Virus record (IMG/VR): IMGVR_UViG_3300032261_000561
Direction: 5' to 3' (one strand)
DNA: 64,000 bases
DNA from: a virus
Shown here: piece by piece, positions 1-64,000 of the stretch
Position numbering within the stretch: position 1 is the stretch's first letter
How the letters are laid out: each line of letters starts with the position of its first letter
Program-made: the position numbers and the translations under genes
Notes under the pieces: model-generated
What the model was told of the DNA's origin: nothing
The model's input: only the letters and a program-made list of their open reading frames with translations
The model's database searches: none

Positions 1-8
1 GTGACAAC

Positions 9-1133
9 TCAGATCTGGCGGGGTATTTGCAATGCGTTCCATGCCACCTGCAAAGAGTGTTCAACGCCGGTCACCACTTTGGTCGTGGTGAGATACGGGA
101 ATGCCGTCTCGGAGGCCGGGGTGTTAATGATCGTGGGAGGCACACCCAGGCTGGGCTGCAGCTGTAGGGTGCCACCCAGATAGGAGCCGTCGGCCGTCGA
201 GCCCAGCGGCACCTTGGCAGCTGTCACCGCACCGGGGTCCCAGCCCTGGATCGGAGTACCTAACGGCACCCACGAGCGGGTGCGCAGCTGGGTGAAGATC
301 TGCGCGTTCATGTTGCCGCCCGAGGCGGCCTGCACGGTGGACAAGTAGAGGGTCTTGCGCCAGCCAGCGGCGGACAGCGGGCCGTCGCTACGCAGCCCAG
401 GCTCGGGTGCGGCGTTGACCGGATTGGGATCCCAGCCGCTGCCGGTGCCGAACTGCCACGCCAGACTGCCACCACCAGCGGGGTTGCGGGCCGAAGTAAA
501 CGAGTTGACGCCCACCGCGCTCCATCGCTTGCGGGCGGTGAACACGTGGCCGTCTGAGTCGGTGCCGTACACCGTCAGGTATCCCCGGGCGGTCGAAATC
601 CCCTTGTCGAAACTCACACCCTGTGCAGAAAGGTTGGGGATAACCTCCTCGGCCACCGGCACCAGCCGCCCGCCGGTGGCCACGCGGAAATGCTGCAGCA
701 GGCCGCTGGTCTGGGCGCCCTGCGTGACACTGTGCAGCAGATAGAGGTACGGGGTGCCCACGCTGGTCCCGGCGTTGAGCACAGCGGAGTCCACCGGCGT
801 GACGATCGGGATGACCGGCGTGTTGTCGATCAGCGTGCGCGCGCCGCTGGGGCCCAGAATGAACCAGCTGGGTGTGGTGTGCTCGGTGTAGTCGCTGAAA
901 AAACCGGGATTGCTGGTTGACGGGGTAGCCGTCGTCCAGCGCCGGGAGAATGCGGCCAGCATCTGGGTGGAGCTGATCTGGTGAATGTGTACCGGCGCCC
1001 CGGCCGCGATCGTGGTGTTGTCGTAGAAGGCGCCCAGCCGGGAGCTGGTCGCGTTGCGGGTGGCGGTGACGATGGAGGCGCCCAGCAGATCCACGGCGCT
1101 GGACAGCACCTGTGCCGCCGGGTTGCTAGCCAT
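9..1133 (-). CDS. Hypothetical protein, possibly a minor virion protein (S/T/G/P-rich)
   Basis: 374-aa ORF; ATG overlaps the end of the upstream gene; composition resembles tail proteins. Confidence 0.55.
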   Translation of the reverse strand: MASNPAAQVLSSAVDLLGASIVTATRNATSSRLGAFYDNTTIAAGAPVHIHQISSTQMLAAFSRRWTTATPSTSNPGFFSDYTEHTTPSWFILGPSGARTLIDNTPVIPIVTPVDSAVLNAGTSVGTPYLYLLHSVTQGAQTSGLLQHFRVATGGRLVPVAEEVIPNLSAQGVSFDKGISTARGYLTVYGTDSDGHVFTARKRWSAVGVNSFTSARNPAGGGSLAWQFGTGSGWDPNPVNAAPEPGLRSDGPLSAAGWRKTLYLSTVQAASGGNMNAQIFTQLRTRSWVPLGTPIQGWDPGAVTAAKVPLGSTADGSYLGGTLQLQPSLGVPPTIINTPASETAFPYLTTTKVVTGVEHSLQVAWNALQIPRQI

Positions 1134-1866
1134 CGAACTCGTCGTCGTCGTCGAAGTCGGCCTCGGTCCCCGGGTCGAACACGTCGTCGATGACTTCCTC
1201 GACCCGCGCGGTCAGCGCGGGCACGGCTATCGGCTGATCGCTGTTGACCTTGGCGCTGATCGCGTCCCACATCTGTGGGGGCACCACCTCTTTGACCGCG
1301 CTGATGATGCGGTGCACCTCGGCCATCATCTCAGCGTGTTGCATCTCGCCGGTGGACCGGCGCTCGATCTCGGCCAGCCGCGCCGCCGCCGTCATGCCTT
1401 CACCCACCGTGACCACCGTGGTGGGTTGGATCAAGTGCTCATGGGCCCGCTGCATGACGGTTTCCAGGAAGGCCAAATGCGTGACCGTCTCCCCAATGCC
1501 GTTCTCGTAGTCGCGGCCGAACTGCATCTCACGTTTGAGCCCGATGCTGCGGTAGATCGCCCACGACGGATTGTCGAGCGCGAAATGTTGCTCCGCGTGG
1601 TGCTTGATGATGCGCTGGGTGATGGGGCCACGGCCCTGCTTTTTGCGCGCCGGGTTGATTGAGGTGCCGAGAATCTGATGGACGTCGCGATAGCTGTGCA
1701 TACGGGCCAGCAGGTTGTTGACCAGGATCCGCGTCGAGGGATCCTGACACACCCGGCACCGGGGCTCAATCTTGACTTCCAGCTTGAGCTTGCCCTCTTC
1801 GCGCAACCGCGCCATCTCCGCAGCGACGGCCGCGTCGATGTCGTAATCGGTGGCCAGCTCAGTCAT
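1126..1866 (-). CDS. Putative Zn-binding/HTH DNA-binding protein
   Basis: CRVC...HHAEQH motif flanking an HTH-like SYRDVHQIL segment; start at MTELATDY (ATGA overlap with upstream gene). Confidence 0.55.
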   Translation of the reverse strand: MTELATDYDIDAAVAAEMARLREEGKLKLEVKIEPRCRVCQDPSTRILVNNLLARMHSYRDVHQILGTSINPARKKQGRGPITQRIIKHHAEQHFALDNPSWAIYRSIGLKREMQFGRDYENGIGETVTHLAFLETVMQRAHEHLIQPTTVVTVGEGMTAAARLAEIERRSTGEMQHAEMMAEVHRIISAVKEVVPPQMWDAISAKVNSDQPIAVPALTARVEEVIDDVFDPGTEADFDDDDEFDG

Positions 1867-2168
1867 TCGTCGGCCTGCTTGAGTTTGACCGGCCGCTGCC
1901 CGGCCCACGGATTGTAGGCACGGCGATACATGCCATGCGACAAAGCCCGGTCCGGTGCGCCGTAGGGGCCGATAAGCTCACGCGACCATCGTAGTGCCAG
2001 CTGGTCAGCGGTGAGGTAGTCCACTTCACGTCCCTGCTCACGCAGGCGGCGCCGGTCGGCGGCCAGAATCTTCTCGGCGTCGTCTTCGACGGAGAAATCC
2101 ACTCCGCTGCGCAACGGCAGGATGTTGGGTGGAGGGGCGGTATCAAACCTTCCATCCTCGGCAAACAC
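1863..2168 (-). CDS. Hypothetical protein
   Basis: 101-aa ORF coupled to the downstream gene; GAGGAG upstream. Confidence 0.65.
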   Translation of the reverse strand: MFAEDGRFDTAPPPNILPLRSGVDFSVEDDAEKILAADRRRLREQGREVDYLTADQLALRWSRELIGPYGAPDRALSHGMYRRAYNPWAGQRPVKLKQADE

Positions 2169-2177
2169 TGGGGCTCC

Positions 2178-2654
2178 TCAGGCAGATATGAGCTGCTCCC
2201 GTTCGTCCTCGAACGCGGGCAATGAGGTGGCGGTGTCGGCCGTCTCAGGGGTGCACTTCGAGCGCTTGACGTAGATCCTTGGTACCCAGGTCCCGGCCTG
2301 CTTTTCGTCATAGGCCTTGACCATGCGTGCCAACGCGGTGTCGGCGTACTGCTGTATGGGGGTGCTCCACTGGCTCTCCGGCAGCATGATGTCGGTGGCC
2401 GCGCCCTCGGTGAACCCGCGCAGGCAGATCAGCTCGAAGGCTTCCCGCTGGCGATCAGGCAACGACAGGATGCCGGTCATCAGATCCGGCAGGTAGATCT
2501 CCTCCACCCCCAGGACGGTATCGACGACCACGATGATGCCCGGCATTTCCATTTCGCCGGATTCGATAAGAGCCTTGAAATGTTCGAGATGTTGAAAGCA
2601 CCGCTTGAATATCTGTAGCCTGCGCTTGGTGGGATCATCGGGTAAGCGGCGCAT
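2178..2654 (-). CDS. Sigma-70 region-4-like HTH protein
   Basis: LSLPDRQREAFELICLRGFTEGAATDIM matches the region-4 pattern LP.RQR..F.L....G.T..E.A..M. Confidence 0.7.
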   Translation of the reverse strand: MRRLPDDPTKRRLQIFKRCFQHLEHFKALIESGEMEMPGIIVVVDTVLGVEEIYLPDLMTGILSLPDRQREAFELICLRGFTEGAATDIMLPESQWSTPIQQYADTALARMVKAYDEKQAGTWVPRIYVKRSKCTPETADTATSLPAFEDEREQLISA

Positions 2655-2663
2655 TTCTGGTCC

Positions 2664-3356
2664 CTATCGCTCGAAACTTTTCCAGGTGCGGATCTTTTCC
2701 AGGTAGCTCATGAACCGGCCGATCTCGTCATAGAAATCCTTCGAGGTCTGCCAAAGGCAGTACCGGAAGAACGCATGATAGCGATCGGTGCGGGTGTCGC
2801 GATTGGCCCGGGCGGTGCGGTCGTTGATGGTGCCGTCGATGGTGGCCCAGTAGACATCGTCGTGCATGTCCCCGGCGGTCATCTTGCCGTAGACGGCATC
2901 CTGCAGCAGCTGGCTGATGCGCGGGGCGACGTCGAGGCGCAGCCGCTGCAACCCGAGGATGGCCTCCTCGAAGTCCTGGCCGGTGAGCTGGCTGTAATCC
3001 TCTAGGAAGCGGCCATCCTCATCACGCTTGTAGACCTGACGTCCCTGCCGGTCGACCAGCGCCATGCCGGTGTGCGGATTGGTGTCGGGTATGTGCATGG
3101 CGCCGTAGAAGCGCTGGAAGATGTCGATGGCGTCGCGGAAGTTGTTGGCGAACTCCTCATCGACAGCGGCCTGGGTACGCACCAGGATGGCCTGATCTTC
3201 GGGGCGCCAGGTGAACCGAATCTTCTCGAAGATCGACTTGCGCTGCTCGACTTCCAGGTCGTCGGCGTCGGTGGGTGCGGCAGGGAGCAAGTCTTCCAGC
3301 GGCTGGTTCAGATCGTCGACAGCCGCCTGGGAAAGACCGTTCGATCCTTCGGTCAC
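2664..3356 (-). CDS. Hypothetical protein
   Basis: 230-aa ORF with phage-like codon usage, coupled to the RusA-like gene. Confidence 0.7.
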   Translation of the reverse strand: MTEGSNGLSQAAVDDLNQPLEDLLPAAPTDADDLEVEQRKSIFEKIRFTWRPEDQAILVRTQAAVDEEFANNFRDAIDIFQRFYGAMHIPDTNPHTGMALVDRQGRQVYKRDEDGRFLEDYSQLTGQDFEEAILGLQRLRLDVAPRISQLLQDAVYGKMTAGDMHDDVYWATIDGTINDRTARANRDTRTDRYHAFFRYCLWQTSKDFYDEIGRFMSYLEKIRTWKSFER

Positions 3357-3814
3357 TACCCTGTAACCTTCCGCCTCTCGGCCCCATCGGTGGCCCCCTG
3401 CTCGTCAAGATAGCACGTCAAATCGGGTGTGATGTGGATTCGTACACCCATGGGTTCTCCAATTTCTGCCACCCGTTTACGCACGAGCAAAGTGGTCACC
3501 TGAGCGTCATCGCGCCACACCACGCCCGTCAGTGCATCCAGACATGCTCGGGTGAGCTTATCAATGTCGGGCTTCTTGGTAGCCGGAGGCGTGGGCTTGG
3601 TCTTGGCAGTATTACCGGGTCGGTAAAGCACGAATTCTAGACCAACAGCGAGTGGACCCTCGATTAACTCCATGGGTTCCACCTCTTGATAGGCCGCCAA
3701 CGCAACACGTTCACGCCACGGGCCCAGCTCCTTGTTGTCTTCCCGCATCCCCCAGCGGGTCTTGACCTTCGACCCCTGAGATTGAGGTTTACCCGGGACG
3801 TAGAACGAGAGCAT
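3356..3814 (-). CDS. rusA: RusA-like Holliday junction resolvase
   Basis: FYVPGKPQSQGSK...KKPDIDKLTRACLDALTGVVWRDDAQV; ATG at 3814 overlaps the upstream TGA. Confidence 0.9.
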   Translation of the reverse strand: MLSFYVPGKPQSQGSKVKTRWGMREDNKELGPWRERVALAAYQEVEPMELIEGPLAVGLEFVLYRPGNTAKTKPTPPATKKPDIDKLTRACLDALTGVVWRDDAQVTTLLVRKRVAEIGEPMGVRIHITPDLTCYLDEQGATDGAERRKVTG

Positions 3815-4560
3815 CAACGGGGCCCGTCCGGATGAAGCCAGCACGCGAACCGTACCGGGCAGGTAGTGACCGTAGGACTGTTGGGTGCACAACAATAGAT
3901 CGGCGCACGATTGAGCGCGATAGCCTCACGCACCCGGTCGAACTTCGAGTAGATCTCGGAGAGCAGCGCGTCATTGCGGGCCACCGGGATCTCGCGCATT
4001 CTAAACGGATAGCCGCTCTCCACCATCAGGATGATGCCGGTTTCCAGCCCCTGGCTGTCCAGCTGGATGGACAGCTGCGCCTCCCACTTCGGCAACAGCT
4101 CGGTCTTGGCAAACTTGAAATGGGTGCGGCTCTTGATCTCCACCACGATCGGACCGCGTGTGAGATGGTCGACGATCGCGTCGATGCGGCCGCGCACGTG
4201 GTGCTCCTCGATGGTGAACATCTTCTCGACGTTCTCCGGCTTCACCAGACCGGTGCGCACCAGATGCCGCTGCAGTATCTCGTGCAGGCTGGTGCCCACC
4301 CCCGCCGCCATCTCGCGTTCCAGGCTGAACGGCTCGTCTACGGCGAATTTCTGGGTGTCTGGGTGGAAGAGGTAGTACAGCTGGCGTTCGCCCATCAGCG
4401 GGTGCGTGGAGGGGTGAAAATAGCCATCCCCGCGACCCTCCCACACCCCGCCGTGCAGATCGGCGCCGTCGCGTACGGCGGCCCGCATCTGGTTTTCCAG
4501 CATGGGCAGCACAATCTCCTGATTGGCCAGCCGTTTGAGGAGGTTGTCATAGATGGTCAT
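3814..4560 (-). CDS. Cas4-like / PD-(D/E)XK exonuclease
   Basis: GT.LHE, RGRIDAIVD, VVEIKS, QLSIQ and a C-terminal Cys cluster CC...CPVRFAC. Confidence 0.82.
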   Translation of the reverse strand: MTIYDNLLKRLANQEIVLPMLENQMRAAVRDGADLHGGVWEGRGDGYFHPSTHPLMGERQLYYLFHPDTQKFAVDEPFSLEREMAAGVGTSLHEILQRHLVRTGLVKPENVEKMFTIEEHHVRGRIDAIVDHLTRGPIVVEIKSRTHFKFAKTELLPKWEAQLSIQLDSQGLETGIILMVESGYPFRMREIPVARNDALLSEIYSKFDRVREAIALNRAPIYCCAPNSPTVTTCPVRFACWLHPDGPR

Positions 4561-4910
4561 GGAACTTCCTCCGTTCGCCGCGCCAGGTCGAGCAGTTCCG
4601 CGAAGTCGTTGAGCCTCAGCACAATGTAGTCATCAACTGCACTACCTGTGATAAAGCGAATTGGAATAACGAACCGCTGGCCCAGGTAGTCAGCGCGCTC
4701 ACTCTCGGCCAGCAGAAACGCGTGGTTGAGACTGAACGAGCCTTTCTCGGTGCATTTGCAGTCGGCCAGCATCGGGAATGCGGTCTGTGCCGGGTGCCGG
4801 GTGTCGACGGCGTCCCCGCGTGCGTAGAACTGGTTGCCACTGCCCGGCGTGGAATCTAAGCGCAACAGCTGCTGCACGTAGCGCTCGAACGTCTTCCACA
4901 GAGGTGCCAT
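4557..4910 (-). CDS. Putative Hjc-like (PD-(D/E)XK) Holliday junction resolvase
   Basis: FER...TPGSG...GDAVD...ADCKCT and C-terminal DYIVLRLNDFAELL. Confidence 0.7.
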   Translation of the reverse strand: MAPLWKTFERYVQQLLRLDSTPGSGNQFYARGDAVDTRHPAQTAFPMLADCKCTEKGSFSLNHAFLLAESERADYLGQRFVIPIRFITGSAVDDYIVLRLNDFAELLDLARRTEEVP

Positions 4911-4911
4911 C

Positions 4912-6024
4912 TCATTCCTCCCCAAACACCCCCTGGCGGAACAACTCAGCCACCGGCGCTTCGTCCAGATCGTTGGGATTCTGCACCGGGGCTACCTCGG
5001 ACACCCGGTCGCGCAGCTGCTCGATGATCGCCACCCGCAGCTGCGCCTGCAGCTCGGGATGGGCTTTGATGTGCGCCGAGAACTGATCGGCGCCGCAGAT
5101 CTTCCCGTCAGGTAAAGACGGGTGGTGATACCAGGCGCCCTTGCGGGTGACGATCGACGTCATGGCGCCCAGCCGGGCGATCTCCTCGGCCTGGTCGACA
5201 CCGAAGCCCCACTTCTCGGTGCGCACCGACATAAACCACCACTGGCAGGTGCGGCCCTCGATGCCCCCGGCCTGGTTTTTGACGATTTTCGCCGCCACCG
5301 TACCGCCGACTTTGACGCGCTCGCCGTTGATGTCCTCGAAGACTTCGCCTTTGGCTTTCTTGAGATACACCCGCATCACCGCGTTGTGCTTAGGGGCGTG
5401 CCCGCCGGGCGTGATGATGCGATGAAAACCCGCAACGTCATCGCGAGTCTGGTTGACGGCGTAGGTGCAGCATTGGTACTTGGCGGTGAGATTGGCCATG
5501 ATCGGAGCGAAGCGCGCCATTTGGCGGGCGTTGCCGGTCATCTCGTCTTTCTCGGTGTCCATCGACTTGCGGGTGATCGCGCTGGCGATGGAGTCGAACA
5601 GCACGAAACACACGAAGCCGCTTTTCACCGCCTCTTTGTAGATCTCACAGGCCTGCTCGATATCGTCGGGCTGGGAGTAGATGATGCGCTTGTCCAGGCG
5701 CTCCTCACCCACCAGGGTGGCCAGCCACTCGACGTCCAACTTGTGCTCGGTATCCAAAATCAGCGCGCCGCGCTTGGGCTGAGCGTCGAGGAAGTTGCTC
5801 ATGCCCAGCAGCCCCAGCGTGGTCTTGCCGCATTGCTCGGCGCCGAACACCTCCACCATGCGGTCGGATGGCCAGCCGCCGCAGCCGGTGGCCAGATCCA
5901 GCGAGATGGAGCCGGTCGAATACTTGGGGTAGCGCGGCATCTGCGAGGCCATCATCACCGAGCGCGGGCCGAATTTTTCGGCCATCGCATCGTGGATCTT
6001 CTGCGCCTCCGGCTTGGCCGCCAT
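4912..6024 (-). CDS. recA: RecA-like DNA recombinase
   Basis: STGSISLDLATGCGGWP, Walker A GAEQCGKTT, DTEHKLD, FDSIAS, NQTR, TPGG, KIVKN, KGAWY; start at MAAKPEAQ. Confidence 0.95.
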   Translation of the reverse strand: MAAKPEAQKIHDAMAEKFGPRSVMMASQMPRYPKYSTGSISLDLATGCGGWPSDRMVEVFGAEQCGKTTLGLLGMSNFLDAQPKRGALILDTEHKLDVEWLATLVGEERLDKRIIYSQPDDIEQACEIYKEAVKSGFVCFVLFDSIASAITRKSMDTEKDEMTGNARQMARFAPIMANLTAKYQCCTYAVNQTRDDVAGFHRIITPGGHAPKHNAVMRVYLKKAKGEVFEDINGERVKVGGTVAAKIVKNQAGGIEGRTCQWWFMSVRTEKWGFGVDQAEEIARLGAMTSIVTRKGAWYHHPSLPDGKICGADQFSAHIKAHPELQAQLRVAIIEQLRDRVSEVAPVQNPNDLDEAPVAELFRQGVFGEE

Positions 6025-6227
6025 CAGCCGAAATCTTCGTCGAGGACCCGTGGCGCATCGGGGTCCCCCACCCAGCTGATCTCCCCGGCCTGCCTCGCTT
6101 CGGCCAGAATCTTCATCGCGAACTCGTTGCACAACGCCACCGACGGCCGGAAGGTCGTCCGCTGCTGCACAAGATCCCCGAGCACCACGCCGAAATTCGC
6201 GACCTGGTCTTTAGTTGCCATACTCAT
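6024..6227 (-). CDS. Small hypothetical protein
   Basis: Fills the gap between dnaE and recA; stop overlaps the recA ATG; start uncertain (6227 or 6221). Confidence 0.55.
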   Translation of the reverse strand: MSMATKDQVANFGVVLGDLVQQRTTFRPSVALCNEFAMKILAEARQAGEISWVGDPDAPRVLDEDFG

Positions 6228-9200
6228 CCCATATCTTGTCCAGTCGATACAAATTGCTAAGACACACGCCATTGTCTAGGCGCTCGCATTCACAGATCAC
6301 CGGCTTGCCCATCTCGATGGAGTATTTGTACCGCTCCCACGGGCCCGGGAACACCACAATATCGTAGGTGTCGCCCTGCCATTCCACCCCGATGAACGCC
6401 ATCTCGGAGCCCGGGTTGCGGCCTTTCTTCGTCTTAGTCTTGCGGATCTTGACGATCTGCCCGCCGATCACCAGCTCCTGGCCGGGCAGATATTTGCGGA
6501 TCTGCGATGGGTTGCGGATCGCTTCGGCGTCGATGGCGCGCACATAGGCACCCATCGGATCGATGGTGACGAAGCTGCCGACCAGCTGCTGCTCGATCTG
6601 GTAGAGCACCTCGTCGTTAGCGAAGTCGGGGACCTCGATCTGAAACCGCTTGGGGTACTTGGCGATCTTGTCGGCCACCAGCGCGTCGCGCTCAGCCGGG
6701 CTAGCCTTGGCCCACTTGCCGGGCCCGATGTCCTTGCCCGCCCAGCGGTACTCGATCTCGCGCAGCATGGCGGTGCGGTCGCCGAACTCGTCCAGTGCCC
6801 CGATCTTCACCAGGTTGACCGCACAGGCTTTGTAGGCGCCTTTCCCGGCGCGCGCCAGATAGTCGTTGAACGAGCTATAGGGCTGCGCAGCCACCAGCGC
6901 CCGGGCGTTGACTTCACCCACGCCATGGATGGCGTCTAGCCCGTAGCGGATGGTCTGCCCTTCGATACGGAACGTCACCCGCGACTCGTTGATGTCGGGC
7001 GGCAGGATGGTCAGCCCTTTGCGCCGGGCGTCGCGCACGAAGTAGTTGCGCTTGGCCTCGTCCACCCGCATGAAGCCGACCAGCATCTCGGCCGGGTAAT
7101 AATGCTTCATCCAGATCTCCCAGGCCGCGATCATGGCGTAGCCCAGCGCGTGGCTCTTGTTGAAGCAGTACCGGCCGGAGGCTTCGATGGAGCGCCAGAT
7201 GTCAGCGGCCACCGGCGCCGGAATCCCCGAATGGGTGCGGCAGCCATCGATGAACTTCTCCTTCATGGCCAGCACTTTGGCCATGATCTTCTTACCGACC
7301 GCCTTCTGCAGATCCGAGGACTCCGACTGGCTGAACCCGGCCAGCTCCCGAGAGGCTTCCATCAGCTGCTCCTGGTAAACCAGGATGCCGAACGTGCTCT
7401 GGGTGATCGGCTCCATCATCGGGTGCTGGTAGACAACCGACTCAACGCCAGCTCGACGGCGTAGGTACGCGTGGTAGAGACCCGCATCGCGCACACCGGG
7501 GCGGTTGATGGAGATGAGGTCAGCGACTTCAACCATGCTGCGCGGCCGAAACTCGATCGCAGACTCAGTTCCACCGGGTGTGCCCAGCTGGAAGATGCCA
7601 ACGGTCTGCCCTTCGTCGATCTGGGTCCAGATGACCGGATCCTCATAGTGGCGCTCGTCGAATGCCTCGTAGTCGATGTCGGCATCGTGGCGTTCCTTGG
7701 CCAGGTCGGCGGCGATCTGCAGCGCATCCAGGTGGCGCAGCGCCAGAAAATCGCCTTTTAGCCCGCCCAGCTCCTCGACGTCATACATGTCAAACTGCGT
7801 CGTCAGCGTGTTGTTCTTGACCCGGGTCGGCAGCGTCCCACCGGCCAGCGACTGATCGCTGATCAGCACGGCGGCGGCGTGCACCCCGGTCTGGCGGATC
7901 ACTCCGAACATCTTGTCGAGATCCTCGAACAGCTTGGGGTGCCTGTCCATGTAGGGACCAATCTCCTTGCGGTGGTCTTCGATGACCTCCTCCCAGCTGC
8001 GGACGTCCTCCTCGGCCGACTCCTCCTCTTCGATCTCGGCGGCGGTGATGCGCTCGACGATCTTGCCGATGTCTTCCAGTTCCTTGTAGTCGATGCCCAG
8101 CATCCGACCGATGTCTTTGACGGTGCCTCGGGCCTGGTTGCGGCTCATCGTGCAGATGGAGCACACGTGGTCGTGTCCCCAGCGGTGCTTGACGTACTCC
8201 TTCATGCCCGCCCGCTTGGAGCGCGGGAAGTCGATGTCGATGTCGGGGAAGCCGGTGCGTTCGGGGATCAGGAAGCGCTCAAACAGCAGTCCGTATTTGA
8301 TCGGGTCGATGCTGGTGATGCCCAGCAGCCAGGCCACTAGGGAGCCGCCCACCGAGCCCCGGCCGGGCCCGATCATCATCGGCTGGGGCCCGGTGCCCAG
8401 CACGTACTGCGCCCAGCTGCCGTCGCGGGCGGCGCGCACGTAGTCGGTGACGATCAGGAAGTACCCGGCGAACCGCTTGTCGCAGATGACCTGCAGCTCG
8501 GACTCCATCCGGCGCCAGTACAGGTCGCGGTCCAGCCCGCCGCGCTCCACCCGGTCGCGGAAGCCTTTCTCCACCAGGTCCAGGAACGTCTCCCAGTCAT
8601 CGGCCTCGCTCTTGGTGAACAGCGGCATGCCCAGCATGGGCTTGATCACCACGTCGCACTGCTCGGCCATATGCGCGGAGTGCTTGATGGCCTCGGACAC
8701 GATCTCCCGGCTGACGCCGTGCCGCTTCATCCAGAAGTGCAGCTCGCTCTCGCTCATCAGCCAGTCGGCCTTCTGCCCGCTGACCTCGGCCTGATCGGGA
8801 TTGGAGTCGGCCCTAAAACCCCACACCAGCTCCTTGTAGCGCCAGTGCCCGGGATAGGCGTAATGGGAATCGTTGACCACCACCATCGGGATGCCCATTT
8901 CGGTGGCCAGGCGAACCTTGGCCTGGTTCAGCTGGGTCATCTCGGCGTTAAGCCGGTGCTGGTCGATGATCTCCCGGCGGCGCTGCGCGGCGGTGATCAT
9001 CTCCTCGGTGTCGCCGGGCAGCCACGGGTTGCCGTTGGCGTCCAGCACCACCACCTCAGGCGGGATATCAGGCAGCTCCATGTACTGCCAGGTATGCAGT
9101 TCCACGTAGAAATTCTCGCGGAAGATCTCGTGCAACCCGCCCATGTACAACCGGGCCAGGTCCTCGTCACCGGCCACCACCGCCCGGTTCAGCCCGGTCA

Positions 9201-9678
9201 GCATGCAACCGTCGCTGGCGTAGAGGCCAGCCGCGTGCTGGCTCAGCAGCTCCGGATCGGCCAGCGGCTTGTTGTAGAAGTGCTTGGCGTCATATGCGGT
9301 GGACGACAGCGCCCACAGGTTGCGCAGCCCCTCCTGATTCTTGGCGATCAGGCACAAATGACTGGTGTTGCCGGTGGGATTCTTCTCCTCCCGCGCTTTG
9401 GCGATGTTGGAACACCAATAGCCTTCCATCCCGAAGATCGGCCGCACCCCCTCGGCGCGGCAGGCCTTCTGGAATGCCAGGTGCTGGTTGACCTCGCCGT
9501 GGTCGGTGAGCGCCACCGCGCTCTGGCGCAGCTCGCGGGCCCGCCGAGCGATCTGGCCGACTTTGGAGAAGCCGTCGAGAAATGAGCCCTCCGAATGGTT
9601 GTGAAAGCCAACCTGATCCTCTGGTTCGGGGGGCCCCGGGTTATCCCCATATCCCGGGGCCGCCGCCACCTGTTCCAT
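6211..9678 (-). CDS. dnaE: DNA polymerase III alpha subunit (DnaE-like)
   Basis: PHP motifs FHNHSEGSFLDG, ALTDHG, NDSHY; GPGRGS, LLFERFL, PDIDID, GIFQL, YQEQ, FNKSHA, PPDINES; C-terminal OB fold. Confidence 0.97.
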   Translation of the reverse strand: MEQVAAAPGYGDNPGPPEPEDQVGFHNHSEGSFLDGFSKVGQIARRARELRQSAVALTDHGEVNQHLAFQKACRAEGVRPIFGMEGYWCSNIAKAREEKNPTGNTSHLCLIAKNQEGLRNLWALSSTAYDAKHFYNKPLADPELLSQHAAGLYASDGCMLTGLNRAVVAGDEDLARLYMGGLHEIFRENFYVELHTWQYMELPDIPPEVVVLDANGNPWLPGDTEEMITAAQRRREIIDQHRLNAEMTQLNQAKVRLATEMGIPMVVVNDSHYAYPGHWRYKELVWGFRADSNPDQAEVSGQKADWLMSESELHFWMKRHGVSREIVSEAIKHSAHMAEQCDVVIKPMLGMPLFTKSEADDWETFLDLVEKGFRDRVERGGLDRDLYWRRMESELQVICDKRFAGYFLIVTDYVRAARDGSWAQYVLGTGPQPMMIGPGRGSVGGSLVAWLLGITSIDPIKYGLLFERFLIPERTGFPDIDIDFPRSKRAGMKEYVKHRWGHDHVCSICTMSRNQARGTVKDIGRMLGIDYKELEDIGKIVERITAAEIEEEESAEEDVRSWEEVIEDHRKEIGPYMDRHPKLFEDLDKMFGVIRQTGVHAAAVLISDQSLAGGTLPTRVKNNTLTTQFDMYDVEELGGLKGDFLALRHLDALQIAADLAKERHDADIDYEAFDERHYEDPVIWTQIDEGQTVGIFQLGTPGGTESAIEFRPRSMVEVADLISINRPGVRDAGLYHAYLRRRAGVESVVYQHPMMEPITQSTFGILVYQEQLMEASRELAGFSQSESSDLQKAVGKKIMAKVLAMKEKFIDGCRTHSGIPAPVAADIWRSIEASGRYCFNKSHALGYAMIAAWEIWMKHYYPAEMLVGFMRVDEAKRNYFVRDARRKGLTILPPDINESRVTFRIEGQTIRYGLDAIHGVGEVNARALVAAQPYSSFNDYLARAGKGAYKACAVNLVKIGALDEFGDRTAMLREIEYRWAGKDIGPGKWAKASPAERDALVADKIAKYPKRFQIEVPDFANDEVLYQIEQQLVGSFVTIDPMGAYVRAIDAEAIRNPSQIRKYLPGQELVIGGQIVKIRKTKTKKGRNPGSEMAFIGVEWQGDTYDIVVFPGPWERYKYSIEMGKPVICECERLDNGVCLSNLYRLDKIWDEYGN

Positions 9679-9693
9679 GCGGGGATAGCAGGA

Positions 9694-10755
9694 TTAGGTG
9701 GTCTGCTGCTGCTCGGTAGCATGCTGCTTGGCGTGGCCCTGCATGCGTGCCCGCAGCGACTCGAAGGACTGGTCCTCGGCCGGTGCCACCTGCGTCTCGG
9801 GAGCCGGGGCGGCAGCTGGCGTTGGCACCCCGGGCAGCGGGATCGCCGGAGGAGCCGACGGCGCCGGTTCCGGATTGTGCGTGGTGGCCCGGTCGAATTC
9901 GCCGATACCGTCCTGGGCCTCGGTCGTCGCACCGTTACCCCAGCCTCCCGGCGATGAGAGTGCGGGCGCCGGGATCGGCTGACCGGGCATCGGGATCTGC
10001 GGCGGACCGCTGCTGGCCTGCGTCTGCTGTTGCTGCTGCTCGCCCACCAGCCAGAATTTGATGCGGCGCTCGCTGCCATAGTCGTCGGCGAACTCCTTGG
10101 CGGTCTGTGGGCAGTACATGTAACGATCGTTGGCGTTGCCATCCCATGGGCGCCCGTAGCCGTAGTACTCGATGACCACCTTGGGATCACGCAGCGGGTC
10201 GCTGGGGGTGGGATCCACCGGCACGATGGTGTACTTGGTTTCCAGCTTCTCGCCGCGCCGGGTGATCCGGTAGTCGCGATCCATGATGGTGCGGTACATG
10301 CCGAAGAAGCCGACCATCTGGTCCCAGAAGTTGTTGTGCCCCTGCTTGAACACGATGAATTTGCGGGCCCACAGCCCATCGGGGCGCTGGTAGGTGTCGT
10401 CTTCCAGCTCGAAGGTGGGGCGGGTGTCGCTGCCCGGCGTGGGCTGCACCATCTTCTGGCGCCGGGCCACACCCACACCGATGGTCCGCTTGACGCATTT
10501 GCCGTCCCAGCCGCCAGGCTGGACGTAGCGATTGACCAGGTTCTGTTGGGGATCGGGTACCAGGAAATCCTGGTACTTCCCGTTGGCACAACGGACATTC
10601 ACCGCGAAGTCGCTGGTGATGATGTCGTCGGTGAGGAAGCGAACGAATATCGATTCGCCGTCCGCGATCTTGAAGTAGTCCAGGCCGGGGGTGAAATCCC
10701 CGCGCGCGGCCGCTTCCTTCAGTGTTTGTTCCAGCGCGCCAAAACCAGTTTGCAT
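9694..10755 (-). CDS. Putative single-stranded DNA-binding protein (gp32-like)
   Basis: VRFLTD and RDYRITRRGEKLETKYTIVP motifs, Pro/acidic tail, next to dnaE; AAAGGA RBS before MQTGF. Confidence 0.7.
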   Translation of the reverse strand: MQTGFGALEQTLKEAAARGDFTPGLDYFKIADGESIFVRFLTDDIITSDFAVNVRCANGKYQDFLVPDPQQNLVNRYVQPGGWDGKCVKRTIGVGVARRQKMVQPTPGSDTRPTFELEDDTYQRPDGLWARKFIVFKQGHNNFWDQMVGFFGMYRTIMDRDYRITRRGEKLETKYTIVPVDPTPSDPLRDPKVVIEYYGYGRPWDGNANDRYMYCPQTAKEFADDYGSERRIKFWLVGEQQQQQTQASSGPPQIPMPGQPIPAPALSSPGGWGNGATTEAQDGIGEFDRATTHNPEPAPSAPPAIPLPGVPTPAAAPAPETQVAPAEDQSFESLRARMQGHAKQHATEQQQTT

Positions 10756-10810
10756 TTCCGTTGTCCTTTTTCCGAGTTTCACCAAAAAAGCCGGGATCAG
10801 CTTTGCGTTT

Positions 10811-11839
10811 TCAATTTCCCGGTGCGATCGACGCTACCACGCAGGTAAACAGTGCGAAAGAGTTTCCGGACGTGGGTTTCCAGAATCTGGGGATGCGCAC
10901 GATGTTGCCCATGTCCGACCACGTGGGCCTGCGGTCATTGGTCAGCTGCACTCTGATCGCTCGGGTGTAGCGGAACATCGGAGCCAGCGCCATAAGGTGG
11001 AAATACCACAGCTGGGCGACAAGCCGGTCGGTGTAGTGCTCGCCCTCGGAGAACCAATCCCAGTGGTCGTTGCCCGACGCGGTGTCGGCAGCGCGCATAG
11101 CCTGGGAGCGGTCCTGGGCAAAGACCCCACCGTCGCCTATCCGGCCGTCGGTGCGCCCCAGATCGTTGATGATCTCCTCGTCGGGCTGCTCGACGCGCTT
11201 GAAGAACGGGCTGAGGTCCTCGGCGTTCATCGACATCACGATCGGGTTGTCGGCCTCGATCTTCTTGCGGATCCGGCTGTCCACCCACTTCTCGCCCGAG
11301 CGCAGGTTGTCGTAACGCTCCCGGCGCTGGGGGTTGAGCAGCACCCTGGCGATCTCGCGCAGGTACATGAACTCCTCGGTGTCGGGCGCCCAGCCGGTGT
11401 CGGGGTGGGTGCGCCGGTACTTGGTGGCCAGCGCCTTGCGGATCTCGGCCTCGGTGGCATCGGGGCGCACGCCCAGCAGCCGGTAGTAACCGTTGGCATC
11501 CAAGCCGATCTTGCGGGGGATGCGCATCAGCGCCCGCGCGCAGCTGGGGTAACCCACGCCGGGACAGTGGTCGCGCGAGCTGAAGAATTCTTCCGCGCGC
11601 TGACTGGCCACCCAGACCGGGGTGGCGGGCAGGTTCTCTGGCTCGATGAAGTCGGGCCCGTAGACGTCCCACGGCGCCTCGGGCTCGGGACCAATACCGA
11701 GGGCCGCCTGGATGCTGTCGCGGCCGGGGTGACCCACCAGGGAGCGGTACAGGTCGTTGGCGCTGCTGGGGTGGCGCAGAAAGCGATCGCCGTCATCGGT
11801 CCCCAGAATCTCGTGGATGTGGGGGATCCGGCCCATCAA
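10811..11839 (-). CDS. J-domain (DnaJ-like) protein
   Basis: YYRLLGVRPDATEAEIRKA...THPD...VLLNPQRRERYD: J-domain with intact HPD. Confidence 0.88.
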   Translation of the reverse strand: MMGRIPHIHEILGTDDGDRFLRHPSSANDLYRSLVGHPGRDSIQAALGIGPEPEAPWDVYGPDFIEPENLPATPVWVASQRAEEFFSSRDHCPGVGYPSCARALMRIPRKIGLDANGYYRLLGVRPDATEAEIRKALATKYRRTHPDTGWAPDTEEFMYLREIARVLLNPQRRERYDNLRSGEKWVDSRIRKKIEADNPIVMSMNAEDLSPFFKRVEQPDEEIINDLGRTDGRIGDGGVFAQDRSQAMRAADTASGNDHWDWFSEGEHYTDRLVAQLWYFHLMALAPMFRYTRAIRVQLTNDRRPTWSDMGNIVRIPRFWKPTSGNSFALFTCVVASIAPGN

Positions 11840-12072
11840 ACCACCCTTTTACTGTGCGGAACGATCGGGTGAGCGGCCAGACTCTCCCGGCGGCGCTTTA
11901 CCAGCCCCCTGTGGCGTTCTGCCAGCTCTTGATGCGCTTTGAGGTTCTCACCATGGGCCTCAGTCAAACGCTCGCGCAGGCGGCTCTGACCCGGCTGCAG
12001 GACCACCCGGCCGGTGTCGGGGTGATAGTGGACCTTGTAACCGTCAGACAGGGTGTGTTCCACGGGATCCAT
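11836..12072 (-). CDS. Small hypothetical protein
   Basis: 78-aa ORF abutting both neighbours. Confidence 0.65.
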   Translation of the reverse strand: MDPVEHTLSDGYKVHYHPDTGRVVLQPGQSRLRERLTEAHGENLKAHQELAERHRGLVKRRRESLAAHPIVPHSKRVV

Positions 12073-13173
12073 TTAGCGCATCCCCTTCCGCACCTTCTCG
12101 GCGTCGTATTGGGCCCGCTTCATGAATGCGGGTACGGCCGAGTCCAACATCGCCTGGACTTCCTCTCTCGTGGAACAGTCTCCCAGATCTCGGCCGGGTT
12201 CGGGGTCCACCACCAGTACCTTGCTCACCGACAGGCCATTGACCAGGGTGCGCTCCCCGGCGCGACCGGCCGGGTCGTCGTCGAACCACACCGTGACCGA
12301 CGCGAAATCGTGCAGCAGTGCCAGCTGGCTGGGCGTCACCTTGGCGCCGAAAGTGGCCAGCACGTAGGGGATCCCCAGCGAATAGGCCTTGGCCACGCTC
12401 ATCGGACTCTCTACCACCACCACGTGTGTCATCTTGTGCATGTCCATCAGGCTGCGGGTGCGGCAGTAGTCGTAGCCGTAAAGCGTCTCCGCTTTGGGGA
12501 AACCCAGGCTGGACTTGTACTTCGGGTCCTGCTCAGCCGACTCCGGCCACGGGCCTGGTGGGATGGCGCGTTTCTGGAAGCCGACCAGCTGGCCTTTGAA
12601 GAAATGCGGGAACACAATCCGGTTGTCGGCCTCATCCCATCCCAGATGCAACATCTCGACGGCTTCCTCGGTGATGCCGCGCGACGTCAGGTAGGGATGC
12701 GGCATCGTCCACTGGATCCAGGGATTGAGGATCGACTCCCCGTAGGACGGCGGGGCCACCGTGTAGGCGCCCGGCGCGGCCATGGTGCGCACCAGCTTGT
12801 CTTTGAACGTCTCGTCGTCGTCGGGGCCCGCGTGGATCAGGTCGGAGACGGCCAGCAGCGCCTCGGAGAAGCTCTCCTTGCCCTCCATCTTCATCACCAG
12901 GTGGAAGAGGTCCCCGCGCCACTGGGACGCGTAGCAGATGAACTTGCGCTTCTCCACGTTGACCGACGCGCTCGGGTTGGCATCGCGATTTCTGTGGTGC
13001 GGCTCGACGCGGTCGATCAGGCAGCTGTGCACCAGCTCGGTGGTACCGTCCTCGCCGGGCTGCTCGGTGACGTGCTCGGCGCCGTAGTGGACGAGGACCT
13101 CGCGGGCGTCCAGCGAGTGCAGGTAGCGGTAGTACAGCCGCTCGTCGGCCAACGCCTGCATGCCGGTGATCAT
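12073..13173 (-). CDS. DNA primase (Zn finger + TOPRIM)
   Basis: SCL..VEPHH.NRDANPSASVN...FICY; YLTSRGI; RIVFP; PKYK; VVVVES; WFDDDPAG. Confidence 0.9.
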   Translation of the reverse strand: MITGMQALADERLYYRYLHSLDAREVLVHYGAEHVTEQPGEDGTTELVHSCLIDRVEPHHRNRDANPSASVNVEKRKFICYASQWRGDLFHLVMKMEGKESFSEALLAVSDLIHAGPDDDETFKDKLVRTMAAPGAYTVAPPSYGESILNPWIQWTMPHPYLTSRGITEEAVEMLHLGWDEADNRIVFPHFFKGQLVGFQKRAIPPGPWPESAEQDPKYKSSLGFPKAETLYGYDYCRTRSLMDMHKMTHVVVVESPMSVAKAYSLGIPYVLATFGAKVTPSQLALLHDFASVTVWFDDDPAGRAGERTLVNGLSVSKVLVVDPEPGRDLGDCSTREEVQAMLDSAVPAFMKRAQYDAEKVRKGMR

Positions 13174-14414
13174 TCGTCTAACACCCTGTCCATCGAAATC
13201 TCGGTGCGCCCGAACAGGTGCCAGTTCAACAGCCAGCTGGCGGTGCGCGATCGCCGGGCCCCTAGCAGCCGCATCTGCATCTGGTTGGCCTGCTCCATCT
13301 CGGCGTTACGCCACAGCCCCAGACACAGATCCGACGTCGCCTCCACCTCGGTGGCGTTAGCGAAGCTGTCCAGGCCCACCCCCTCATGGCGGCGCTGGCT
13401 CTCCCGGTTGAACTGGACGGCCAGCACGCACGGCACCCTGCCCGCCGACGCCCTACCGATCTCGGCTTTGAGCTGGCGCATGATCACACTGTGGTGCTCT
13501 TTGAGGTCGCGCACCCGCCGCGCGGGCTCCATAAAAGACAGCTGGTCGATGATCGGATAGGGCGCGTCGGCGTAGCGGGCCCGATTGACGATGGCCGCCA
13601 CGGTGCGGTCGCCTTCCTCAGGGGCCTCGACCTTAAGCCCACCCAGATCGGCCAACTCCTCCTGGCACGCCGCCAGGTGGCGCATCTCGTCCATGTTCAG
13701 CTTGGACTTGGACAGCCGGTCATAGCTGATGCCGCTGAACATGGCGTCCAGCCGGTCTTCGATCTCCTCCTTGGGCATTTCCAGGCTGAAGAAAATCGGC
13801 ACGAGGCCGGAGCGCCGGGCGGCGATCGCGACGTTGGCCAGCCACATCGTCTTGCCGGTCTTGGAGTAGGCGCCCACCACGCACAGCTCGCCAGGTAGTA
13901 GTCCGCCGACGTGGTCGTCGAGCGCGGGGATCCCCAGCGTCACACCCCGGCGCTGGCCTTCGGCGCGTTCTAGGTAGCGGGTGCGCCGCTCGACGATGTT
14001 GAGCGCCATATCAGATCGGCTATATCGGGGCGTGACATTCTCGGCCATGGAGTGGAATTCACTGCGCAGAAAGCGCACCGCCTCCTGTGGGTCAGCATGC
14101 GCGATCTTGGCGCCTTCCAGCATCTTTTCCTGGATCGCGGTGTTAGCGAAGTCGTTTTTGAGCTGCTCGGTAGCCCAGGTGGTGGACAAGTCCTCGTCGA
14201 TAGGCAGCTCGATGCCGGGGAACTGCTTGGTCAGTACGGCCAACGTTGGCATCATCCGCTGCTGCTCGGTGTGCCAGTAGTCGACCATGAAGTCGAACAT
14301 CGCCTTGCACACCAACTCGGTGAAGTGCACGCTGCGCAGCCCCAACTCCCACGCGGTGACCATCTCGCGATTGCTGGTCAAATTGGCCAGCAGGCGCCGT
14401 TCCAGCTCGCTCAT
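13170..14414 (-). CDS. dnaB: DnaB-like replicative helicase
   Basis: GGLLPGELCVVGAYSKTGKT, FFSLEM, IIDQL, AVQFNRES. Confidence 0.92.
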   Translation of the reverse strand: MSELERRLLANLTSNREMVTAWELGLRSVHFTELVCKAMFDFMVDYWHTEQQRMMPTLAVLTKQFPGIELPIDEDLSTTWATEQLKNDFANTAIQEKMLEGAKIAHADPQEAVRFLRSEFHSMAENVTPRYSRSDMALNIVERRTRYLERAEGQRRGVTLGIPALDDHVGGLLPGELCVVGAYSKTGKTMWLANVAIAARRSGLVPIFFSLEMPKEEIEDRLDAMFSGISYDRLSKSKLNMDEMRHLAACQEELADLGGLKVEAPEEGDRTVAAIVNRARYADAPYPIIDQLSFMEPARRVRDLKEHHSVIMRQLKAEIGRASAGRVPCVLAVQFNRESQRRHEGVGLDSFANATEVEATSDLCLGLWRNAEMEQANQMQMRLLGARRSRTASWLLNWHLFGRTEISMDRVLDE

Positions 14415-15190
14415 ACGATCGGTCGCCGCTTCTCTCCGACATCGACCTCGTCGTTTTCCAGCCTGAAATTGATGAGCCCGTAATCGGCGCCCTTCACCTC
14501 CACGTGGAAACAGGACCTCTTGAGCTGGCTTAACACCGCGCCACCGTAGCCCAGGTCGAGGTTGTCAGGCTCGATGTTGGTGGTCAGGATCGTCGGGCGG
14601 GCGTTCTGGGCACGATCGCGCAGAATGTGGTCAAAGGTGGTCTGCGGCAGGTTGTGGCTGGACCGTCCCTCCTTACCCAAGTCGTCGAGCAGCAGCACCT
14701 GGGTGTACATGAACCTGTCCTCGAACCACTGCTTCTTCGACTTGTCTCCCCAGGTGGCGGTGAACGCCTCGATCATCTTGGAGAAAGTGGTGGCGTAGCA
14801 CCTCACGCCTTGGCGGACCAGATGCTTGAGGATCATGTTGGCCAGGAACGTCTTGCCGGTGCCGAGAGGCCCCCACAGAATGACCCCCATCCCCCGATCG
14901 ACGTAAGCCTCCCAGTTCTGCAGGTAGTGGTCGACCGCCTTGTAAGCCTCTTCGTCACCGTGCCAGTCGGCCACGCTGGACCGCTGGAAAATTTTCCCGA
15001 TCCCGGCGGCGGTGTAGTGCTTGGCCAGCTGCTTCTGACGCTGGCAGTCGCAGTTGCGATCTTTACCCTGCCAGCGGTAAGTGCCCTTGTTGGCGCAGGT
15101 GGGACAAGTGGTCTTCAGATCCGGCCAGACCTGGTAGACGCGCTCGGCCTCCTCGGTGGACAACGCCAGATCGATCGAATCCCCGCTCAC
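14411..15190 (-). CDS. DnaC/IstB-like helicase loader ATPase
   Basis: CPTC...CDC Zn site, WGPLGTGKT, LLLDDLGKE, PTILTTN; GTG start at 15190 (GTGA overlap). Confidence 0.88.
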   Translation of the reverse strand: MSGDSIDLALSTEEAERVYQVWPDLKTTCPTCANKGTYRWQGKDRNCDCQRQKQLAKHYTAAGIGKIFQRSSVADWHGDEEAYKAVDHYLQNWEAYVDRGMGVILWGPLGTGKTFLANMILKHLVRQGVRCYATTFSKMIEAFTATWGDKSKKQWFEDRFMYTQVLLLDDLGKEGRSSHNLPQTTFDHILRDRAQNARPTILTTNIEPDNLDLGYGGAVLSQLKRSCFHVEVKGADYGLINFRLENDEVDVGEKRRPIV

Positions 15191-16248
15191 AGCAGCTCTC
15201 CCATCTCGATGCACGCCGCCGCTATCGCGTCCACGGCCACCCGCACCTGCTGCACGGTGACGGTCAGCGGCGGGGACAGCCGCAGAGTGGGCTGGATAAG
15301 CAGCCCCGCGTGGCGGCAGCGGCGGCGGAAATCCTGTGCCTGGCTCGGGGCGTTGAGTTTGATGGTGCGGATCAGCCCGATGCCCGGGGTGGAATGCAGG
15401 ATGTCGCTGAACTGCTCGCGCACCGTTTCCAGGTCGGTGCGCAGCGTGTCGGCCACGTTGCGGACCTGCGCCAGCAACGAATCGTTGATGCGCGGCACGA
15501 TCGCATTGCCCACCGCGCAGGCGATCGGATTCGGGGTGGGCGCAACGTGCGCGATCAGCTGGCGGAAAGCATCCGACTCGAACAACGGACCTGGCGCCAA
15601 CACCGCGTTGCACGGCAGGCCCCCGGTGCCCGCCGAACCGAGCAGGATGACGTCGGGGGTGACGTGGTACTGCTCGAACAGACCGAACGTGCCGGTGCGC
15701 CCAAAGCCGGTGTCCAGCTCGTCGGCAATGATCTTCAGCCGCTGCGCGCGGGCCCGGTGCACCTCATCCTGCACCTCGCCGCCTTCACGTGGCACCCCTT
15801 CGGGATCCAGCAGGCTCAGGAAGTAGCCGCCTTGCGACGGTGGGCAAATGCAGATCTGGGCGGCGGTCATGCGCGCCTCGTAGATCGACGGCGTGAACAT
15901 CACCTTCAGCGGCTGGCCGTCCTTCTGCGGAAAGCGCTCGGAGAGCAGCGCGGCGTAGTCGGCCACCAGCCGGTCCTGGTAATCACCGTAATCACCGAAC
16001 CAGGTGTGCTCCTGCAGCTGCACCAGCGCCATGTTGGCCACCTCGGGGTCACGGTGCCCGAACAACAGCTGAGAGCCGCCGTTGAAGTCCAGGTACTGCT
16101 CGCCGTACTCGTCCATGATGGTCGCGCCGATACCGCGTCCCATCGGGTGCAACAGGGACCCGGGATTCAGACCGGCCAGATAGGTCAGGCACTTCCGGCG
16201 GCCCTCCGCGAAATGTTGGTCAAGCAGGTCCTTGGCCGACTGATCCAT
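15187..16248 (-). CDS. Class-III (PLP-fold) aminotransferase-like protein, degenerate active site
   Basis: G.GA...DE.G..YLDF, GH.DPEV, IADELDTGFGRTG, PDVILLGSAGTGGLP, GIGL, LRLSPPL; catalytic Lys replaced by Ser; start at MDQSAK. Confidence 0.85.
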   Translation of the reverse strand: MDQSAKDLLDQHFAEGRRKCLTYLAGLNPGSLLHPMGRGIGATIMDEYGEQYLDFNGGSQLLFGHRDPEVANMALVQLQEHTWFGDYGDYQDRLVADYAALLSERFPQKDGQPLKVMFTPSIYEARMTAAQICICPPSQGGYFLSLLDPEGVPREGGEVQDEVHRARAQRLKIIADELDTGFGRTGTFGLFEQYHVTPDVILLGSAGTGGLPCNAVLAPGPLFESDAFRQLIAHVAPTPNPIACAVGNAIVPRINDSLLAQVRNVADTLRTDLETVREQFSDILHSTPGIGLIRTIKLNAPSQAQDFRRRCRHAGLLIQPTLRLSPPLTVTVQQVRVAVDAIAAACIEMGELL

Positions 16249-16795
16249 TCTTCGACGATGCCTTCGCTTTAGTCTTACGTTTACGCCGCGTCTTCTTCGG
16301 TGGCTCCGGCGCCCACCGGCCGGTCTTGGCCAGTTGAACGCGCCTGACAACCTCCTGCAACTGGTCGATGGAACGCATGCCGCCCTTCTGGTACAGCGAC
16401 ACCGCCATGTTCTGGATGACTTCGAGGTTGAACCGCCGGATCCCTTTCTTGCCGTGGCGCTCGGGCTCGATCGGACGGGGCTCGGGATTCTCGGGATCCA
16501 GCGGGGGATGATCGGGATCGTCCAGCGCGTAGTAGAACCAGCCGCCGCCGCCGTCGTCGCGCGAGCGCATCGCCCAGTACATCCACTGCGGGCTCTTACC
16601 GAAAAACTGCGCGGCCTCCTCGGTGTTGTAGACGCGCTCGATCCCCGACAGGTCGACGTCGATCGTCTCGATCTGCCGGAACACCTCGGCCACCGCTTCG
16701 ACGGGGATGGCCAGGCCCCGCCCGCTGGCTGATGCCGCGAACTGACGTGCGGCTGTGATAGCCCAGTCCTCCGAGCCAGCTTTTTCACGCTCCAT
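16220..16795 (-). CDS. HTH (MerR/excisionase-like) DNA-binding protein
   Basis: YNTEEAAQFFGKSPQWMYW...RRFNLEVI; basic C-terminus. Confidence 0.7.
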   Translation of the reverse strand: MEREKAGSEDWAITAARQFAASASGRGLAIPVEAVAEVFRQIETIDVDLSGIERVYNTEEAAQFFGKSPQWMYWAMRSRDDGGGGWFYYALDDPDHPPLDPENPEPRPIEPERHGKKGIRRFNLEVIQNMAVSLYQKGGMRSIDQLQEVVRRVQLAKTGRWAPEPPKKTRRKRKTKAKASSKNGSVGQGPA

Positions 16796-16809
16796 TACCG
16801 CTCCCGGGG

Positions 16810-17553
16810 TCAGGTCATCTTCCTGTCGTTGAGGCGCGGTGCCTTGGGCTCGCCGAAGGTCATGCACTCTCCAATGGTGTTGTAGAGCACAGGATCTTGC
16901 TCGGCCCGGTCGAACAGCTTCTTGAGGCTGAAGGTGTATTCGACGTGTGCCGGTACCTCCTCAGCCTCGCAGATCTCCTGCCAGACCTCCTCGCCCACCC
17001 GCATGCGCAGACGGCCCTCGTCCAGGGTGGGGTCGGTGTACCCCGCGCCTTCGCGCGAGAACTTCCGGCCGAACTCGGGTACATCCAGGGTGGCGTTGTG
17101 ATTCTGTGGATCCTTGACACCCTCGACGGCCAGCTGCGCATCCATGTGCGCGAACACCGCTACCTTGAGGACACCCTTGTTGTAGACGTCGAGAAGCTCG
17201 GTGGCTTCCTTGGCGCCCAGCCGGATGTCCATCAACGCCGCAGCCTGCTCAGCCGACAATGCTCCATCGTGCGTGGAGAGGTCCAAGGCGGTGATTTTGT
17301 TGACGAGCTGGCCCAGCCGCTCGCCCATGGCGATGAGGGCATCCATGCCACCCTCACCTTTTGCGTATTCGTCGAGCATCCGCTTGTACTCGGCCTTGCG
17401 TGCGGCCACCGTGGACGCCGACGATTCGTCCGCCAACGTCTCGGCGGAAGCCTTTTTGCGGAAGGTTTCCATCGCGATGGCGACGTCCCCACCGGCTGCC
17501 CGCAACAGCTCACCGATGGGGCTGAGAGCGATTTCGCTCTTTTCAACTGTCAT
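16810..17553 (-). CDS. Hypothetical protein
   Basis: 247-aa ORF with AGGAGACACAC-ATG RBS. Confidence 0.75.
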   Translation of the reverse strand: MTVEKSEIALSPIGELLRAAGGDVAIAMETFRKKASAETLADESSASTVAARKAEYKRMLDEYAKGEGGMDALIAMGERLGQLVNKITALDLSTHDGALSAEQAAALMDIRLGAKEATELLDVYNKGVLKVAVFAHMDAQLAVEGVKDPQNHNATLDVPEFGRKFSREGAGYTDPTLDEGRLRMRVGEEVWQEICEAEEVPAHVEYTFSLKKLFDRAEQDPVLYNTIGECMTFGEPKAPRLNDRKMT

Positions 17554-17578
17554 GTGTGTCTCCTTTTCCTACAACTTT

Positions 17579-17600
17579 AGTCTAACGTAGGCCCAAGACA
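17579..17600 (-). promoter_or_regulatory. Putative promoter of the replication operon (TGTCTT-N10-TAGACT)
   Basis: TAnnnT -10 element in the gap preceding the ~17.5-kb replication gene block. Confidence 0.4.
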
Positions 17601-17616
17601 TGCCCAAAGGACCGAT

Positions 17617-17910
17617 CTATCTGCCGCCTTGGCGCTGTTTGACGATCTCGCGCTGGGCGATCTGCACCATCTCTTCGAGCACCGGCGCCAGCACGCCGGT
17701 CTGGATCATCTGGAACGCCAGCTTGATCTCCTCCTGGGTGGGGATGGGATCGACCCACACCCCGTTGCGCTCCCAGCCCTTCCAGCCGATGGACGCCTCG
17801 GTACCCGGCTTGAGCCATTGGTCGGTGGTGCCGTTGACCGTGAGGGTGGCATCCATACGCACAGTCAATTTGAAGGAGTCGATACGGGTGGGTGGCTCGG
17901 GGTCGCTCAC
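17617..17910 (-). CDS. Hypothetical protein
   Basis: GTG at 17910 overlaps the upstream TGA; GAAGAGG RBS. Confidence 0.6.
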   Translation of the reverse strand: MSDPEPPTRIDSFKLTVRMDATLTVNGTTDQWLKPGTEASIGWKGWERNGVWVDPIPTQEEIKLAFQMIQTGVLAPVLEEMVQIAQREIVKQRQGGR

Positions 17911-18104
17911 AACCGGGCCTCTTCGTTGATCTGGACCTCGGCGGCGATCTGCTTCAGCTCGTAAGTCCACAGCCGGTCTTCAATCTCTTGGCGCCTGAAG
18001 TAGTCGGGGTCGTCGAACACCGGCCACCATTTGATCAGCAGCACCAGGTACACGGCCAGTGCGATCAGGATCGCGCTCACCGCCACGGTTTCAAGGACTT
18101 CCAT
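17907..18104 (-). CDS. Small membrane protein
   Basis: Hydrophobic N-terminal helix; GGAGACACAC RBS. Confidence 0.65.
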   Translation of the reverse strand: MEVLETVAVSAILIALAVYLVLLIKWWPVFDDPDYFRRQEIEDRLWTYELKQIAAEVQINEEARL

Positions 18105-18468
18105 TGTGTGTCTCCTCTGCTTGGCGCTGCAGCTCGTCGATCTTGAGCAGCGTCACGTCCTCCACCAGTCGGCGTTCGACCGGCGTAAGATCCTCCATCA
18201 TCTCCTGGCCGTAGACCCAGTGTTCGGCCAGCACCGCCAGCATCTGAGCCAGCAGATACGCCGGAAACCGGCCCTGCCGGGCCTCGACGAACTGCACCGA
18301 GCGCCGCAATGCCTCGCCGGGGGTGAGCAGCCTGCCGTGCAGAACCAGCTGCCCCTCGGCGCCCTCCACCCAGTCCTCCAAGAACGTCAGGAAAGCCACG
18401 CTGATCTCGCCGCCGCCAGCCAGCGCCGCCCGGCGCCCCTGCCAGCTGTCGGTGTCACGCGTCTTCAC
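18091..18468 (-). CDS. Hypothetical protein
   Basis: 125-aa ORF in the operon tiling. Confidence 0.6.
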   Translation of the reverse strand: MKTRDTDSWQGRRAALAGGGEISVAFLTFLEDWVEGAEGQLVLHGRLLTPGEALRRSVQFVEARQGRFPAYLLAQMLAVLAEHWVYGQEMMEDLTPVERRLVEDVTLLKIDELQRQAEETHNGSP

Positions 18469-18784
18469 GGCGGCAAGCCTCTAGGACGCGCTCGATGCCC
18501 GGGCGCGACGTCGGAATGGAGACGTGCGGGAAGTTTTTCTCCGGCATGTACGGCTTGGACGTCAGGTGATAGTGCTCGGCGTGCTCGCACTTGTACACCC
18601 GCTGCTCGCACCTCTGGCCCACCGCCCGCTGAATGCGTTTCAGCGCCTCTTTCGCATCGGCATGCGTCCGGTAGCCCAGCTTGCCGCCCGACGGCTCGCA
18701 GGGGCCTATGTCGAGGATTCTGGACATGCCGGAATGGCTGCGCCGGGACCGTTTGGAGCGCTGCTCCTTACCATGGCTGCTCAC
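18455..18784 (-). CDS. Small putative Zn-binding phage protein
   Basis: C...GK.GY.T...A..A...RVYKC.H..HYHLTSK pattern, recurrent in phage genomes. Confidence 0.6.
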   Translation of the reverse strand: MSSHGKEQRSKRSRRSHSGMSRILDIGPCEPSGGKLGYRTHADAKEALKRIQRAVGQRCEQRVYKCEHAEHYHLTSKPYMPEKNFPHVSIPTSRPGIERVLEACRREDA

Positions 18785-19071
18785 GGCTCGACAACTTTCA
18801 GCTCGGACCAGTTGTGCACCGCCAGGGCGCCGGGGCGGTCGTCGAACTCCACCATGGCGAAGTGCACATTGCGCTCGGACAGCCCCTGCGGACCGGCGTT
18901 GCAGCGCATCGTCAGCGGCAGCGGGTCGGCGGTCAGTCCCAGCTTCACCGCGATCTCATAGTCGCTCTCCTGCGAATAACGAGCCTTGGCCTCCCGGCTG
19001 GGTTTCCAGACCGTGCCCACATGGATGCCCACCGAGCAGCCCATCGACAGGCACTTGTATTCGACTCTCAC
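18781..19071 (-). CDS. Hypothetical protein
   Basis: 96-aa ORF; GGAAGG RBS; overlaps neighbours. Confidence 0.55.
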   Translation of the reverse strand: MRVEYKCLSMGCSVGIHVGTVWKPSREAKARYSQESDYEIAVKLGLTADPLPLTMRCNAGPQGLSERNVHFAMVEFDDRPGALAVHNWSELKVVEP

Positions 19072-19111
19072 TTTGTTTCCTTCCCGAGCAGGCTCGTGAT
19101 CCGGCTGGCGC

Positions 19112-19309
19112 TCATATGAACTCCAACATCATCGGGTGGGTGGCTTTGGCGATGCGGTCGGCGCCATAGCGCACGTACACATAGGGATCGTTGACGTGGC
19201 TGATCACGCCGTACTCGGGCTGGTGGTCGGTGTCGTGGATCTGGAAGACCACCTGGGCACCGATGCGTTCCTCGGCTTCGTCGAGTCTCATGGCCATGGC
19301 CCCCATCAT
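19112..19309 (-). CDS. Small hypothetical protein
   Basis: RLDEAEERIGAQVVF...EYGVISHVNDPYVYVRY; ATG overlaps the upstream TGA. Confidence 0.6.
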   Translation of the reverse strand: MMGAMAMRLDEAEERIGAQVVFQIHDTDHQPEYGVISHVNDPYVYVRYGADRIAKATHPMMLEFI

Positions 19310-19509
19310 CACGCGAAGAGGAACGCCAAGACGACAAATAGGAACAAGCCCACCATGATGAAGGTGCCGAACACCGCGCATCCCAGCAGGTAGCCCCGAG
19401 TGAAGTTGGTGAAAATTTCCTCGGCCACACCTGGTTTGCGACGCGCCGGTGGCAGTGCTCGCGCCCGAGGCGCCGCGTAATAGTGCAGGTGCAGGATCTG
19501 GTCGTTCAC
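19309..19509 (-). CDS. Small membrane protein
   Basis: C-terminal hydrophobic helix. Confidence 0.55.
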   Translation of the reverse strand: MNDQILHLHYYAAPRARALPPARRKPGVAEEIFTNFTRGYLLGCAVFGTFIMVGLFLFVVLAFLFA

Positions 19510-19571
19510 GACGCCTCTCGCTTCACCGTCTGAGGCCCACCGCGCTCGTCGGTTACCTGCGTTTCGTGCAT
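19506..19571 (-). CDS. 21-aa leader ORF (MHETQVTDERGGPQTVKREAS)
   Basis: Not in the ORF track; AGGAGACACACACCA RBS; stop overlaps the next GTG. Confidence 0.5.
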   Translation of the reverse strand: MHETQVTDERGGPQTVKREAS

Positions 19572-19592
19572 TGGTGTGTGTCTCCTGTCGTG

Positions 19593-19628
19593 TATATCTT
19601 CTAATTTACCTATAATACTGCTCTAATG
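19593..19628 (-). promoter_or_regulatory. 36-bp promoter-like repeat, copy A
   Basis: 28/36 identical to 20735-20770; GTAAATT -10-like on the minus strand; TCTAAT direct repeats 22 bp apart. Confidence 0.65.
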
Positions 19629-19634
19629 CCAGGC

Positions 19635-19970
19635 CTACCCCGGCGCCGTATGCGTGATCGGAACCGGCCGCCATGGGACCTTGGTCCGATTTCCTGGTTG
19701 CATCAGCTTCATGATTTCGCCCAGCTCGTATTCGCGCATATCCAGCTGACGGCGCAGCTCGGCCAGCCGGGAAACCTTGGCATTGGTCTCGGTGGCCAAC
19801 CTCAAACGGCGCTGGGCTGCCTCCCGGGCCCGCAGTGCCGCCTCGTAACGGCGCTGCAGCCGATTGGTGGCGTAGTCCACCTCGATCTGATAACGCTCGC
19901 TGATCGGATCGCTATGCAGCTCGTAAGCCTGCGGCGGAACGCGATGACGACTCTTATGCTTCTTGGCCAC
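19635..19970 (-). CDS. Hypothetical basic coiled-coil protein
   Basis: 111-aa ORF; AAGGA RBS. Confidence 0.65.
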   Translation of the reverse strand: MAKKHKSRHRVPPQAYELHSDPISERYQIEVDYATNRLQRRYEAALRAREAAQRRLRLATETNAKVSRLAELRRQLDMREYELGEIMKLMQPGNRTKVPWRPVPITHTAPG

Positions 19971-20679
19971 GATCCTTAAGCCCTTCGATCAGTTTGTCGC
20001 GGACATCCTCAGGGGTCTCGTCGTTGCGGGAATCTTTGAAGGCCAGGACGGGTTCGAGGTCCCCGGTCTTGCGGGCGGCCTCGATGCGGTCGAAGTAGGC
20101 CCGCATGGCAAAAACCCGGCGCATCAGCGAGTTCTTCATGCGCCCTTTCTCTAACCGCCGGGTGGCCTCCCGAGAGGTCTGCGGGGGCAGCGGCATGCCG
20201 CCACGCAAATGAGAGGCACCTGATCCAGCCAGACGCCACCTGGTGCCTTCGCATCGGGCGAAGAACTCCTGGATCTGCTCCCACTCCTTGAAGAACAACG
20301 TGGCGATCTCCCAGTGCATCGAGAGCCAGTATTCGTGGGACTCGGAATCCCGTTCCATCTGCAGCGGCGCCGGGGTGCCGAACTTATTGCGGTGCATGAT
20401 CTCCCAGACCAGCACGGCATAACGCATCCGGTCGGCGTCATGTTGATAGGCCATCGACACCAGCTGATCGCGCAGGTGCTCCTTCTCCCGTTTGGATAGC
20501 CCAGTGGCGGCAGCCATCGCCTTGGAGTGGATCCCGGCCCGAACCTCGTTGATCTCCTTCTTCACCGCCGACAGCTGCTCGGTCAGCTCCTTGATCTTGG
20601 CGTGGGCCTGCTGCAGAGCCTCGGATTCGAGCACCTTGAGCCGGGAATCGGCACGCTGGGCGTATTTCCCCTTCGTCAC
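19954..20679 (-). CDS. Hypothetical protein with N-terminal coiled coil
   Basis: 241-aa ORF. Confidence 0.7.
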   Translation of the reverse strand: MTKGKYAQRADSRLKVLESEALQQAHAKIKELTEQLSAVKKEINEVRAGIHSKAMAAATGLSKREKEHLRDQLVSMAYQHDADRMRYAVLVWEIMHRNKFGTPAPLQMERDSESHEYWLSMHWEIATLFFKEWEQIQEFFARCEGTRWRLAGSGASHLRGGMPLPPQTSREATRRLEKGRMKNSLMRRVFAMRAYFDRIEAARKTGDLEPVLAFKDSRNDETPEDVRDKLIEGLKDRGQEA

Positions 20680-20734
20680 TATCCGGCCCCCTGCTCCATC
20701 TCGATCAACTCGCCATCCTGGGGAGGACCCCTTT

Positions 20735-20770
20735 TATGTCCTCTAATTTACACACAATGTTGATCTAATG
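20735..20770 (-). promoter_or_regulatory. 36-bp promoter-like repeat, copy B
   Basis: 28/36 identical to 19593-19628. Confidence 0.65.
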
Positions 20771-20788
20771 ATAGTGAGACGGTTCTTT

Positions 20789-22267
20789 TTACCAGCTCAG
20801 CACCATGCCGCCCTCGTCCTCCTCGGGCCCGGCGGTGTCCACCAGGTCGTCGATCCAGGACACCGCCGCGCAGTCCAGCACCTCCTTGGCTCGGGTGACC
20901 GCCACGTAGCCGATCATTGCCTCGGCCTCCGAGATGGTCGGCGTCTCGCCGTCCTCGGTGACGCGCGGGGCGAAGAAGTCCCCGGCCACCTTGACCGTCT
21001 CCCACTGCCGACCCTTGCTCTTGTGCGCGGTGGAGACGATCACGTCGGCGTCGTCCTCGTTGCGGGAGAGTGCGTTGGTGGCTTCCAGGATCCGCTCGAT
21101 GCCATGCTCCTCGATCAGCTTGATCAGCGGCAGCAGGTCGCGGCCCCCCTCCTCCTCGGTGGCGTAGCGCACCACCGAGTCCCAGTCGGGGAAGGCGTAC
21201 AGCTCGGGGTGGTTGGTGGTCTTGCCTTCCCGCAAGTCCCCCGCCGCCCGAGCCAGCCTGCTCAATGCGTCACCGCCGCCCACCAAGGACACCCGACGGC
21301 CCGAGTCCAGCTCGCCCAGCACGTGGCCCATGGCGCCCGCATTCGTGCGGCACAGGATCGCCTTGGGCTTCTCCAAGGTGTCCACCACCGAGTCCATGTG
21401 CGGGTTGCCGATCAGTTCCAGCGGGGTGTGCAGCTGGTGCAGCCATTTGTTGGCCTCGTCCGCGATCGCCTGCCCGAACCGCCAGGACTGCGCCAGATAG
21501 AGCTGACGGGCGTTCTTCCAGCCGCCCAGCGCATCGACCGCCCCGCGCCAGGCATACATCTGCTGGCACGAGTCCCCCACGATGATCTGCTGGGCGTTCT
21601 GATCGCTGATCAGCTTGGCCAGCACCGGGTTGGCGTCCTGCGCCTCATCGAAGTAGATGGTGTAGTAGGGCAGCTCCGGCCGGGTCAACGCCCACATCTT
21701 CAGATAGTGATCGTGCTCGAACGGCATCCAGCCGCTGCGGTCGTTGACGTCGGCCCACCAGCGCTGGGCCAGTGGCAGCACGTTGGCCACCAGGACGGCG
21801 TGGTCGGCCCCGATGATCCCGTTCTGCGGTGGGACGTGGCGGGCGGTGATCTCGTCGTCGGCGCTGTAGCAGAACCGGCGCACCGTGTCCCCGGCGATAC
21901 GCGCCAGGTGGCTGGACTTCACCATGACGTCGCGGCCTAATCGCAGGTTGCGCAGCCCCATCCGTTTGGCCACCTCCCAGCTCGGCTCGCGCTTGCCCGA
22001 GATCCGGTGCCGGAAGTCCTTGCCCACCGCCCCGTAGGCCAGCCCGTGGCTGGTCTTGCAGGTGACGTGCCCGGGGAACTTGCCCGAGGCATCCAGCTGG
22101 ATCGGCTTGTTGTAGGCCACGTACAGGCTGCGTTTCGGCAGCTGCTCGGCCACCATCACCAGGGTGGACGTCTTGCCCGTCCCGGCGCCCGCCTGCACGA
22201 CCAGGTTGTCCCCGCTCAGGGCCCCGTCGATGACCGCCTGCTGTTCGGCGGTCGGTGGGTATTCCAT
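20789..22267 (-). CDS. Superfamily 1 (UvrD-like) DNA helicase
   Basis: PTAEQQ, QAGAGTGKT, FDEAQD, VGDSCQQMYAWRGA, SWRFG, STAHKSKGRQW, YVAVTRAK. Confidence 0.92.
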   Translation of the reverse strand: MEYPPTAEQQAVIDGALSGDNLVVQAGAGTGKTSTLVMVAEQLPKRSLYVAYNKPIQLDASGKFPGHVTCKTSHGLAYGAVGKDFRHRISGKREPSWEVAKRMGLRNLRLGRDVMVKSSHLARIAGDTVRRFCYSADDEITARHVPPQNGIIGADHAVLVANVLPLAQRWWADVNDRSGWMPFEHDHYLKMWALTRPELPYYTIYFDEAQDANPVLAKLISDQNAQQIIVGDSCQQMYAWRGAVDALGGWKNARQLYLAQSWRFGQAIADEANKWLHQLHTPLELIGNPHMDSVVDTLEKPKAILCRTNAGAMGHVLGELDSGRRVSLVGGGDALSRLARAAGDLREGKTTNHPELYAFPDWDSVVRYATEEEGGRDLLPLIKLIEEHGIERILEATNALSRNEDDADVIVSTAHKSKGRQWETVKVAGDFFAPRVTEDGETPTISEAEAMIGYVAVTRAKEVLDCAAVSWIDDLVDTAGPEEDEGGMVLSW

Positions 22268-22301
22268 GTGTGTCTCCCTTCCTTACAATCTCATGAACGA
22301 G

Positions 22302-22318
22302 TTTACCCTACAGGTATA
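22302..22318. promoter_or_regulatory. Operator/promoter motif TTTACC-N5-GGTATA, copy 1
   Basis: One of five intergenic copies; overlaps TAAACT -10 on the minus strand. Confidence 0.7.
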
Positions 22319-22325
22319 TTCCCTA

Positions 22326-22922
22326 TCACATCCACTCGGGGCGTATCCGACGCCACCGCTCCACTGTTCCCTGAGGCACCGACCGTTGATATCCCTGACG
22401 GTGCAACACAGACTTGGATATCCCGAACTCCACCACCACCTCGGCCAGCCTGATCAGTGGCTGGGGATGCAGATTCAGCTCGGGGCGCGGCGCCGGGGCG
22501 GGTTTGTCGCTAACGATGACTGGCTGCAGGGTGGGTGGCTCGGGCTTGGGTTGGCGACGACGCGCGGGACGCTGTCCTTTCGGCCTGGCCCGTCGGGGAG
22601 TCAGGTTGGCGCCGTAAAACCGCAGGAACGTCCTCGTCGCTCGGGTCAGCGTCCAACCCTCGTTCTCCTTGTGCAGCTTGTGCACGAGGTCGTGACAACG
22701 CTGACACAGCGGAACCAGATCGGAGTCCAACTCAGCTCCCATCCGCCGGTAGGTGTGGTGATGCAGGTGGATGTCGATGACGCTCCCGCACGCCTGGCAC
22801 TGCCTCTTGTGATTGGCATAGAAGGCTGCCTTCCTGCGCTCCCAGCTGGTCGAATTGATGTACTGGGCGTATTCGTCTTTGCTGCGCCTTCTACGGGGCT
22901 CTGAGCGGGTTTGCTGGGGAAT
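22326..22922 (-). CDS. HNH endonuclease (probable ATT start)
   Basis: Frame is open upstream of the listed ATG: YAQYINSTSWERRK...CQACG...HLHHHTYRRMGAE...DLVPLCQRCH; AGGAG lies 7 nt before an in-frame ATT. Confidence 0.8.
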   Translation of the reverse strand: MPQQTRSEPRRRRSKDEYAQYINSTSWERRKAAFYANHKRQCQACGSVIDIHLHHHTYRRMGAELDSDLVPLCQRCHDLVHKLHKENEGWTLTRATRTFLRFYGANLTPRRARPKGQRPARRRQPKPEPPTLQPVIVSDKPAPAPRPELNLHPQPLIRLAEVVVEFGISKSVLHRQGYQRSVPQGTVERWRRIRPEWM

Positions 22923-23334
22923 TGGAGTTCTCCTGGGTCTTAGGGCCTACTTCGGGCCTTGCCTCGGTGACCCCCCAGGCGACTGACCCCCATTTGCCAT
23001 CTCCGGTACTGTCACACCACCTCTGGCCCCCTGTCTTGGAGTGACAGAGAGCTGATACGCATTGACCTGAGGCTTGCTCTGCAGCTGCGAGCTTCGGGTA
23101 CCCGGCCCGGCCCGGGATTTCCTCGTAGGAGACTCAGTACCGGGAGCCGTGTCAGGTACTCCGGATACGGAACGGGAAGGGAGAGCGGGTTTTTCGGCGG
23201 GTCTCCCCGTAAGCGCCGGTAGGAGGGGCAGTGGCAGCTGCAACAATTACCATCCGGTAACCGGGAGCGCAACCCCGTCCAACATGTTGGGTGAACTGGT
23301 TGCACTACCCCCCAGATGTAGAGATACTCTCAGA

Positions 23335-23411
23335 TACGCACAGAGATGCGTGGAGACAGTGGCAACTTCTCCGAAGGGCCCCGGCACATGGGAGCCGGGG
23401 CTCTTTTCTTT
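23335..23411 (+). ncRNA. Candidate small RNA with three stem-loops
   Basis: ACGCA/TGCGT, GGAGA/TCTCC and GGGCCCCGGC/GCCGGGGCTC stems followed by a T-tract; TTGCAC...TACTCT upstream. Confidence 0.35.
23376..23411 (+). terminator. Intrinsic terminator
   Basis: 10-bp GC stem, 8-nt loop, then TTTTCTTT. Confidence 0.7.
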
Positions 23412-23432
23412 CCACAAGTCGTCCAATTTTCC

Positions 23433-23438
23433 TACAAT
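23433..23438 (+). promoter_or_regulatory. -10 element (TACAAT) of a probable leaderless transcript
   Basis: 6 nt upstream of the in-frame GTG at 23445; no SD sequence. Confidence 0.5.
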
Positions 23439-23444
23439 GAGCTG

Positions 23445-25370
23445 GTGACACACGCGACGGTTGAGTCGACCATCGAACTTTTGGCCAGCGACCCCGAGGT
23501 CGACCTGGACACCGTCGTGTTGGTCAGCGAGTCCACCGCCTACTCGGGCTGCCTGCGTTTCGAACCGTTCGACGGGGACCGGCAGGGCTTCTTCCAGCGC
23601 TACGGCTTGGAGGAGAACTGGATCAGCCGGTTCCTGGTGCTCAACGAGCACCACAACCTGCGCCATTTCATCCGCCAGCTGCTCGACGACAGCTGGCTGC
23701 TGGTGTATGACCCGTCGGCGGATCCGATCCTAGCCGACTTCGAGCGCTGGGCGGCGCCGCTGGACGTGCAGGGCTTCACCTGCCCGCACCACGGGCAGCT
23801 GCGGCCCTATCAGACCTTCGGGATTCAGCGGGCGCTGGAACGGAACGAGGCTCAGAAGGCCTCTGAGCGCCTCACGGTGCCCGGGTGGTGTGCCGGTGCC
23901 GGGAAGAGCCTGTTCGCCTGCGCAGGGGCTCAGGAGCTGGCCAACAGGGGCCTTGTGGACGTGGTGCTAGCTTTCACCCTGATGCGCCACAAAGACAACC
24001 TGCGGGCGTTCTTCGCCGACACCACCGAGCTGAAAGCCGTTGTGGTGGACGGGACTAAAGACCGGCGCCGCAAGCTCTACGCCAGCGAGCACGACGTGTT
24101 CGTGGTCAACTACGACAAACCGCGCTTCGACTTCGAGGAACTGTCCGAGCTGACCGCCGGAAAGCGTGTGCTGTTCGTGCTCGACGAGGTGCAGAAGGTG
24201 CTTACCGCCGAGACCAAGACCCAGGCCCGCAAGGCGCTCGATCAGCTGATCAAGGGCTGCCGGGCCACCATCTGGCCGATGACTGCCTCCATTGTGGGCT
24301 CCAATCCGCTACGCTACCGCTCGCTGTTCGCCTTGAGTCAAGCTCGGGACAACCCGCTGGGCAGCCGGGCGGACTTCGAGGAGCGCTACCTGGAACGCGA
24401 CAACTGGGGCAACCCGAAGAAGCGCACCTACCAGCGCACCACCCGCCACGGCGGGTCGTTCACCGTCACCGACTACGACTGGGATTTGGCCGCGTTGCAT
24501 GAGGTGCGCCACCGGGTGGCCGACCGGGTGCAGAACGCGCGTAAAGGCGATCCCGGTGTGCGCGAATACTTCCCGCCGCTGCAAGTGGAGTTCATCCCGA
24601 TCCAGATGAGTCCCGAGGACCGCCAGCTGATCGACGAGATCGAGTACCTGGCCCGCATCGCCAAGCGTGAGGGGGAGTCGTTGACGTCCTACGCGCTGCT
24701 GCAGCGGTACGTGTGCAACACGCCGGAAGCGTTGGCGCACTCCATCTCACCGCTGGCGCGGGTGCTGATGGAGGAATACCCCCGGCTGATCACCAGCGCC
24801 AACTCCGCGAAGATGGAGTACTTCCTCGACCAGGTGGAATCGATTGCCGACGCCGGAGATAAATGCGTCGCTTTCACCAAATGGACCAATTTGGGCTTGC
24901 ATATTTTGAGTCGTGAGCTGGACAAGCGCAAGGTGAAGCATGTGGTGCACTACGGCACCGGCCAGACCGCCAAGGAGTCCCAGCGGGCCCAGGACTGTTT
25001 CAAGGCCGATGCCGAGATCACGTTGTTCCTGTCCAGCGACGCCGGGGCGTATGGCCTCAACATGCAGGAGGCCAAGTACTGCATCCAGTACGAATGCCCG
25101 TACAGCTACGACGATTTCCAGCAGCGGATCAACCGGATCCACCGCACCGACTCCCAGCTGGCCGGGCTGACCGCGTACATCTATGTGACCGAGAACTCGA
25201 TCGAGGAGCGCATCGCCGGGATCTGCGAGTATCGGCGCCAGCTGGCCGAGGCCACGCTGGGCACGAGTGAAGTCGTCTCGTTACCTGAGATCGCCACCCG
25301 AGACGAGATATCGAACGCTGATTATTTACTTTTCGGAGATGACCGTGATTTTTGGAAACGAGTGACATGA
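23445..25370 (+). CDS. SNF2-family (SF2) helicase
   Basis: LRPYQ, AGAGKS, LDEVQ, MTAS, VAFT, LSSDAGAYGLNMQEA, QRINRIHR; start reassigned to GTG 23445, after the terminator. Confidence 0.9.
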   Translation: MTHATVESTIELLASDPEVDLDTVVLVSESTAYSGCLRFEPFDGDRQGFFQRYGLEENWISRFLVLNEHHNLRHFIRQLLDDSWLLVYDPSADPILADFERWAAPLDVQGFTCPHHGQLRPYQTFGIQRALERNEAQKASERLTVPGWCAGAGKSLFACAGAQELANRGLVDVVLAFTLMRHKDNLRAFFADTTELKAVVVDGTKDRRRKLYASEHDVFVVNYDKPRFDFEELSELTAGKRVLFVLDEVQKVLTAETKTQARKALDQLIKGCRATIWPMTASIVGSNPLRYRSLFALSQARDNPLGSRADFEERYLERDNWGNPKKRTYQRTTRHGGSFTVTDYDWDLAALHEVRHRVADRVQNARKGDPGVREYFPPLQVEFIPIQMSPEDRQLIDEIEYLARIAKREGESLTSYALLQRYVCNTPEALAHSISPLARVLMEEYPRLITSANSAKMEYFLDQVESIADAGDKCVAFTKWTNLGLHILSRELDKRKVKHVVHYGTGQTAKESQRAQDCFKADAEITLFLSSDAGAYGLNMQEAKYCIQYECPYSYDDFQQRINRIHRTDSQLAGLTAYIYVTENSIEERIAGICEYRRQLAEATLGTSEVVSLPEIATRDEISNADYLLFGDDRDFWKRVT

Positions 25371-25795
25371 CTGTTCTCCCCTTCCCCGGCCCCAGTGACG
25401 GCGCCCGACACAGTGATCCACCCACCAGTTGGAAGGCAGCAGCCATCAACCAAAGCCGCCGCAATGAACTGCGGTTCAATATGCTCTACACGCATGGGAT
25501 CCTGCTCAGGGACCGACCCAACTGGTACGTGGGACAACAAGGATTAACCGCCGACGAAATCGCCCGCGTGATGAACCTTCCCGTCCCCGCTAACGGCGGG
25601 ACGTCCAAAATGTGCCATTGGAAGCGCCACTCCGAGCTGTACCGCGTCTTCGGTTATTTGGACGTCACCCTCATCGGCAACCAGGAGTTGGAGCGCGAGG
25701 GCCAGCATGTGCTGATAATCAACCAGCGTGGCCTGCGGCACATCGACGACATGCTGAGAAGATATCCGAACATGACCGAGCGGAAATTTGACTGA
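25367..25795 (+). CDS. Putative winged-HTH DNA-binding protein
   Basis: AR.SDP.TS..AA motif, GLTADEIA, WKRHSEL; ATGA overlap with the helicase stop. Confidence 0.65.
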   Translation: MTVLPFPGPSDGARHSDPPTSWKAAAINQSRRNELRFNMLYTHGILLRDRPNWYVGQQGLTADEIARVMNLPVPANGGTSKMCHWKRHSELYRVFGYLDVTLIGNQELEREGQHVLIINQRGLRHIDDMLRRYPNMTERKFD

Positions 25796-26493
25796 TGAGC
25801 GAGTTCGTCTTCAGCTCCAACCAGGTCACCAACTCCGAGCAGTACTACTTCCCGGCCAGCCTGGAAGCGTTGGAGATGACTCCCAACTTGAAGCGGTGCT
25901 CGCTGACCAACGCCATGCGCTTCGGCGGGCCGCTGGTGCGGCTGATCCTGGAAACCGCGCCGCTGGAAGGCGACGGCGAGGACATCTACGTCGAGACGGT
26001 GGTCAACTACCTGCACGTGGGCCAGTGCCCCACCCAGCCGGGCTGGCATCTCGACGACATCCCCCGGCTCACCCCCGAAGAGCCCACCCAGCTGCCCGGC
26101 ATGACCCCCGATGCCATGGACTACCCGTCGCTGACCGAGATGGTCAAGCAGACCCAGGCCGGGCGCCACGTGCGCCACCACACCATCGTGGTGGGCAACC
26201 CGTGCCCCACCGTGTTCGCCAACGAGCCGGTGACCCTGGACATCGAGCACCCCGACGACTGGGGGGTGATGCGCGACATCCACGCCAAGGCCAGCGCGGC
26301 GAGCTTCGAGGCGATCGCGTTCCCCAACGGCATGTGGACGACGTGGGACTGGTGGAACCTGCACCGGCCGTGCCAAGCCAGCCAGTCGGGGTGGCGACTG
26401 CTGCTGCGCATCGGGGAGGGCGGGGACCGGCCGGTCGAGCACGATTTCTTCAAGCCGATCCACCACGTCTACGTCCCGTCCACCGCGATTTGA
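25795..26493 (+). CDS. Putative 2-oxoglutarate/Fe(II)-dependent dioxygenase
   Basis: PGWHLD (HxD), PTVF, distal LHR and WRLLLR (2OG-binding Arg) in double-stranded beta-helix spacing. Confidence 0.65.
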   Translation: MSEFVFSSNQVTNSEQYYFPASLEALEMTPNLKRCSLTNAMRFGGPLVRLILETAPLEGDGEDIYVETVVNYLHVGQCPTQPGWHLDDIPRLTPEEPTQLPGMTPDAMDYPSLTEMVKQTQAGRHVRHHTIVVGNPCPTVFANEPVTLDIEHPDDWGVMRDIHAKASAASFEAIAFPNGMWTTWDWWNLHRPCQASQSGWRLLLRIGEGGDRPVEHDFFKPIHHVYVPSTAI

Positions 26494-26508
26494 TGGGAGG
26501 ATCGGCCC

Positions 26509-26847
26509 ATGGCTGAGATCTCAACCAAAGAGCTGTACCGCTACCGCAGCCATCGCACCCTGCAGGAGCTGCACGACTACAAGAAGCTACGGGTGCGAAT
26601 CCGCACCGAAGGGGTGCGCACGCCGGTGGAGCTGCACACCGACGGCCGGTTCGTCTTCATGGCCGAAGGCCACAAGCGGGTAATGATCGCCATCGAACTG
26701 GGTATTAAGACGCTGCCGGTGACCGTCACCGAGCGTGAATTCTCCCGGTCCCGCCGAATGAAATATCGGATCGGACCCGAGCTGGCCGAGCTGCTCAAAG
26801 AAAAGACCGCCGCGACCGTGGGGTCCGACGACGGGGATAACCTATAA
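26509..26847 (+). CDS. Stand-alone ParB/Srx N-terminal domain protein
   Basis: IRTEGVRTPVEL...AEGHKRVMIAIELGIKTLPV (DGHxR-like motif). Confidence 0.75.
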   Translation: MAEISTKELYRYRSHRTLQELHDYKKLRVRIRTEGVRTPVELHTDGRFVFMAEGHKRVMIAIELGIKTLPVTVTEREFSRSRRMKYRIGPELAELLKEKTAATVGSDDGDNL

Positions 26848-27375
26848 GCCTTGCGGGCCTACAACAGGCGGCGGGGTGTAGTACGCCGGGCCCATGCCCA
26901 GGATCCTGGGATTGGCGTTGAGCACCGCCGGATAGTGCTGATGGGCCCGCCACCCCCTGAACCCGGCGTAGCGACCCAGGTGCAGATCCAAGTGGCGCCA
27001 GGGATCGTCCATCTCGCGCTGGCCGTAGACCACGCGCATCAGCTTCCAGACATCGGGCGCGGCCGCGATGAACTCGGCGCGGAACCGCGCGAGCCCCAGC
27101 GGGGTGGCGCCGGTGCCGACGAAGTCGATGCCCTGCTGGTAGCCGAAGAAGCACCAGGGGTGCGGACAATCCAGCAGCGTCTCGATGGCGCCGGGCCAGG
27201 GCACGGTGTCATGCTCCATGGTGATGAAATCCTCGCCGCGCTCCCACGCCGCCGCCATGTAGTCCAGGTAGGCCCATTTGCCGCCTGAGACGTCCACCAG
27301 CGTGACGGGGACCGGGCAGTAGAACGAGGACGCCAGGAAGACCCGGGTGGCCTCTGAGAGCCGCGTGAAGGGCAC
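26842..27375 (-). CDS. Small GT-A-fold glycosyltransferase-like protein
   Basis: DFITMEHDTVPWPGAIETL (DxD-equivalent), LGLARF, WRHLD, HQH. Confidence 0.5.
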   Translation of the reverse strand: MPFTRLSEATRVFLASSFYCPVPVTLVDVSGGKWAYLDYMAAAWERGEDFITMEHDTVPWPGAIETLLDCPHPWCFFGYQQGIDFVGTGATPLGLARFRAEFIAAAPDVWKLMRVVYGQREMDDPWRHLDLHLGRYAGFRGWRAHQHYPAVLNANPRILGMGPAYYTPPPVVGPQGL

Positions 27376-27383
27376 GTAGAGCC

Positions 27384-27536
27384 TCAGTGGGCCTCCCGGC
27401 GCCAGGCGTTGCGGTTCCCCTTGCGCGGGTGCTTGTCAGGGCGCCCGTTGGGGATCCGCGTGGAGCGCGGCCGGATCTCAACCCACCGGCGCACGCGCTC
27501 CTTGTGGGCTTGTTCGGCCGCTGTCAGAGTGGGCAT
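27384..27536 (-). CDS. 50-aa basic protein (MPTLTAAEQAHKERVRRW...)
   Basis: Not in the ORF track; AAGGAGG RBS downstream of operator copy 2. Confidence 0.6.
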   Translation of the reverse strand: MPTLTAAEQAHKERVRRWVEIRPRSTRIPNGRPDKHPRKGNRNAWRREAH

Positions 27537-27561
27537 TCCGACCACCTCCTTCCACTTCTAG

Positions 27562-27578
27562 TTTACCAATCAGGTAGT
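27562..27578. promoter_or_regulatory. Operator/promoter motif, copy 2 (TTTACC-AATCA-GGTAGT)
   Basis: Matches the five-copy motif. Confidence 0.6.
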
Positions 27579-27737
27579 TATATCTTTGCGACCGGCTTCC
27601 AGCTCGTCGGCCGTGCAAGTGGTGTCCCAGCACAGCACCTTGCAGTCCTCGTTGCCGCAGAACGCCTGTCGACCTTCGTCGAGGAGGAGGACGGGCGGCT
27701 GGTCACAGTAGGGACAATTGGGAGTGGGAACGCTCAT
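27570..27737 (-). CDS. Small Zn-finger protein
   Basis: CPYC...FCGNEDC. Confidence 0.6.
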   Translation of the reverse strand: MSVPTPNCPYCDQPPVLLLDEGRQAFCGNEDCKVLCWDTTCTADELEAGRKDITT

Positions 27738-27770
27738 CGCTCGGCCCTCCGCGCTACCCACATGCGCTCC

Positions 27771-28166
27771 TCAGACATCAGTTGGCGCCATCTGCTCGGG
27801 GCTGACCTCGACGTACTTCCATCGCTCGTTGATGTCGTCGTACCTCGGCTCCACGACGGTGCCGACGTCCAGCTCCTCGACCGCCTCGACGGTGCTCTGG
27901 ATGGCGTTCCAGACGATGGGCCCGCCCCAGCCGGTCTCCTTGCCTGCTTTGGCTGCCAGCTGGAACAGATCATCCCAGCTCACCTCGCGCTCAACCACCT
28001 TGGCCGTGGTCGTTGCCCGGTAGGTGGTGGTGCCTGAGATCGAGCGGTCGCAGCCGCAGCCGCCTGCGTTGCAGCAGACGGCGCCGAAGCTGGCCACGAT
28101 CTCGCCCTCGGGCACGTAGCAGAACTCGCCGTAGGGCACTTCCCCCGTGCTCACCAGTACTTTCAT
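27771..28166 (-). CDS. Cys-rich hypothetical protein resembling a conserved actinobacterial family
   Basis: MKVLV...EGEIV...C...CGC.R...G..T.RATTTA.V; GGAGACACAC RBS. Confidence 0.7.
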   Translation of the reverse strand: MKVLVSTGEVPYGEFCYVPEGEIVASFGAVCCNAGGCGCDRSISGTTTYRATTTAKVVEREVSWDDLFQLAAKAGKETGWGGPIVWNAIQSTVEAVEELDVGTVVEPRYDDINERWKYVEVSPEQMAPTDV

Positions 28167-28176
28167 GTGTGTCTCC

Positions 28177-28368
28177 TCATTTCTTCTCTTCCTTGCGCTC
28201 GATGCGCAACCAGGCGCTGTAGCCGAACCAGACCAGGGCTCCCAAATGGCTGGGCTCGACGAACCGGACGGCGATGTCGCCGTCGCTGTCGCACCGGGCC
28301 GATTCGACGACCCCGAAACCGAGAATCTCATCCCCCGGCCTGAGGTTGCGGGCCTCGACTCCGATCAT
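28177..28368 (-). CDS. Small hypothetical protein
   Basis: 63 aa; GGAGACACAC RBS. Confidence 0.65.
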   Translation of the reverse strand: MIGVEARNLRPGDEILGFGVVESARCDSDGDIAVRFVEPSHLGALVWFGYSAWLRIERKEEKK

Positions 28369-28571
28369 GCGTGTGTCTCCTTCCGGTAACGGGATCGATC
28401 CGACCAGTCGACGTCGACCCCGAGCTTGTGCAGGAAGTCGGCCAGCTCGGGACCGAGATCCTGGATGTGATACGCATCCCCGCCGCCGTTGTAGACGACG
28501 TGGGCCTCCCCGAAGTACTTCCAGAGGAAGTCTTCGATCGCGCAGATGTCGACCTGGGGGTGATCAGGCAT
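28365..28571 (-). CDS. Small hypothetical protein
   Basis: 68 aa; GGAGG RBS; coupled to neighbours. Confidence 0.65.
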   Translation of the reverse strand: MPDHPQVDICAIEDFLWKYFGEAHVVYNGGGDAYHIQDLGPELADFLHKLGVDVDWSDRSRYRKETHA

Positions 28572-28921
28572 CAGAACCTCGCCTCCCGTTCGTGGCCCTC
28601 GACCTGGATGCCCCGGTAGTAGTACACCGAACCCAGGCCCATGCTGTCCGAACTGGGAGGGCCCAGCTCGGCCATGGCCTCCTTGACCTCATCCAGACCG
28701 ACTTCGTCGTTCTCGTTCAGGCCCAGCAGCTGGGGTGCCAGCACCTCGGCCAGGGCCATCTGGAAGTCGGCGGGGCCGACCCCTCTGTCTACCGAGTAGC
28801 TCAGGCAGCTGGCGCCATACATGCCACGACCCGAATACTCGGGGCTAAGACGCTCGTCGAGGTCGATCAGCAGCATGCTGATCTTTTGGAACTGCGCCTC
28901 GCTTAGCAAGATCTTTGCCAT
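28571..28921 (-). CDS. Hypothetical phage protein
   Basis: YSGRGMYG.SC...DSMG...YYY pattern, recurrent in phages; GGAGACACAC RBS. Confidence 0.7.
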   Translation of the reverse strand: MAKILLSEAQFQKISMLLIDLDERLSPEYSGRGMYGASCLSYSVDRGVGPADFQMALAEVLAPQLLGLNENDEVGLDEVKEAMAELGPPSSDSMGLGSVYYYRGIQVEGHEREARF

Positions 28922-28954
28922 GTGTGTGTGTCTCCTTCCACTTCGTTGAACAGT

Positions 28955-29203
28955 TTACTCGTCAGGTGCATTCCGGCCGCGTATCTCGGCGCTGACACTC
29001 AGGGCCTGGACCAACGCCATGATCAGATCCCTGGTGGCCTGACCGTCCAGCTCGATCTCGGCGTACTCCTTGCCGATCTCGCTGGGTGCCTCGTCGACAG
29101 ACATCTGGATCTGGCCGTTTCCCATGGTCTTGACCACCACCGACTTACCGCCGAAGCGGACCTCGCTGACTTTGGACGCGATGAGACCTGAGTGAAATGG
29201 CAT
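28955..29203 (-). CDS. Small hypothetical protein
   Basis: 82 aa; TAATG overlap. Confidence 0.6.
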   Translation of the reverse strand: MPFHSGLIASKVSEVRFGGKSVVVKTMGNGQIQMSVDEAPSEIGKEYAEIELDGQATRDLIMALVQALSVSAEIRGRNAPDE

Positions 29204-29550
29204 TACTTTCCCTTCCTTCGATAGGCGGCGTAGGCCCGCCGCTGGGCCCCGGCACTGGCCAGGTGTGAAGCTGCTTCCCCGTGCCAGCCGACCGATCGGG
29301 CGATCTTGGCGCGGGTCATGAAATCATGCCAGCGCACGTAGCAACCGACGGCATGTCGGTCGGCGTCGCTGAGATCGGCCCACACCGGCCGGGTGTAGGG
29401 ATACTCGGGGGTGCCGTGGGTGCGCGCCCACATGGTGATCTCGTCCTTGGTGGGGCAGCGGTAGTACGGCATCCCGTTCTCGTTGAGGGGCTCCAAGAAG
29501 CCGTGATCATGCTTCTTGCCGTAGCCATGACGCTGGGCGGCTGTGGTCAT
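29203..29550 (-). CDS. Hypothetical protein
   Basis: Start at MTTAAQR (ATGA overlap). Confidence 0.6.
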   Translation of the reverse strand: MTTAAQRHGYGKKHDHGFLEPLNENGMPYYRCPTKDEITMWARTHGTPEYPYTRPVWADLSDADRHAVGCYVRWHDFMTRAKIARSVGWHGEAASHLASAGAQRRAYAAYRRKGK

Positions 29551-29774
29551 TCTTCGTCCTCTTTGGGAAAAGCCTCGGCCCACTCCTCAGCGGTAACCCC
29601 GGTCATGAGGAACTCGCGCTCATCAGCAGTCAGCTCGGGGAAAACCTCTTGGATATGCTTGCCCTTACCATTGGGGTTGAATCGCCAACACCGAGCCAAC
29701 CGCTCTTCGGTGACCGTCGGCAGGTCTATGGTGTGCTCGACGCCGGTGAATGCCGACTTGCGTGTGACCTTCAT
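29547..29774 (-). CDS. Small conserved phage protein
   Basis: IQEVFPELTADEREFLMTGVTAEEW pattern. Confidence 0.7.
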   Translation of the reverse strand: MKVTRKSAFTGVEHTIDLPTVTEERLARCWRFNPNGKGKHIQEVFPELTADEREFLMTGVTAEEWAEAFPKEDEE

Positions 29775-29792
29775 GTGTGTCTCTCTTCTAGG

Positions 29793-29806
29793 GGGCCCGA
29801 AGGCCC
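29793..29806 (-). other. C(UUCG)G tetraloop hairpin
   Basis: Minus strand GGGCC-TTCG-GGCCC in an intergenic gap. Confidence 0.6.
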
Positions 29807-29809
29807 GGG

Positions 29810-29947
29810 TTATTGCGCCTCGGACTCGACGTCGGGTGCGCCGTCAATGGCCAGCAGGTCTTGCCGGATGAACTCGGCGCGGGTGTCGCGTACGTTCCAC
29901 ACTTCGGTGCGGCCGTCCGCGAATTCGATGCTCACGATCGCGGTCAT
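29810..29947 (-). CDS. 45-aa hypothetical protein (MTAIVSIEFADGRTEVW...)
   Basis: Not in the ORF track; GGAGACACAC RBS. Confidence 0.6.
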   Translation of the reverse strand: MTAIVSIEFADGRTEVWNVRDTRAEFIRQDLLAIDGAPDVESEAQ

Positions 29948-29995
29948 GGTGTGTGTCTCCCTACCCTTATCTGCACCGCAGGCGCCTGATCTGTG

Positions 29996-30793
29996 TCAGG
30001 CGCCCAACAGCTCCTTCTCGTATTGCGCGCGCTGCGCCTCGACGAACCGCTCGAAGCGCTCGCGCTCGTTGCCCTTGACGTGGGCCCGCTCGACGGCCTC
30101 CTCGACGTCGGTCACCCCGTAGGCCATCGCCTGCGCGGCGCGGGCCTCGAAGTCGTCGACCTTGACGTGCCACAGGATCGTCTGTTGCTGACCCTGGTAT
30201 TCGCCGTGGTCCTTGACCTTCGCGCTCAAGATGACCGCCCGGTCACCGCGTTCCAGGCCGAACAGCGACTGGCTGGACCCCGAGATCTTGATGACCTGAC
30301 CGGCGTCACTCTCCGCGATGATGAACATCGACGGGGAACGGTTCCAGGCGCCCTCGTTGTACTTGGCGTAGCGAATGCTGACCGGGATGTTGGTGACCTT
30401 CTCACCGACCTTGCCCAGGAAGCCCTGGACCAGAGCAGCCCGGCGGGCAGCCTCGGCGTGCGCCTCGTCCCAATCCGCAGCGAACTCGGCCGCAGCCTTG
30501 GCGGCGTTGGCGACCTCGGCGGCTGACGCCTGCTCGGCGCGCAGCTCGTCGCCGTACTCGGCCCACAATGCGTCTTCCTTGGCCCTACGGCGCAAGGTGT
30601 TGACGCTGATGCCGTCGGGGTCCAGCTTGGCACCCATGCAGCGGTAGCAGACGCCGTGGTAGTGGCTGTAGATGCCCGAACCACCGCAGCGAACACAGGG
30701 GCTCGCCACGCGCTCCCAGCGATCCATGCCGGGGTGCGGGTCCTCGTACAGGTGAAGCTCGTAGCTCTTGCCGTTGTACTTCATTCTTGTCAT
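29996..30793 (-). CDS. Zn-finger plus OB-fold-like protein
   Basis: CVRCGGSG...CYRCMG; AKVKDHGEYQGQQQTIL OB-type strand; GGGAGG RBS. Confidence 0.7.
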   Translation of the reverse strand: MTRMKYNGKSYELHLYEDPHPGMDRWERVASPCVRCGGSGIYSHYHGVCYRCMGAKLDPDGISVNTLRRRAKEDALWAEYGDELRAEQASAAEVANAAKAAAEFAADWDEAHAEAARRAALVQGFLGKVGEKVTNIPVSIRYAKYNEGAWNRSPSMFIIAESDAGQVIKISGSSQSLFGLERGDRAVILSAKVKDHGEYQGQQQTILWHVKVDDFEARAAQAMAYGVTDVEEAVERAHVKGNERERFERFVEAQRAQYEKELLGA

Positions 30794-30824
30794 GTCGTTA
30801 CCTCCCTTCCACTGAGATGAACGA

Positions 30825-30841
30825 TTTACCTTACAGGTATA
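30825..30841. promoter_or_regulatory. Operator/promoter motif, copy 3 (TTTACC-TTACA-GGTATA)
   Basis: 30817-30845 nearly identical to 22293-22322. Confidence 0.7.
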
Positions 30842-30925
30842 TTCCTACGTGTGGTACGCGACCCGCTGTTCGCGGTCATACCTGATCCGGTTCCGGTGAG
30901 CGCGCCCCGTCATGCGTGCCATGTG

Positions 30926-31081
30926 TCATTTCTCCCGGTTGAGCTGCTTGTCGGTGATGCCCAACGCTTTTTGCAGTTTGGCAGCCTCTTCGGCCCGTCC
31001 TGGTTGCTGGTACATCCAGCGGATGTAGTTGATCTCTGCCTGACGCTCATAAGCCTGTATTCGCTTACGGATGCTGCCCAC
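30926..31081 (-). CDS. 51-aa hypothetical protein (MGSIRKRIQAYERQAEINY...)
   Basis: Not in the ORF track; GAGGAGACACC-GTG. Confidence 0.6.
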   Translation of the reverse strand: MGSIRKRIQAYERQAEINYIRWMYQQPGRAEEAAKLQKALGITDKQLNREK

Positions 31082-31101
31082 GGTGTCTCCTCACTTGGTA
31101 G

Positions 31102-31118
31102 TTTACCTGATAGGTTAA
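31102..31118. promoter_or_regulatory. Operator/promoter motif, copy 4 (TTTACC-TGATA-GGTTAA)
   Basis: Matches the motif; TTGACC lies 19 bp upstream of TAAACT on the minus strand. Confidence 0.65.
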
Positions 31119-31201
31119 TGTGGTGGTCAAAAAATTTGACGCACAAAAAATCGGGTTTTCATGCGCTGGGCTCGTTAGCTCTTTCCATTGACTGGAACGA
31201 G

Positions 31202-31218
31202 TTTACCCCCGGGGTTTA
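31202..31218. promoter_or_regulatory. Operator/promoter motif, copy 5 (TTTACC-CCCGG-GGTTTA)
   Basis: Flanked by GAACGAG and TTCC as in copy 1. Confidence 0.65.
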
Positions 31219-31251
31219 TTCCATGACATGTGATCCAGGGGTCCCGGGAGT

Positions 31252-31274
31252 TAGCTCGCTGCTCGGCCGAGCTA
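31252..31274 (-). terminator. Possible terminator hairpin at the end of the structural operon
   Basis: TAGCTCG/CGAGCTA inverted repeat just after the stop at 31283; no U-tract. Confidence 0.3.
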
Positions 31275-31282
31275 GTAGGCTC

Positions 31283-34200
31283 TCATTTAAGGTAATTCGG
31301 GACGAGCACGGCGCCATAAGCCCAGGCATTAGGGCTGAGGATGGCGGCCTGGCAGCTCACCTCGTTGACCGGCGTGGTGTTGGAGACGATCGCCAGCCCG
31401 GCGTAGCGCAGCGCGGTCACGTCGTGCAGGAAGTTGCCTTCGCCTCCTAACCTGGCAAAATAGCGAATTTGGGCTACATCCGTCCAGGCGTCGTTGAGAT
31501 AGAAGTCCCCGCCCGCGTCACCGGACACCCGCACTTCCAGGGTGTAGATCTGATCGGGCACATCGGGGATCTCGAAGAACGGGGTCTGCAGCAGGTACCA
31601 GAAGCCCGCGATCTTATCGGGGTTGAAGGTGTGCTGGTAGATGTAGACACCGTCGGACAGCCGCCGCAGCCGCAGGATGACCTGGTCCCCGTCGGCCACC
31701 GGCTTGAAGAACTGGCAGTTGAGCCGGGCCAATGCGTTGGGCACAAAGCCGGTCACCTGGCGGATGTTGACCCCGGCCTCGCCGTACCCGGCCGCCCGGG
31801 TGATGTGCAGCACCCGCTTACCGTTGTAGTTCATGTTGGGGTCGACGTTGATGGACACCACCGCGAACGGCTCGCCCCACACGATGGTGGGGTCGGCCCA
31901 CTTGGCGTTGTCGTCGCCCCAGGTACCCGACGGGACGGTGGAGGGATAGGTGCTGGTGTAGTAGGCCAACTTGGTGGAACTGATATTGGTGTCCAGCGGA
32001 TCCGCCTGGGCCCACATGTCGTCGGAGCGCACCGTGCCCGAGTCGGTGAACTCGAAGTTGACCTTGACGAAGGTGGAGCTGGTGATCAGGTCGGTAAAGA
32101 CGGTGCCTTCCACCACGTCGGTGGAGTTGATCAGCACGGTGTCGAACCAGAACTGCCCGGCCCCCGTGGTGGCCCCCACCACCAGCCCGATCTTTAGCTC
32201 GGTTGCGCCGTCAGGGATCTGGCCGTTGACGGTAACCAGCTGGCCGTGACCGGAGCCCCACAGGCTAGTGCCGGAGGCCGTAATGCTCGTGGTGTCCTGA
32301 TTCAGGAAGTTGCCGTCGGCGTCGTAGTAATTGGCCGCCAGCACCACCGGCGTGCCGGTGGTGACGTGCTGCCACTGCACCCATACGCTGAGCGCGAAGT
32401 TGGCACCGGGCGTGACCTCCGGCCAAGCGGTGACCAAGGCACTCAGCAGCTCCTTTTCGGTGCCGTCGGCGGTGACGGTGGCCGCGCCGTACTGGTATTT
32501 GCCCTGCCCCGGGTCGATCGACCAGCTGCCCTGCGCCTGGTCCCAGTTGTCCAGCGTGGTATCGAACAGGGGGTTCTGGATCTGATAGGTGATACCCGCC
32601 GTGGAGATCGGCCCGCTGGGCAGCTGGACGATGTTGTGGTAGAGCCACTGCTGGGGGTCGTACAGGGAGAACTTGAAGACGGGCGGATCCTGGGTGGCGA
32701 TGTAGCGGGTGACGAATGCGCTGACCTCGCGGACCCCGGCGAAGTAGGCGATCGCCGCGTCACGCACCGCCGTGCGGATGTCGTACTGGTGCACGCTGGT
32801 GGTCAGGAAGCGCAGCCGGTAGGTGGTAGCGGGCTTGCGGTTCAGCGCAGTCTGCAGCGCCTGCGTCAGCCCGGTCATCACGTTGGCGGCCAGCGCCAGG
32901 GTCTGACCGGGCACCACCCAGAAGTCGGTGCCCTGCAGGGGCAGCGACGTCGCGGAGGGGGTGAAGTTGATCAGCGTGTTAAAGGCGCCTGCGATATTGC
33001 CGACCACGTTGTTGATCAGCGGGTTGAGCACCTGCGAGCCGGTGTCATACAGCATGCTGTTGAGATTCTGGGAGGCCAGCACGGCGGTGTTGATCAGCTC
33101 GCGCCGGTAGATCCACGGCGAGGAGATCTCGTTGGTGTTGCCATAAGCTGAGGAGCCCACACTGTTGGGCACCGCCGGGACGGTGGAGGTGGTGTAGCCC
33201 GGGCCCACCTGGACGGTGATCGGGCTGACCGTCGAGTTGAAGATCGAGTTGACGGCGGCGGTGATCGAGTTGGCGTTGAGCCAGTTGACGCTGCCGATGC
33301 CGCCCCCGAGAATCTGCCCGGCCACCGCGAGGATGCCCGCGCTGATCGGCGGGGCGGTCTGGGTCTGGGTCACCGAGATCGGGAAGACCTGATACATCAC
33401 GTTGATGCCGGAGTCGTAGACCGGGTAGGGCTCCTCGGTCAGGTTGGTGAATTCCAGTTGCAGATAGCTGACCATCACCGGGTGCGGGAAGAAGTACTTG
33501 CCTTTCTGGGTGACGTAGTTGGCGAAGATCGGGGTCCAGATTTTGGACTCGTAGAAGCTGGCGTGCCCGCCACCGCACGGCATGTCCTGCAGCGTCCAGT
33601 CCACCGCCAGGATGGCGTCGTCCAGCGTGGTGGACGGCACCCTGCCGGTGTGGGGATCCGGCTGCACCGGATCGGGGTTGACGTAGACCGAGGGGTTCGC
33701 CTGGAAAGCCTGGTAGGAGTTGGTGTAGCTGTCCAGCTTGACCACTAGCGCGGTCATGACCCCCTGGAAATCCTTGTAACCCACCTCGCCGTCGAAGGTG
33801 ATCTTGGTGGGCAGGTTGGGAGCGGGCAGTGTGGTGTTGACCAGGCTGGTGCCGTCGGGCAGCACCACCGACAGGAAGACCTGCGGCACCGGACTGCTGT
33901 AGACCCACCCGGCCACGATGCGCAGCGGGATGTACGGTGCCGGGGGCGGGTAGAGGGACGCCGAGAAGAGGATCGGGGTTTCCCCGTTGGTGAATTCGAG
34001 CACCACTTCCAGGGCACCGCAGTCGAAGGAGAGCACGGGCCAGTACTGATCACCCCCGGCATTGGGCGGGAAGACCCCGGTCACGGTGGTGACCACCTTG
34101 ATGGTGGGCTGCGGGATGCCGGTCAGCGAGTCGGTGTACTGCAGCAGCGGCACCGGCTGCTGACCCAGCGCCCCGTAGAAGCTCGCCGCCCACGGGCCCC

Positions 34201-35401
34201 CGGCATTCCCGGTCACCATGATGTTGCCGATGCCCAGCAGGGATTCCAGGGCTGCCTGGATGTCGTCTCCGGTGGCGGTATCGGTCAGCGGGCCGGTGTA
34301 GTTGATGCCGTCGAGGCTCAGCGCGAACGAGCCGCCGGTCGCCGTGCCGTTGAGGGAGATCATCTGCACGGCGCTGATCCCCGGCGCGACACCGAACAGG
34401 GTGGGGTTGACCGGCGGCGCGTTAGTCACCGGGTCGAAGTTCGGTGTCCACACCACCCCGATCCACGCGGGCTGGCTGATCTGTGGCCCAACTGCCATGG
34501 GTACCACGTAGACACTGGTCTGACCGGGGTCGGAGATGTCGATCAGCCCGATCCCAGCCGTCCACTGGGTGTTCTCGTCGAGATCCGGCGGCAAGCTGAT
34601 CGGGCTCAACTTGCGGGTCCCCACCGTGTCGTCGGTCGAATAATAAACATTTAAATTCTGGTTGGTGTAGACGGGGTCCAGGTACAGCGTGTCGATTAGC
34701 TGCGGCGTGCCATCGGGGTTGCGGAAGTCCAGGTAGAGACTGACCACCGCGTCGGGGCCGGGCTGCGGAGAACACTTCCAGAAGGTGGTGGGCTTGTCGT
34801 CGATCGCATCGGGAGCGTCCCAGTCCTGGATGTATTTGGTGATAACGTTGCCCAGCGCGTCCTGCTCGGGCTCCATGGCCTGGGTGCCATCGTTGCGGGC
34901 GTAGATGTTGCGCCGGATCAGCCCGTTGCGCAACCCGATGTTGAACGGCCGGTTGCCCAACGTGAGATCGAGGTTACGGCTGATGCGGAACTGCACCGCC
35001 CGAGCCACGATCGGGTAGGTGTAGACGTGGTACTTGTACCAGGAAACCTCCTGGCTGGGCGCCAGCGTGATGGTCATCGGCTGGTAGTTCTCGTCCCGCA
35101 TCTGGATCCAGTTGTTGTTGCGATCCTTGTACCAGACGTTAAAGGTGCAGGCCACCCGCATGATCTCGATCGAGAACTCCCCGATGGACAGCGGCAGCTT
35201 GAAGTTGATGGTCAGGATCTCCTGGGTGGGGTCGCTGCTCGGCCGGGGCTGGGAGAACCACACTCGGGCCACCGGCAGGTCGGCCAGCTGCGGCACGTTG
35301 GGTGCGTACTGCTGGTTGGAGATCAGGTCGTTGAGCAGGTTCACCAGCGTCAGTGGCCAGTGGTAGTTCAGGTACATGCCGTCCAGGGCGCTACCGACCA
35401 T
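31283..35401 (-). CDS. Large baseplate/minor tail protein with carbohydrate-binding-like modules
   Basis: 1372 aa at the end of the baseplate cluster; IQNPLFDTTLDNW...FWFDTV resembles a CBM; ATGGSFALS...DIQAALESL module. Confidence 0.7.
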   Translation of the reverse strand: MVGSALDGMYLNYHWPLTLVNLLNDLISNQQYAPNVPQLADLPVARVWFSQPRPSSDPTQEILTINFKLPLSIGEFSIEIMRVACTFNVWYKDRNNNWIQMRDENYQPMTITLAPSQEVSWYKYHVYTYPIVARAVQFRISRNLDLTLGNRPFNIGLRNGLIRRNIYARNDGTQAMEPEQDALGNVITKYIQDWDAPDAIDDKPTTFWKCSPQPGPDAVVSLYLDFRNPDGTPQLIDTLYLDPVYTNQNLNVYYSTDDTVGTRKLSPISLPPDLDENTQWTAGIGLIDISDPGQTSVYVVPMAVGPQISQPAWIGVVWTPNFDPVTNAPPVNPTLFGVAPGISAVQMISLNGTATGGSFALSLDGINYTGPLTDTATGDDIQAALESLLGIGNIMVTGNAGGPWAASFYGALGQQPVPLLQYTDSLTGIPQPTIKVVTTVTGVFPPNAGGDQYWPVLSFDCGALEVVLEFTNGETPILFSASLYPPPAPYIPLRIVAGWVYSSPVPQVFLSVVLPDGTSLVNTTLPAPNLPTKITFDGEVGYKDFQGVMTALVVKLDSYTNSYQAFQANPSVYVNPDPVQPDPHTGRVPSTTLDDAILAVDWTLQDMPCGGGHASFYESKIWTPIFANYVTQKGKYFFPHPVMVSYLQLEFTNLTEEPYPVYDSGINVMYQVFPISVTQTQTAPPISAGILAVAGQILGGGIGSVNWLNANSITAAVNSIFNSTVSPITVQVGPGYTTSTVPAVPNSVGSSAYGNTNEISSPWIYRRELINTAVLASQNLNSMLYDTGSQVLNPLINNVVGNIAGAFNTLINFTPSATSLPLQGTDFWVVPGQTLALAANVMTGLTQALQTALNRKPATTYRLRFLTTSVHQYDIRTAVRDAAIAYFAGVREVSAFVTRYIATQDPPVFKFSLYDPQQWLYHNIVQLPSGPISTAGITYQIQNPLFDTTLDNWDQAQGSWSIDPGQGKYQYGAATVTADGTEKELLSALVTAWPEVTPGANFALSVWVQWQHVTTGTPVVLAANYYDADGNFLNQDTTSITASGTSLWGSGHGQLVTVNGQIPDGATELKIGLVVGATTGAGQFWFDTVLINSTDVVEGTVFTDLITSSTFVKVNFEFTDSGTVRSDDMWAQADPLDTNISSTKLAYYTSTYPSTVPSGTWGDDNAKWADPTIVWGEPFAVVSINVDPNMNYNGKRVLHITRAAGYGEAGVNIRQVTGFVPNALARLNCQFFKPVADGDQVILRLRRLSDGVYIYQHTFNPDKIAGFWYLLQTPFFEIPDVPDQIYTLEVRVSGDAGGDFYLNDAWTDVAQIRYFARLGGEGNFLHDVTALRYAGLAIVSNTTPVNEVSCQAAILSPNAWAYGAVLVPNYLK

Positions 35402-35416
35402 CGTGCTCCCCCGTCA

Positions 35417-38326
35417 TCATGACGACGTGCTCGCTCCCGCCGGTGCCCCCGACGACGTCGTGAAAGCCCCGGCCACCCAGCCGGTGGAAGTGCTGATCAA
35501 CGGGCGCGCACGGGTGAGCGACCTGGACACTGTGGACTCCTGGGTCGGCGCGATGTAGGCGATGGCCAGATCGGGGGTGAACACCTCCTTGGTGATCGCG
35601 GATTGCCCGAGCGGCAGCCGGAAGTGGAACTGGTCGGCCTGCCCGCCCATGCTCTGCACCTGGGTGATCTTGGCCGCGATGTAGGTCTGCTCGGACGGCC
35701 AGGGGAACACGTAGGGGGTGCCGTCGGGATTGACCGCCGGGGCATTCGCCGGAGTCTTGCCGAACTTGCCGCCCGGGTAATTGTCTGGGCTGTCGATGAT
35801 GTCGTAGGTCTGCCAGGGCCCGTAGTTGGACACCGAGGTGAAAGCCTCGAAGTTCTGCGCTGGCCGGTAGGTCCGCATGGGATCGGGCGCGGGTACCACG
35901 TAGGGGACGGAACGGCTGGCGAACGTGTTGAGGTAGTCGCGCGCGATCTGGTAGCCACTGCGGGGATCCCCGGCGATCTGGGTGACCGTGTCGTAGGTGG
36001 CGTGCGGGTCCTCGGTGGACGCGTAAGACACCGTGGCCAAGATGTCGGCCTCCACCTGGGCCACGTTCACCGGCGCGGTGGGGAACTGCCGCGTGATGAC
36101 GCCCGGGTCACCCGCATAGGCGGCGATCGTCGCGTCGAAAATGGTTGCCGCCCACAGGTCGTCAGTGGTGTTCCCATGGGTGCACAGCAGGTCGTCGGGG
36201 TTAGCGAACTCCCACCACAGGGACTCGGTACCGCTGAGCCGGTTGGCCGAGATGCCGTGGCCGCCGGGATCGGTGCCCTCGGGGAAGATGACGCCCGCCT
36301 CACGCCGGGGGGAGCCGAAAGACACCGCGCCCAGCAGATCCACCCGGCGGTGTTGCATGGCGCCGGTGCGCAGCTGGTCATAGACCGTGGAGGTGACGAT
36401 GGCCCCGATCCCCCGCCCGATCAGCAGGAAGGGCCCGATGTTGCGGTTGATCATGATGATCAGAGCGGAAACGGCCGCGTCAATGCCCTCTTGTAGCGGC
36501 AGCTCGTTCAGCATGGGCCACGGCACGTAGACGTAGCGGATGCGCGAGTCCAGCTTGCCGTCGAACCACGAGGTGGGGGGATTGGCCAAGTAGTCGGTGA
36601 CCTCGTAGCAGGTGACCTGGGTGGTGACCGCAGGCGGGGCCAGCGCCGCCAGGCTGGGGATGGACAGGCTGTTGATGTAGTCGGCGCCGATCTGGATGCA
36701 GTTGCGCGCGTCACCGGGGACCGGGTGGTAGTTGGGGTTCTGGTAGAGCCCGTGCGCACTGTTGGTGACCACGCCGTAGAACAGATCCAGGAAGTTCTGC
36801 AGGAGGATCTCGGCGTTGGTGATGGCGCCGGTGAGCAGCGCGGCCAGCGGGGACAGGATGCCGTTGTAGCTGTTGTAGATCAGCTGGTACACGGCTTCGT
36901 TGTTGGAGCCGGGGACGGTGTCGTGATTAGTGCAGATGAGATCGCCGGGTGCGGCGAACTCCCACCACAGCGGCTCACAGTCCTGCAGCAGCTCCCAGCC
37001 CTGCACGCCGTGCCCGCCCGGGTCTGGGCACATCGGGAAGGTGACGCCGGGCTGGCGCCGTGGGTTGCCGAAGGCCAGGCCAGCCAGCAGGTCTGGGCGC
37101 CGGGCCTGCAGTGAGCCGGTGCGGATCTGGTCATAGACGTCGCTGATGATGGTGGCGCCCTGGTCGTAGCCCACCAGGATGAAGGGGCCCGGGATCGAGT
37201 TGATCGCACCGATCAGGTTGGCCACTCCTTGGGCCACGCTCTGGTTCATCGGGTAGAGGTCAGCCTGGTAGGGCACCGGGACCCACTGGAAGAAGTCGGC
37301 GTTCAGGTTTTGGGAAAACCAGTCGTCGGTGGGCACGCCCAAAGCCACGTTGCTGACCAGGTTGAAGGCTCCCGACAGCTCGAAGACGGTGACTTTCACC
37401 GGCCCGAAAGGGTTGATGGTGCCGTAGGTCACCGAGTCGATCGGGCTGCGGCTACCCCCGCCCACCAGGTAGTAGTATGCATACTCCTGGCTGATGTTGA
37501 ACTGCGCGTACGGCGCCAGTGTGGGATCGCCGGAATACATCCACGTCTCGGTGGGCAGCAGGTCGATGGGCAGCAGATCCGGCGGCGGCAGCTGACTCAT
37601 AATCGGGGTCGGCGTGACGATTTTCTGGACCTCGAAGTAAGTCGAGTCGGCGGCGGCCGCCACCGCGAACACCGGGGTGAGCACCGGAATCCCGTGGACG
37701 TTGACGGTGATGACGATGTCGATGCTCATGAACCGGGAGAGCATGTCGCGCACCAGCCGCATCTCCTCGGGCCCCATGGAATCCTTGTGCGGCTTGATCA
37801 CCAGCTCGTTGCGTGCGCTGGACGGGGAGCGCCCCATGTCTAGGGTGATGCCGAAATTATCGATGTACCTCCATATTTCAAACGTGTCGCAGTCCACCGA
37901 CGACGCGGCCTGCACACACATGCGCACACCCTCGACGGTCGAACCCAGTCCGCAGGCCTTGAAGAAGTCGCGGATGCGCGCCCGGTACCACGCATCCTTG
38001 ACCCTGACTTCGTTCCACTGCGGGGCCGTCAGGGTGTCCCGCGAGGGGTTGTAGGGGTAGGACTCCTCGGGTGCGCGGACCAGGATGGCGGTGTTGCCAA
38101 AGACATAGTCGAGGTCGGTGCCAAAGATCGTCTCCATGGCACCGGCCAGCCGGGCGACGAACACCTCGTTGACCAGTCCGCCCGCCCCGCAGGTGCCGCA
38201 GATGGCGTCGATCAGCTTGTACAGGTTGGTATCCGGCGTGCCGACATAAGCGGTGTCGTCGCAGTGCATCAAGAGCATCTCGGTGCTCTTGGGAGGCATC
38301 CACGGCCAGGGGTTGTTGGTTGGGAT
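35417..38326 (-). CDS. Baseplate wedge-like protein containing two LysB/cutinase-like alpha/beta-hydrolase domains
   Basis: Follows baseplate J; GYDQGA...FGNPRR...GDLIC...AHGLY and GRGIGA...FGSPRR...DDLLC...PHATY; probable ATC start at 38326 (first ATG at 38299). Confidence 0.78.
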   Translation of the reverse strand: MPTNNPWPWMPPKSTEMLLMHCDDTAYVGTPDTNLYKLIDAICGTCGAGGLVNEVFVARLAGAMETIFGTDLDYVFGNTAILVRAPEESYPYNPSRDTLTAPQWNEVRVKDAWYRARIRDFFKACGLGSTVEGVRMCVQAASSVDCDTFEIWRYIDNFGITLDMGRSPSSARNELVIKPHKDSMGPEEMRLVRDMLSRFMSIDIVITVNVHGIPVLTPVFAVAAAADSTYFEVQKIVTPTPIMSQLPPPDLLPIDLLPTETWMYSGDPTLAPYAQFNISQEYAYYYLVGGGSRSPIDSVTYGTINPFGPVKVTVFELSGAFNLVSNVALGVPTDDWFSQNLNADFFQWVPVPYQADLYPMNQSVAQGVANLIGAINSIPGPFILVGYDQGATIISDVYDQIRTGSLQARRPDLLAGLAFGNPRRQPGVTFPMCPDPGGHGVQGWELLQDCEPLWWEFAAPGDLICTNHDTVPGSNNEAVYQLIYNSYNGILSPLAALLTGAITNAEILLQNFLDLFYGVVTNSAHGLYQNPNYHPVPGDARNCIQIGADYINSLSIPSLAALAPPAVTTQVTCYEVTDYLANPPTSWFDGKLDSRIRYVYVPWPMLNELPLQEGIDAAVSALIIMINRNIGPFLLIGRGIGAIVTSTVYDQLRTGAMQHRRVDLLGAVSFGSPRREAGVIFPEGTDPGGHGISANRLSGTESLWWEFANPDDLLCTHGNTTDDLWAATIFDATIAAYAGDPGVITRQFPTAPVNVAQVEADILATVSYASTEDPHATYDTVTQIAGDPRSGYQIARDYLNTFASRSVPYVVPAPDPMRTYRPAQNFEAFTSVSNYGPWQTYDIIDSPDNYPGGKFGKTPANAPAVNPDGTPYVFPWPSEQTYIAAKITQVQSMGGQADQFHFRLPLGQSAITKEVFTPDLAIAYIAPTQESTVSRSLTRARPLISTSTGWVAGAFTTSSGAPAGASTSS

Positions 38327-38335
38327 GGTGTCCTC

Positions 38336-40867
38336 CTACGGGCTCGCTACCCGTGTGATGATGGCGCCCAGGTAGTAGGCCACCTGATTATCGTTGAGCT
38401 TGAAGTCGTCGTCGTACACCGCGATCGGGTCAGGGTCCTCGGAGTTGGCGAACACCCGCACGCCGTGAACATCAGGATTGTCGGTAGTGGTGGTGATTTT
38501 GACGTCGTCCACGCCCAGGATTTGAGTGACCACGGTGCACAGCATGGTGAATTTGATCTGGGCCCCGAACGGACAGGCGGCGACGAAGCTCTGCAGCCGG
38601 GTGGCCAGTGCCGCATTGACCACGGCGGGGGAGTAACTGCGGTTGTATTCGATGGACAGGCAGGGCTGCAGGTAGACGTAGTCGGCTTGATGCACCAGCA
38701 CATCGGTGCACAGCTGTTTGGAGGAGGTCATCACCGAGTCGAGGACCTCGGGCACCTGGTTGTACACGTATTCTAAGGTCAGCTCGGTGCCGGTGGTCGG
38801 GCCGGTGGAATCCCACTCGATCCCCGAGGCCTCTAGGCGCGAGCCCTGCAGCTCTGTGCGGTCGGCCAGCACGTAGTAGTGGGTGCCCATGATGTAAATC
38901 TCGGGACCCACCGTCAAGGTGGGTGGGAAGGTCACCAGCGGCACATTGCCCAGTCGGGTGTAACGGTTGGTGGCCGTCGGATTGCCCGGCGAACCCATCC
39001 GAATGAAGTTGCCGGTGTAGAGCGGGTCGTCGACCAGACTGGAAAGCGTGACGCCGCTGATGATGGTCTGCTCGGTGACACTGTAGGGCGCGATGCCATC
39101 GCAGAAGATGTCGACTTTGTTGGTGATCCCGTTCACCGGGTCGTTGCGGCTGCAGGTGGGGGTGTATTGGAATTCCAGGTCGACGATGTCGTCCTGATTG
39201 ATCACGCCGGTAGCCACCCGGGTGAACACCGGCGAGACGCCGGTGGACAGCATGTAGTCGTCGCCCTCGGTGTAGAACGTCTCGTCTTCCTGGCCCAGGT
39301 TGATGAAACAGCTGGTCATACCGGTGTTGTGGCTCAACAGCCCTTCTGCCACCAAGGTGTTGGTCGAAGTAGACAACGCCACCACATCCTGGACGCCAGC
39401 TTCTTCGACCGATATCACCTTGGCGAAGTTGCTGTTCTTGCCGACGATGCAGCTTCCGTACAGATCGCTCATGAACTTAGGGGCGAGTCGAGCGCTCTTG
39501 AAGATGCCGAAGAAGCGCAACCGCTCATCCATACCACCATGAAGCAAGATCTCCTGGCAGCAAGGGTCGGGTGATAGACCTGTGCTGCGGGTTCGGGCTA
39601 CGGAGTGCTTGAACTTATTCCTGGCCAGCAGGTCCACGATCTTGTCGAAAACCGGGCCGGGGTTCTGCAAGATCGTGACATTGTGCTTGTTGTAACTGGC
39701 CTCGCCGTCAGTAATCCCGGCCATCCAGCCAGCCTCGAAGGATAGATCCTCATCCCAGGAAGGAACGTATCTGATCTGGTCACCAGGCAAGAGATCCTTG
39801 GTTTTGACCCACTGAACATTCTGGGTGTTTCGGATGACACCGCGTCTCTTGCCCGTATGTCCGACACGTCGCCCAGAAACCAGCCACATGTGATCAGCGG
39901 TGGAGGTGACCGTGGTGCCGTTATCCATCGTCACCATAAGGGTGCGAGCAGGACAGATATAAGACTGCGTAACCCGAGACTGACGCCACTTTCTCTTATT
40001 GCCGCGCCCCTCGACAGACTCGTCGAACCCGACGATCAGATCTCCAACCCGAAGAGAGCCCACGGGCACCCAGTCCAGGCCGTCGGTAAGGACTCGTGTC
40101 TCTGGGATGAGGCACCATACGTACTTGACGTCCTGGTCGACCGGCAGCGCTACCGTCGTCGAGGGCGCGGCGATCTGCGTGGTGTAGAGCACGGTGGGAC
40201 CGAAGACAATCACCCGGGTGACCGAGGTGTTTTGCTGGCATAGCGCGATGTACCAGTCGGCGGTCCCGGCCACATTGCGCAGGAAGGTGTCTTTGAAGCG
40301 CTGCCTTAACGCATCGTCGGTCTCGGGGTCGGTGCCGTCGGTCATGGCCTGCAGGTTGGTGACCGCCGAAGATCCGATCGCGGTGGACAGATTGGTGACC
40401 GCGCCCGGCGGCACGTTGCCCGAGACACCGACCGTGGTGCAGGTGACCGGGACGTCCACCGAGTAGTCACCGGCCGGGAGCACCACCGACTGGTTGGCCG
40501 CGTAGTACAGCTGCACACTGGCCCCGGCCAGACCGGCGGTGGTGTAGAAGGTGGTGCCCTGCTGGATGGTGTAGTCGGTGGTGGAGGCCACCGTCAGGGT
40601 GACCCGCACGGTGCCCTGCGCATAGGTGCCCTGCAGCCTGCCATAACCGAACAGCCCGACGAACTGTTCCAGCTCCATCCCGGCCTTGGTGTCGACGTCC
40701 AGCAGCGAGCCCAGCAGATAGGTGTCGATGGAGGCGGCCGCGATCTGCTCGGCGCAGGCGTCGATGATCTTGCGCTCCGGCGTACCAATGGCACACGACA
40801 GCGTCGGCATGGTCAGCGCCAGCTGGGCCAGAATCTGCTGGCTGATCTGGTCAGGTGTACCGGGCAT
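38336..40867 (-). CDS. Baseplate J-like protein, intein-containing
   Basis: AQGTVRVT, VTCTTVGVSGNVPPGAVT, TDGTDPETDDALRQRF...AGT: baseplate J signature. Confidence 0.9.
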   Translation of the reverse strand: MPGTPDQISQQILAQLALTMPTLSCAIGTPERKIIDACAEQIAAASIDTYLLGSLLDVDTKAGMELEQFVGLFGYGRLQGTYAQGTVRVTLTVASTTDYTIQQGTTFYTTAGLAGASVQLYYAANQSVVLPAGDYSVDVPVTCTTVGVSGNVPPGAVTNLSTAIGSSAVTNLQAMTDGTDPETDDALRQRFKDTFLRNVAGTADWYIALCQQNTSVTRVIVFGPTVLYTTQIAAPSTTVALPVDQDVKYVWCLIPETRVLTDGLDWVPVGSLRVGDLIVGFDESVEGRGNKRKWRQSRVTQSYICPARTLMVTMDNGTTVTSTADHMWLVSGRRVGHTGKRRGVIRNTQNVQWVKTKDLLPGDQIRYVPSWDEDLSFEAGWMAGITDGEASYNKHNVTILQNPGPVFDKIVDLLARNKFKHSVARTRSTGLSPDPCCQEILLHGGMDERLRFFGIFKSARLAPKFMSDLYGSCIVGKNSNFAKVISVEEAGVQDVVALSTSTNTLVAEGLLSHNTGMTSCFINLGQEDETFYTEGDDYMLSTGVSPVFTRVATGVINQDDIVDLEFQYTPTCSRNDPVNGITNKVDIFCDGIAPYSVTEQTIISGVTLSSLVDDPLYTGNFIRMGSPGNPTATNRYTRLGNVPLVTFPPTLTVGPEIYIMGTHYYVLADRTELQGSRLEASGIEWDSTGPTTGTELTLEYVYNQVPEVLDSVMTSSKQLCTDVLVHQADYVYLQPCLSIEYNRSYSPAVVNAALATRLQSFVAACPFGAQIKFTMLCTVVTQILGVDDVKITTTTDNPDVHGVRVFANSEDPDPIAVYDDDFKLNDNQVAYYLGAIITRVASP
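39326..40114 (-). mobile_element. Intein (263 aa) with a LAGLIDADG-type endonuclease remnant
   Basis: Block A CLIPETRVLT, block B TSTADHMWLV, GWMAGITDGEAS, block F/G VVALSTSTNTLVAEGLLSHN followed by Thr; lower GC than flanks. Confidence 0.93.
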
Positions 40868-40879
40868 GGACGGCGCCCC

Positions 40880-41296
40880 TTAGACGCTTGACGTTGTGCT
40901 GGTGGTTGCCGTGGCCCCGCTGCCGGTAGTGACCGACACCGCCACGCTGACGGTGTCATACGTGATGCCTACATCAACGGCGGTTAGTGCGTTGAGCAGC
41001 TCCTCGAAGCTGAAAATCTGTGGGTTGTTCTGTAAGGCCAGATTCTGAATGGCCTGATAATTGCCCAGCACCCGGTCGACTTCGCCCTGGACCCGCGACT
41101 GCGTGGTCAAATCGATCACCCCGCCGATGAAATTCGGCAGCACCGAACCGTAGCGGGGATGAAATCGGTCGACTCCCAGCCGCTCGGTCAACCACAGCGA
41201 CATGTCCTGTTCGAGTTTCTCGATGCCCGAGACGATGGCCAGGCTGGATCCCCGTTGCACCAGGTCCCCATTTTGAAGTGCGAGGCTGAAGGTCAA
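40880..41296 (-). CDS. Baseplate wedge / gp25-like protein
   Basis: GDL...VSG.EKL.Q...L..R.G...FHPRYGS.L; immediately upstream of baseplate J. Confidence 0.75.
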   Translation of the reverse strand: MTFSLALQNGDLVQRGSSLAIVSGIEKLEQDMSLWLTERLGVDRFHPRYGSVLPNFIGGVIDLTTQSRVQGEVDRVLGNYQAIQNLALQNNPQIFSFEELLNALTAVDVGITYDTVSVAVSVTTGSGATATTSTTSSV

Positions 41297-41359
41297 GGCG
41301 AAGCCTCCTCTCTCCCTTTAGGTGCGGAAATGCCCCCGACGACAGGGCCGGGCAGAGGG

Positions 41360-41446
41360 TTACGCGACTCCCGTCACGTCTGCGACCAGTCCGTTGCCCG
41401 CGATGTTGGTGGGGTTGACCGGATTGAGTCCGAGTTGGGCTTCCAT
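41360..41446 (-). pseudogene. 28-aa remnant paralogue of the upstream gene (MEAQLGLNPVN...GVA)
   Basis: Same first 11 aa and same last 3 aa as 41446..42264. Confidence 0.6.
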
Positions 41447-42264
41447 CAAGCCACCCCGCTCCAACTGCGCAGGCGCAGAATGAGGTTGTATCCCGCGAGG
41501 TTGCAGTAGTAGACGCCGATCTGAGTGGGAGTTAAATACGCCGTGCGAGCTTCTTGGTGATAGGTGTGCCAATCAATCCCGTTGATCGACCACTCGAAGT
41601 AGTGAGTGGTAGTGCCGTCGTATCGGTACCGCCACCACTGAGGCATAGCCCCAATCCAGTACAACGGTGGGAACCAGGTTTCCATCGCCGCGCTGTAAGT
41701 GCTCGTATTCGCCCATTGATCGCCTGTAACGGACTGCGACAGGGCATACCAGGGCGCGGCGAACGAAGTGGCGTTATATAGGCCTGGCCCAAATGTTTCC
41801 AGCTTCGTTCCGTCCGAGATCACCAATCCGCAGCGCCACCAGTTACCCGCTGAAGGAAGAACAGTGGTATTAGCAAGATCGACATAGAAATTGGTCACTA
41901 GGGAGAACGCGCCCACTGGGTATGCGCGGTAAACGTATCCAATGCTCATACTGCGACTAGGCGCAGTGAGCACCATCCCGTCTTTATCCGAAACCCATGT
42001 CGCTGTACCCATATTGACCGATGTCCAGCCGGTCGTCGGAGGGTCGGCCATCGGCGGGCCGCCGACCCCGCCAAGGCGGATCTTGACCCAGCTGGTGCCG
42101 TTGTCCTGGTAGAGCGCATCGCAATCGGTGCAGTAGTAGACCCGGTTGGGAATCCCCGCCGCCGGTCGTGAGGCGTAGGTTCCCGAAAGGCTCAATCCTT
42201 CGGCCCAACCGACGGTGGCCTGATCGGTCAGGTTGACCGGGTTGAGTCCGAGCTGCGCTTCCAT
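41446..42264 (-). CDS. Minor tail / receptor-binding-like protein with a lectin-like beta-sandwich
   Basis: GTYASRPAAG...YYCTD...YQDNGTSW N-module; aromatic-rich, low-GC C-terminal domain (FEWSINGIDW). Confidence 0.65.
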   Translation of the reverse strand: MEAQLGLNPVNLTDQATVGWAEGLSLSGTYASRPAAGIPNRVYYCTDCDALYQDNGTSWVKIRLGGVGGPPMADPPTTGWTSVNMGTATWVSDKDGMVLTAPSRSMSIGYVYRAYPVGAFSLVTNFYVDLANTTVLPSAGNWWRCGLVISDGTKLETFGPGLYNATSFAAPWYALSQSVTGDQWANTSTYSAAMETWFPPLYWIGAMPQWWRYRYDGTTTHYFEWSINGIDWHTYHQEARTAYLTPTQIGVYYCNLAGYNLILRLRSWSGVA

Positions 42265-42271
42265 GCTGGTC

Positions 42272-43507
42272 CTACGTCTTGATCAGGTAGTTGAGGACGA
42301 TGGTCGGCTGGACAACATTGTGCGTTCCACCGCCGCCCGCGTAGATCGCCTGGTACTGGCCGTTGAAGTTAGAGCCACCAGCGAGACCCGACGCTGATAT
42401 AAACCCATTCAAAAAGGAACTGTGGTGGTGCGACGGCATCTCTCCGTATGACAAGGTGTGAACTTGTTCGCCGCCAGCAGCGCCGAGGGTGGCACCTGCT
42501 GCGCCAAAAGGTGAACCGCCCACCCATAGCTGAAATTCTGTCGCCGCCACATAGTTGGTACCGGGAGGGGTGACTTGGAGGTAGCGCCAGGTTTGGGCAA
42601 CCGGCAACCGGACCAGACCGTTGGTGGAGCCGGTTTGGCCGTAGCCCGGAAGGGTCATCACGGTCGTCCAGGCGGTGCCGTTGTTGCTGCCTTGTAGCAA
42701 AAAGCTGTCGAGGTATTGCGGTCCGAAACCGCCAGGGATATTGGTCAGGTAATCCCAGCCCAGGACAACGGAGTCGATGTATTGCGACGAGCCGAGGTCG
42801 GCGCGGATGTAGCTACCCGCCGCCGAAGTGGTGGCAGCTTGCTTGACGGTCGCACCGGAGGCGCTACCATCGTTCATTCCGGCATAGTTGGCCGCTGTCG
42901 TCCCTGGATACACCGATGATTGCGAGTAGACCGCGTTGGTGGCTTGTATTCCCTGAGTCAGTCGGGACGCGGCGGTGCCGCCCATGTTGTCTTTGCCCGC
43001 CACTGCGCGCCCCCGCATGTCAGGGACGTTGAAGGTGGTGTTGCCGTCGCCGTAACCGTGCGGCGAGTAAACCAGAGAATGGGTGCCGCTCTGGCTGCCC
43101 GAAGTGGCGATTGTGACACCGGACACCGCGTTGGCGAAACTGGTCGCGATGCTGAACGTGTTGGCGTCGATGTAGATGACGTAATACGTTGTGCCAGCTG
43201 TGATTCCGGTAGGCAATGCCCCTGTGGTGCTGAAGATAACCGGATCGCCTGTAACCAAACCATGACCGGTGAGAGTGACCACAGCCGGGGTAGCAATCGT
43301 GATGATGGGGTTACCCAGCGTCGGGTTGAGCGTGGTGAACAGGTTGGCGTAGGTGATCCGCGAGACCGCCTGCCCGTAGCACAGCAGCCAGCCAGCGGGC
43401 ACCACCAATGATGATCCGGCGAACGGCATCACGGCTCCGGTGAAGATCCCCACCGTCATGGCGTCGGCGGGCCGAGAAGGAGCGGTGCCTAGTTGTGGTT
43501 GTGCCAT
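42272..43507 (-). CDS. Tail-collar-domain fibre protein with inserted modules
   Basis: GAVMPFAG...PAGWLLCYGQAVSRITYANLF, GDGNTTFNVPDMRGR, GGEQVHTL..EMPSHHH, HNVVQPTIVLNYLIK. Confidence 0.88.
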   Translation of the reverse strand: MAQPQLGTAPSRPADAMTVGIFTGAVMPFAGSSLVVPAGWLLCYGQAVSRITYANLFTTLNPTLGNPIITIATPAVVTLTGHGLVTGDPVIFSTTGALPTGITAGTTYYVIYIDANTFSIATSFANAVSGVTIATSGSQSGTHSLVYSPHGYGDGNTTFNVPDMRGRAVAGKDNMGGTAASRLTQGIQATNAVYSQSSVYPGTTAANYAGMNDGSASGATVKQAATTSAAGSYIRADLGSSQYIDSVVLGWDYLTNIPGGFGPQYLDSFLLQGSNNGTAWTTVMTLPGYGQTGSTNGLVRLPVAQTWRYLQVTPPGTNYVAATEFQLWVGGSPFGAAGATLGAAGGEQVHTLSYGEMPSHHHSSFLNGFISASGLAGGSNFNGQYQAIYAGGGGTHNVVQPTIVLNYLIKT

Positions 43508-43514
43508 CAGACTC

Positions 43515-45086
43515 CTACAGCGGGATCACGGCGATGCGGCGATACTGAAAGCTGGCGGTCCCACCGAAAACGGCGTATTTCATCTTGAAAGTCGTCGCAC
43601 CCTGCGTTAAACCTGTTAAAAGAAACGGGGCCCCAAAACTGATTGGTACATTAACGCCCGTCGCCGCGTATTGGAGGGCCTGGTTAACAATTGCCGTCGC
43701 GGTGTTTGCACCCGACAACGCAAAACCACAATATGCATAGTCACCAGTGACGTTGTTAGTTAACATAGCATACAATAAAACCAGCGCCATCCCGCTCGCC
43801 CCGATATTGACGGTGACCTGATCGGTGGTTGTAGCCAAATCCGCAAAGGACCCTGACGTGGTGCTTTCCGAGGTCGCCACATATGCGCTCTGCGCGTTCT
43901 GTAGCGGTGTCATAGTCGCCAGGGCCGCTGCCGCACTCGCGGCAGTGAGTAAGTTCGACCCCGCCGTTGTCGCCCCAATTGCCGTCTGCGCTGCGCCCGT
44001 ACTCGCCGCTGTGAGCAATGCTCTGCCGATACTGGTGGCGTCGGTGATCGCGGTGGAGGACAGGCCCGAGATGATGCCGCCCTGCACGACCACCACCAGG
44101 CTATTGAGCGCGGGTGCGGTCTGAAAGGTCAGGGTGAGGCTGTTCACCGAAGTCAGCACCCGGTCGGCGCTGCACATGGCGAAGGTGCTGGCGTTGTACA
44201 GGTTCACCGTCACCGCACGGGTGCCCAGGTTGTGGTTGATGGTGAACACCGTGGTCGAGCCATCCCCGATGGTCTGGGTGTAGACCGAGGTGTTGGACGG
44301 CATTGCCCCACCCAGCACCACCACCGCGTAGGCGTTGGTCGCGGGTGCGGTGGCGAACGTCAGGGTGACGTTGTTGAGATCGGTGAGGAACTTGTCGCAG
44401 TTGACGACCTCGTAGGTAGCGGCGTTATAGACCACTACGGTGACGTTGCGGGTGCCCAGATTGTGATTGATGGTGAACGTGGTCAGCGACCCGTTGCCGA
44501 TGGTGGCGGTGTAGACCGCAGGCGACACGTATTGCCAGGACTGATCGCCGCGTAGGAAGCTGCCGCTGTTGGCTGCACCAGTGCCCAATTGGGCCGTGGG
44601 TACGACGCTGGTGGCACCCAACCCGGCGTAACCGTTGGCCGCACCCTTGTGGGAGAGCACCTCGATGCCCGCACCGGCCAGCGTATTAGCCCCCGTGCCG
44701 CCGCTGGCCACCGGGAGCAGACCGACGCAGTTGTTGGCCAGGTCCACCGACAGCGCATTCCAATAGGTGCCGTCGTTGACCACCATCAGCGATCCCCCGG
44801 CGGCGATGGTCATCGACACGATTGATGCACCCAGCCAGATATGGTCGGCCCCGACTGCGGTGAGCGTGATGGCCGCCGACCCACGGTTCTCCAAGATGTG
44901 CATAACGCCGACGTTCCCGGCAACCGGCAGCAGTGACCACGTGGTCGGCGCGCTGCCGGTGAAGACATAGCAAGAGTTCGCCGCCGTCAACGTCAGCGTG
45001 GCAGCCGAGCTGGTGACGACGGTCTCTGCGATCCAATCTCGTTGGACAGGGAGCGCCTGTTCTCGGAGGTTCAGTTTGCTGGTCAT
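43515..45086 (-). CDS. Tail fibre / minor tail protein
   Basis: Duplicated YT.TIG.GS.T.FTINHNLGTR.VTV module; KGAANGYAGL; LGTGAANSGSFLRGDQSW. Confidence 0.8.
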   Translation of the reverse strand: MTSKLNLREQALPVQRDWIAETVVTSSAATLTLTAANSCYVFTGSAPTTWSLLPVAGNVGVMHILENRGSAAITLTAVGADHIWLGASIVSMTIAAGGSLMVVNDGTYWNALSVDLANNCVGLLPVASGGTGANTLAGAGIEVLSHKGAANGYAGLGATSVVPTAQLGTGAANSGSFLRGDQSWQYVSPAVYTATIGNGSLTTFTINHNLGTRNVTVVVYNAATYEVVNCDKFLTDLNNVTLTFATAPATNAYAVVVLGGAMPSNTSVYTQTIGDGSTTVFTINHNLGTRAVTVNLYNASTFAMCSADRVLTSVNSLTLTFQTAPALNSLVVVVQGGIISGLSSTAITDATSIGRALLTAASTGAAQTAIGATTAGSNLLTAASAAAALATMTPLQNAQSAYVATSESTTSGSFADLATTTDQVTVNIGASGMALVLLYAMLTNNVTGDYAYCGFALSGANTATAIVNQALQYAATGVNVPISFGAPFLLTGLTQGATTFKMKYAVFGGTASFQYRRIAVIPL

Positions 45087-45089
45087 CTA

Positions 45090-46157
45090 TCACCGCCAGT
45101 AGTAAGCGCGGAGCTTGTCGGTGGCCGCTGGGGGTGCGGTCATTGTGATAGTGGTGCCGGAACGGCTGTAGTCGTCGGCGGGGTCGAGCAGCTGACCGTT
45201 CTGATAGAGCATCAGCGGGTTGGTGACGTTCGTGTTCGGGGTGTTGGCCAGCGTGAACGAGGTCAGGACACCATTGGGTGTGCCACCCGGTGTCTCGTTG
45301 GCCACCCAGTTGGCCGGTGCCAGGTAGTCGGTTCCGGTCACGGCGGCGCTGATGGCGGTCGCGTTGCCTTTCAGCATCCCGGTGACGGTGGTGGTCAGCG
45401 TGACAATGGGCGTGGTCGCCGGGTTGGCGACAGTCCCAAAGAATCCGTTGGCGTTAGCAATTGACAGCGTGGTCACGGTACCGCCCGCCGAGATCAGCTT
45501 GCCCCACTGCATGTTGGTGGTGCCGTAGATGAACGGGGTGTCGGGGGTGGCGGGGTCGGTGACGATGGCACCCACGCTCTTGTTCGCCGTCCCGGCCTCG
45601 GCGTAACAGATCTTGCCCGCCGGGTGCACCGTGCCCGACAGCGGCGTGACGCTGGTGGAGTCGCGCACCATGGTCAGGTTGGGACTCACCCCGGTCAGGG
45701 TGTAGGTTCCGTTGGCCGGTACGAGAGTGCCCGCACTGCTGACGTCGGGCACCCCGGCCCCGCTGGCAGCCGGTGCGTTCTTTACCAGGATGCGGTCCCC
45801 CACGGTGAAACCCGACACGCCGTCGAGCGTGGTGCCGCTGATCTGGGTGACGTTGCCGCCGGAGATGGTGTAGGTCTCCGCCCCCGTGGTCATGGCCTGC
45901 ACCGAGAGCAGCGGTGAAATCCCCATGAGCAGTGCCTGGACCTGGGCCAGGGTGACCGCGTCGTTGGGGCTGGTGCCTTGGGCGAGGTTGGTGGCCTTGT
46001 TTCCGCCGAAGCTCTGTGCCCCGGTGTAGGCGACGGTGCCGTCGGCGGCGATGACGGCCTTGATCAGCTTGCTCAGCGCAATGGCAGCCGACGGGGAGAT
46101 CTGCCCGTCGGTGATGGTCCCCGACTGGATCTGCTCCACGCCATTGATCTGAGCCAT
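45090..46157 (-). CDS. Tail fibre / minor tail protein
   Basis: AAIALSKL, TNLA...PNDAVTL.Q, GDRILVKN, NETPGGTPNG modules. Confidence 0.78.
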   Translation of the reverse strand: MAQINGVEQIQSGTITDGQISPSAAIALSKLIKAVIAADGTVAYTGAQSFGGNKATNLAQGTSPNDAVTLAQVQALLMGISPLLSVQAMTTGAETYTISGGNVTQISGTTLDGVSGFTVGDRILVKNAPAASGAGVPDVSSAGTLVPANGTYTLTGVSPNLTMVRDSTSVTPLSGTVHPAGKICYAEAGTANKSVGAIVTDPATPDTPFIYGTTNMQWGKLISAGGTVTTLSIANANGFFGTVANPATTPIVTLTTTVTGMLKGNATAISAAVTGTDYLAPANWVANETPGGTPNGVLTSFTLANTPNTNVTNPLMLYQNGQLLDPADDYSRSGTTITMTAPPAATDKLRAYYWR

Positions 46158-46167
46158 GACTGAATCC

Positions 46168-46314
46168 CTATGTCGCCATGAAGAACTGACTAAGCCGGGA
46201 CCGGGAAGGTGTTGCCGCCGCCCGAGACGGCGGGCGTGGCTTCCACAGCACGGCTTGCGCCGGGTTGACCGGCGGTCGGCCCGGTGGCAGCACGGGATAG
46301 ATCGGCTGGGTCAT
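46168..46314 (-). CDS. 48-aa Pro-rich hypothetical protein (MTQPIYPVLPPGRPP...)
   Basis: Not in the ORF track; ATG abuts the upstream TAG and fills the gap. Confidence 0.45.
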   Translation of the reverse strand: MTQPIYPVLPPGRPPVNPAQAVLWKPRPPSRAAATPSRSRLSQFFMAT

Positions 46315-46908
46315 CTAGTTCAGTCCGTAAACCTCAAGCTGCTGCAGCTGCACCGCGTTGGCGGCGTTCGACGCCGAGCAGGCGAAGTTGACATTGACGA
46401 AGTTGTCGATTGACCAGTCGAGGTTGGCGATCAGACCCGGCGATGCGGCTCCGGCGTAGAGCGGATAGAAGTACGGTGCCGCCAGACCACCGCACAGGAT
46501 GCGACCGATGCCGCGCAGCGAGGAGTTTGCCCCGGCGGGTCCGATGGCGGTCATGAAAAACTCACCGACGATCTCGAACATCTGGCTGGCCGCATTCGAG
46601 ATGGTGGTCAATCCCACCGAACTGCCCAGCACTATCGGCCCCGTCGTGGCCTGCGAGGCACCCAACCGAATGGTCGGAGTGAATGTCGGGGTGCCGGTGG
46701 AACTCAGGATGCCTCGCGCAATGACGCCGACACCTTTGCCGACCGACTGCGCGTTGTTGGGCTGCCAGTATTTGGCGGGCACCACCGCTTGCACACCCAT
46801 GGTGGCGGTGTCGTTGATGGTGACTTCCGACGTGAACGTGTTCTTGTTCACGCCCACCAAGACATTGGAGTAGAGCAGCTCCTTGACGGTTCCGGTGTAA
46901 AACGACAT
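46315..46908 (-). CDS. Hypothetical virion-associated protein
   Basis: 197 aa; AAGGAGAGG RBS; in the tail cluster. Confidence 0.7.
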   Translation of the reverse strand: MSFYTGTVKELLYSNVLVGVNKNTFTSEVTINDTATMGVQAVVPAKYWQPNNAQSVGKGVGVIARGILSSTGTPTFTPTIRLGASQATTGPIVLGSSVGLTTISNAASQMFEIVGEFFMTAIGPAGANSSLRGIGRILCGGLAAPYFYPLYAGAASPGLIANLDWSIDNFVNVNFACSASNAANAVQLQQLEVYGLN

Positions 46909-46923
46909 GTCCTCTCCTTCGTG

Positions 46924-47787
46924 CTAGACGTATCCGACGGTGTCCACAGCGGCCAGTGCCCATATCGAGTAGTCGGCGTCGTAGACGAATTGCATGGTCA
47001 TCTTCTGTCCAGTTGGCGTGACACCGGGCAACCCGCCGATGACACCGAACGGGACGAATTTGGTGGTGTCCCAGATCAGTGGTTGGCTGGCACCGTTGTC
47101 GGTGACGCACACCGTGATCTGGTCGCGGTCGGCGGGGGTGCCACCGGAGGCGGTGATGGACATCGACTGCGCCAGGCCGGTCACCTTGCACACGTCGAAG
47201 GTGTTGGTGTTCAGCGTCAGTGTGGCCGGGTTGACGACTGTGGTGACCCGCTTCTTCTGCAGCGGCTGGGTGAAGGGCAGTGCGGTGGTGCCCAGCACCG
47301 GCGAGCCGGTGGCGGTGCAGACCCACAGTGTCGCCGCGAAGACCGAGCCGCCACCGCCGACGACCACCAACGAGCCGGGGAAGTCGGCGGCACTGTTCAT
47401 CGCTGGGACCCGAGTCAGGATGGTGGCCACGCCGGTCGACCCGGCGGTGGTGACCTGGAACAGCCCGTTCTGCGCCGGTGCCGCCTGGGAGACCAGCAGC
47501 ACGGTGTCGAACGCCGCCAAGGTATAACCGTCGATGACGGTGGCCCCGGTGGCGGTGAAGGTGAAGGTGGCCCCGACCCCGACCCCGCTGCCCCCAGGCT
47601 GGTTGTAGGTCCCGGTCTGTGCGGTGGTGGCCACCACGGTGGCCACCCCTTTGCCGGGGAGAGCGTTGACCGCGTTCTCGACGTTGTTCTGGTCGGTTCC
47701 GTTGTACTGGAACTGGCCGCCACCCAGACTGGTCCCATGTCCGTTGGGGCCACCGCCGGTGGCGTTCCAGTTGGCAGGTAGTCGCAT
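46924..47787 (-). CDS. Minor tail protein
   Basis: IDGYTL...VLLVSQ...QNGLFQVT...LTR module; C-terminal VTDNGASQPLIW...FVYD...W..A module. Confidence 0.72.
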   Translation of the reverse strand: MRLPANWNATGGGPNGHGTSLGGGQFQYNGTDQNNVENAVNALPGKGVATVVATTAQTGTYNQPGGSGVGVGATFTFTATGATVIDGYTLAAFDTVLLVSQAAPAQNGLFQVTTAGSTGVATILTRVPAMNSAADFPGSLVVVGGGGSVFAATLWVCTATGSPVLGTTALPFTQPLQKKRVTTVVNPATLTLNTNTFDVCKVTGLAQSMSITASGGTPADRDQITVCVTDNGASQPLIWDTTKFVPFGVIGGLPGVTPTGQKMTMQFVYDADYSIWALAAVDTVGYV

Positions 47788-47798
47788 CGGCTTCTCTT

Positions 47799-48641
47799 CT
47801 ACGCGGGGGGGACGGTGGTGATCGGGGGCGGCGCCTGCAAACCTTCGGACAGCGGCGTAACTGCAGTTATCGGTACCGGCTGCGGCGGCATCGGGGGTAG
47901 CGCCACGTTCGGTGATGCCCCAAAATGTTCGGTCCGCAACTCTTCGGGTGCAGGCATGGAAACTAGCGCGACTGCGGTGATAGTGTTGGTGACCTCCGAG
48001 GTCGCGGTGATGCCGGGGTACTGGGTGTTCACCGTAACGGTGGCCCTGTACTCGTGCCCTTCGATGAGACCGGAAATGGTCATGGTCACGTTCCCGCTGG
48101 CGTCCACGCTCGGAGTGGGGGTGCTCCCGGTAGTGGTGTTGGCGGTGACGTCGGTCAGGTTGACGACGTAGGTGAACGGCCCGTTGGGGCTGGTGGGCTG
48201 AAGGAAACTCAGCGCGGCGGTCAGGCCCGACTCCGCAGTCAAATTCGGCACAGGAGTCCAGACGAGTGGGGTGATAGCGGTGAACATGTCCACGAAATCA
48301 ACCGCAGTGCCAGGCAATCCCGCCGACACGCCGTAAATGTATGCGCGGCTTACACTTTGGACCTGCCAGCCATCGATGTCGCTGTAGCCCACGTCGGTCG
48401 CCATGATCCAGTCACCCTGATAGGCGAACTGATCGGCATCGTTGGCACGGGACAGCTTGATACGCCAGCCGCCAGGGTATTGCGGGCCAGTAAGGCTCTC
48501 GGTCTGATACCCAGCAATAGCCATGAGTTCCGCGAGCAGTGCCGCGATCAGCCCTGCGGTCTGACCATTCGGTCCCAGTGCCACCTGGATGGCCTGACTA
48601 GCCTGGGGGACGATCCGCGTGACCGGCAAAACTGCTGACAT
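47799..48641 (-). CDS. Hypothetical protein with an FN3-like C-terminal domain
   Basis: TISGLIEGHEYRATVTV resembles FN3; AGGAG RBS. Confidence 0.6.
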   Translation of the reverse strand: MSAVLPVTRIVPQASQAIQVALGPNGQTAGLIAALLAELMAIAGYQTESLTGPQYPGGWRIKLSRANDADQFAYQGDWIMATDVGYSDIDGWQVQSVSRAYIYGVSAGLPGTAVDFVDMFTAITPLVWTPVPNLTAESGLTAALSFLQPTSPNGPFTYVVNLTDVTANTTTGSTPTPSVDASGNVTMTISGLIEGHEYRATVTVNTQYPGITATSEVTNTITAVALVSMPAPEELRTEHFGASPNVALPPMPPQPVPITAVTPLSEGLQAPPPITTVPPA

Positions 48642-48649
48642 GATTTCTC

Positions 48650-51600
48650 CTAAAGCGGTAAAACGGTAAGGGCGCGATTATAAAAAGTGCAAGAACCACC
48701 ACTGACTTGGTACTTGGCCTTAAATATAGTCGCGCCTTGATTAAGATTCGGGATCAAGAACGTGTTTCCGGCCAATATCCAGGACCCAACCGTAGGTACA
48801 TTATGGCCGATTGCATAGTTGTTTGGAGTATCTTGCGCTGCAAGAGTATTGGCACCTGATAAAGCCACGCCCATCATGCCCCATTGCCCAGCGGTCTGAG
48901 GATAAATTAAAGCCCCAAGCGTAACTACAACCATCCCGCTTGGGCCGACATTCACAGTCACAGTATCGGTGGTGGTAGCCAAATCAGCCCACGATGTAGA
49001 ACTGGTGTTTTCGCCAGCAGGCACCTGTGCTGAAATGGGGCCTGCAACAGCAGCATCATAAAATGCCCACGAGGTCATCGAGCCGGGGAGCTGGCGGCTG
49101 ATCGGCGTGATCCAGGCCGCACCAGGCGCACCGCCACCGGCATACTGCCAGCCATTGATGCCGTAATACCAATATATCCAGTGGTTGTGGGGGCCGTCGT
49201 AGTAGTCAGCACCGTCAGTTTGGGCAGTGCCGCTATAACAGCCTGTTCCCCCACCGCCCCAATTGTTTCCCGCCCCGCCATTGTAATCTGGTGCCGCGCC
49301 GTTGGTCGCACCCCAGCCCGAAGCCGCCGGGCCACCGGAAAATAAATCACCGTTGATATACGCACTGCCTGCGGCACCGCCCGTTGGTGAGCCGCCATTA
49401 GCCGCTCCCCCGCCGCCGCCATACGAATATATTTGTTGAGTTCCGCTGGGAGAAGGCCATTGAATATAGGCAACATCACCAGCAGCACCGGGATACGCTG
49501 CGTTGCTAGCGGTATCCGTTATCACACCAGTATTGCCGCCATAAAAATAGAATTCTTCATGCTGCACGACATAGTAAATGCTTTGACCAACGCCCCCACC
49601 ACCTCCGGCATAGTAGGTAAACGCTTGGCCTACAGCGGGGCCAATGGACGATCCAATGGTGACCAATCCTGTAGAAATCTGCCCTCCCGCGCCGCCATTG
49701 CCCCAGGTTCCGACACCACCACCACCACCACCGCCAGCGGCAATAGCGACCACCTCGTACTGATCGCCGGTCACCATCCCAGCAGGCGGTGTGAAGGTTC
49801 CGCTGGTGGCACCTCCCCAGCCGGATGTTCCCAAAGACGTTCCGCCGGTGCCGAATCCACCGTATCGGTAATTCGCGCCGATCTGGCCGACGTTACTGCC
49901 GTCGGTCACCTGTTGATTCAGACCATTCGGGCCGGTCAACACCAGCGTCCGCCCGACAGCCTCAAAGTTGTAGGCGTAGTTGGCAACCAGCGCACCCGAT
50001 CCAGGCAGGCCGAACGCACTACCTAGTGGAGTGTTCACCCCACCCACCACCACACCGATCCGGCAGTTGTTGGTGCTGGTGTTGGACTGGATGATCGCGT
50101 AGTGATATGAGGTCATCGTGGCGTTTGACCGCAGTATCAACATCTTTGGATAGTTGTCCGCGACATTCCAGATACCGCTCACGGTTTGGGTGTCCGTCGA
50201 TGCCTGCTGCGCGGTGTTGAGCGCACAGTTATAGACGAGTCCCGCACCGGGAGCGAGTGGAGTCACCCATCCACTGGGTAGAGTGCCCGTGAACGTCTGC
50301 TGGAACGACAATCCCGCGTTGCCGCCGCCGTAGAAGTGCGGCAGCTGTGACTGGATGCTCGCTGTCAGCGCCGCCAGCTGTAGCTGCTGGTTGGCCGCTG
50401 CTGCTGCTGCCGCATTGACCTGCGGGGTGGCCGCGCTGGGCAGAGTGGTGCCCTGCCAGTTGTTCACCAGACCCGTCAGGTGGCCGGTGAAGGACGAAGC
50501 GAGCTGCGCCAGGGGTGCCCCGATAACCGGGATGCCGTTTAATGCGGTGACCAGCGCATCGACGCTGCCCTGCGACACCGCGTTGGCGATCGCGGTCTGA
50601 ACGTTGGTGTTCTGGACGAAGCTGCCCAGCGCCTGTGCGCTCTCCTGCTGTGCGTACTCCAACACAGCGGCGAGGTCGGTGGTGGCACTGGTGGCCACCT
50701 CGTGCGCGGCCTGGATGCCCGACGACATCTCGGCGGTGATGTCAGGCAGAACCTCTGCGGGGATGACGCTGCCCAGGCTGCCACCGGGTTGCTGGTTGAG
50801 CGCCGAGACCAGCTGCTGGACAGAGTTGCCGGTGTTGGTGGTGCCGGTGTACTGCTGCACCACGGTGTCGAGCACCTGCTGGGCGAGATGTTCACCGTTG
50901 GAGATCTGGGTGCCGACCTGGCCCATGGTGTTGGTCTGATTGCCGAACCCCAGCGGGAAGTTCCACGGGAAACTCGATCCACCCGCACCCAAGGCGTTGT
51001 CGATGAAGCTGGTGATCTGGGATTGGACGGGACCGAGGAGGGGAATGCTGTTGACCCCCGGCAACACCGGGACTCCGGTGCCCAGGCCGGTGGGACTGCC
51101 CATCAGGCCCGTCAGGTCGGTGAACCAGGTGGCCATCCCCGACAGCCCGCCCCCGCCGGTGGTCGTCGACCCGGTGATGGACTGCATGAGGGAATCCACG
51201 GTGGCGTAAGGCATCCCGCCCCCGGTGGTGCCGACCTGGTACATCGCATGCACGGTGTCACCGACGCCGGGAGCGTTGGCTAACGTGACGGCTGCGCCCG
51301 ACGTGGTGTAGTCGGTGCCGTAACGCTGCAGCAGCCCGTTGACGAAGACCTGCAGCGTGCCGCTGGTGGCCGTCTGGGTCAGGTTGAACAGGGTGTTGAC
51401 ACCGTTGATAACTCCGGTGGGAATCTCGGAGAAGAACCTGACCGAGATGTTGTTGATGAGAGCGATCAAAGAAGATACCGGGTTATTGGTGCCACCGACC
51501 GTGCCGTCGATGAGCTGCTGCAGCGGAGTGAAGGTGCCGCTGGATGTCATGTTGGTTAGGTATCCGGACAGCGGGTTGCTGCTGGCATCAATGACATTGC

Positions 51601-53632
51601 CGAATCCCGAGAGGATGGTGGCCGAAGGCAGTACACCCCCACCCGTGAGCCAGGTACCGACACCCGTCGCAAGCCCTGTCAGTCCGCCCGCACCCAACGT
51701 GGTGGCCGCCGGTAACGCACCACCGCTGGTGAGCCAGGTACCTACGCCTGTCGCTAGCCCCGTCAACCCTGCTGCGCCCAACGTAATACCGACAGGCAGT
51801 GCACCCAAGGCCAGCCCGGCAAGGGCCAACACCCCAGACGAGCTAAGGTTGGTCAGGTAACCCGGCAGACTGGTGACTTGGCCGATGGTTGCAGTAGTGG
51901 CTGCCGGGAGTGCACCGCCACTGGTGAGCCAGGTGGCGATCCCCGCTGCAAGGCCGGTCAACCCCGAGGCACCAAGAGTTGTCGCGGAAGGCAAGGCACC
52001 GCCGCCGGTGAGCCACGAACCGATACCTGTTGCGAGGCCGGTCAGCTGCCCCCCGGGTAGCGTGATCCCGGCCGGGAGGGAGCCTGATGCCAGACCCGCG
52101 AGTGCCAGCACACCCGAACTGCTCAGGTTACTCAGATAGCCGGTGAGGCCGGTGATTCGGGAGATCGCCAGCATGGGGATGTTGGCCACGTTGAACAGCT
52201 GACTGGCGTCAAACTGACCAAGGGTGTTGAAGTACTGGGTGTAGGTGCTCAGGTCGGTGATGTTGGCGATCGGGATGGCTCCCAGCCCGAGGATCAGATG
52301 GCCCAGATCGGACCCGCCGGTGCCCAGCGCGGCGTTGGCATCGGTCAGGAAGGTGGTCCAGGTCGAAAGGGGAAGCAGACCGGCCAGGCTTCCCGTCAAC
52401 CCGGCGACGCTGCTTATCGGGATGTTGCCCAACGCGGTGATCAGACTGGGGAGGTCGACGCCCAGCGAGCCCAGCGCCGCGTTGGCATCGGCCAGAAAGC
52501 TGTTCCAGGTACTCAGGGAAAGAAACGACGCCAGAGCCGCTACCAGGCCCTGGACATTGCCTTGTGGGATGTTCTGCAACCCGAGAACGAAATGACCGAT
52601 GTCGGATCCGGCCTGGCCCAACGCCGCATTGGAATCGGACAGGAAGGTGGTCCAGGTGGACAGGTCCAGCAGATTGTTCAGCGCATCTTGCAGGCCAGAG
52701 ATGTTAGCAATCTCTAGCAGCGGAATGACCGCTACCTCCAATATCGTCCCGATGACCGGGGTCCCGAACAGAAGGGTCAGCAGACTGTTCCAGTCGGACG
52801 TCGAGACACCCCCGCTGCCCGGGGTTCCCCACTCCAATCCCCCGCTGCCGTTGGAGACAACCGGGTCACCGGCTGCGGGGGTGCCTGTGATGTCGCTGTA
52901 CTGCAGCGCCGTCCCAGCCAGTCCCAGCAGGTTTTGGATGTCGGTAGTCAGCATGGACTCCGGAATGCCTCCTGCGGGCAGCTGGAAGGCACTACCGGCC
53001 AGATTGATGGTGGTGTTGAGCGTGTTCTGGAAGACCTGTGTCAGGTCGGAGAGGTTAACGTTGCCCGAGCCCAGCAGCGGAATCCACTGGCCGTTCTGGG
53101 TGTAGACCGGGGTGGTGGTGTTGGGCTGCTTGAGCGGTGTACCGATGCCGTAGGCCAGCGATCCGTTGTCGACAGTGGCAGCGTCGGGTAGCGCGCCTCC
53201 CCCGGTGTCTCCCCGGCGGGCCCGGCGGATGGTGTCGAGCAGCGAGCTGTCGGCGTTGGCCAGCCTCAGCGGGCCGTTGGCGTTGATCTGGCTGCCGTGC
53301 AGCTGGATGGGACCCGCGCCGGTGCCAATCTGCTGCTGGCCCTCGGTGGCCGGGAGGGTGATCTCGGGGGTATTGAAGGGGATCTTGGAGTCCAGGATCC
53401 AGGTGACGCCGGGCTTGGGTGTCGGCCAGGGCGCCTGGACGATGTACCACTGCTCGCCGCGTGACGGGGTGAGCTGGATGGCCCCGACGTGATAACTCAA
53501 GTCGATGACGACGGGTTTCTCGCCGCGCACCAGGCCGGTCGCGGTATTGCTGGCCGCATCGACGTTCAGGATCGCTGCAGCCTGCCTGGCGATCTGCCGA
53601 GGAGTCCCTCGGTTGTACCCGACTATGGTCAT
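48650..53632 (-). CDS. Large tail spike/fibre protein (repeats, Gly-rich domain, C-terminal module)
   Basis: 1660 aa directly after the hub; GAGPIQLHGSQINANG spike-like N-terminus; internal repeats; Gly-rich segment. Confidence 0.75.
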   Translation of the reverse strand: MTIVGYNRGTPRQIARQAAAILNVDAASNTATGLVRGEKPVVIDLSYHVGAIQLTPSRGEQWYIVQAPWPTPKPGVTWILDSKIPFNTPEITLPATEGQQQIGTGAGPIQLHGSQINANGPLRLANADSSLLDTIRRARRGDTGGGALPDAATVDNGSLAYGIGTPLKQPNTTTPVYTQNGQWIPLLGSGNVNLSDLTQVFQNTLNTTINLAGSAFQLPAGGIPESMLTTDIQNLLGLAGTALQYSDITGTPAAGDPVVSNGSGGLEWGTPGSGGVSTSDWNSLLTLLFGTPVIGTILEVAVIPLLEIANISGLQDALNNLLDLSTWTTFLSDSNAALGQAGSDIGHFVLGLQNIPQGNVQGLVAALASFLSLSTWNSFLADANAALGSLGVDLPSLITALGNIPISSVAGLTGSLAGLLPLSTWTTFLTDANAALGTGGSDLGHLILGLGAIPIANITDLSTYTQYFNTLGQFDASQLFNVANIPMLAISRITGLTGYLSNLSSSGVLALAGLASGSLPAGITLPGGQLTGLATGIGSWLTGGGALPSATTLGASGLTGLAAGIATWLTSGGALPAATTATIGQVTSLPGYLTNLSSSGVLALAGLALGALPVGITLGAAGLTGLATGVGTWLTSGGALPAATTLGAGGLTGLATGVGTWLTGGGVLPSATILSGFGNVIDASSNPLSGYLTNMTSSGTFTPLQQLIDGTVGGTNNPVSSLIALINNISVRFFSEIPTGVINGVNTLFNLTQTATSGTLQVFVNGLLQRYGTDYTTSGAAVTLANAPGVGDTVHAMYQVGTTGGGMPYATVDSLMQSITGSTTTGGGGLSGMATWFTDLTGLMGSPTGLGTGVPVLPGVNSIPLLGPVQSQITSFIDNALGAGGSSFPWNFPLGFGNQTNTMGQVGTQISNGEHLAQQVLDTVVQQYTGTTNTGNSVQQLVSALNQQPGGSLGSVIPAEVLPDITAEMSSGIQAAHEVATSATTDLAAVLEYAQQESAQALGSFVQNTNVQTAIANAVSQGSVDALVTALNGIPVIGAPLAQLASSFTGHLTGLVNNWQGTTLPSAATPQVNAAAAAAANQQLQLAALTASIQSQLPHFYGGGNAGLSFQQTFTGTLPSGWVTPLAPGAGLVYNCALNTAQQASTDTQTVSGIWNVADNYPKMLILRSNATMTSYHYAIIQSNTSTNNCRIGVVVGGVNTPLGSAFGLPGSGALVANYAYNFEAVGRTLVLTGPNGLNQQVTDGSNVGQIGANYRYGGFGTGGTSLGTSGWGGATSGTFTPPAGMVTGDQYEVVAIAAGGGGGGGVGTWGNGGAGGQISTGLVTIGSSIGPAVGQAFTYYAGGGGGVGQSIYYVVQHEEFYFYGGNTGVITDTASNAAYPGAAGDVAYIQWPSPSGTQQIYSYGGGGGAANGGSPTGGAAGSAYINGDLFSGGPAASGWGATNGAAPDYNGGAGNNWGGGGTGCYSGTAQTDGADYYDGPHNHWIYWYYGINGWQYAGGGAPGAAWITPISRQLPGSMTSWAFYDAAVAGPISAQVPAGENTSSTSWADLATTTDTVTVNVGPSGMVVVTLGALIYPQTAGQWGMMGVALSGANTLAAQDTPNNYAIGHNVPTVGSWILAGNTFLIPNLNQGATIFKAKYQVSGGSCTFYNRALTVLPL
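51610..52680 (-). repeat. Intragenic tandem repeats (three ~49-aa units; four ~28-aa units)
   Basis: LSTW..FL.D.NAALG..G.D x3; LTGLA.G...WLT.GG.LP.AT x4; GYL.NLSSSGVLALAGLA x2; boundaries approximate. Confidence 0.8.
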
Positions 53633-56625
53633 GTAGAAACCACCGTGGGAATGGGTGCACCGGGGGTCCCCGGGTTGACAACCGTCTGCGCCGGGGGCGG
53701 ACTGTTGTCAGGGGTGTTGGGTGCGTTCCAGAGGTTTCTGATGAAGGGGTTGGACGGCGAGGACACGATCGCGGAAGTGTGGAACCCATGCTCGAAGTCG
53801 AACTGGTGGGTCACTTCATTGACGTAGAACTGCACCGAGTGACCCTGGCACAACACGCGCATACCCGGGAAAAGATCCGGCATGAAGGTCATCGAAATCG
53901 AACTTTGATACTGCGCCGACCACTTCTCCATGAACAGGCGCACGGCCAGCAGGAACTCCATTTCGGCGACGCTCGTCAGAGCGTATTCGACCTGGACGGG
54001 CCGCACCCCGAACCGCGCCATGAGCTGCTTGCCGGTCATGGTTTCTAGATCGCCGGGCGCCACTTTGCGCATCCGCTCGTACAGCTCGGTGTTCTCCACG
54101 GTGGCATAGCCCATGGTCAACAGCCACCCGAGGGTGGCGTCCATCTCGCCAACCATGCTGACTGCACCGTTGACGTAGACGTGGGTGGCCAGCGCGTCAT
54201 CGGAGAAGTTGAGCGTCAAATCTTTCAGCTCGACGTCTTCCAAGATGAAGACCGCCGGTTTGCCGTCCATGCCAAAAAAGTCCGGATAGTAGGCGATGAA
54301 GTCACCATTGGGCGCGCTAGCGAAACTGCGCAAGCCGCCTCCGCATATCGCAGCCACCGCCTGCATGAGCGGCTGGGCGTTGATGAAGTCTTTCTCGCCG
54401 TTCATCATCCCGAACATCGCTGCGGTCTCGCTGATGAACTGGCTCGGATCGAACATATAGGTGAACAGGTTCATCGCGATCTGTTCGCTGCTGCCTCCCG
54501 ACGCCGCCCCATTAACCGAACCCTCCGATGCCAGAACCGTGGAGGGGGAAGCCAACGGAGTATTACCGCCGCCACCGGCGGCCGGATTGAAAGGAGCGGC
54601 GGGATTGGGGCCGCCGTTCGAGCAGAAGCGGAAGACGCCATAGGCAGATGACGGCGAGAAGCTGGCCTTGACCCGATGGATGGGGACCCCCGGCGTAGAG
54701 GCCTCGATGATGGTGCCGTCCCCCAGCCACATCGTGGTGTGCGTCGACTGGGGCTGAATGGTGTCGCCCCGCGCGGCATTAACGCCCATGATCCGCTGGC
54801 CTTTACCGGCCTGGGAGGTGGTGTCGCGGCCGATCTCCAAGCCGATCGAGTGGAAGGCCGCCTGCATCAGGCCCGAGCAGTCATACCCGGCAGGCCCGGT
54901 ACCGCCCCAGACATAGGGCTTGCCAATCTGGGCGTAGCAGAAGTTGATGGCGCCCTCGGAATCGTAGGGAAGATTGCTCGGGGCTTTAGGGCCACTGGGA
55001 CCGGGGGTGCCGCCGCCGGGACCGCTGGTCAGGATGACGGTGGGACTAGAGGTGGGGCTGTTCAAGGCGGTGGTCAACGTGGGATTGTTGCCCAGCACCG
55101 GGGCTAGGGCGGTGGTCTGCTGGACGGGCAGGCTGCTGGTTACCGCACTCGTCGCGGCGGAACCGGGAGCGGCGGTGCTGTTGCGGTACTGCTGCACGTA
55201 CTGGGTGGCCAGCGGGATGGCTGCATCGACTTTGGCCTCATAACCCGCCTGGTCACCCGCCCGTTGCACATCCCAGCCTGCCACCCCGGGATCCATGTTC
55301 TGCCACTGGTACTTCTGCAGCGCGTTGAAAAACATGGTGGCGGCCTGCCGTGGGTTCATCCGCTCGGCCGTGGTACCCCACGCACCCCCGTCCTGCTGCT
55401 GGAAGATTCCCACCGAGCTGCCGTCGTGGCCCACCGCGTCATGCGGCAGGTTCAGAGACTCTTGATTACCGGCGTTGGCATAGTTCACAATCTGGGTTCC
55501 ACCGCCGGTTTCCACCATCGCCACTGCCGCCCCAATGATGGCGGCGTCTTGGTTGGTCATGGCGGTCTTGTAATTCTGAGCCACCTGCTGAGTCTGCTGC
55601 GCGTCGGTGCGGCTAGCCTGATCTCGCGATCCTTCACCGGCCGTGGCCGCCTGCGAGAGTCCGCTGGACAGCTTGATGTTGGTGGTGTTGGGTCCCATGC
55701 CGCAGGCATCACAGGCCTGCACGATCTGGGAAACGTAGAAGGCGGTGCCCCCTCCCGGGTTAATGGGCCCGGGCAATCCGGCGCCGGGGTTGTACCCGGC
55801 GTTTTGGGCGGGGGTGGGGTTGTTCGCGGAGGTACCCTCGATCAGCTGGCGGAAGTACTCACCGGCCTGCCGGTCTGTCGGCTGTTTATTCATCTGGGCT
55901 CGCAGCAGGTCCATAAAGCCGCTGGGGAACCGCTGGATGTGCACGGTGGACGGATCCCAGTGCCCCACCTTGGTCAGCAAGTCGAAGAGCATCTGGCTCA
56001 GGCCGGTGTCGCCGTATTTGCTATTCGGGTTGCTGGGATCAGGGCTCCCGCCGGGAGGAGAGTATTGCTGCTGGTTGAAAAAGTTCAGCGAATCCTGCAA
56101 GCCAGGGTTCCACCAGTAGCACAACAGCCGCTTGAGGGTGCAGGTGGCTTTGAAGGACACGATGGCCGGGTAAATTTGCAGGAAGGGGACAGAGTCCAGG
56201 TAGCCCGAGAACACTTGGATCCAGTCCCCGCCGCGCTTCATGTAGCAAGTCACGCGGTCCATGCGGTAAAACAGCGATCCCCCCATCACCGTGCCATTGG
56301 TGTAGCGCAGGCCCTTGTTGTGGCACTCCCAGATCAGGGTGGAGGCGGCGTTTTCTTTGCGGAGCACCGTACCGCGCACGATATCGGCGCTGATGTCGAA
56401 CTGCTTCCCGTTGTGCGCGATGAGGATGCGGCAGTCGGGGGAGTAGACCAGTGTTCCGTTGACCGGCGGCCAACTGGTGTTGTTCAGCGGCTGAGCGGAA
56501 GGTCCCAGGTTGGGTTGAGGCCCGGGTCCTGCTGGGACGGGCGGCGGGGTGACGGCACCTGTCGGAATGAACTGACCGGGGATCCCGGCTCCGGCCCCGG
56601 TCCTGTCTCCTGGCGTGATAGACAT
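53629..56625 (-). CDS. Baseplate hub protein with lysozyme-like and NlpC/P60 domains
   Basis: AMVETGG...SVGIFQQ...WGT.AERM.P...FF..L...VQR; QIGKPYVWGGTGPAGYDCSGL...HTTMWLG...IIEA; hub C-terminus FMPDLFPGMRV...YVNEVTHQF. Confidence 0.85.
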   Translation of the reverse strand: MSITPGDRTGAGAGIPGQFIPTGAVTPPPVPAGPGPQPNLGPSAQPLNNTSWPPVNGTLVYSPDCRILIAHNGKQFDISADIVRGTVLRKENAASTLIWECHNKGLRYTNGTVMGGSLFYRMDRVTCYMKRGGDWIQVFSGYLDSVPFLQIYPAIVSFKATCTLKRLLCYWWNPGLQDSLNFFNQQQYSPPGGSPDPSNPNSKYGDTGLSQMLFDLLTKVGHWDPSTVHIQRFPSGFMDLLRAQMNKQPTDRQAGEYFRQLIEGTSANNPTPAQNAGYNPGAGLPGPINPGGGTAFYVSQIVQACDACGMGPNTTNIKLSSGLSQAATAGEGSRDQASRTDAQQTQQVAQNYKTAMTNQDAAIIGAAVAMVETGGGTQIVNYANAGNQESLNLPHDAVGHDGSSVGIFQQQDGGAWGTTAERMNPRQAATMFFNALQKYQWQNMDPGVAGWDVQRAGDQAGYEAKVDAAIPLATQYVQQYRNSTAAPGSAATSAVTSSLPVQQTTALAPVLGNNPTLTTALNSPTSSPTVILTSGPGGGTPGPSGPKAPSNLPYDSEGAINFCYAQIGKPYVWGGTGPAGYDCSGLMQAAFHSIGLEIGRDTTSQAGKGQRIMGVNAARGDTIQPQSTHTTMWLGDGTIIEASTPGVPIHRVKASFSPSSAYGVFRFCSNGGPNPAAPFNPAAGGGGNTPLASPSTVLASEGSVNGAASGGSSEQIAMNLFTYMFDPSQFISETAAMFGMMNGEKDFINAQPLMQAVAAICGGGLRSFASAPNGDFIAYYPDFFGMDGKPAVFILEDVELKDLTLNFSDDALATHVYVNGAVSMVGEMDATLGWLLTMGYATVENTELYERMRKVAPGDLETMTGKQLMARFGVRPVQVEYALTSVAEMEFLLAVRLFMEKWSAQYQSSISMTFMPDLFPGMRVLCQGHSVQFYVNEVTHQFDFEHGFHTSAIVSSPSNPFIRNLWNAPNTPDNSPPPAQTVVNPGTPGAPIPTVVST

Positions 56626-56636
56626 CCAATCCCCTC

Positions 56637-57206
56637 CTATACGTTGATCGGCCCTTTAGGGGGCACGGGGGGCAAGGGCACCTGCCCGCCGCCGGGGAAG
56701 GGGGAGTTGGGGGATGGTGTCCCGGGACTGACATCGGGCGGCACGAACATCCCGTCGGGGCTGCCCGCCCCGTAGACGGTGTCGAACAGCGGGGCCTGAC
56801 TCACGACGAAGGTGCGTTGGGAGACGAACGAGTCGATCAGCTCGATGGCGAAGCTGGCGCGCTCGGCGTAGTGGAACCGCTCACCGCCAGCCTTGAAACT
56901 GTGGATCAAGCCGGTCCAGTTCATGATGTTGCGCGCGGGCCAGAACAGCGTGACGCCGGGCTCGACGTAGTTGGTCAGCGCGTTGAGGTGGTGGGTCCGC
57001 ACGAAGTTCTGGAAGGCCCGATACTCGGCTTGGCTGGCGAAGATGACGTCCAGCTGCAACTCGGGATGCTGGGCTTTGATCGGGAAGTAGACCATCATCT
57101 TCTTGGTCTGTCCGCTCATCATGGTGCCGAACATGGGCGCGGAAAACCGCAGGACGTTCATGGTGAACTCCCCGGCGTAGGTGGTCCGGATCAGCAGTCG
57201 GCTCAC
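56637..57206 (-). CDS. Tail/baseplate-associated protein
   Basis: GTG at 57206 (GTGA overlap); 189 aa. Confidence 0.65.
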   Translation of the reverse strand: MSRLLIRTTYAGEFTMNVLRFSAPMFGTMMSGQTKKMMVYFPIKAQHPELQLDVIFASQAEYRAFQNFVRTHHLNALTNYVEPGVTLFWPARNIMNWTGLIHSFKAGGERFHYAERASFAIELIDSFVSQRTFVVSQAPLFDTVYGAGSPDGMFVPPDVSPGTPSPNSPFPGGGQVPLPPVPPKGPINV

Positions 57207-57385
57207 CGGAAAGCTCCCGGCGCGGGTTGGCGTATCCGCTCGTCGAAGTCGTCGGAGGTGATCATGTAGACCAGGCCAATCTCGTAACTGAAGCCGATGC
57301 CGTTGAGGTTGACGTCCGGTGGATACTGGGCGGCCACCGGATTGGGGCGCGAAATAGGACAGTTGGAGGCATAACCCATGGACAT
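57203..57385 (-). CDS. Small hypothetical protein in the tail module
   Basis: 60 aa; AAGGAG RBS; coupled to the next gene. Confidence 0.6.
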   Translation of the reverse strand: MSMGYASNCPISRPNPVAAQYPPDVNLNGIGFSYEIGLVYMITSDDFDERIRQPAPGAFR

Positions 57386-57394
57386 GAGATCTCC

Positions 57395-58237
57395 TTAGAC
57401 AGTGACAACTTTGGGGCCGGGGGGAGCAGCAGGAGGAGCACCGGGAGCGGGAGGGGCACCAGGAGCTGGTGGAGCACCGGGAGCGGTGCCAGGATTGGGG
57501 TTCGTCGCGTTGGGGAGCAGAAGGGTGGAGAAGCCCCCGCCGCTTCCGCCGGTGCCGGTGCCGGGGCCCTGGTAGGGGCCGTACGCCGAGCCGCTGTTGT
57601 AGCGATCGCGCTTCCAGCCGATGCCGTCTCGCATCCTGTTCAGAGTGGTGTCGATGATGGCGCCGGAGACGATGCCGGAGACGTCTTCCTGGACCTTGAA
57701 GTGCAGCTCCAACGGCCGCACGGTGGCATCCACCTCGTCTTTGAACGGGATGGACAGCGCGTAGACCTTGAACTTCCAGTTGCGGGTCGTGTACTGGAAG
57801 GTGGCTGGCTGCGCCAGTGGGTTCTTCTGGTAATCCAGGTAGTCGCGCAGCCACAGCGCAAGGTTGGCGGCATAGGACCACCCGGCGTTCCCGGCCTCAA
57901 CAACCACGATCAGGTCGTCGATCTTGCAGGACAAGATCTGCACCACCCTGCCGCCGAACGTCTGCTCGATGTTGGTGTTGAGCGTGTAGGAGAAATTGAC
58001 CAGGTTGGGGTTGGTGCGGAAGCGCCAGGTGTGCCCGGCGTACGACAGCGAGGCGATGCCCCGCAAAGGGGACTGGAAGTCCGAGCTGGAATAGTTTTGC
58101 GGTGCCGTAACCGGGATCTGCTTGAAAGGCAGTTCCGGCATCGCCTGGACGGCCGACTGGGGGCCGAACGGATTGGTCAGCGGGTTGGTGACCGGCCCGG
58201 GTGCTGGACCGACCGGAGGCAGATTTCCAATGGGCAT
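57395..58237 (-). CDS. Putative tail-tube initiator / baseplate protein
   Basis: FRTNPN.V.FSY......QTFGGRVVQIL; follows the tape measure gene. Confidence 0.65.
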   Translation of the reverse strand: MPIGNLPPVGPAPGPVTNPLTNPFGPQSAVQAMPELPFKQIPVTAPQNYSSSDFQSPLRGIASLSYAGHTWRFRTNPNLVNFSYTLNTNIEQTFGGRVVQILSCKIDDLIVVVEAGNAGWSYAANLALWLRDYLDYQKNPLAQPATFQYTTRNWKFKVYALSIPFKDEVDATVRPLELHFKVQEDVSGIVSGAIIDTTLNRMRDGIGWKRDRYNSGSAYGPYQGPGTGTGGSGGGFSTLLLPNATNPNPGTAPGAPPAPGAPPAPGAPPAAPPGPKVVTV

Positions 58238-60714
58238 CAGCCGTACCTCATCCCGCGCGAAGTGATGCCGTCACCGGGCGGCGCGTTGTTCTTGGTGGCG
58301 TTGCCGTAGCCCGCGTTGGCCGCCTGTTCGTTGGAGGTGATCGGGACGTAGTTGGGCACGTTGAGGACTTGGCGCATGTTGGCCGGATGCACGGTGACCT
58401 TCAGTTCGCCGGATAAGCCGCTGGGCTTGGTGCCGCCTCGGCCGTCCCCCGAACCGGGACCACCCGAACGATCAGTGGCTCCCGGGATGTCGGAGAGCTT
58501 GCTGCCCGCGCCGGTGTCGCCTTTCTGACGCACCCGTATCTTGCCGCTCTTGAGGTCTCTGAGCATGTCGGCGTTGGTGGGATCGAAGGTCTTCCAGTCG
58601 CTCCCTGCTCCCACCTCGAAGCCATGGCCACCGAAGGCGGTCACCAAGTTTTGTTCGATGTCGAGCGACTCGCTCTGGCCGGTCATACCGTGCTTCTCGG
58701 CATAGCGCTGAGCGACATCATCGGGGATGGAGAGGTTCGCTCCCCCAAGTCCACCTATCCCCCCGAGCCCGAAGGGACCACCCATCCGATCAGTCAGCGC
58801 CTTTCGGCCCTGCGCAATCTGACCTTGCCTGCGCGCCTTGGCATCCTGATCCCGTGCCGTCTGATCCTCCACCAAAGGATCGTCTTTGGCCCCACTCCCC
58901 ACTTTGCCCGCAGAGTCCATCATTTTCTTTGCCTCAGCACGGTTTAGATTGACGCCCAGCAAACTCCTCATGTTCAACTGGAACATCATCACGTTGCCGT
59001 GGGACATCTTCGCGATCCATGCGATCGTGTTCCACTCCGCGCTGGAAAACTGACCGTTGCTTATCAAGGCTTCGGTAATCGAACCGGGATCACCGGCGGT
59101 GGCGCCAGGGACCTTTATCGGGGTGCCGCCGGGTCCGCCGTGCGCCTGCAGCAGCAAACCCGCTGTGGGTTTGCCCATGATCGCGTTCTTCAGGTTGGCG
59201 CCCATGTCCGCCATCCCGGGCTGGCCGGAAAATTCCTGACCGGCTTCGACGCCAAGCTGGTAAGCCCCCTGTGGTGAAGCCCCGGCCTGTATCGCGCCCC
59301 CTGAAACCGACTCGAAAGCCCGCTCGCGCTCTGGCAGCGTGTTGTAGCCGGTCTGTGACAGCGCCTTCATGGTTGCCATCGACTGCGACAGGTTCTGGGT
59401 CAACCCGATGACCGACTCGTTGCTGTTGTGCACCCCTTCTTGCAGGATTTTCTGGGACTCTGCCACCGACATGTTCATGTCCTTGAGGTTGGACGCCATG
59501 AACGCAGTGACGGTGTCGAACTCCTTGCCGGTGTAGCCCTGTGTCAGCGCGCTCTGGATGATTTCGCGGGACTGCTGAGTGGTGAGGAACGGGTTCAGCG
59601 CCATCATGCGGGCCTGCATCTCGTAGCCGAAGCCCTCACCGAAGCCGCCGCCTCGGATCTGCCCCAGCGCCCGGTAACGCTGGATCTCCCCGCCGATCTT
59701 CTTGTAGGCCCCGTAGGCGGCCACACCTGCGGTAATCCCGGCGCCCGCTATCCCCAGGCCCTTGCCGAGTTTGCCCAGTTGGCCGCCGCCCTTCTTGGGG
59801 CTCTCCTCCCCCTCGCCTTCCTCTGGCTCTTCGACGCCTTCCTCGGTTTCCCCTTCCGTCGGGACGGACGGCTCCTCCCCTCCCGTCCCGGCCGTGCGGA
59901 TCCTGGGCCCCCCGGTGGGCGCCGACGGGTCAGGTCTGCTTCGTTGGAGCTTGGCTCCCCAGTTCTGCAGGGCCCGGCCGACCATGCCTCCCAAGCCGCG
60001 TCCACCGACACCCGCCGCGCCCGCCACAGTGCCCGCCGTACCCGCCCAGTCCGCCACCCTGTCACGCCACGATTCCCACGGGGCTGCCGGAGCCTGAGGG
60101 GAAGCGCGTCCCCTACCGCCGCCGCCGCCACCCCTGGCGGGTGCTGTGCGCTTGGCCTCCTCCTGCTGCTGCCCCTGGTCGCGGACGGCGATGCGTTCGG
60201 CCAGCCTGTCCAGGGACTCCTGGGAAATCGACACCTGAGGCAATTCACCCTGCTTGCCGCCACCCCAGGCCGCCCGAGCGTTGAGATAGGCACGCGGATC
60301 CTGTTGCGCCAGTTGATCGAGCATGGTCTGCGCGCCACCAGTGGGTATCTGGGGGACGACGGCCGGGGTTCGGTGCGCCGGAACACCCATACCCTCGGTC
60401 ACCCCGGCCCACGGCTGGGCGTGAGTCCCGGTGGGTACCGCCGTGCTCACCTGCGGCTGGGCACCTTTCGCGGTGAGGGCCCCCATCCGCTCCATGGTGG
60501 CGGCCAGGCTACGACTGCTCTCGGAGGTACGTTCCTGGGCCTCGTTGAGCAGCTGGATGTAGCGGGTGAAGCTGTCCACACTGCGCGCGGCCGCGTCACT
60601 GTTGGTGCGCAGGCGTTCCAGCTCGGTGTTGATCTCGCGCATCTGCGCGCTGGCCTCGGCGGGGATCTCGAAGTTGACCCGTGCCGAGATGAAGTCGTCG
60701 CCACCTGTGGTCAT
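58237..60714 (-). CDS. Tape measure protein
   Basis: 825 aa, G/A-rich with an N-terminal coiled coil; directly after the frameshifted chaperone pair. Confidence 0.8.
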   Translation of the reverse strand: MTTGGDDFISARVNFEIPAEASAQMREINTELERLRTNSDAAARSVDSFTRYIQLLNEAQERTSESSRSLAATMERMGALTAKGAQPQVSTAVPTGTHAQPWAGVTEGMGVPAHRTPAVVPQIPTGGAQTMLDQLAQQDPRAYLNARAAWGGGKQGELPQVSISQESLDRLAERIAVRDQGQQQEEAKRTAPARGGGGGGRGRASPQAPAAPWESWRDRVADWAGTAGTVAGAAGVGGRGLGGMVGRALQNWGAKLQRSRPDPSAPTGGPRIRTAGTGGEEPSVPTEGETEEGVEEPEEGEGEESPKKGGGQLGKLGKGLGIAGAGITAGVAAYGAYKKIGGEIQRYRALGQIRGGGFGEGFGYEMQARMMALNPFLTTQQSREIIQSALTQGYTGKEFDTVTAFMASNLKDMNMSVAESQKILQEGVHNSNESVIGLTQNLSQSMATMKALSQTGYNTLPERERAFESVSGGAIQAGASPQGAYQLGVEAGQEFSGQPGMADMGANLKNAIMGKPTAGLLLQAHGGPGGTPIKVPGATAGDPGSITEALISNGQFSSAEWNTIAWIAKMSHGNVMMFQLNMRSLLGVNLNRAEAKKMMDSAGKVGSGAKDDPLVEDQTARDQDAKARRQGQIAQGRKALTDRMGGPFGLGGIGGLGGANLSIPDDVAQRYAEKHGMTGQSESLDIEQNLVTAFGGHGFEVGAGSDWKTFDPTNADMLRDLKSGKIRVRQKGDTGAGSKLSDIPGATDRSGGPGSGDGRGGTKPSGLSGELKVTVHPANMRQVLNVPNYVPITSNEQAANAGYGNATKNNAPPGDGITSRGMRYG

Positions 60715-61133
60715 AAGCGACGCCCGGTGGAGACGTAGTCAGGCGGCAGCTGCCCGGCGGCGATCCAGCGTTTGACCGCGTTGTTCTCCTGCTGTTCCAG
60801 GAACTGGTCGATCGCGTCGTAGTCGCTGTCCTGCAAGGGCAGACCCTGCTCTTTGAAGCCGTCTTCCTCCTGCTCTTCGTCCTCGTCCTCGATGCCCAGC
60901 TCTTTGAGGATCTCCTCGCGGTACAGCTCGATCCAGCGCGGGGGGTTCAGATTGAAGGTTTGCTCGATCAGCTCGGCGTGCTTGTCTTCCTTCTCGGTTC
61001 GCCGCTTCAGGTACACCCAGTACAGCAACGCCCAGAACTGAGCCTTACTCAGCTCTTTCTGATGGAGCAAACCTCGTTCGTGGGCTAGGCGCACTTCCAG
61101 CTCCGACTTTGCGTCTAGCCTTTTTGTTTTCCC
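60711..61133 (-). CDS. Tail assembly chaperone, C-terminal extension reached by -1 frameshift
   Basis: Open -1 frame (KTKRLDAKSELEVRL...) overlapping the chaperone end; no obvious start of its own. Confidence 0.75.
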   Translation of the reverse strand, partial: GKTKRLDAKSELEVRLAHERGLLHQKELSKAQFWALLYWVYLKRRTEKEDKHAELIEQTFNLNPPRWIELYREEILKELGIEDEDEEQEEDGFKEQGLPLQDSDYDAIDQFLEQQENNAVKRWIAAGQLPPDYVSTGRRL

Positions 61134-61846
61134 AGTTTGTCCAGCAGCTCGGCGAATTTGATGTCGAGGTTCATGATCGCCCGGTAGATCTCGGTGACCA
61201 CTGCCGGATAGAGCTTCTCGATCTCGGCCGCTCGCTTCACGAAGATGGACTGTGCTGACTCCTCGTCGGACAACGGCTGGTAGAGGGGCTTGTGATCCAG
61301 CTGGCGGACCCCGGCCGCGCACACCGCGATCTGGTAGGACCGCGAGTCCGCCGGTGGGGCGTCCTGATACTCCTTGCAGTACAGCCCGATGCGCTGGTCG
61401 TCGCCCACTGACAGGCTCTCGATTTCCACCGGGTGCCCGAAGACATCGACGATGTCGGTCATGCGCCCCAGCGTGAGCAGCGAGGAGAACAGCTGGCGCT
61501 CGGCCGGGGTCAGCTCGGTGACCTTCTCCTCCTCCTCAGGCTCCTCGGGTAGTTCCCCCTCCTTGGGCTCGAATCCCGGGGGACCCTCGTCGTCGCCGTG
61601 AAATTTGGCGAAGGGTTCGCTGGCCGGTTGGAAGGCGGCGATGTTTTTCGCCGCCTCCTCGGCCTCCTGCTGGGCGCGCATCAAGCCCGGGTGCACCATG
61701 GCCGGGACCCCCACGTTGGGGCCTGCCCCGGGATTCTGGGCGGACATAGCACCCATCGGGACGACGGGCTGTGCCAGTGAGGGCTCGACGAACTCGTTGA
61801 TTGGTTGCACCTGCGCTGGATTAGGGGTTAGTCGACGTCCTGCCAT
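61115..61846 (-). CDS. Tail assembly chaperone
   Basis: Lies between the tube region and tape measure; ends ...LGKQKG over GGGAAAA; start at MAGRRL (TGATG overlap). Confidence 0.78.
   Translation of the reverse strand: MAGRRLTPNPAQVQPINEFVEPSLAQPVVPMGAMSAQNPGAGPNVGVPAMVHPGLMRAQQEAEEAAKNIAAFQPASEPFAKFHGDDEGPPGFEPKEGELPEEPEEEEKVTELTPAERQLFSSLLTLGRMTDIVDVFGHPVEIESLSVGDDQRIGLYCKEYQDAPPADSRSYQIAVCAAGVRQLDHKPLYQPLSDEESAQSIFVKRAAEIEKLYPAVVTEIYRAIMNLDIKFAELLDKLGKQKG
61127..61133 (-). other. Programmed -1 frameshift slippery site G GGA AAA
   Basis: X XXY YYZ heptamer just before the chaperone stop, as in mycobacteriophage tail chaperones. Confidence 0.85.
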
Positions 61847-62475
61847 CAGATTCTCTCCGCTACTTCCCGAGCCTCGTTGGCACTGTTGTAGGGACCGGAA
61901 TGCGGCTTCCAACCACTTTCCTGATCCGGCCGGTGCCAGATCCGGTAGAACTTCTTCGGGGTTTGGCCGACGTACCTGGTGTTGTCCTCGTTGCGATAGC
62001 CGCCGTACTCGTTCTTGGTCCAACCGCGCTCATCCGGCGGTCCGACAACCCGGGGATAGCTGCGCGGCCTGGTGGTGCGCTGCCATTCGGGCAGCTCTGA
62101 CTCATCCTCGGCGGCGGTGGTTTCACGTGAAACACGAGCCATGGTGCCCGCCCAAATGCGTGAGCCCATGCGTTCAACCAGAGCGCCGGTCATGGGCACC
62201 GCCGTCGGAACCTGGGTCCCGAAAGGCTGGCCGGTGAACGGGTTCACATCCCCCGGCTGCATGACGCGCGGAGCACCGCTCGCCGTCGAGCCGGTCCCCA
62301 GCGAGGGATCGATCGTCGACTGTTGCGGCAGATGAGGCGAGCTGCTGGGGGGAGTTGGAATCTTCGGCTGGTGCAACCCCGGCGCCTTGGGCGTGGTGAG
62401 CGGCTTGGACTGGGCCGGTGCGTCAAAACCCCTGAGCCCGAACTGATCCGCCTGTCGAACAATGGACTGCGGCAT
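61846..62475 (-). CDS. Pro-rich hypothetical protein
   Basis: AGGAAGGG RBS before MPQSIV; stop overlaps the chaperone start. Confidence 0.6.
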   Translation of the reverse strand: MPQSIVRQADQFGLRGFDAPAQSKPLTTPKAPGLHQPKIPTPPSSSPHLPQQSTIDPSLGTGSTASGAPRVMQPGDVNPFTGQPFGTQVPTAVPMTGALVERMGSRIWAGTMARVSRETTAAEDESELPEWQRTTRPRSYPRVVGPPDERGWTKNEYGGYRNEDNTRYVGQTPKKFYRIWHRPDQESGWKPHSGPYNSANEAREVAERI

Positions 62476-62522
62476 GTGATCCCTTCCTAAAGAGGGCCTC
62501 TTCACCCTCTATAGGACGAGAG

Positions 62523-63188
62523 CTACACGCCTACAGGTTTGCGATATCCGTTGTTGACGTGCGCAACTTTCCAGGCCGCTTCGTGTTGCTCGTCGGTGAC
62601 CAAATGAGCGCGAGCCTGCAGCCAATCGAACAAATCGTCCTCCCACAGCACATAGCAAGTCCATCCATGTCTGGCGTAATCCTGCTTCGTCTGGGCCTCG
62701 TGCTCAGATGGGTGCCAGTAACTGCCGAAGTACTCGTAGACCTGCTTGGCGGGCTCATTGACGAAATCAGGCACCCGGCGCCCGACGCGGATCCCGGTCG
62801 CGTGCCGATAGCCTAGCGCCTCCATGTACGGCACCAGCGCCAGTTCGTGGTTGGAACAGCGCTTCTTGGTCCCGAAGTGCACATTGCGGCGTCGGCCCTC
62901 AGTCTTGGCCCGTGCCCACTCAGCCTTCTTGGCCTCGGACATCTTGCGGCATACCTCAGCTCGCTTTTCCTCAGACCACGCTGCCCGTGTAGCTGCCGTC
63001 TTCTCGTTCTTATCGGCCCACACACCAAGCTCCCAATTCTTTCGAGTGGCCTGGCGCATTATCTCGCGCTGTTCGGGGGTGCTTTTGGCCGTGTGTCTCT
63101 TACAGGTACAGCCGGGCTCGCATTTGCGAGCCCTCTTAGCGACATGCTCGGGTTTCTGCTTGCGTCCCTTGAGGGGATGATTCATCAC
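62523..63188 (-). CDS. Free-standing homing-endonuclease-like protein (NUMOD3 motifs + Vsr/PD-(D/E)XK nuclease)
   Basis: KGRKQKPEH, TPEQREIM, WSEEKR..MSEAKK; VPDF...VYEYFGSYWH...GWTCYVLWED. Confidence 0.8.
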   Translation of the reverse strand: MMNHPLKGRKQKPEHVAKRARKCEPGCTCKRHTAKSTPEQREIMRQATRKNWELGVWADKNEKTAATRAAWSEEKRAEVCRKMSEAKKAEWARAKTEGRRRNVHFGTKKRCSNHELALVPYMEALGYRHATGIRVGRRVPDFVNEPAKQVYEYFGSYWHPSEHEAQTKQDYARHGWTCYVLWEDDLFDWLQARAHLVTDEQHEAAWKVAHVNNGYRKPVGV

Positions 63189-63190
63189 AC

Positions 63191-63207
63191 GATCGTACTA
63201 TACGATC
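63191..63207. promoter_or_regulatory. Perfect inverted repeat GATCGTA-CTA-TACGATC containing a TATAGT -10 (minus strand)
   Basis: Immediately upstream of the endonuclease start. Confidence 0.55.
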
Positions 63208-63249
63208 TCTAGCTAACTTCCTAAATCAGGGTTTACGCAGGTCAGATGG

Positions 63250-63720
63250 CTAAACATTACTACTGTAGCAATACTGCCAGGTGATGGTCTTGGGCAGCGT
63301 CATGGTAGCGATGGTGATGTTCTCGCCCGCGTCCAAGTCGGTGATCGCGGTGGAGTGATAGACCAGCGAGCGCATGATGCCCTGCGGGGCCTTGATCACC
63401 TTCTGCAGCGTGACCGATCCGAGCGTGACTTGTCGCTTGAGAACGTCCAGCAAAGTCCAGGTGCCCTGTAGACCTGGGAGCATCTGCCAAACAGGTTCGT
63501 TCCAAAGCTCATAGAATGTACCACGCATTGTACCAACCCCAACCGCTTGTGCCGTAACGATTTCCAGTGGGACGGACTCGTCAATGGGCTGTACCGCTTG
63601 GGCCGCTGCAACGGGGGTGGGCTGCGTGTCGTTGATGACTTGAAGCCACGCCATCCGCAAACCTTGATACATCATGGTGGTAAAGCCGGAACCACCAACG
63701 CGTGTCTGTGACGGAGCCAC
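63250..63720 (-). CDS. Tail tube protein
   Basis: 156 aa following the sheath; AGGAGGAG RBS; beta-rich tube-like pattern. Confidence 0.7.
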   Translation of the reverse strand: MAPSQTRVGGSGFTTMMYQGLRMAWLQVINDTQPTPVAAAQAVQPIDESVPLEIVTAQAVGVGTMRGTFYELWNEPVWQMLPGLQGTWTLLDVLKRQVTLGSVTLQKVIKAPQGIMRSLVYHSTAITDLDAGENITIATMTLPKTITWQYCYSSNV

Positions 63721-63732
63721 GTCTCCTCCTTG

Positions 63733-64000
63733 TTACTGGGTGCTTTGCAGCGTGTTGGACGGCCCGCCGAAGTCGGTGATCGACGAGCTGGCCGGAGCGG
63801 TGATGGTCGTCGAGGTGGCCGTAGTCGACGTCGCGTTGGAGATGTTGCTGGTAGTGCCCTGCTGGGTGATGTTCCCCGACGTCAAACTGATATTGAAGGT
63901 CACGACTATATAGTTGAGTGGGAATGCCGGAAGCCAGCTGTAGCTAACTTCGATTACATCAGGGTTGGTCAGCAATTGCCGGGCTTCAAGACCGAAGTAG
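63733..64000 (-). CDS. Tail sheath protein, C-terminal part (5' end outside window)
   Basis: ...NPDVIEVSYSWLPAFPLNYIVVTFNI matches sheath C-termini. Confidence 0.75.
   Translation of the reverse strand, partial: YFGLEARQLLTNPDVIEVSYSWLPAFPLNYIVVTFNISLTSGNITQQGTTSNISNATSTTATSTTITAPASSSITDFGGPSNTLQSTQ

Follow-up and report, generated by a model that had tools for sequence, protein, structure and literature searches.

The locus examined here raises the question of why a phage baseplate gene should carry two tandem domains resembling the mycobacteriophage lysis esterase LysB, neither of which holds the catalytic serine, and of what such domains might do for the phage. The window (the entire stretch of 64,000 nucleotides analysed) derives from an uncultivated soil myovirus whose relatives include cluster C and Phrappuccino-type mycobacteriophages. 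Little is known about how the mycolic-acid outer membrane of the host is recognised and crossed by mycobacteriophages and related phages, and LysB has so far been treated solely as a late lysis enzyme. The gene, its parts and its neighbours are as follows.

31283..35401, minus strand: downstream minor tail protein, 1372 aa (phrog_2840, E 0)
35417..38299, minus strand: whole gene (P0001), 960 aa, baseplate wedge protein of the DUF7297 family carrying a tandem LysB-like insertion of 503 aa (open reading frame and translation)
35420..35899, minus strand: C-terminal DUF7297 scaffold part, residues 801-960 (second PF23970/phrog_2813 stretch)
35900..36625, minus strand: LysB-like domain 2, residues 559-800 (phrog_102, E 3.3e-25)
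36641..37402, minus strand: LysB-like domain 1, residues 300-553 (phrog_102, E 8.6e-39; 3hc7 by sequence and by fold; limits from the HMM)
37409..38299, minus strand: N-terminal DUF7297 scaffold part, residues 1-297, putative wedge/triplex-like fold (Pfam stretch at profile positions 10-306)
38336..40867, minus strand: upstream baseplate J-like wedge protein, 843 aa (PF04865, E 2.7e-26; phrog_6, E 3.1e-67)
40880..41296, minus strand: small baseplate protein, 138 aa (phrog_2669, E 4.2e-44)

A tandem LysB-like insertion in a baseplate gene

The product of the whole gene matches PF23970 (DUF7297) with an E value of 1.4e-187, one stretch of the match lying on either side of the insert, and its match to phrog_2813 (E 3.6e-172) is likewise split in two. 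The C-terminal scaffold part can be aligned with its counterpart in DUF7297 homologues that lack the insertion, and these have 2-3 residues at the point where the window protein holds its 503-aa insert. The reading of the initial annotation that a baseplate protein carries a LysB/cutinase fold is borne out, and the division of DUF7297 into two pieces shows the fold to be an insertion; the LysB-like domains are embedded between the two halves and do not form a free-standing lysis protein. The two domains are also paralogous, as had been claimed, with 35% identity to one another (BLASTP E 4e-44). No isolate phage matched the gene by megablast.

The LysB/cutinase-like esterase family was defined by phrog_102, PF01083, and PF08237. 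In the Pfam search, PE-PPE was matched at 28.5 bits, clearing a cut-off of 21, and Cutinase at 23.6 bits (just under its cut-off of 25.9), and a phmmer search against the PDB found the LysB of phage D29 (3hc7), placing Asp379 on Ser82 of GYSQGA. Both LysB-like domains are modelled by AlphaFold2 with a pLDDT of about 80. Foldseek again ranks 3hc7 first (TM by target 0.65, E 1.8e-8), and next come Rv3802c, MSMEG_6394, and fungal cutinases (5w95 and 3aja being among these further matches). The predicted fold is therefore that of a cutinase-like alpha/beta-hydrolase, as the initial annotation had anticipated, and the LysB motifs that it quoted are consistent with the published description (PMC7022511).

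The position of the gene directly after baseplate J, within the contractile-tail module, agrees with the earlier reading, the upstream product being a clear Baseplate_J match. In related phages it is the homologue of the downstream phrog_2840 protein that bears the LysB-like domain instead (e.g., in the gene order of L027). The full-length AlphaFold2 model is poor in the DUF7297 parts (pLDDT <50), and the insertion-free homologue P0017 was modelled instead (mean pLDDT 68.7). Its top structural matches are all baseplate chains (diffocin 8v3w_N, phiCD508, pyocin R2, Mu, T4 gp6, and TssG), with Foldseek probabilities of 0.96-0.99 at E values of about 2e-3, nothing at E<=0.001, and middling VIA-align Z values; 8v3w_N aligns with Z 9.3 and rmsd 3.7 over 99 residues, and the matches as a whole cover only residues from about 55 to 205. 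Gene order and fold matches together point to the window protein as a baseplate component, and homologue annotation ("virion structural protein" or "minor tail protein"), synteny, and fold suggest that it is present in the virion.

Loss of the catalytic serine

Ser82 of the G-x-S-x-G motif in D29 LysB is absolutely conserved in LysBs, and D166 and H240 complete the triad, the histidine being weakly conserved among true LysBs (PMC7022511). The corresponding motifs in the window protein lie where the initial annotation had placed them: GYDQGA at residues 377-382 (37154-37171) and GRGIGA at residues 628-633 (36401-36418). The residues equivalent to the triad are listed here.

37163..37165, minus strand: codon GAC, Asp379, nucleophile position of domain 1 (alignment; identical in other soil-run contigs)
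36941..36943, minus strand: Asp453, equivalent of the triad Asp (D29 D166) in domain 1 (invariant in 10 of 10 homologues)
36752..36754, minus strand: His516, equivalent of the triad His in domain 1 (invariant in 10 of 10 homologues; in the stand-alone LysBs of G001 and G003 the His aligns here)
36410..36412, minus strand: codon GGG, Gly630, nucleophile position of domain 2 (alignment; identical in other soil-run contigs)
36191..36193, minus strand: Asp703, equivalent of the triad Asp in domain 2 (invariant in 11 of 11)
36002..36004, minus strand: His766, equivalent of the triad His in domain 2 (His in 10 of 11 double-domain homologues)

The nucleophile serine is indeed absent from both domains, GAC and GGG each being two changes away from every serine codon, and alignment and HMM columns uphold the putative acid and histidine in each (D453/H516 and D703/H766). 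The oxyanion-hole threonine (D29 T12) is replaced as well, by Ala311 in domain 1 and by Tyr in domain 2; all other domain 1 copies in the family have Thr or Ser at this position. The initial annotation had allowed for a nearby serine occupying the nucleophile elbow, and neither elbow has one within two residues. The substitute nucleophiles considered, Ser386 and Ser637, each seven residues downstream, were rejected, as they are invariant in the serine-bearing homologues too.

That these replacements stem from a sequencing or assembly error, or from a decaying pseudogene, can practically be dismissed. Sequencing error, which the initial annotation had judged unlikely, is excluded because two other viral contigs (82% amino acid identity) share the same Asp and Gly and because contigs from four other soil metagenome runs, spanning one or both codons, carry the identical sequence with zero differences; the 960-codon open frame and a dN/dS below 1 argue against a pseudogene. 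No RNA datasets are listed among the sequencing runs carrying the sequence.

Among 12 related double-domain proteins, the nucleophile column of domain 1 holds Ser, Gly, Asn, or Asp and that of domain 2 never holds Ser. On the point raised by the initial annotation, whether Asp and Gly are conserved among homologous wedge proteins, the absence of serine from domain 2 is constant and the Asp of domain 1 is not. Relatives with a serine-bearing domain 1 come from metagenomes (P0004, P0005, P0006, P0008, and L007), and domain 1 elsewhere in the family often retains the full Ser-Asp-His triad. As judged from these alignments and trees, serine was probably ancestral in domain 1 and lost at least five times, domain 2 would have been without it since the common ancestor of the double-domain family, and the double-dead state appears to be a derived, lineage-specific condition whose ancestor was probably a virion-borne esterase. 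A path of single steps leads from AGC (Ser) through AAC (Asn) or GGC (Gly) to GAC (Asp).

Comparison with the 82%-identical relative gives a dN/dS of 0.40 for domain 1, 0.23 for domain 2, and 0.15-0.22 for the scaffold. Both dead domains are under purifying selection, and domain 1 is the least constrained region of the protein; on a rough reading of the trees, branches leading to serine-less domain 1 copies, when scaled to the scaffold, show no systematic excess of length over those leading to serine-bearing copies. Domain 2 preserves the GNP, DPGGHG, and WWEF motifs without change, together with the triad Asp and His. Shorter DUF7297 homologues number 292 at E<=1e-10, and on the scaffold tree the insert was gained or lost at least three times and persists in two clades. 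In the domain tree, whose deep nodes are weak, domains 1 and 2 are not sister groups, and they may have arisen by an ancient duplication or by two separate acquisitions.

LysB-like domains are also fused to several minor tail families in uncultivated actinophages (52 with serine and 30 without), with independent fusions to phrog_2840, 110, 7565, 346, 2106, and 2689. Minor tail proteins with such a domain include P0013, P0152, P0193, P0207, and P0141, and in P0013, P0014, P0016, and P0152 a LysB-like N-terminus is fused to phrog_2840, such that the domain can occupy the adjacent baseplate gene instead of the DUF7297 gene. No fused LysB-like domain was found in 50,697 isolate phage genomes. Across 152 related domains there were at least 18 switches between serine and non-serine states, both Asp and His are kept in 25 of the 30 non-serine domains of long proteins, and pairs of one serine and one glycine domain recur in other proteins. 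When tail fusion (taken as protein length) was compared with serine loss in phylogenetically independent pairs, the trend was in the expected direction but not significant (3.7 versus 1.1, median p 0.375), and the "short" proteins in this test may include contig-truncated fragments. Most tail-fused relatives retain the full triad, and the main job of the family may be catalysis, which the window lineage may simply have lost. The related genomes G001 and G002 also hold a normal stand-alone serine LysB, so that the lysis enzyme is distinct from the baseplate copies; no second LysB was found in the 125.7-kb contig (84% complete), where synteny with G001 puts the expected site ~8 kb past the contig end.

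Proposed lipid binding and other possible roles

The reading that we prefer, which could equally well turn out right or wrong, is that the insertion is a baseplate-borne pseudo-esterase, descended from LysB, which binds an ester-linked lipid of the mycomembrane during adsorption and no longer cleaves it. The tandem cutinase-fold domains derived from LysB would sit in a surface loop of the distal part of the wedge protein, and cleavage of mycolyl esters would have been lost through the combination of Asp and Ala in domain 1 and of Gly and a missing oxyanion Thr in domain 2. The retained pocket (the Asp-His pair, the GNP motif, and the hydrophobic residues after the Asp) would bind the ester-linked lipid, candidate ligands being mycolyl-arabinogalactan ends, trehalose mycolates, or similar molecules, and this grip would keep the baseplate anchored to the waxy outer membrane while the phage adsorbs. 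We infer lipid binding, a role in adsorption, and exposure of the module on the virion, with about 6 protein copies (12 domains) per baseplate. The predicted lipid-binding role is strengthened by the purifying selection on both domains, by the recurrent loss of serine with Asp and His kept, and by the repeated fusion to tail proteins; the conserved Asp and His could also be structural or support other chemistry. Pseudoenzymes of the alpha/beta-hydrolase fold serve elsewhere as adhesion proteins, neuroligins having Gly in place of the serine. An inactivated phage endosialidase is in use as a binding reagent (PMC5380687).

It is possible, if rather unlikely, that the domains are a vestigial decoration, left from a formerly active esterase and kept for the folding or assembly of the baseplate or as a spacer, with no specific ligand. 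The probable ancestry and repeated loss of serine would suit such a history, the dN/dS of domain 1, highest in the protein, also fits slow decay, and many DUF7297 proteins function without an insert that has come or gone several times. However, dN/dS is far below 1 in both domains, the motifs and the triad Asp and His of domain 2 have remained invariant although that domain has long been without serine, and a useless insert of 500 aa should be easy to delete, since insertion-free forms are viable, yet it remains in two clades. Residual or non-canonical catalysis is unlikely. Here Asp379 would act as the nucleophile, or the His-Asp pair would activate water in the space left by Gly, and an envelope ester or another bond would be cleaved. 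The Asp occupies the very position of the nucleophile in the elbow, His516 and Asp453 are kept, and the retention of Asp and His in most non-serine tail domains points the same way and is striking given the weak conservation of the His in true LysBs (PMC7022511). Nevertheless, close homologues that conserve the rest have Gly or Asn in this column, such that a function common to the family cannot depend on Asp; domain 1 has Ala in place of the oxyanion Thr; the loop aligned with the oxyanion hole reads LSGAF, with no HGXP-type loop; Pfam returns only PE-PPE and Cutinase and no epoxide-hydrolase or dehalogenase family; and the arrival at Asp from AGC by single steps via Gly or Asn fits drift after inactivation. 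The alternative raised by the initial annotation, that domain 1 is an Asp-nucleophile hydrolase, is accordingly disfavoured by the variable column, the oxyanion Ala, and the Pfam result.

A dead module acting at the end of infection (e.g., by docking soluble LysB or cell-wall fragments) is very unlikely. A separate LysB is kept in related genomes, and the recurring pairs of serine and glycine domains hint that dead copies assist live ones; against this, a baseplate gene encodes the domain here and minor tail genes encode it in relatives, their products working at the adsorption stage, and binding to wall debris at release would trap the progeny.

A broader version of the lipid-binding reading, which is possible though less likely than not, is that LysB-fold domains borne on the tails and baseplates of uncultivated actinophages, so far perhaps undescribed, form a widespread apparatus for entry through the mycomembrane. 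Where the triad is intact, the domain would cleave mycolyl or trehalose-lipid esters at the point of adsorption, serine-less versions with the conserved Asp-His pair would act as mycolyl-lipid "lectins", and the easy AGC/GGC/AAC/GAC codon walk would let lineages switch between receptor-destroying and receptor-binding modes, the window protein being the fully switched, purely binding form. A LysB fold in the baseplate that is live in certain lineages and, in others, conserved though dead offers a cheaply testable hypothesis of mycomembrane recognition and, if the module binds, a natural probe for mycolate-containing lipids. The occurrence of fused forms in metagenomes and in none of the isolate genomes suggests that isolation on few laboratory hosts has missed them.

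Comparison with known systems

A literature search on virion- or tail-borne LysB, LysB-like tail domains, and cryo-EM of mycobacterial myovirus baseplates gave nothing relevant, most subscription journals lying outside the search, and the mycobacteriophage reviews consulted describe only peptidoglycan-directed virion enzymes and no virion-borne lipolytic domain. The closest known system by fold and sequence homology is LysB itself (D29 gp12, 3HC7), a mycolylarabinogalactan esterase with a cutinase-like alpha/beta-hydrolase fold, whose GxxxGA elbow, GNP motif, triad Asp and His, and long Asp-His linker are all present in the window domains. The window domains differ in lacking the Ser nucleophile and the oxyanion Thr, and LysB is a soluble protein encoded in the lysis cassette whereas they are inserted in tandem within a gene of the baseplate. 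The scaffold has its counterparts in the DUF7297/phrog_2813 proteins of cluster C phages, Phrappuccino (gp87), and Gordonia phage RedWattleHog, whose N- and C-terminal parts are 52-68% identical to those of the window protein and which occupy the same position between baseplate J and the large phrog_2840 minor tail protein. These proteins are about 450 aa long (449 aa for Phrappuccino gp87), with 2-3 residues in place of the 503-aa insertion. Neuroligins and other cholinesterase-like adhesion molecules have likewise kept a hydrolase fold, replaced its serine, and taken on a binding function; they belong to an unrelated subfamily and offer an analogy only.

Enzymes carried in the tails of virions include the peptidoglycan hydrolase motif in the TM4 tape measure protein, the lipase/esterase domain of Tal in staphylococcal phage phi11, and O-antigen deacetylase tailspikes (PMC6116005, PMC5380687). 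As in the window protein, a degradation-type fold is found in each case within a tail or baseplate protein that faces the envelope. However, those enzymes are active and directed at peptidoglycan or polysaccharide, whereas the fold in the window is predicted to be of an ester-lipid type and is catalytically disabled. The five metagenomic relatives with a serine-bearing domain 1 belong to the same family and share the architecture of the window protein, and their domain 2 is always dead. In serine-bearing relatives, domain 1 or the single domain keeps Thr/Ser-Asp-His and is presumably, from its residues, an active virion-borne esterase, in contrast to the Asp and Ala found in the window lineage.

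A LysB-fold tandem inserted into a probable baseplate protein

The gene under study and its neighbours are arranged as follows:
31283-35401, minus strand: phrog_2840 minor tail protein, 1372 aa, downstream of the DUF7297 gene
35417-38299, minus strand: DUF7297 protein with tandem LysB-like domains, one 960-codon ORF
38336-40867, minus strand: baseplate J, 843 aa (versus 584-594 aa in Phrappuccino and the viral locus L027)
42272-43507, minus strand: upstream tail protein, 411 aa, with phage tail collar and F5/8 type C (discoidin) domains
43515-45086, minus strand: upstream tail protein, 523 aa, matching virion structural and head-decoration PHROG families

DUF7297 (PF23970 in Pfam, E 1.4e-187) and phrog_2813 (PHROGs) each match the protein in two stretches, residues 1-297 and the C-terminal ~160, between which the LysB profile phrog_102 is matched twice (E 8.6e-39 and 3.3e-25, halves searched in isolation). 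In Pfam, the same region exceeds the cut-off for PE-PPE and falls slightly under that for Cutinase. The two inserted domains share 35% identity (E 4e-44). A phmmer search of the PDB found D29 LysB (3hc7), placing Asp379 on Ser82 of GYSQGA, and the AlphaFold2 model (pLDDT ~80 for both domains) has 3hc7 as its top Foldseek match (E 1.8e-8, TM by target 0.65), followed by the mycobacterial cutinase-like Rv3802c and MSMEG_6394 and then fungal cutinases. These results support the LysB/cutinase-like (alpha/beta-hydrolase) fold proposed for both domains in the initial annotation, whose motif coordinates and nucleophile codons (GAC, GGG) were reproduced exactly.

D29 LysB has a Ser82-Asp166-His240 triad with Thr12 and Gln83 as oxyanion residues; among LysBs, Ser and Asp are absolutely conserved and His weakly (PMC7022511). 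Both inserted domains lack the nucleophile Ser and keep the acid and the His, as had been read from the sequence, and no Ser adjoins the nucleophile elbow in either.

Table. Catalytic positions of D29 LysB and their equivalents in the inserted domains
Ser82, nucleophile: domain 1 Asp379; domain 2 Gly630
Thr12, oxyanion: domain 1 Ala311; domain 2 Tyr
Asp166: domain 1 Asp453; domain 2 Asp703
His240: domain 1 His516; domain 2 His766
GNP motif: domain 1 GNP; domain 2 GSP

Sequencing error, already judged unlikely, is ruled out by the same Asp and Gly in two further viral contigs (82% identity to this protein) and by contigs of four other soil metagenome runs, which cover the region with no differences. 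The anatomy, a Ser-less LysB-fold tandem inside a DUF7297 protein, is secure. At least 20 soil metagenome runs, dating from 2018-2019, contain near-identical copies of the whole gene (35417-38299; >=95% of sampled words), which makes this a common phage in those soil data.

Among 50,697 isolate phage genomes (tblastn), cluster C mycobacteriophages and Phrappuccino match the protein solely over its N- and C-terminal parts (~45% coverage, 52-56% identity). In Phrappuccino, gp87 (449 aa) lies in a matching arrangement, preceded in turn by a small baseplate protein, by baseplate J and by a 69-aa ORF (gp86), and followed by a large minor tail protein. Shorter DUF7297 proteins (n=292 at E<=1e-10) are mostly ~450 aa, and alignment established the suspected insertion, since insertion-free homologues have 2-3 residues after the conserved ...SPIDSVTYGT... 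where this protein has 503. The best structural matches of an insertion-free model (71-sequence alignment, mean pLDDT 68.7) are all contractile-system baseplate chains, including the diffocin triplex 8v3w_N (Z 9.3, rmsd 3.7, 99 aligned), phiCD508, pyocin R2, Mu, A-1(L), T4 gp6 and TssG. These matches have middling scores and cover just residues ~55-205, so the predicted identity of the DUF7297 protein as a baseplate wedge protein, on synteny and fold, is well supported, short of proof; the neighbouring 138-aa baseplate protein (phrog_2669), baseplate J and phrog_2840 minor tail protein are consistent with it. Presumably ~6 copies would be present per baseplate, if the conserved two-plus-one wedge stoichiometry of contractile baseplates holds here.

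The extra baseplate J segment (~263 aa; 39326-40114) has a weak Intein_splicing match (E 0.0056; 16.9 bits, under the 35.8-bit cut-off) and may be an intein. Between the baseplate J stop codon and the called ATG of the DUF7297 gene lie 36 in-frame bases (38300-38335); DUF7297 homologues begin 7-10 residues further upstream (e.g., MNSPWPWLPPKSTE...), making an earlier start or read-through a candidate. The 411-aa protein and the 523-aa protein, which is read here as Ig-like, may likewise belong to the host-binding equipment of this baseplate.

Nucleophile history and selection

Ten further double-domain DUF7297 proteins were found in a large protein database, and more on viral contigs. In domain 1 the nucleophile is Ser in P0004, P0005, P0006, P0007, P0008 and locus L007, Gly in P0009, P0010 and P0012, Asn in L008, and Asp in the window, P0003, L005/L006 and P0011; in domain 2 it is Gly throughout, except in L008 (Asn). 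The single-domain relative P0015 has the Ser without the His. Both the Asp and the His are constant in domain 1 and vary hardly at all in domain 2, and the domain 1 oxyanion position is Thr or Ser in all others, Ala being confined to the window's lineage. A tree of scaffold columns alone reads (L008 Asn, (P0011 Asp, (L007 Ser, (P0004 Ser, (window Asp, P0003 Asp))))), with clade support 100/100, and has a second clade mixing Ser and Gly. If Ser was ancestral, as in stand-alone LysBs, the twelve proteins imply at least five separate replacements of it in domain 1. The window's Asp arose separately from that of P0011.

It had also been suggested that domain 1 is an Asp-nucleophile hydrolase. An Asp does occupy the elbow position; among homologues, the position varies between Ser, Gly, Asn and Asp. 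The codons observed are AGC (Ser, L007), AAC (Asn, L008), GGC (Gly, L007 domain 2) and GAC (Asp, window), so that Asp lies two single steps from Ser via residues seen in the family, a path that fits drift at an already inactivated site better than it fits Asp having been recruited as a new nucleophile.

In a comparison with the relative at 82% identity, dN/dS comes to 0.15 for the N-terminal scaffold, 0.40 for domain 1, 0.23 for domain 2 and 0.22 for the C-terminal scaffold; both Ser-less domains are under purifying selection, domain 1 being the most relaxed. A rough comparison of terminal path lengths between the domain tree and the scaffold tree shows no systematic acceleration of domain 1 where the Ser is missing relative to where it is present. 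When ten inserts are aligned, roughly one column in four is invariant or nearly so, and all four Asp/His positions are among these.

LysB-like domains on other tail proteins

A profile of these domains gave 540 matches (E<=0.001) among 1.84 billion representative proteins, and many of the best 150 are 600-2362 aa long. Six long proteins checked with PHROGs mostly fuse a LysB-like domain to a minor tail family (phrog_2840, 7565, 346, 746, 2106, 2689); one matched phrog_102 alone. A siphovirus-type phrog_110 protein has Gln at the nucleophile. The window's 1372-aa phrog_2840 protein has no LysB-like domain, its N-terminal 447 aa giving a weak F5/8 type C match alone; homologues in related phages (P0013, P0014, P0016, P0152) carry one at the N-terminus, with Ser or Gly. 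One contig encodes, in this order, a small baseplate protein, baseplate J, an insertion-free DUF7297 protein and a phrog_2840 protein of 1612 aa that begins with a LysB-like domain carrying the Ser; the module can therefore occupy either of two adjacent baseplate genes.

Across 152 well-covered LysB-like domains, Ser is present in 52 and missing from 30 in proteins >600 aa, the counts being 55 and 4 in proteins <=420 aa. Asp and His are both kept in 25 of the 30 non-Ser domains of long proteins. The tree requires at least 18 switches between Ser and non-Ser, and with phylogeny taken into account the association of fusion with Ser loss is no more than a trend (median p 0.375).

A LysB-like N-terminus on a minor tail protein also occurs at L010:9665-12511 (G004, a 62.8-kb contig rated 100% complete), where the elbow reads GCQEGA with Gln in the nucleophile position, and in an 894-aa ORF of G003; contigs of this type are smaller actinophage contigs with phrog_110-type (siphovirus-type) minor tail proteins and also a stand-alone LysB. 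Unrelated long proteins (P0162, P0168, P0177, P0266, P0139) pair one Ser-bearing with one Gly-bearing domain, and a design of this kind, one live and one dead copy in tandem, seems to recur.

Possible roles and relation to known systems

The best-supported reading, with perhaps an even chance of being right, is that the tandem is a LysB-derived pseudo-esterase module acting in adsorption: displayed at the baseplate periphery, it would have lost its chemistry and kept its pocket, which would bind ester-linked mycomembrane lipid while the phage adsorbs. Alpha/beta-hydrolase pseudoenzymes serving as adhesion molecules are a precedent in principle. Another is endosialidase, an inactivated form of which serves as a binding reagent (PMC5380687).

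Alternatively, the domains may be a vestigial structural remnant of a once-active virion esterase, a reading favoured by the repeated Ser replacement and opposed by the purifying selection. Less probably, residual or non-canonical catalysis would proceed via Asp379 or a His-Asp-activated water; the acid and His are kept, and the codon path favours drift for Asp379. It is less likely still that the module acts at release, not entry. In isolate phage genomes no counterpart at >=80% coverage was found for any of five fused architectures, and among the matches listed from them the domain is seen solely as 'lysin B'. The related contigs G001 (96% complete) and G002 also encode an ordinary, free-standing LysB with the Ser. 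None was found in the window's contig, which ends ~8 kb before the syntenic position, so this absence is uninformative.

In a literature search of incomplete coverage, LysB was described as a lysis enzyme only and mycobacteriophage virion enzymes as peptidoglycan hydrolases only; the class of tail and baseplate LysB-like domains is itself apparently undescribed, and the window's protein is a fully Ser-less variant within it. Compared with known systems, the protein brings together the fold of LysB and the traits of virion-associated enzymes and of pseudoenzymes, all of them familiar kinds.

Follow-up and report, generated by a model that had tools for sequence, protein, structure and literature searches.

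A probable class 1 intein in the baseplate J gene of an uncultured mycobacteriophage-like virus

A baseplate J gene from an uncultured mycobacteriophage-like virus, recovered as a metagenomic contig, encodes a product with 263 additional residues in frame, and this raises the question of whether the extra segment is a mobile intein, a regulator of tail assembly, or a permanent part of the wedge protein. The window analyzed here is a stretch of 64,000 nucleotides from a record of 125.7 kb. Within it, the precursor gene lies on the minus strand (38336..40867) and, by the open reading frame list and its translation, encodes 843 residues plus a stop codon. The reading that we favor, with a probability of about 0.87, is that a true class 1 intein, a selfish mobile element, is lodged in the baseplate J wedge gene.

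The identity of the host protein is clear from several directions. It matches the Baseplate_J family (PF04865, E 2.7e-26, 92.9 bits against a cut-off of 21.1) and the baseplate wedge subunit phrog_6 (E 3e-67), and its relatives in the PDB include TRI-2 and other Baseplate J proteins. The surrounding genes are syntenic with Phrappuccino gp84-87 and Gizmo gp144-149, which places the locus in the baseplate module. Alignment with homologues delimits an N-extein (40115..40867, minus strand; residues 1-251), which ends in the conserved DVKYVW, with W251 invariant among the 53 baseplate J homologues aligned, and a C-extein (38339..39325, minus strand; residues 515-843), which is also modeled with high confidence within the precursor. 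The insert separates the N-terminal core of Baseplate_J from the C-terminal portion of the wedge protein.

The insert itself (39326..40114, minus strand; residues 252-514 of the precursor by translation) runs from Cys1 to a terminal His-Asn, beginning with CLIPETRVLT after KYVW and ending with GLLSHN before Thr515. The preliminary description had drawn these boundaries from the letters of the DNA, together with a TADH block and one LAGLIDADG-like helix, and all were reproduced. An N-terminal HINT lobe (intein residues 1-120; 39755..40114, minus strand) contains the Cys1 codon (40112-40114) and block B (39890-39901), and a C-terminal lobe with blocks F and G (intein residues 223-263; 39326..39448, minus strand) ends in TLVAEGLLSHN, with the His-Asn codons at 39326-39331. 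The class 1 residue set is thus complete, with C1, T72-A-D-H75 of block B, H262-N263, and Thr515 at +1 (ACC, 39323..39325, minus strand), the C-extein nucleophile. C1, H262, and N263 are invariant in the family, and H75 is nearly so among 38 relatives and invariant in an alignment of 52.

Structure prediction agrees with these motifs, and the earlier proposal that the insert is an intein is borne out. An AF2 model of the intein (pLDDT 91.8) adopts a HINT fold, which VIA-align superposes on solved inteins with Z of 16-18 and rmsd of 1.6-2.7 A over 122-141 residues spanning residues 1 to 263; Foldseek matches reach E values as low as 5e-10. The insert also matches the intein region model NF038136 (E 7e-12). 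The curated intein profiles remained below their cut-offs (PF14890, 16.9 against 35.8 bits; TIGR01445, 16.2 against 24.5 bits); the intein family is divergent, and the assignment to the class depends on fold, motifs, and relatives. Composition sets the insert apart as well, and the lower GC content remarked on at the outset was confirmed, at 56.7% for the intein compared to 65.6% for the N-extein and 60.9% for the C-extein. At third codon positions the values are 70%, 88%, and 85%, respectively. Foreign composition recurs in the baseplate J intein allele that encodes P0004 (L093), the one other allele available for comparison of baseplate J intein alleles at the DNA level, which was found by its junction pattern.

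Homologues lack the insert to the codon, both close relatives and the baseplate J genes of Phrappuccino and Gizmo. The nearest intein-free alleles share 92% amino acid identity and about 88-92% nucleotide identity with this gene, and their nucleotide alignment reaches 40115 and picks up again at 39322. They encode 580 residues, the same length that had been predicted for the spliced product. At the +1 codon position these nearest alleles carry GAG (Glu). Across the sampled orthologues, Thr or Ser occupies +1 in all seven alleles with an intein (7/7), compared to 2/46 of those without (Fisher p = 2e-7). This pattern of the +1 nucleophile, seen in aligned sequences, is what selection for splicing would be expected to leave.

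These data bear on whether the insert could be a domain that does not splice, either a permanent addition to the baseplate protein or an autoproteolytic domain of the BIL or Hedgehog type. Hedgehog and BIL structures are indeed among the top fold matches of the intein model. Against such a domain, the canonical intein residues are all present (Cys1, TxxH, HN, and the +1 Thr), a +1 nucleophile accompanies the insert without exception, near-identical alleles lack it with codon precision, and the family contains a member proven to splice. We consider a nonsplicing domain highly improbable. For the intein at this locus, splicing is inferred by analogy to that relative, for which it has been demonstrated and which is 40% identical.

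In the mechanism that we propose for a class 1 intein here, the gene would be translated as the 843-residue precursor, and, as the motifs and the family suggest, Cys1 would attack the W251-C252 bond. The N-extein would then be handed to Thr515, Asn514 would cyclize, and the exteins would be ligated, steps that are likewise predicted from motifs and family. The products would be a 580-residue baseplate J protein, joined at a W-T bond, and the excised 29-kDa intein. Were the element to home into an intein-free allele, it would carry the +1 Thr codon along with it.

The distribution among phages is sporadic. Of 53 sampled baseplate J orthologues, 46 are missing the intein. In six further metagenomic baseplate J clusters the identical site is filled by a related intein, and a different intein occupies a second site in metagenomic baseplate J. 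In the family tree the present intein groups in a distinct baseplate J clade with good support, and the tree indicates that the baseplate J site was invaded independently at least twice. The wider family consists of compact viral inteins of about 240-285 residues, each having one LAGLIDADG core under purifying selection, with at least 274 loci in IMG/VR viral contigs and at least 52 junction types, in hosts that include polymerases, terminases, portals, and baseplate J. The residue at -1 is aromatic at 38 of 52 family junction types, and a preference for such residues could explain the double invasion of the KY[VA]W site in baseplate J. A near-identical copy of the intein in a divergent extein, which would be proof of recent homing, was not found. 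Nor did a search with the intein itself detect a second copy of the family in the 125.7-kb record; scans of that record with PF14890 and PF14528 found no other inteins, and the same scans also miss the real one. The earlier remark that DnaE and DnaB show no inteins is consistent with the contiguous, ordinary domain layouts of the DnaE (1155 residues) and the DnaB-like helicase (414 residues).

The preliminary description went further and proposed that splicing could serve as a conditional checkpoint. On that reading, a redox, temperature, or assembly cue would gate or time tail assembly. An unspliced precursor would be unlikely to assemble; for that reason alone splicing is probably required, and in that sense it would be obligatory. 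Inteins with Thr at +1 tend to be slower, precursor is visible for the related Pham3880-g intein (PMC5050341), and conditional splicing is documented in other inteins. The full-precursor model is of moderate quality (pLDDT 74, with junctions below 50) and allows no conclusion about steric effects on assembly. The analysis turned up no feature peculiar to regulation, and the intein is missing from most of the sampled orthologues, including alleles with 92% identity to the present one. Sporadic occurrence, foreign GC content, and repeated invasion all fit a parasite, and a checkpoint seems to us improbable. The proposal finds no support, and the data are in keeping with a selfish homing element.

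DSSP analysis of the intein model delimits one LAGLIDADG core, roughly 100 residues long (intein residues 121-222; 39449..39754, minus strand) with the topology helix-strand-strand-helix-strand-strand-helix-helix, in agreement with the earlier remark that the endonuclease is short. Its LAGLIDADG-like motif helix, FEAGWMAGITDGEAS, with the acidic E138, is encoded at 39695-39739 (minus strand). The model lacks the second core of a two-motif endonuclease with blocks C and E, the endonuclease segment alone has no Pfam match, PF14528 included, and five overlapping open reading frames in alternative or antisense frames inside the intein, considered as candidates for an endonuclease of the kind described in Gosselin 2025, likewise have no Pfam match. 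Intein residues 120-222 match I-DmoI (Z 9.0), I-MsoI (8.9), and I-CreI (8.3). Family-wide, D136, E138, Q150, and R209 are conserved.

Whether this core still cuts DNA is the point on which the evidence divides. A splicing-competent but immobile intein is possible, in which the core would not be a nuclease but, like that of WhiA, a remnant with a structural or DNA-binding role, and the element would persist by vertical descent and general recombination. There is just one core, WhiA-type nonnuclease domains are among its structural matches, and the last Gly of the motif is Ala (G139A) in this intein's subclade. Nor is palindromic symmetry of the target apparent at the junctions compared. At the empty sites of baseplate J, 4 of 11 pairs are symmetric compared to a background of 3.0, although the true target and cut site may differ from the junction. 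Over 53 family junctions the mean best score is 5.96 compared to 5.77, and the sole symmetry bump, at offset -2, is accounted for by Tyr codons, whose TA is self-complementary. The study of the related Pham3880-g intein addressed its splicing rather than nuclease activity (PMC5050341).

Conservation speaks for the opposite. About 90 diverse members show little or no variation at E138, Q150, and R209, and the endonuclease domain is conserved as strongly as the splicing domain. Its omega in family relatives is 0.04-0.13, as low as that of the splicing domain, in a comparison confined to allelic pairs, with distant family pairs saturated and uninformative; against the nearest allele, dN is 0.29 with saturated dS. 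Purifying selection on the endonuclease indicates that it is not in decay, and the degenerate state suggested earlier is disfavored. In addition, the spread of the family over so many junctions in many host proteins, together with the repeated invasions here, would be hard to achieve without active homing. On balance, we regard an immobile intein as a serious though lesser possibility, and we see about even odds that the endonuclease domain still homes into intein-free baseplate J alleles of coinfecting phages.

How such a core would cut is a further matter. The lack of palindromic symmetry at the junctions compared argues against a simple homodimer like I-CreI. A tentative suggestion is that the single LAGLIDADG half-domain, maintained by strong purifying selection, is the family's homing endonuclease, in an architecture apparently undescribed for inteins, and that it cuts unusually, either with two inteins or precursors dimerizing on nonpalindromic sites or together with the HINT domain; we think this rather unlikely in its full form. 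No description of single-motif LAGLIDADG inteins was found in the literature library consulted, itself incomplete.

Taken as a class 1 intein, the insert is an ordinary selfish element of a known phage intein family at a new insertion site. Baseplate J, with two distinct sites, joins the phage structural proteins invaded by inteins, and the locus indicates that an intein lineage of the terminase type can move into a tail gene. For annotation, the 843-residue "baseplate J" open reading frame would in fact encode a 580-residue protein. Such inteins may be useful for mapping gene flow among actinophages, and a single-domain endonuclease under selection could offer a compact scaffold for biochemistry. 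A new biological principle is not opened by this locus, and the assembly checkpoint stays speculation.

The preliminary description had also called baseplate J an atypical host, and this stands in part. Actinophage intein hosts number 13 in Kelley et al. 2016 (PMC5050341) and 19 in the Gosselin 2025 preprint (10.1101/2025.01.02.630785), with baseplate J in neither set. None of the isolates in the phage collection has an intein in baseplate J, and the literature library, incomplete as it is, held no description of one. Structural hosts as such are known. They comprise portal, minor capsid, and tape measure proteins as well as Pinkcreek gp135, annotated as a "baseplate wedge domain" protein (10.1101/2025.01.02.630785), and, given the six metagenomic clusters with the same site filled, the host is less exceptional than it was made out to be. 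Like the present element, the Pinkcreek gp135 intein is of class 1, carries a LAGLIDADG domain, and interrupts a structural gene from the baseplate module of a mycobacteriophage myovirus. In contrast to the host protein here, gp135 corresponds to the gene that lies downstream of baseplate J (Gizmo gp149 type). We considered it as a precedent for a baseplate J intein and rejected it, as the Pinkcreek baseplate J is gp131, which is without an intein.

The closest characterized relative is the terminase-like Pham3880-g intein of cluster C1 mycobacteriophages (ScottMcG gp245), whose splicing was demonstrated with a reporter (Kelley et al. 2016, PMC5050341). The two are 40% identical over all 263 residues (E 1e-50) and belong to the same family. 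The ScottMcG intein, of about 269 residues, likewise has class 1 residues and a single LAGLIDADG core, and the ends are alike, TLVAEGLLSHN here and LLTHN there. The sites differ, with the ScottMcG intein in a terminase-like protein (SSPY/C...HN/SK, with slashes marking the splice junctions) and the present one in baseplate J (KYVW/C...HN/TG). Residues 120-222 superpose on one subunit of I-CreI, I-MsoI, and I-CvuI (Z 8.3-8.9, rmsd about 2.6 A, 86-87 residues), and, as in the I-CreI type, the motif helix carries a conserved acidic residue at its end. Those enzymes are free-standing and intron encoded and have pseudo-palindromic targets, whereas the core here is nested in a HINT domain. In that respect it resembles the top Foldseek matches, the PI-SceI, PI-PfuI, and TliVMA/PhoVMA inteins, in which a LAGLIDADG domain lies inside HINT, at the usual position between blocks B and F. 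Those inteins have two motifs (C and E) in a pseudo-dimeric monomer of roughly 200 residues or more, where the baseplate J intein has one core, some 100 residues long.

The host gene encodes an 843-aa baseplate J precursor (38336..40867, minus strand) whose N-terminal part matches PF04865 (Baseplate_J; 92.9 bits, residues 65-224) and which also matches PHROG 6, "baseplate wedge subunit"; solved Baseplate J/triplex proteins, e.g., TRI-2 and Phi92 gp145, are recovered with the family profile. The window comes from a 125,723-bp IMG/VR virus record (CheckV completeness, 84%), and its baseplate module has the same gene order as that of Mycobacterium phage Phrappuccino, at 57-58% amino acid identity, and is likewise collinear with that of cluster C phages such as Gizmo. 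The 960-aa gene directly 3' of baseplate J (35417-38299, minus strand) extends ~510 aa beyond its homologues, Phrappuccino gp87 and Gizmo gp149, and contains two tandem repeats with a resemblance to esterase/LysB-like domains, in which GYDQGA and GRGIGA replace the G-x-S-x-G elbow. In the cluster C mycobacteriophages Gizmo (gp146, L002:4737-5072), HyRo, and Shifa, a free-standing HNH endonuclease gene adjoins the intein-free baseplate J gene downstream, which suggests that this locus is generally prone to acquiring homing nucleases.

Alignment with intein-free homologues indicates that a 263-aa segment of the precursor is an insertion and no domain of the baseplate J family. Precisely these residues are missing from Phrappuccino gp85, Gizmo gp145, and the 580-aa alleles of four IMG/VR contigs (L006 to L009; 92% protein identity). 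The DNA of these contigs aligns with the window as far as 40115 and again from 39322, the two differing there only in the intein and in the +1 codon, GAG (Glu) in these alleles and ACC (Thr) in the window. The extent put forward in the preliminary description proved exact, as precursor residues 252-514, running from C-L-I-P-E-T to L-L-S-H-N and followed by Thr, correspond to 39326-40114 on the minus strand. The TADH motif and the LAGLIDADG-like helix FEAGWMAGITDGEAS were also borne out, as was the lower GC content (56.7%, with 65.6% for the N-extein and 60.9% for the C-extein; GC3, 70% versus 88% and 85%).

An AlphaFold2 model of the intein from 38 input sequences (pLDDT 91.8) contains the HINT domain expected of an intein, made up of its N-terminal 120 and C-terminal 41 residues. 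VIA-align matched the model to NpuDnaB, gp41-1, Mtu RecA, Mxe GyrA, and Hedgehog (Z 16-18, 1.6-2.7 Å, 122-141 residues), and Foldseek gave E values down to 5e-10 against HEN-containing VMA inteins and PI-SceI. The full set of Cys1, block B T72xxH75, H262-N263, and Thr+1 is found in the window intein and is invariant or nearly so in two family alignments (A3, 38 rows; A6, 52 rows). Generic profiles remain under their cut-offs (PF14890, 16.9 bits; TIGR01445, 16.2 bits), and the NF038136 intein region matches at E 7e-12. The nearest characterized relative is the "Pham3880-g" intein of a cluster C1 terminase-like protein, ScottMcG gp245 (40% identity, full length, E 1e-50), for which splicing was demonstrated in an MBP-intein-GFP reporter (Kelley et al. 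2016, PMC5050341). The insert is thus a real and probably splicing-competent class 1 intein, and the family to which it belongs is already known from actinophages.

The residue after the invariant Trp (+1) was scored in 53 baseplate J homologues. It is Thr in six and Ser in one of the seven intein-containing alleles, whereas in the 46 intein-free alleles it is Pro (33), Ala (5), Glu (2), Gln (2), Ser (2), Asp (1), or His (1) (Fisher's exact test, +1 nucleophile versus intein presence, p = 2e-7). As Thr or Ser occupies the position in 7/7 intein alleles and is rare in the others, the nucleophile travels with the intein, and this distribution provides evidence, from allele sequences, that splicing is under selection.

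Related inteins, 38-65% identical to that of the window, occupy the identical position in six metagenomic baseplate J clusters of 796-866 aa (P0004, P0005, P0006, P0008, P0009, and P0042). In the maximum-likelihood tree, six baseplate J inteins, the window's among them, form one clade (support 100/95), and the P0042 intein (845-aa protein, JGI metagenome; KYAW/S site) falls within the terminase-type clade (SSP[FY]/.../TK; branches starred). The baseplate J label needs at least two changes on the tree, and a single change fits 0 of 200 bootstrap trees, which indicates two invasions or an intein-to-intein replacement and points to P0042 as the independent invasion or the replacement. A larger, unrelated intein (Hint_2 plus LAGLIDADG_3) lies elsewhere in the metagenomic baseplate J proteins P0077 (967 aa) and P0159 (943 aa), after ...LELEQF and followed by a +1 Cys, which brings the intein insertion sites of baseplate J to at least two. 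No baseplate J inteins were found among phage-collection isolates.

The preliminary description held that the endonuclease may be degenerate or homodimeric. Its LAGLIDADG unit (intein residues ~121-222; helix-strand-strand-helix-strand-strand-helix-helix in the AlphaFold2 model) overlays single LAGLIDADG domains (I-DmoI, Z 9.0; I-MsoI, 8.9; I-CreI, 8.3), and WhiA is also among the superposing structures. No second LAGLIDADG core is seen in the model, and no nuclease ORF was found in alternative frames of the intein. A scan of IMG/VR for the family recovered at least 274 loci, with hosts including DNA polymerase A, terminases, portals, Mu-F-like capsid proteins, DnaE, RecA, and RNR; the inteins of the best 80 are 239-286 aa, all full length, and represent 52 junction types. 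The single-core endonuclease is a stable architecture across the family and no local decay. D136-G-E138, Q150, and R209 show little or no variation across family alignments, and the window's sole departure from near-invariant columns, Gly139 to Ala beside the acidic residue, is common to its two closest relatives. For allelic pairs with usable dS, omega is 0.04-0.13 in the endonuclease part, the same as in the splicing part; between the window and contig L093, which encodes P0004 and is the nearest allele with DNA, synonymous sites are saturated and dN is 0.29 in the endonuclease and 0.28 in the HINT N-lobe. Close alleles of the baseplate J clade conserve both parts to a similar degree; at larger distances, the endonuclease part is somewhat more divergent. 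Given the conserved architecture and residues and the low omega, degeneracy is unlikely.

Palindromic symmetry of empty target sites was found neither at the baseplate J locus nor across 53 family junctions. Over the 52 junction types (loci L013 to L092), an aromatic residue occupies the -1 extein position in 38 (Tyr 31, Phe 4, Trp 3) and position +1 holds Cys (25), Ser (16), or Thr (11), a bias that may reflect splicing-site or target preference. A literature search of incomplete coverage found no description of single-motif LAGLIDADG inteins. The single-domain endonuclease is the one feature of the window intein that merits bench work.

The inteins of the window and P0004 have GC contents ~10 points under those of their exteins. 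In the P0004 allele, which has a GTG start and lies at reverse-complement 3369-5903 of L093 (ERZ724521 contig, 24,094 bp), the intein has 55.3% GC versus 67.5% and 65.7% in the exteins, so that its composition is shifted just as that of the window intein is. The intein-free contig L007 (1-1867) is 100% identical to the upstream sequence at 40802-42669 across 1,867 nt; identity breaks at 40802, 65 nt inside the baseplate J gene, and is 90-96% in the N-extein and then ~87% downstream. This sharp drop marks a recombination boundary where the intein-bearing gene begins, which fits exchange around a homing element but would look no different under ordinary mosaicism. The idea that splicing serves as a conditional checkpoint is unsupported; a selfish homing element is the best reading of the intein.

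The view that baseplate J is an atypical host holds in part. Baseplate J is absent from the actinophage intein hosts of Kelley et al. 2016 and Gosselin 2025 (preprint, 10.1101/2025.01.02.630785), and the host protein and site are new relative to these surveys, but portal, minor capsid, and tape measure proteins are already listed as hosts, together with Pinkcreek gp135, annotated as a "baseplate wedge domain protein", which is encoded by the gene downstream of baseplate J and is distinct from it.
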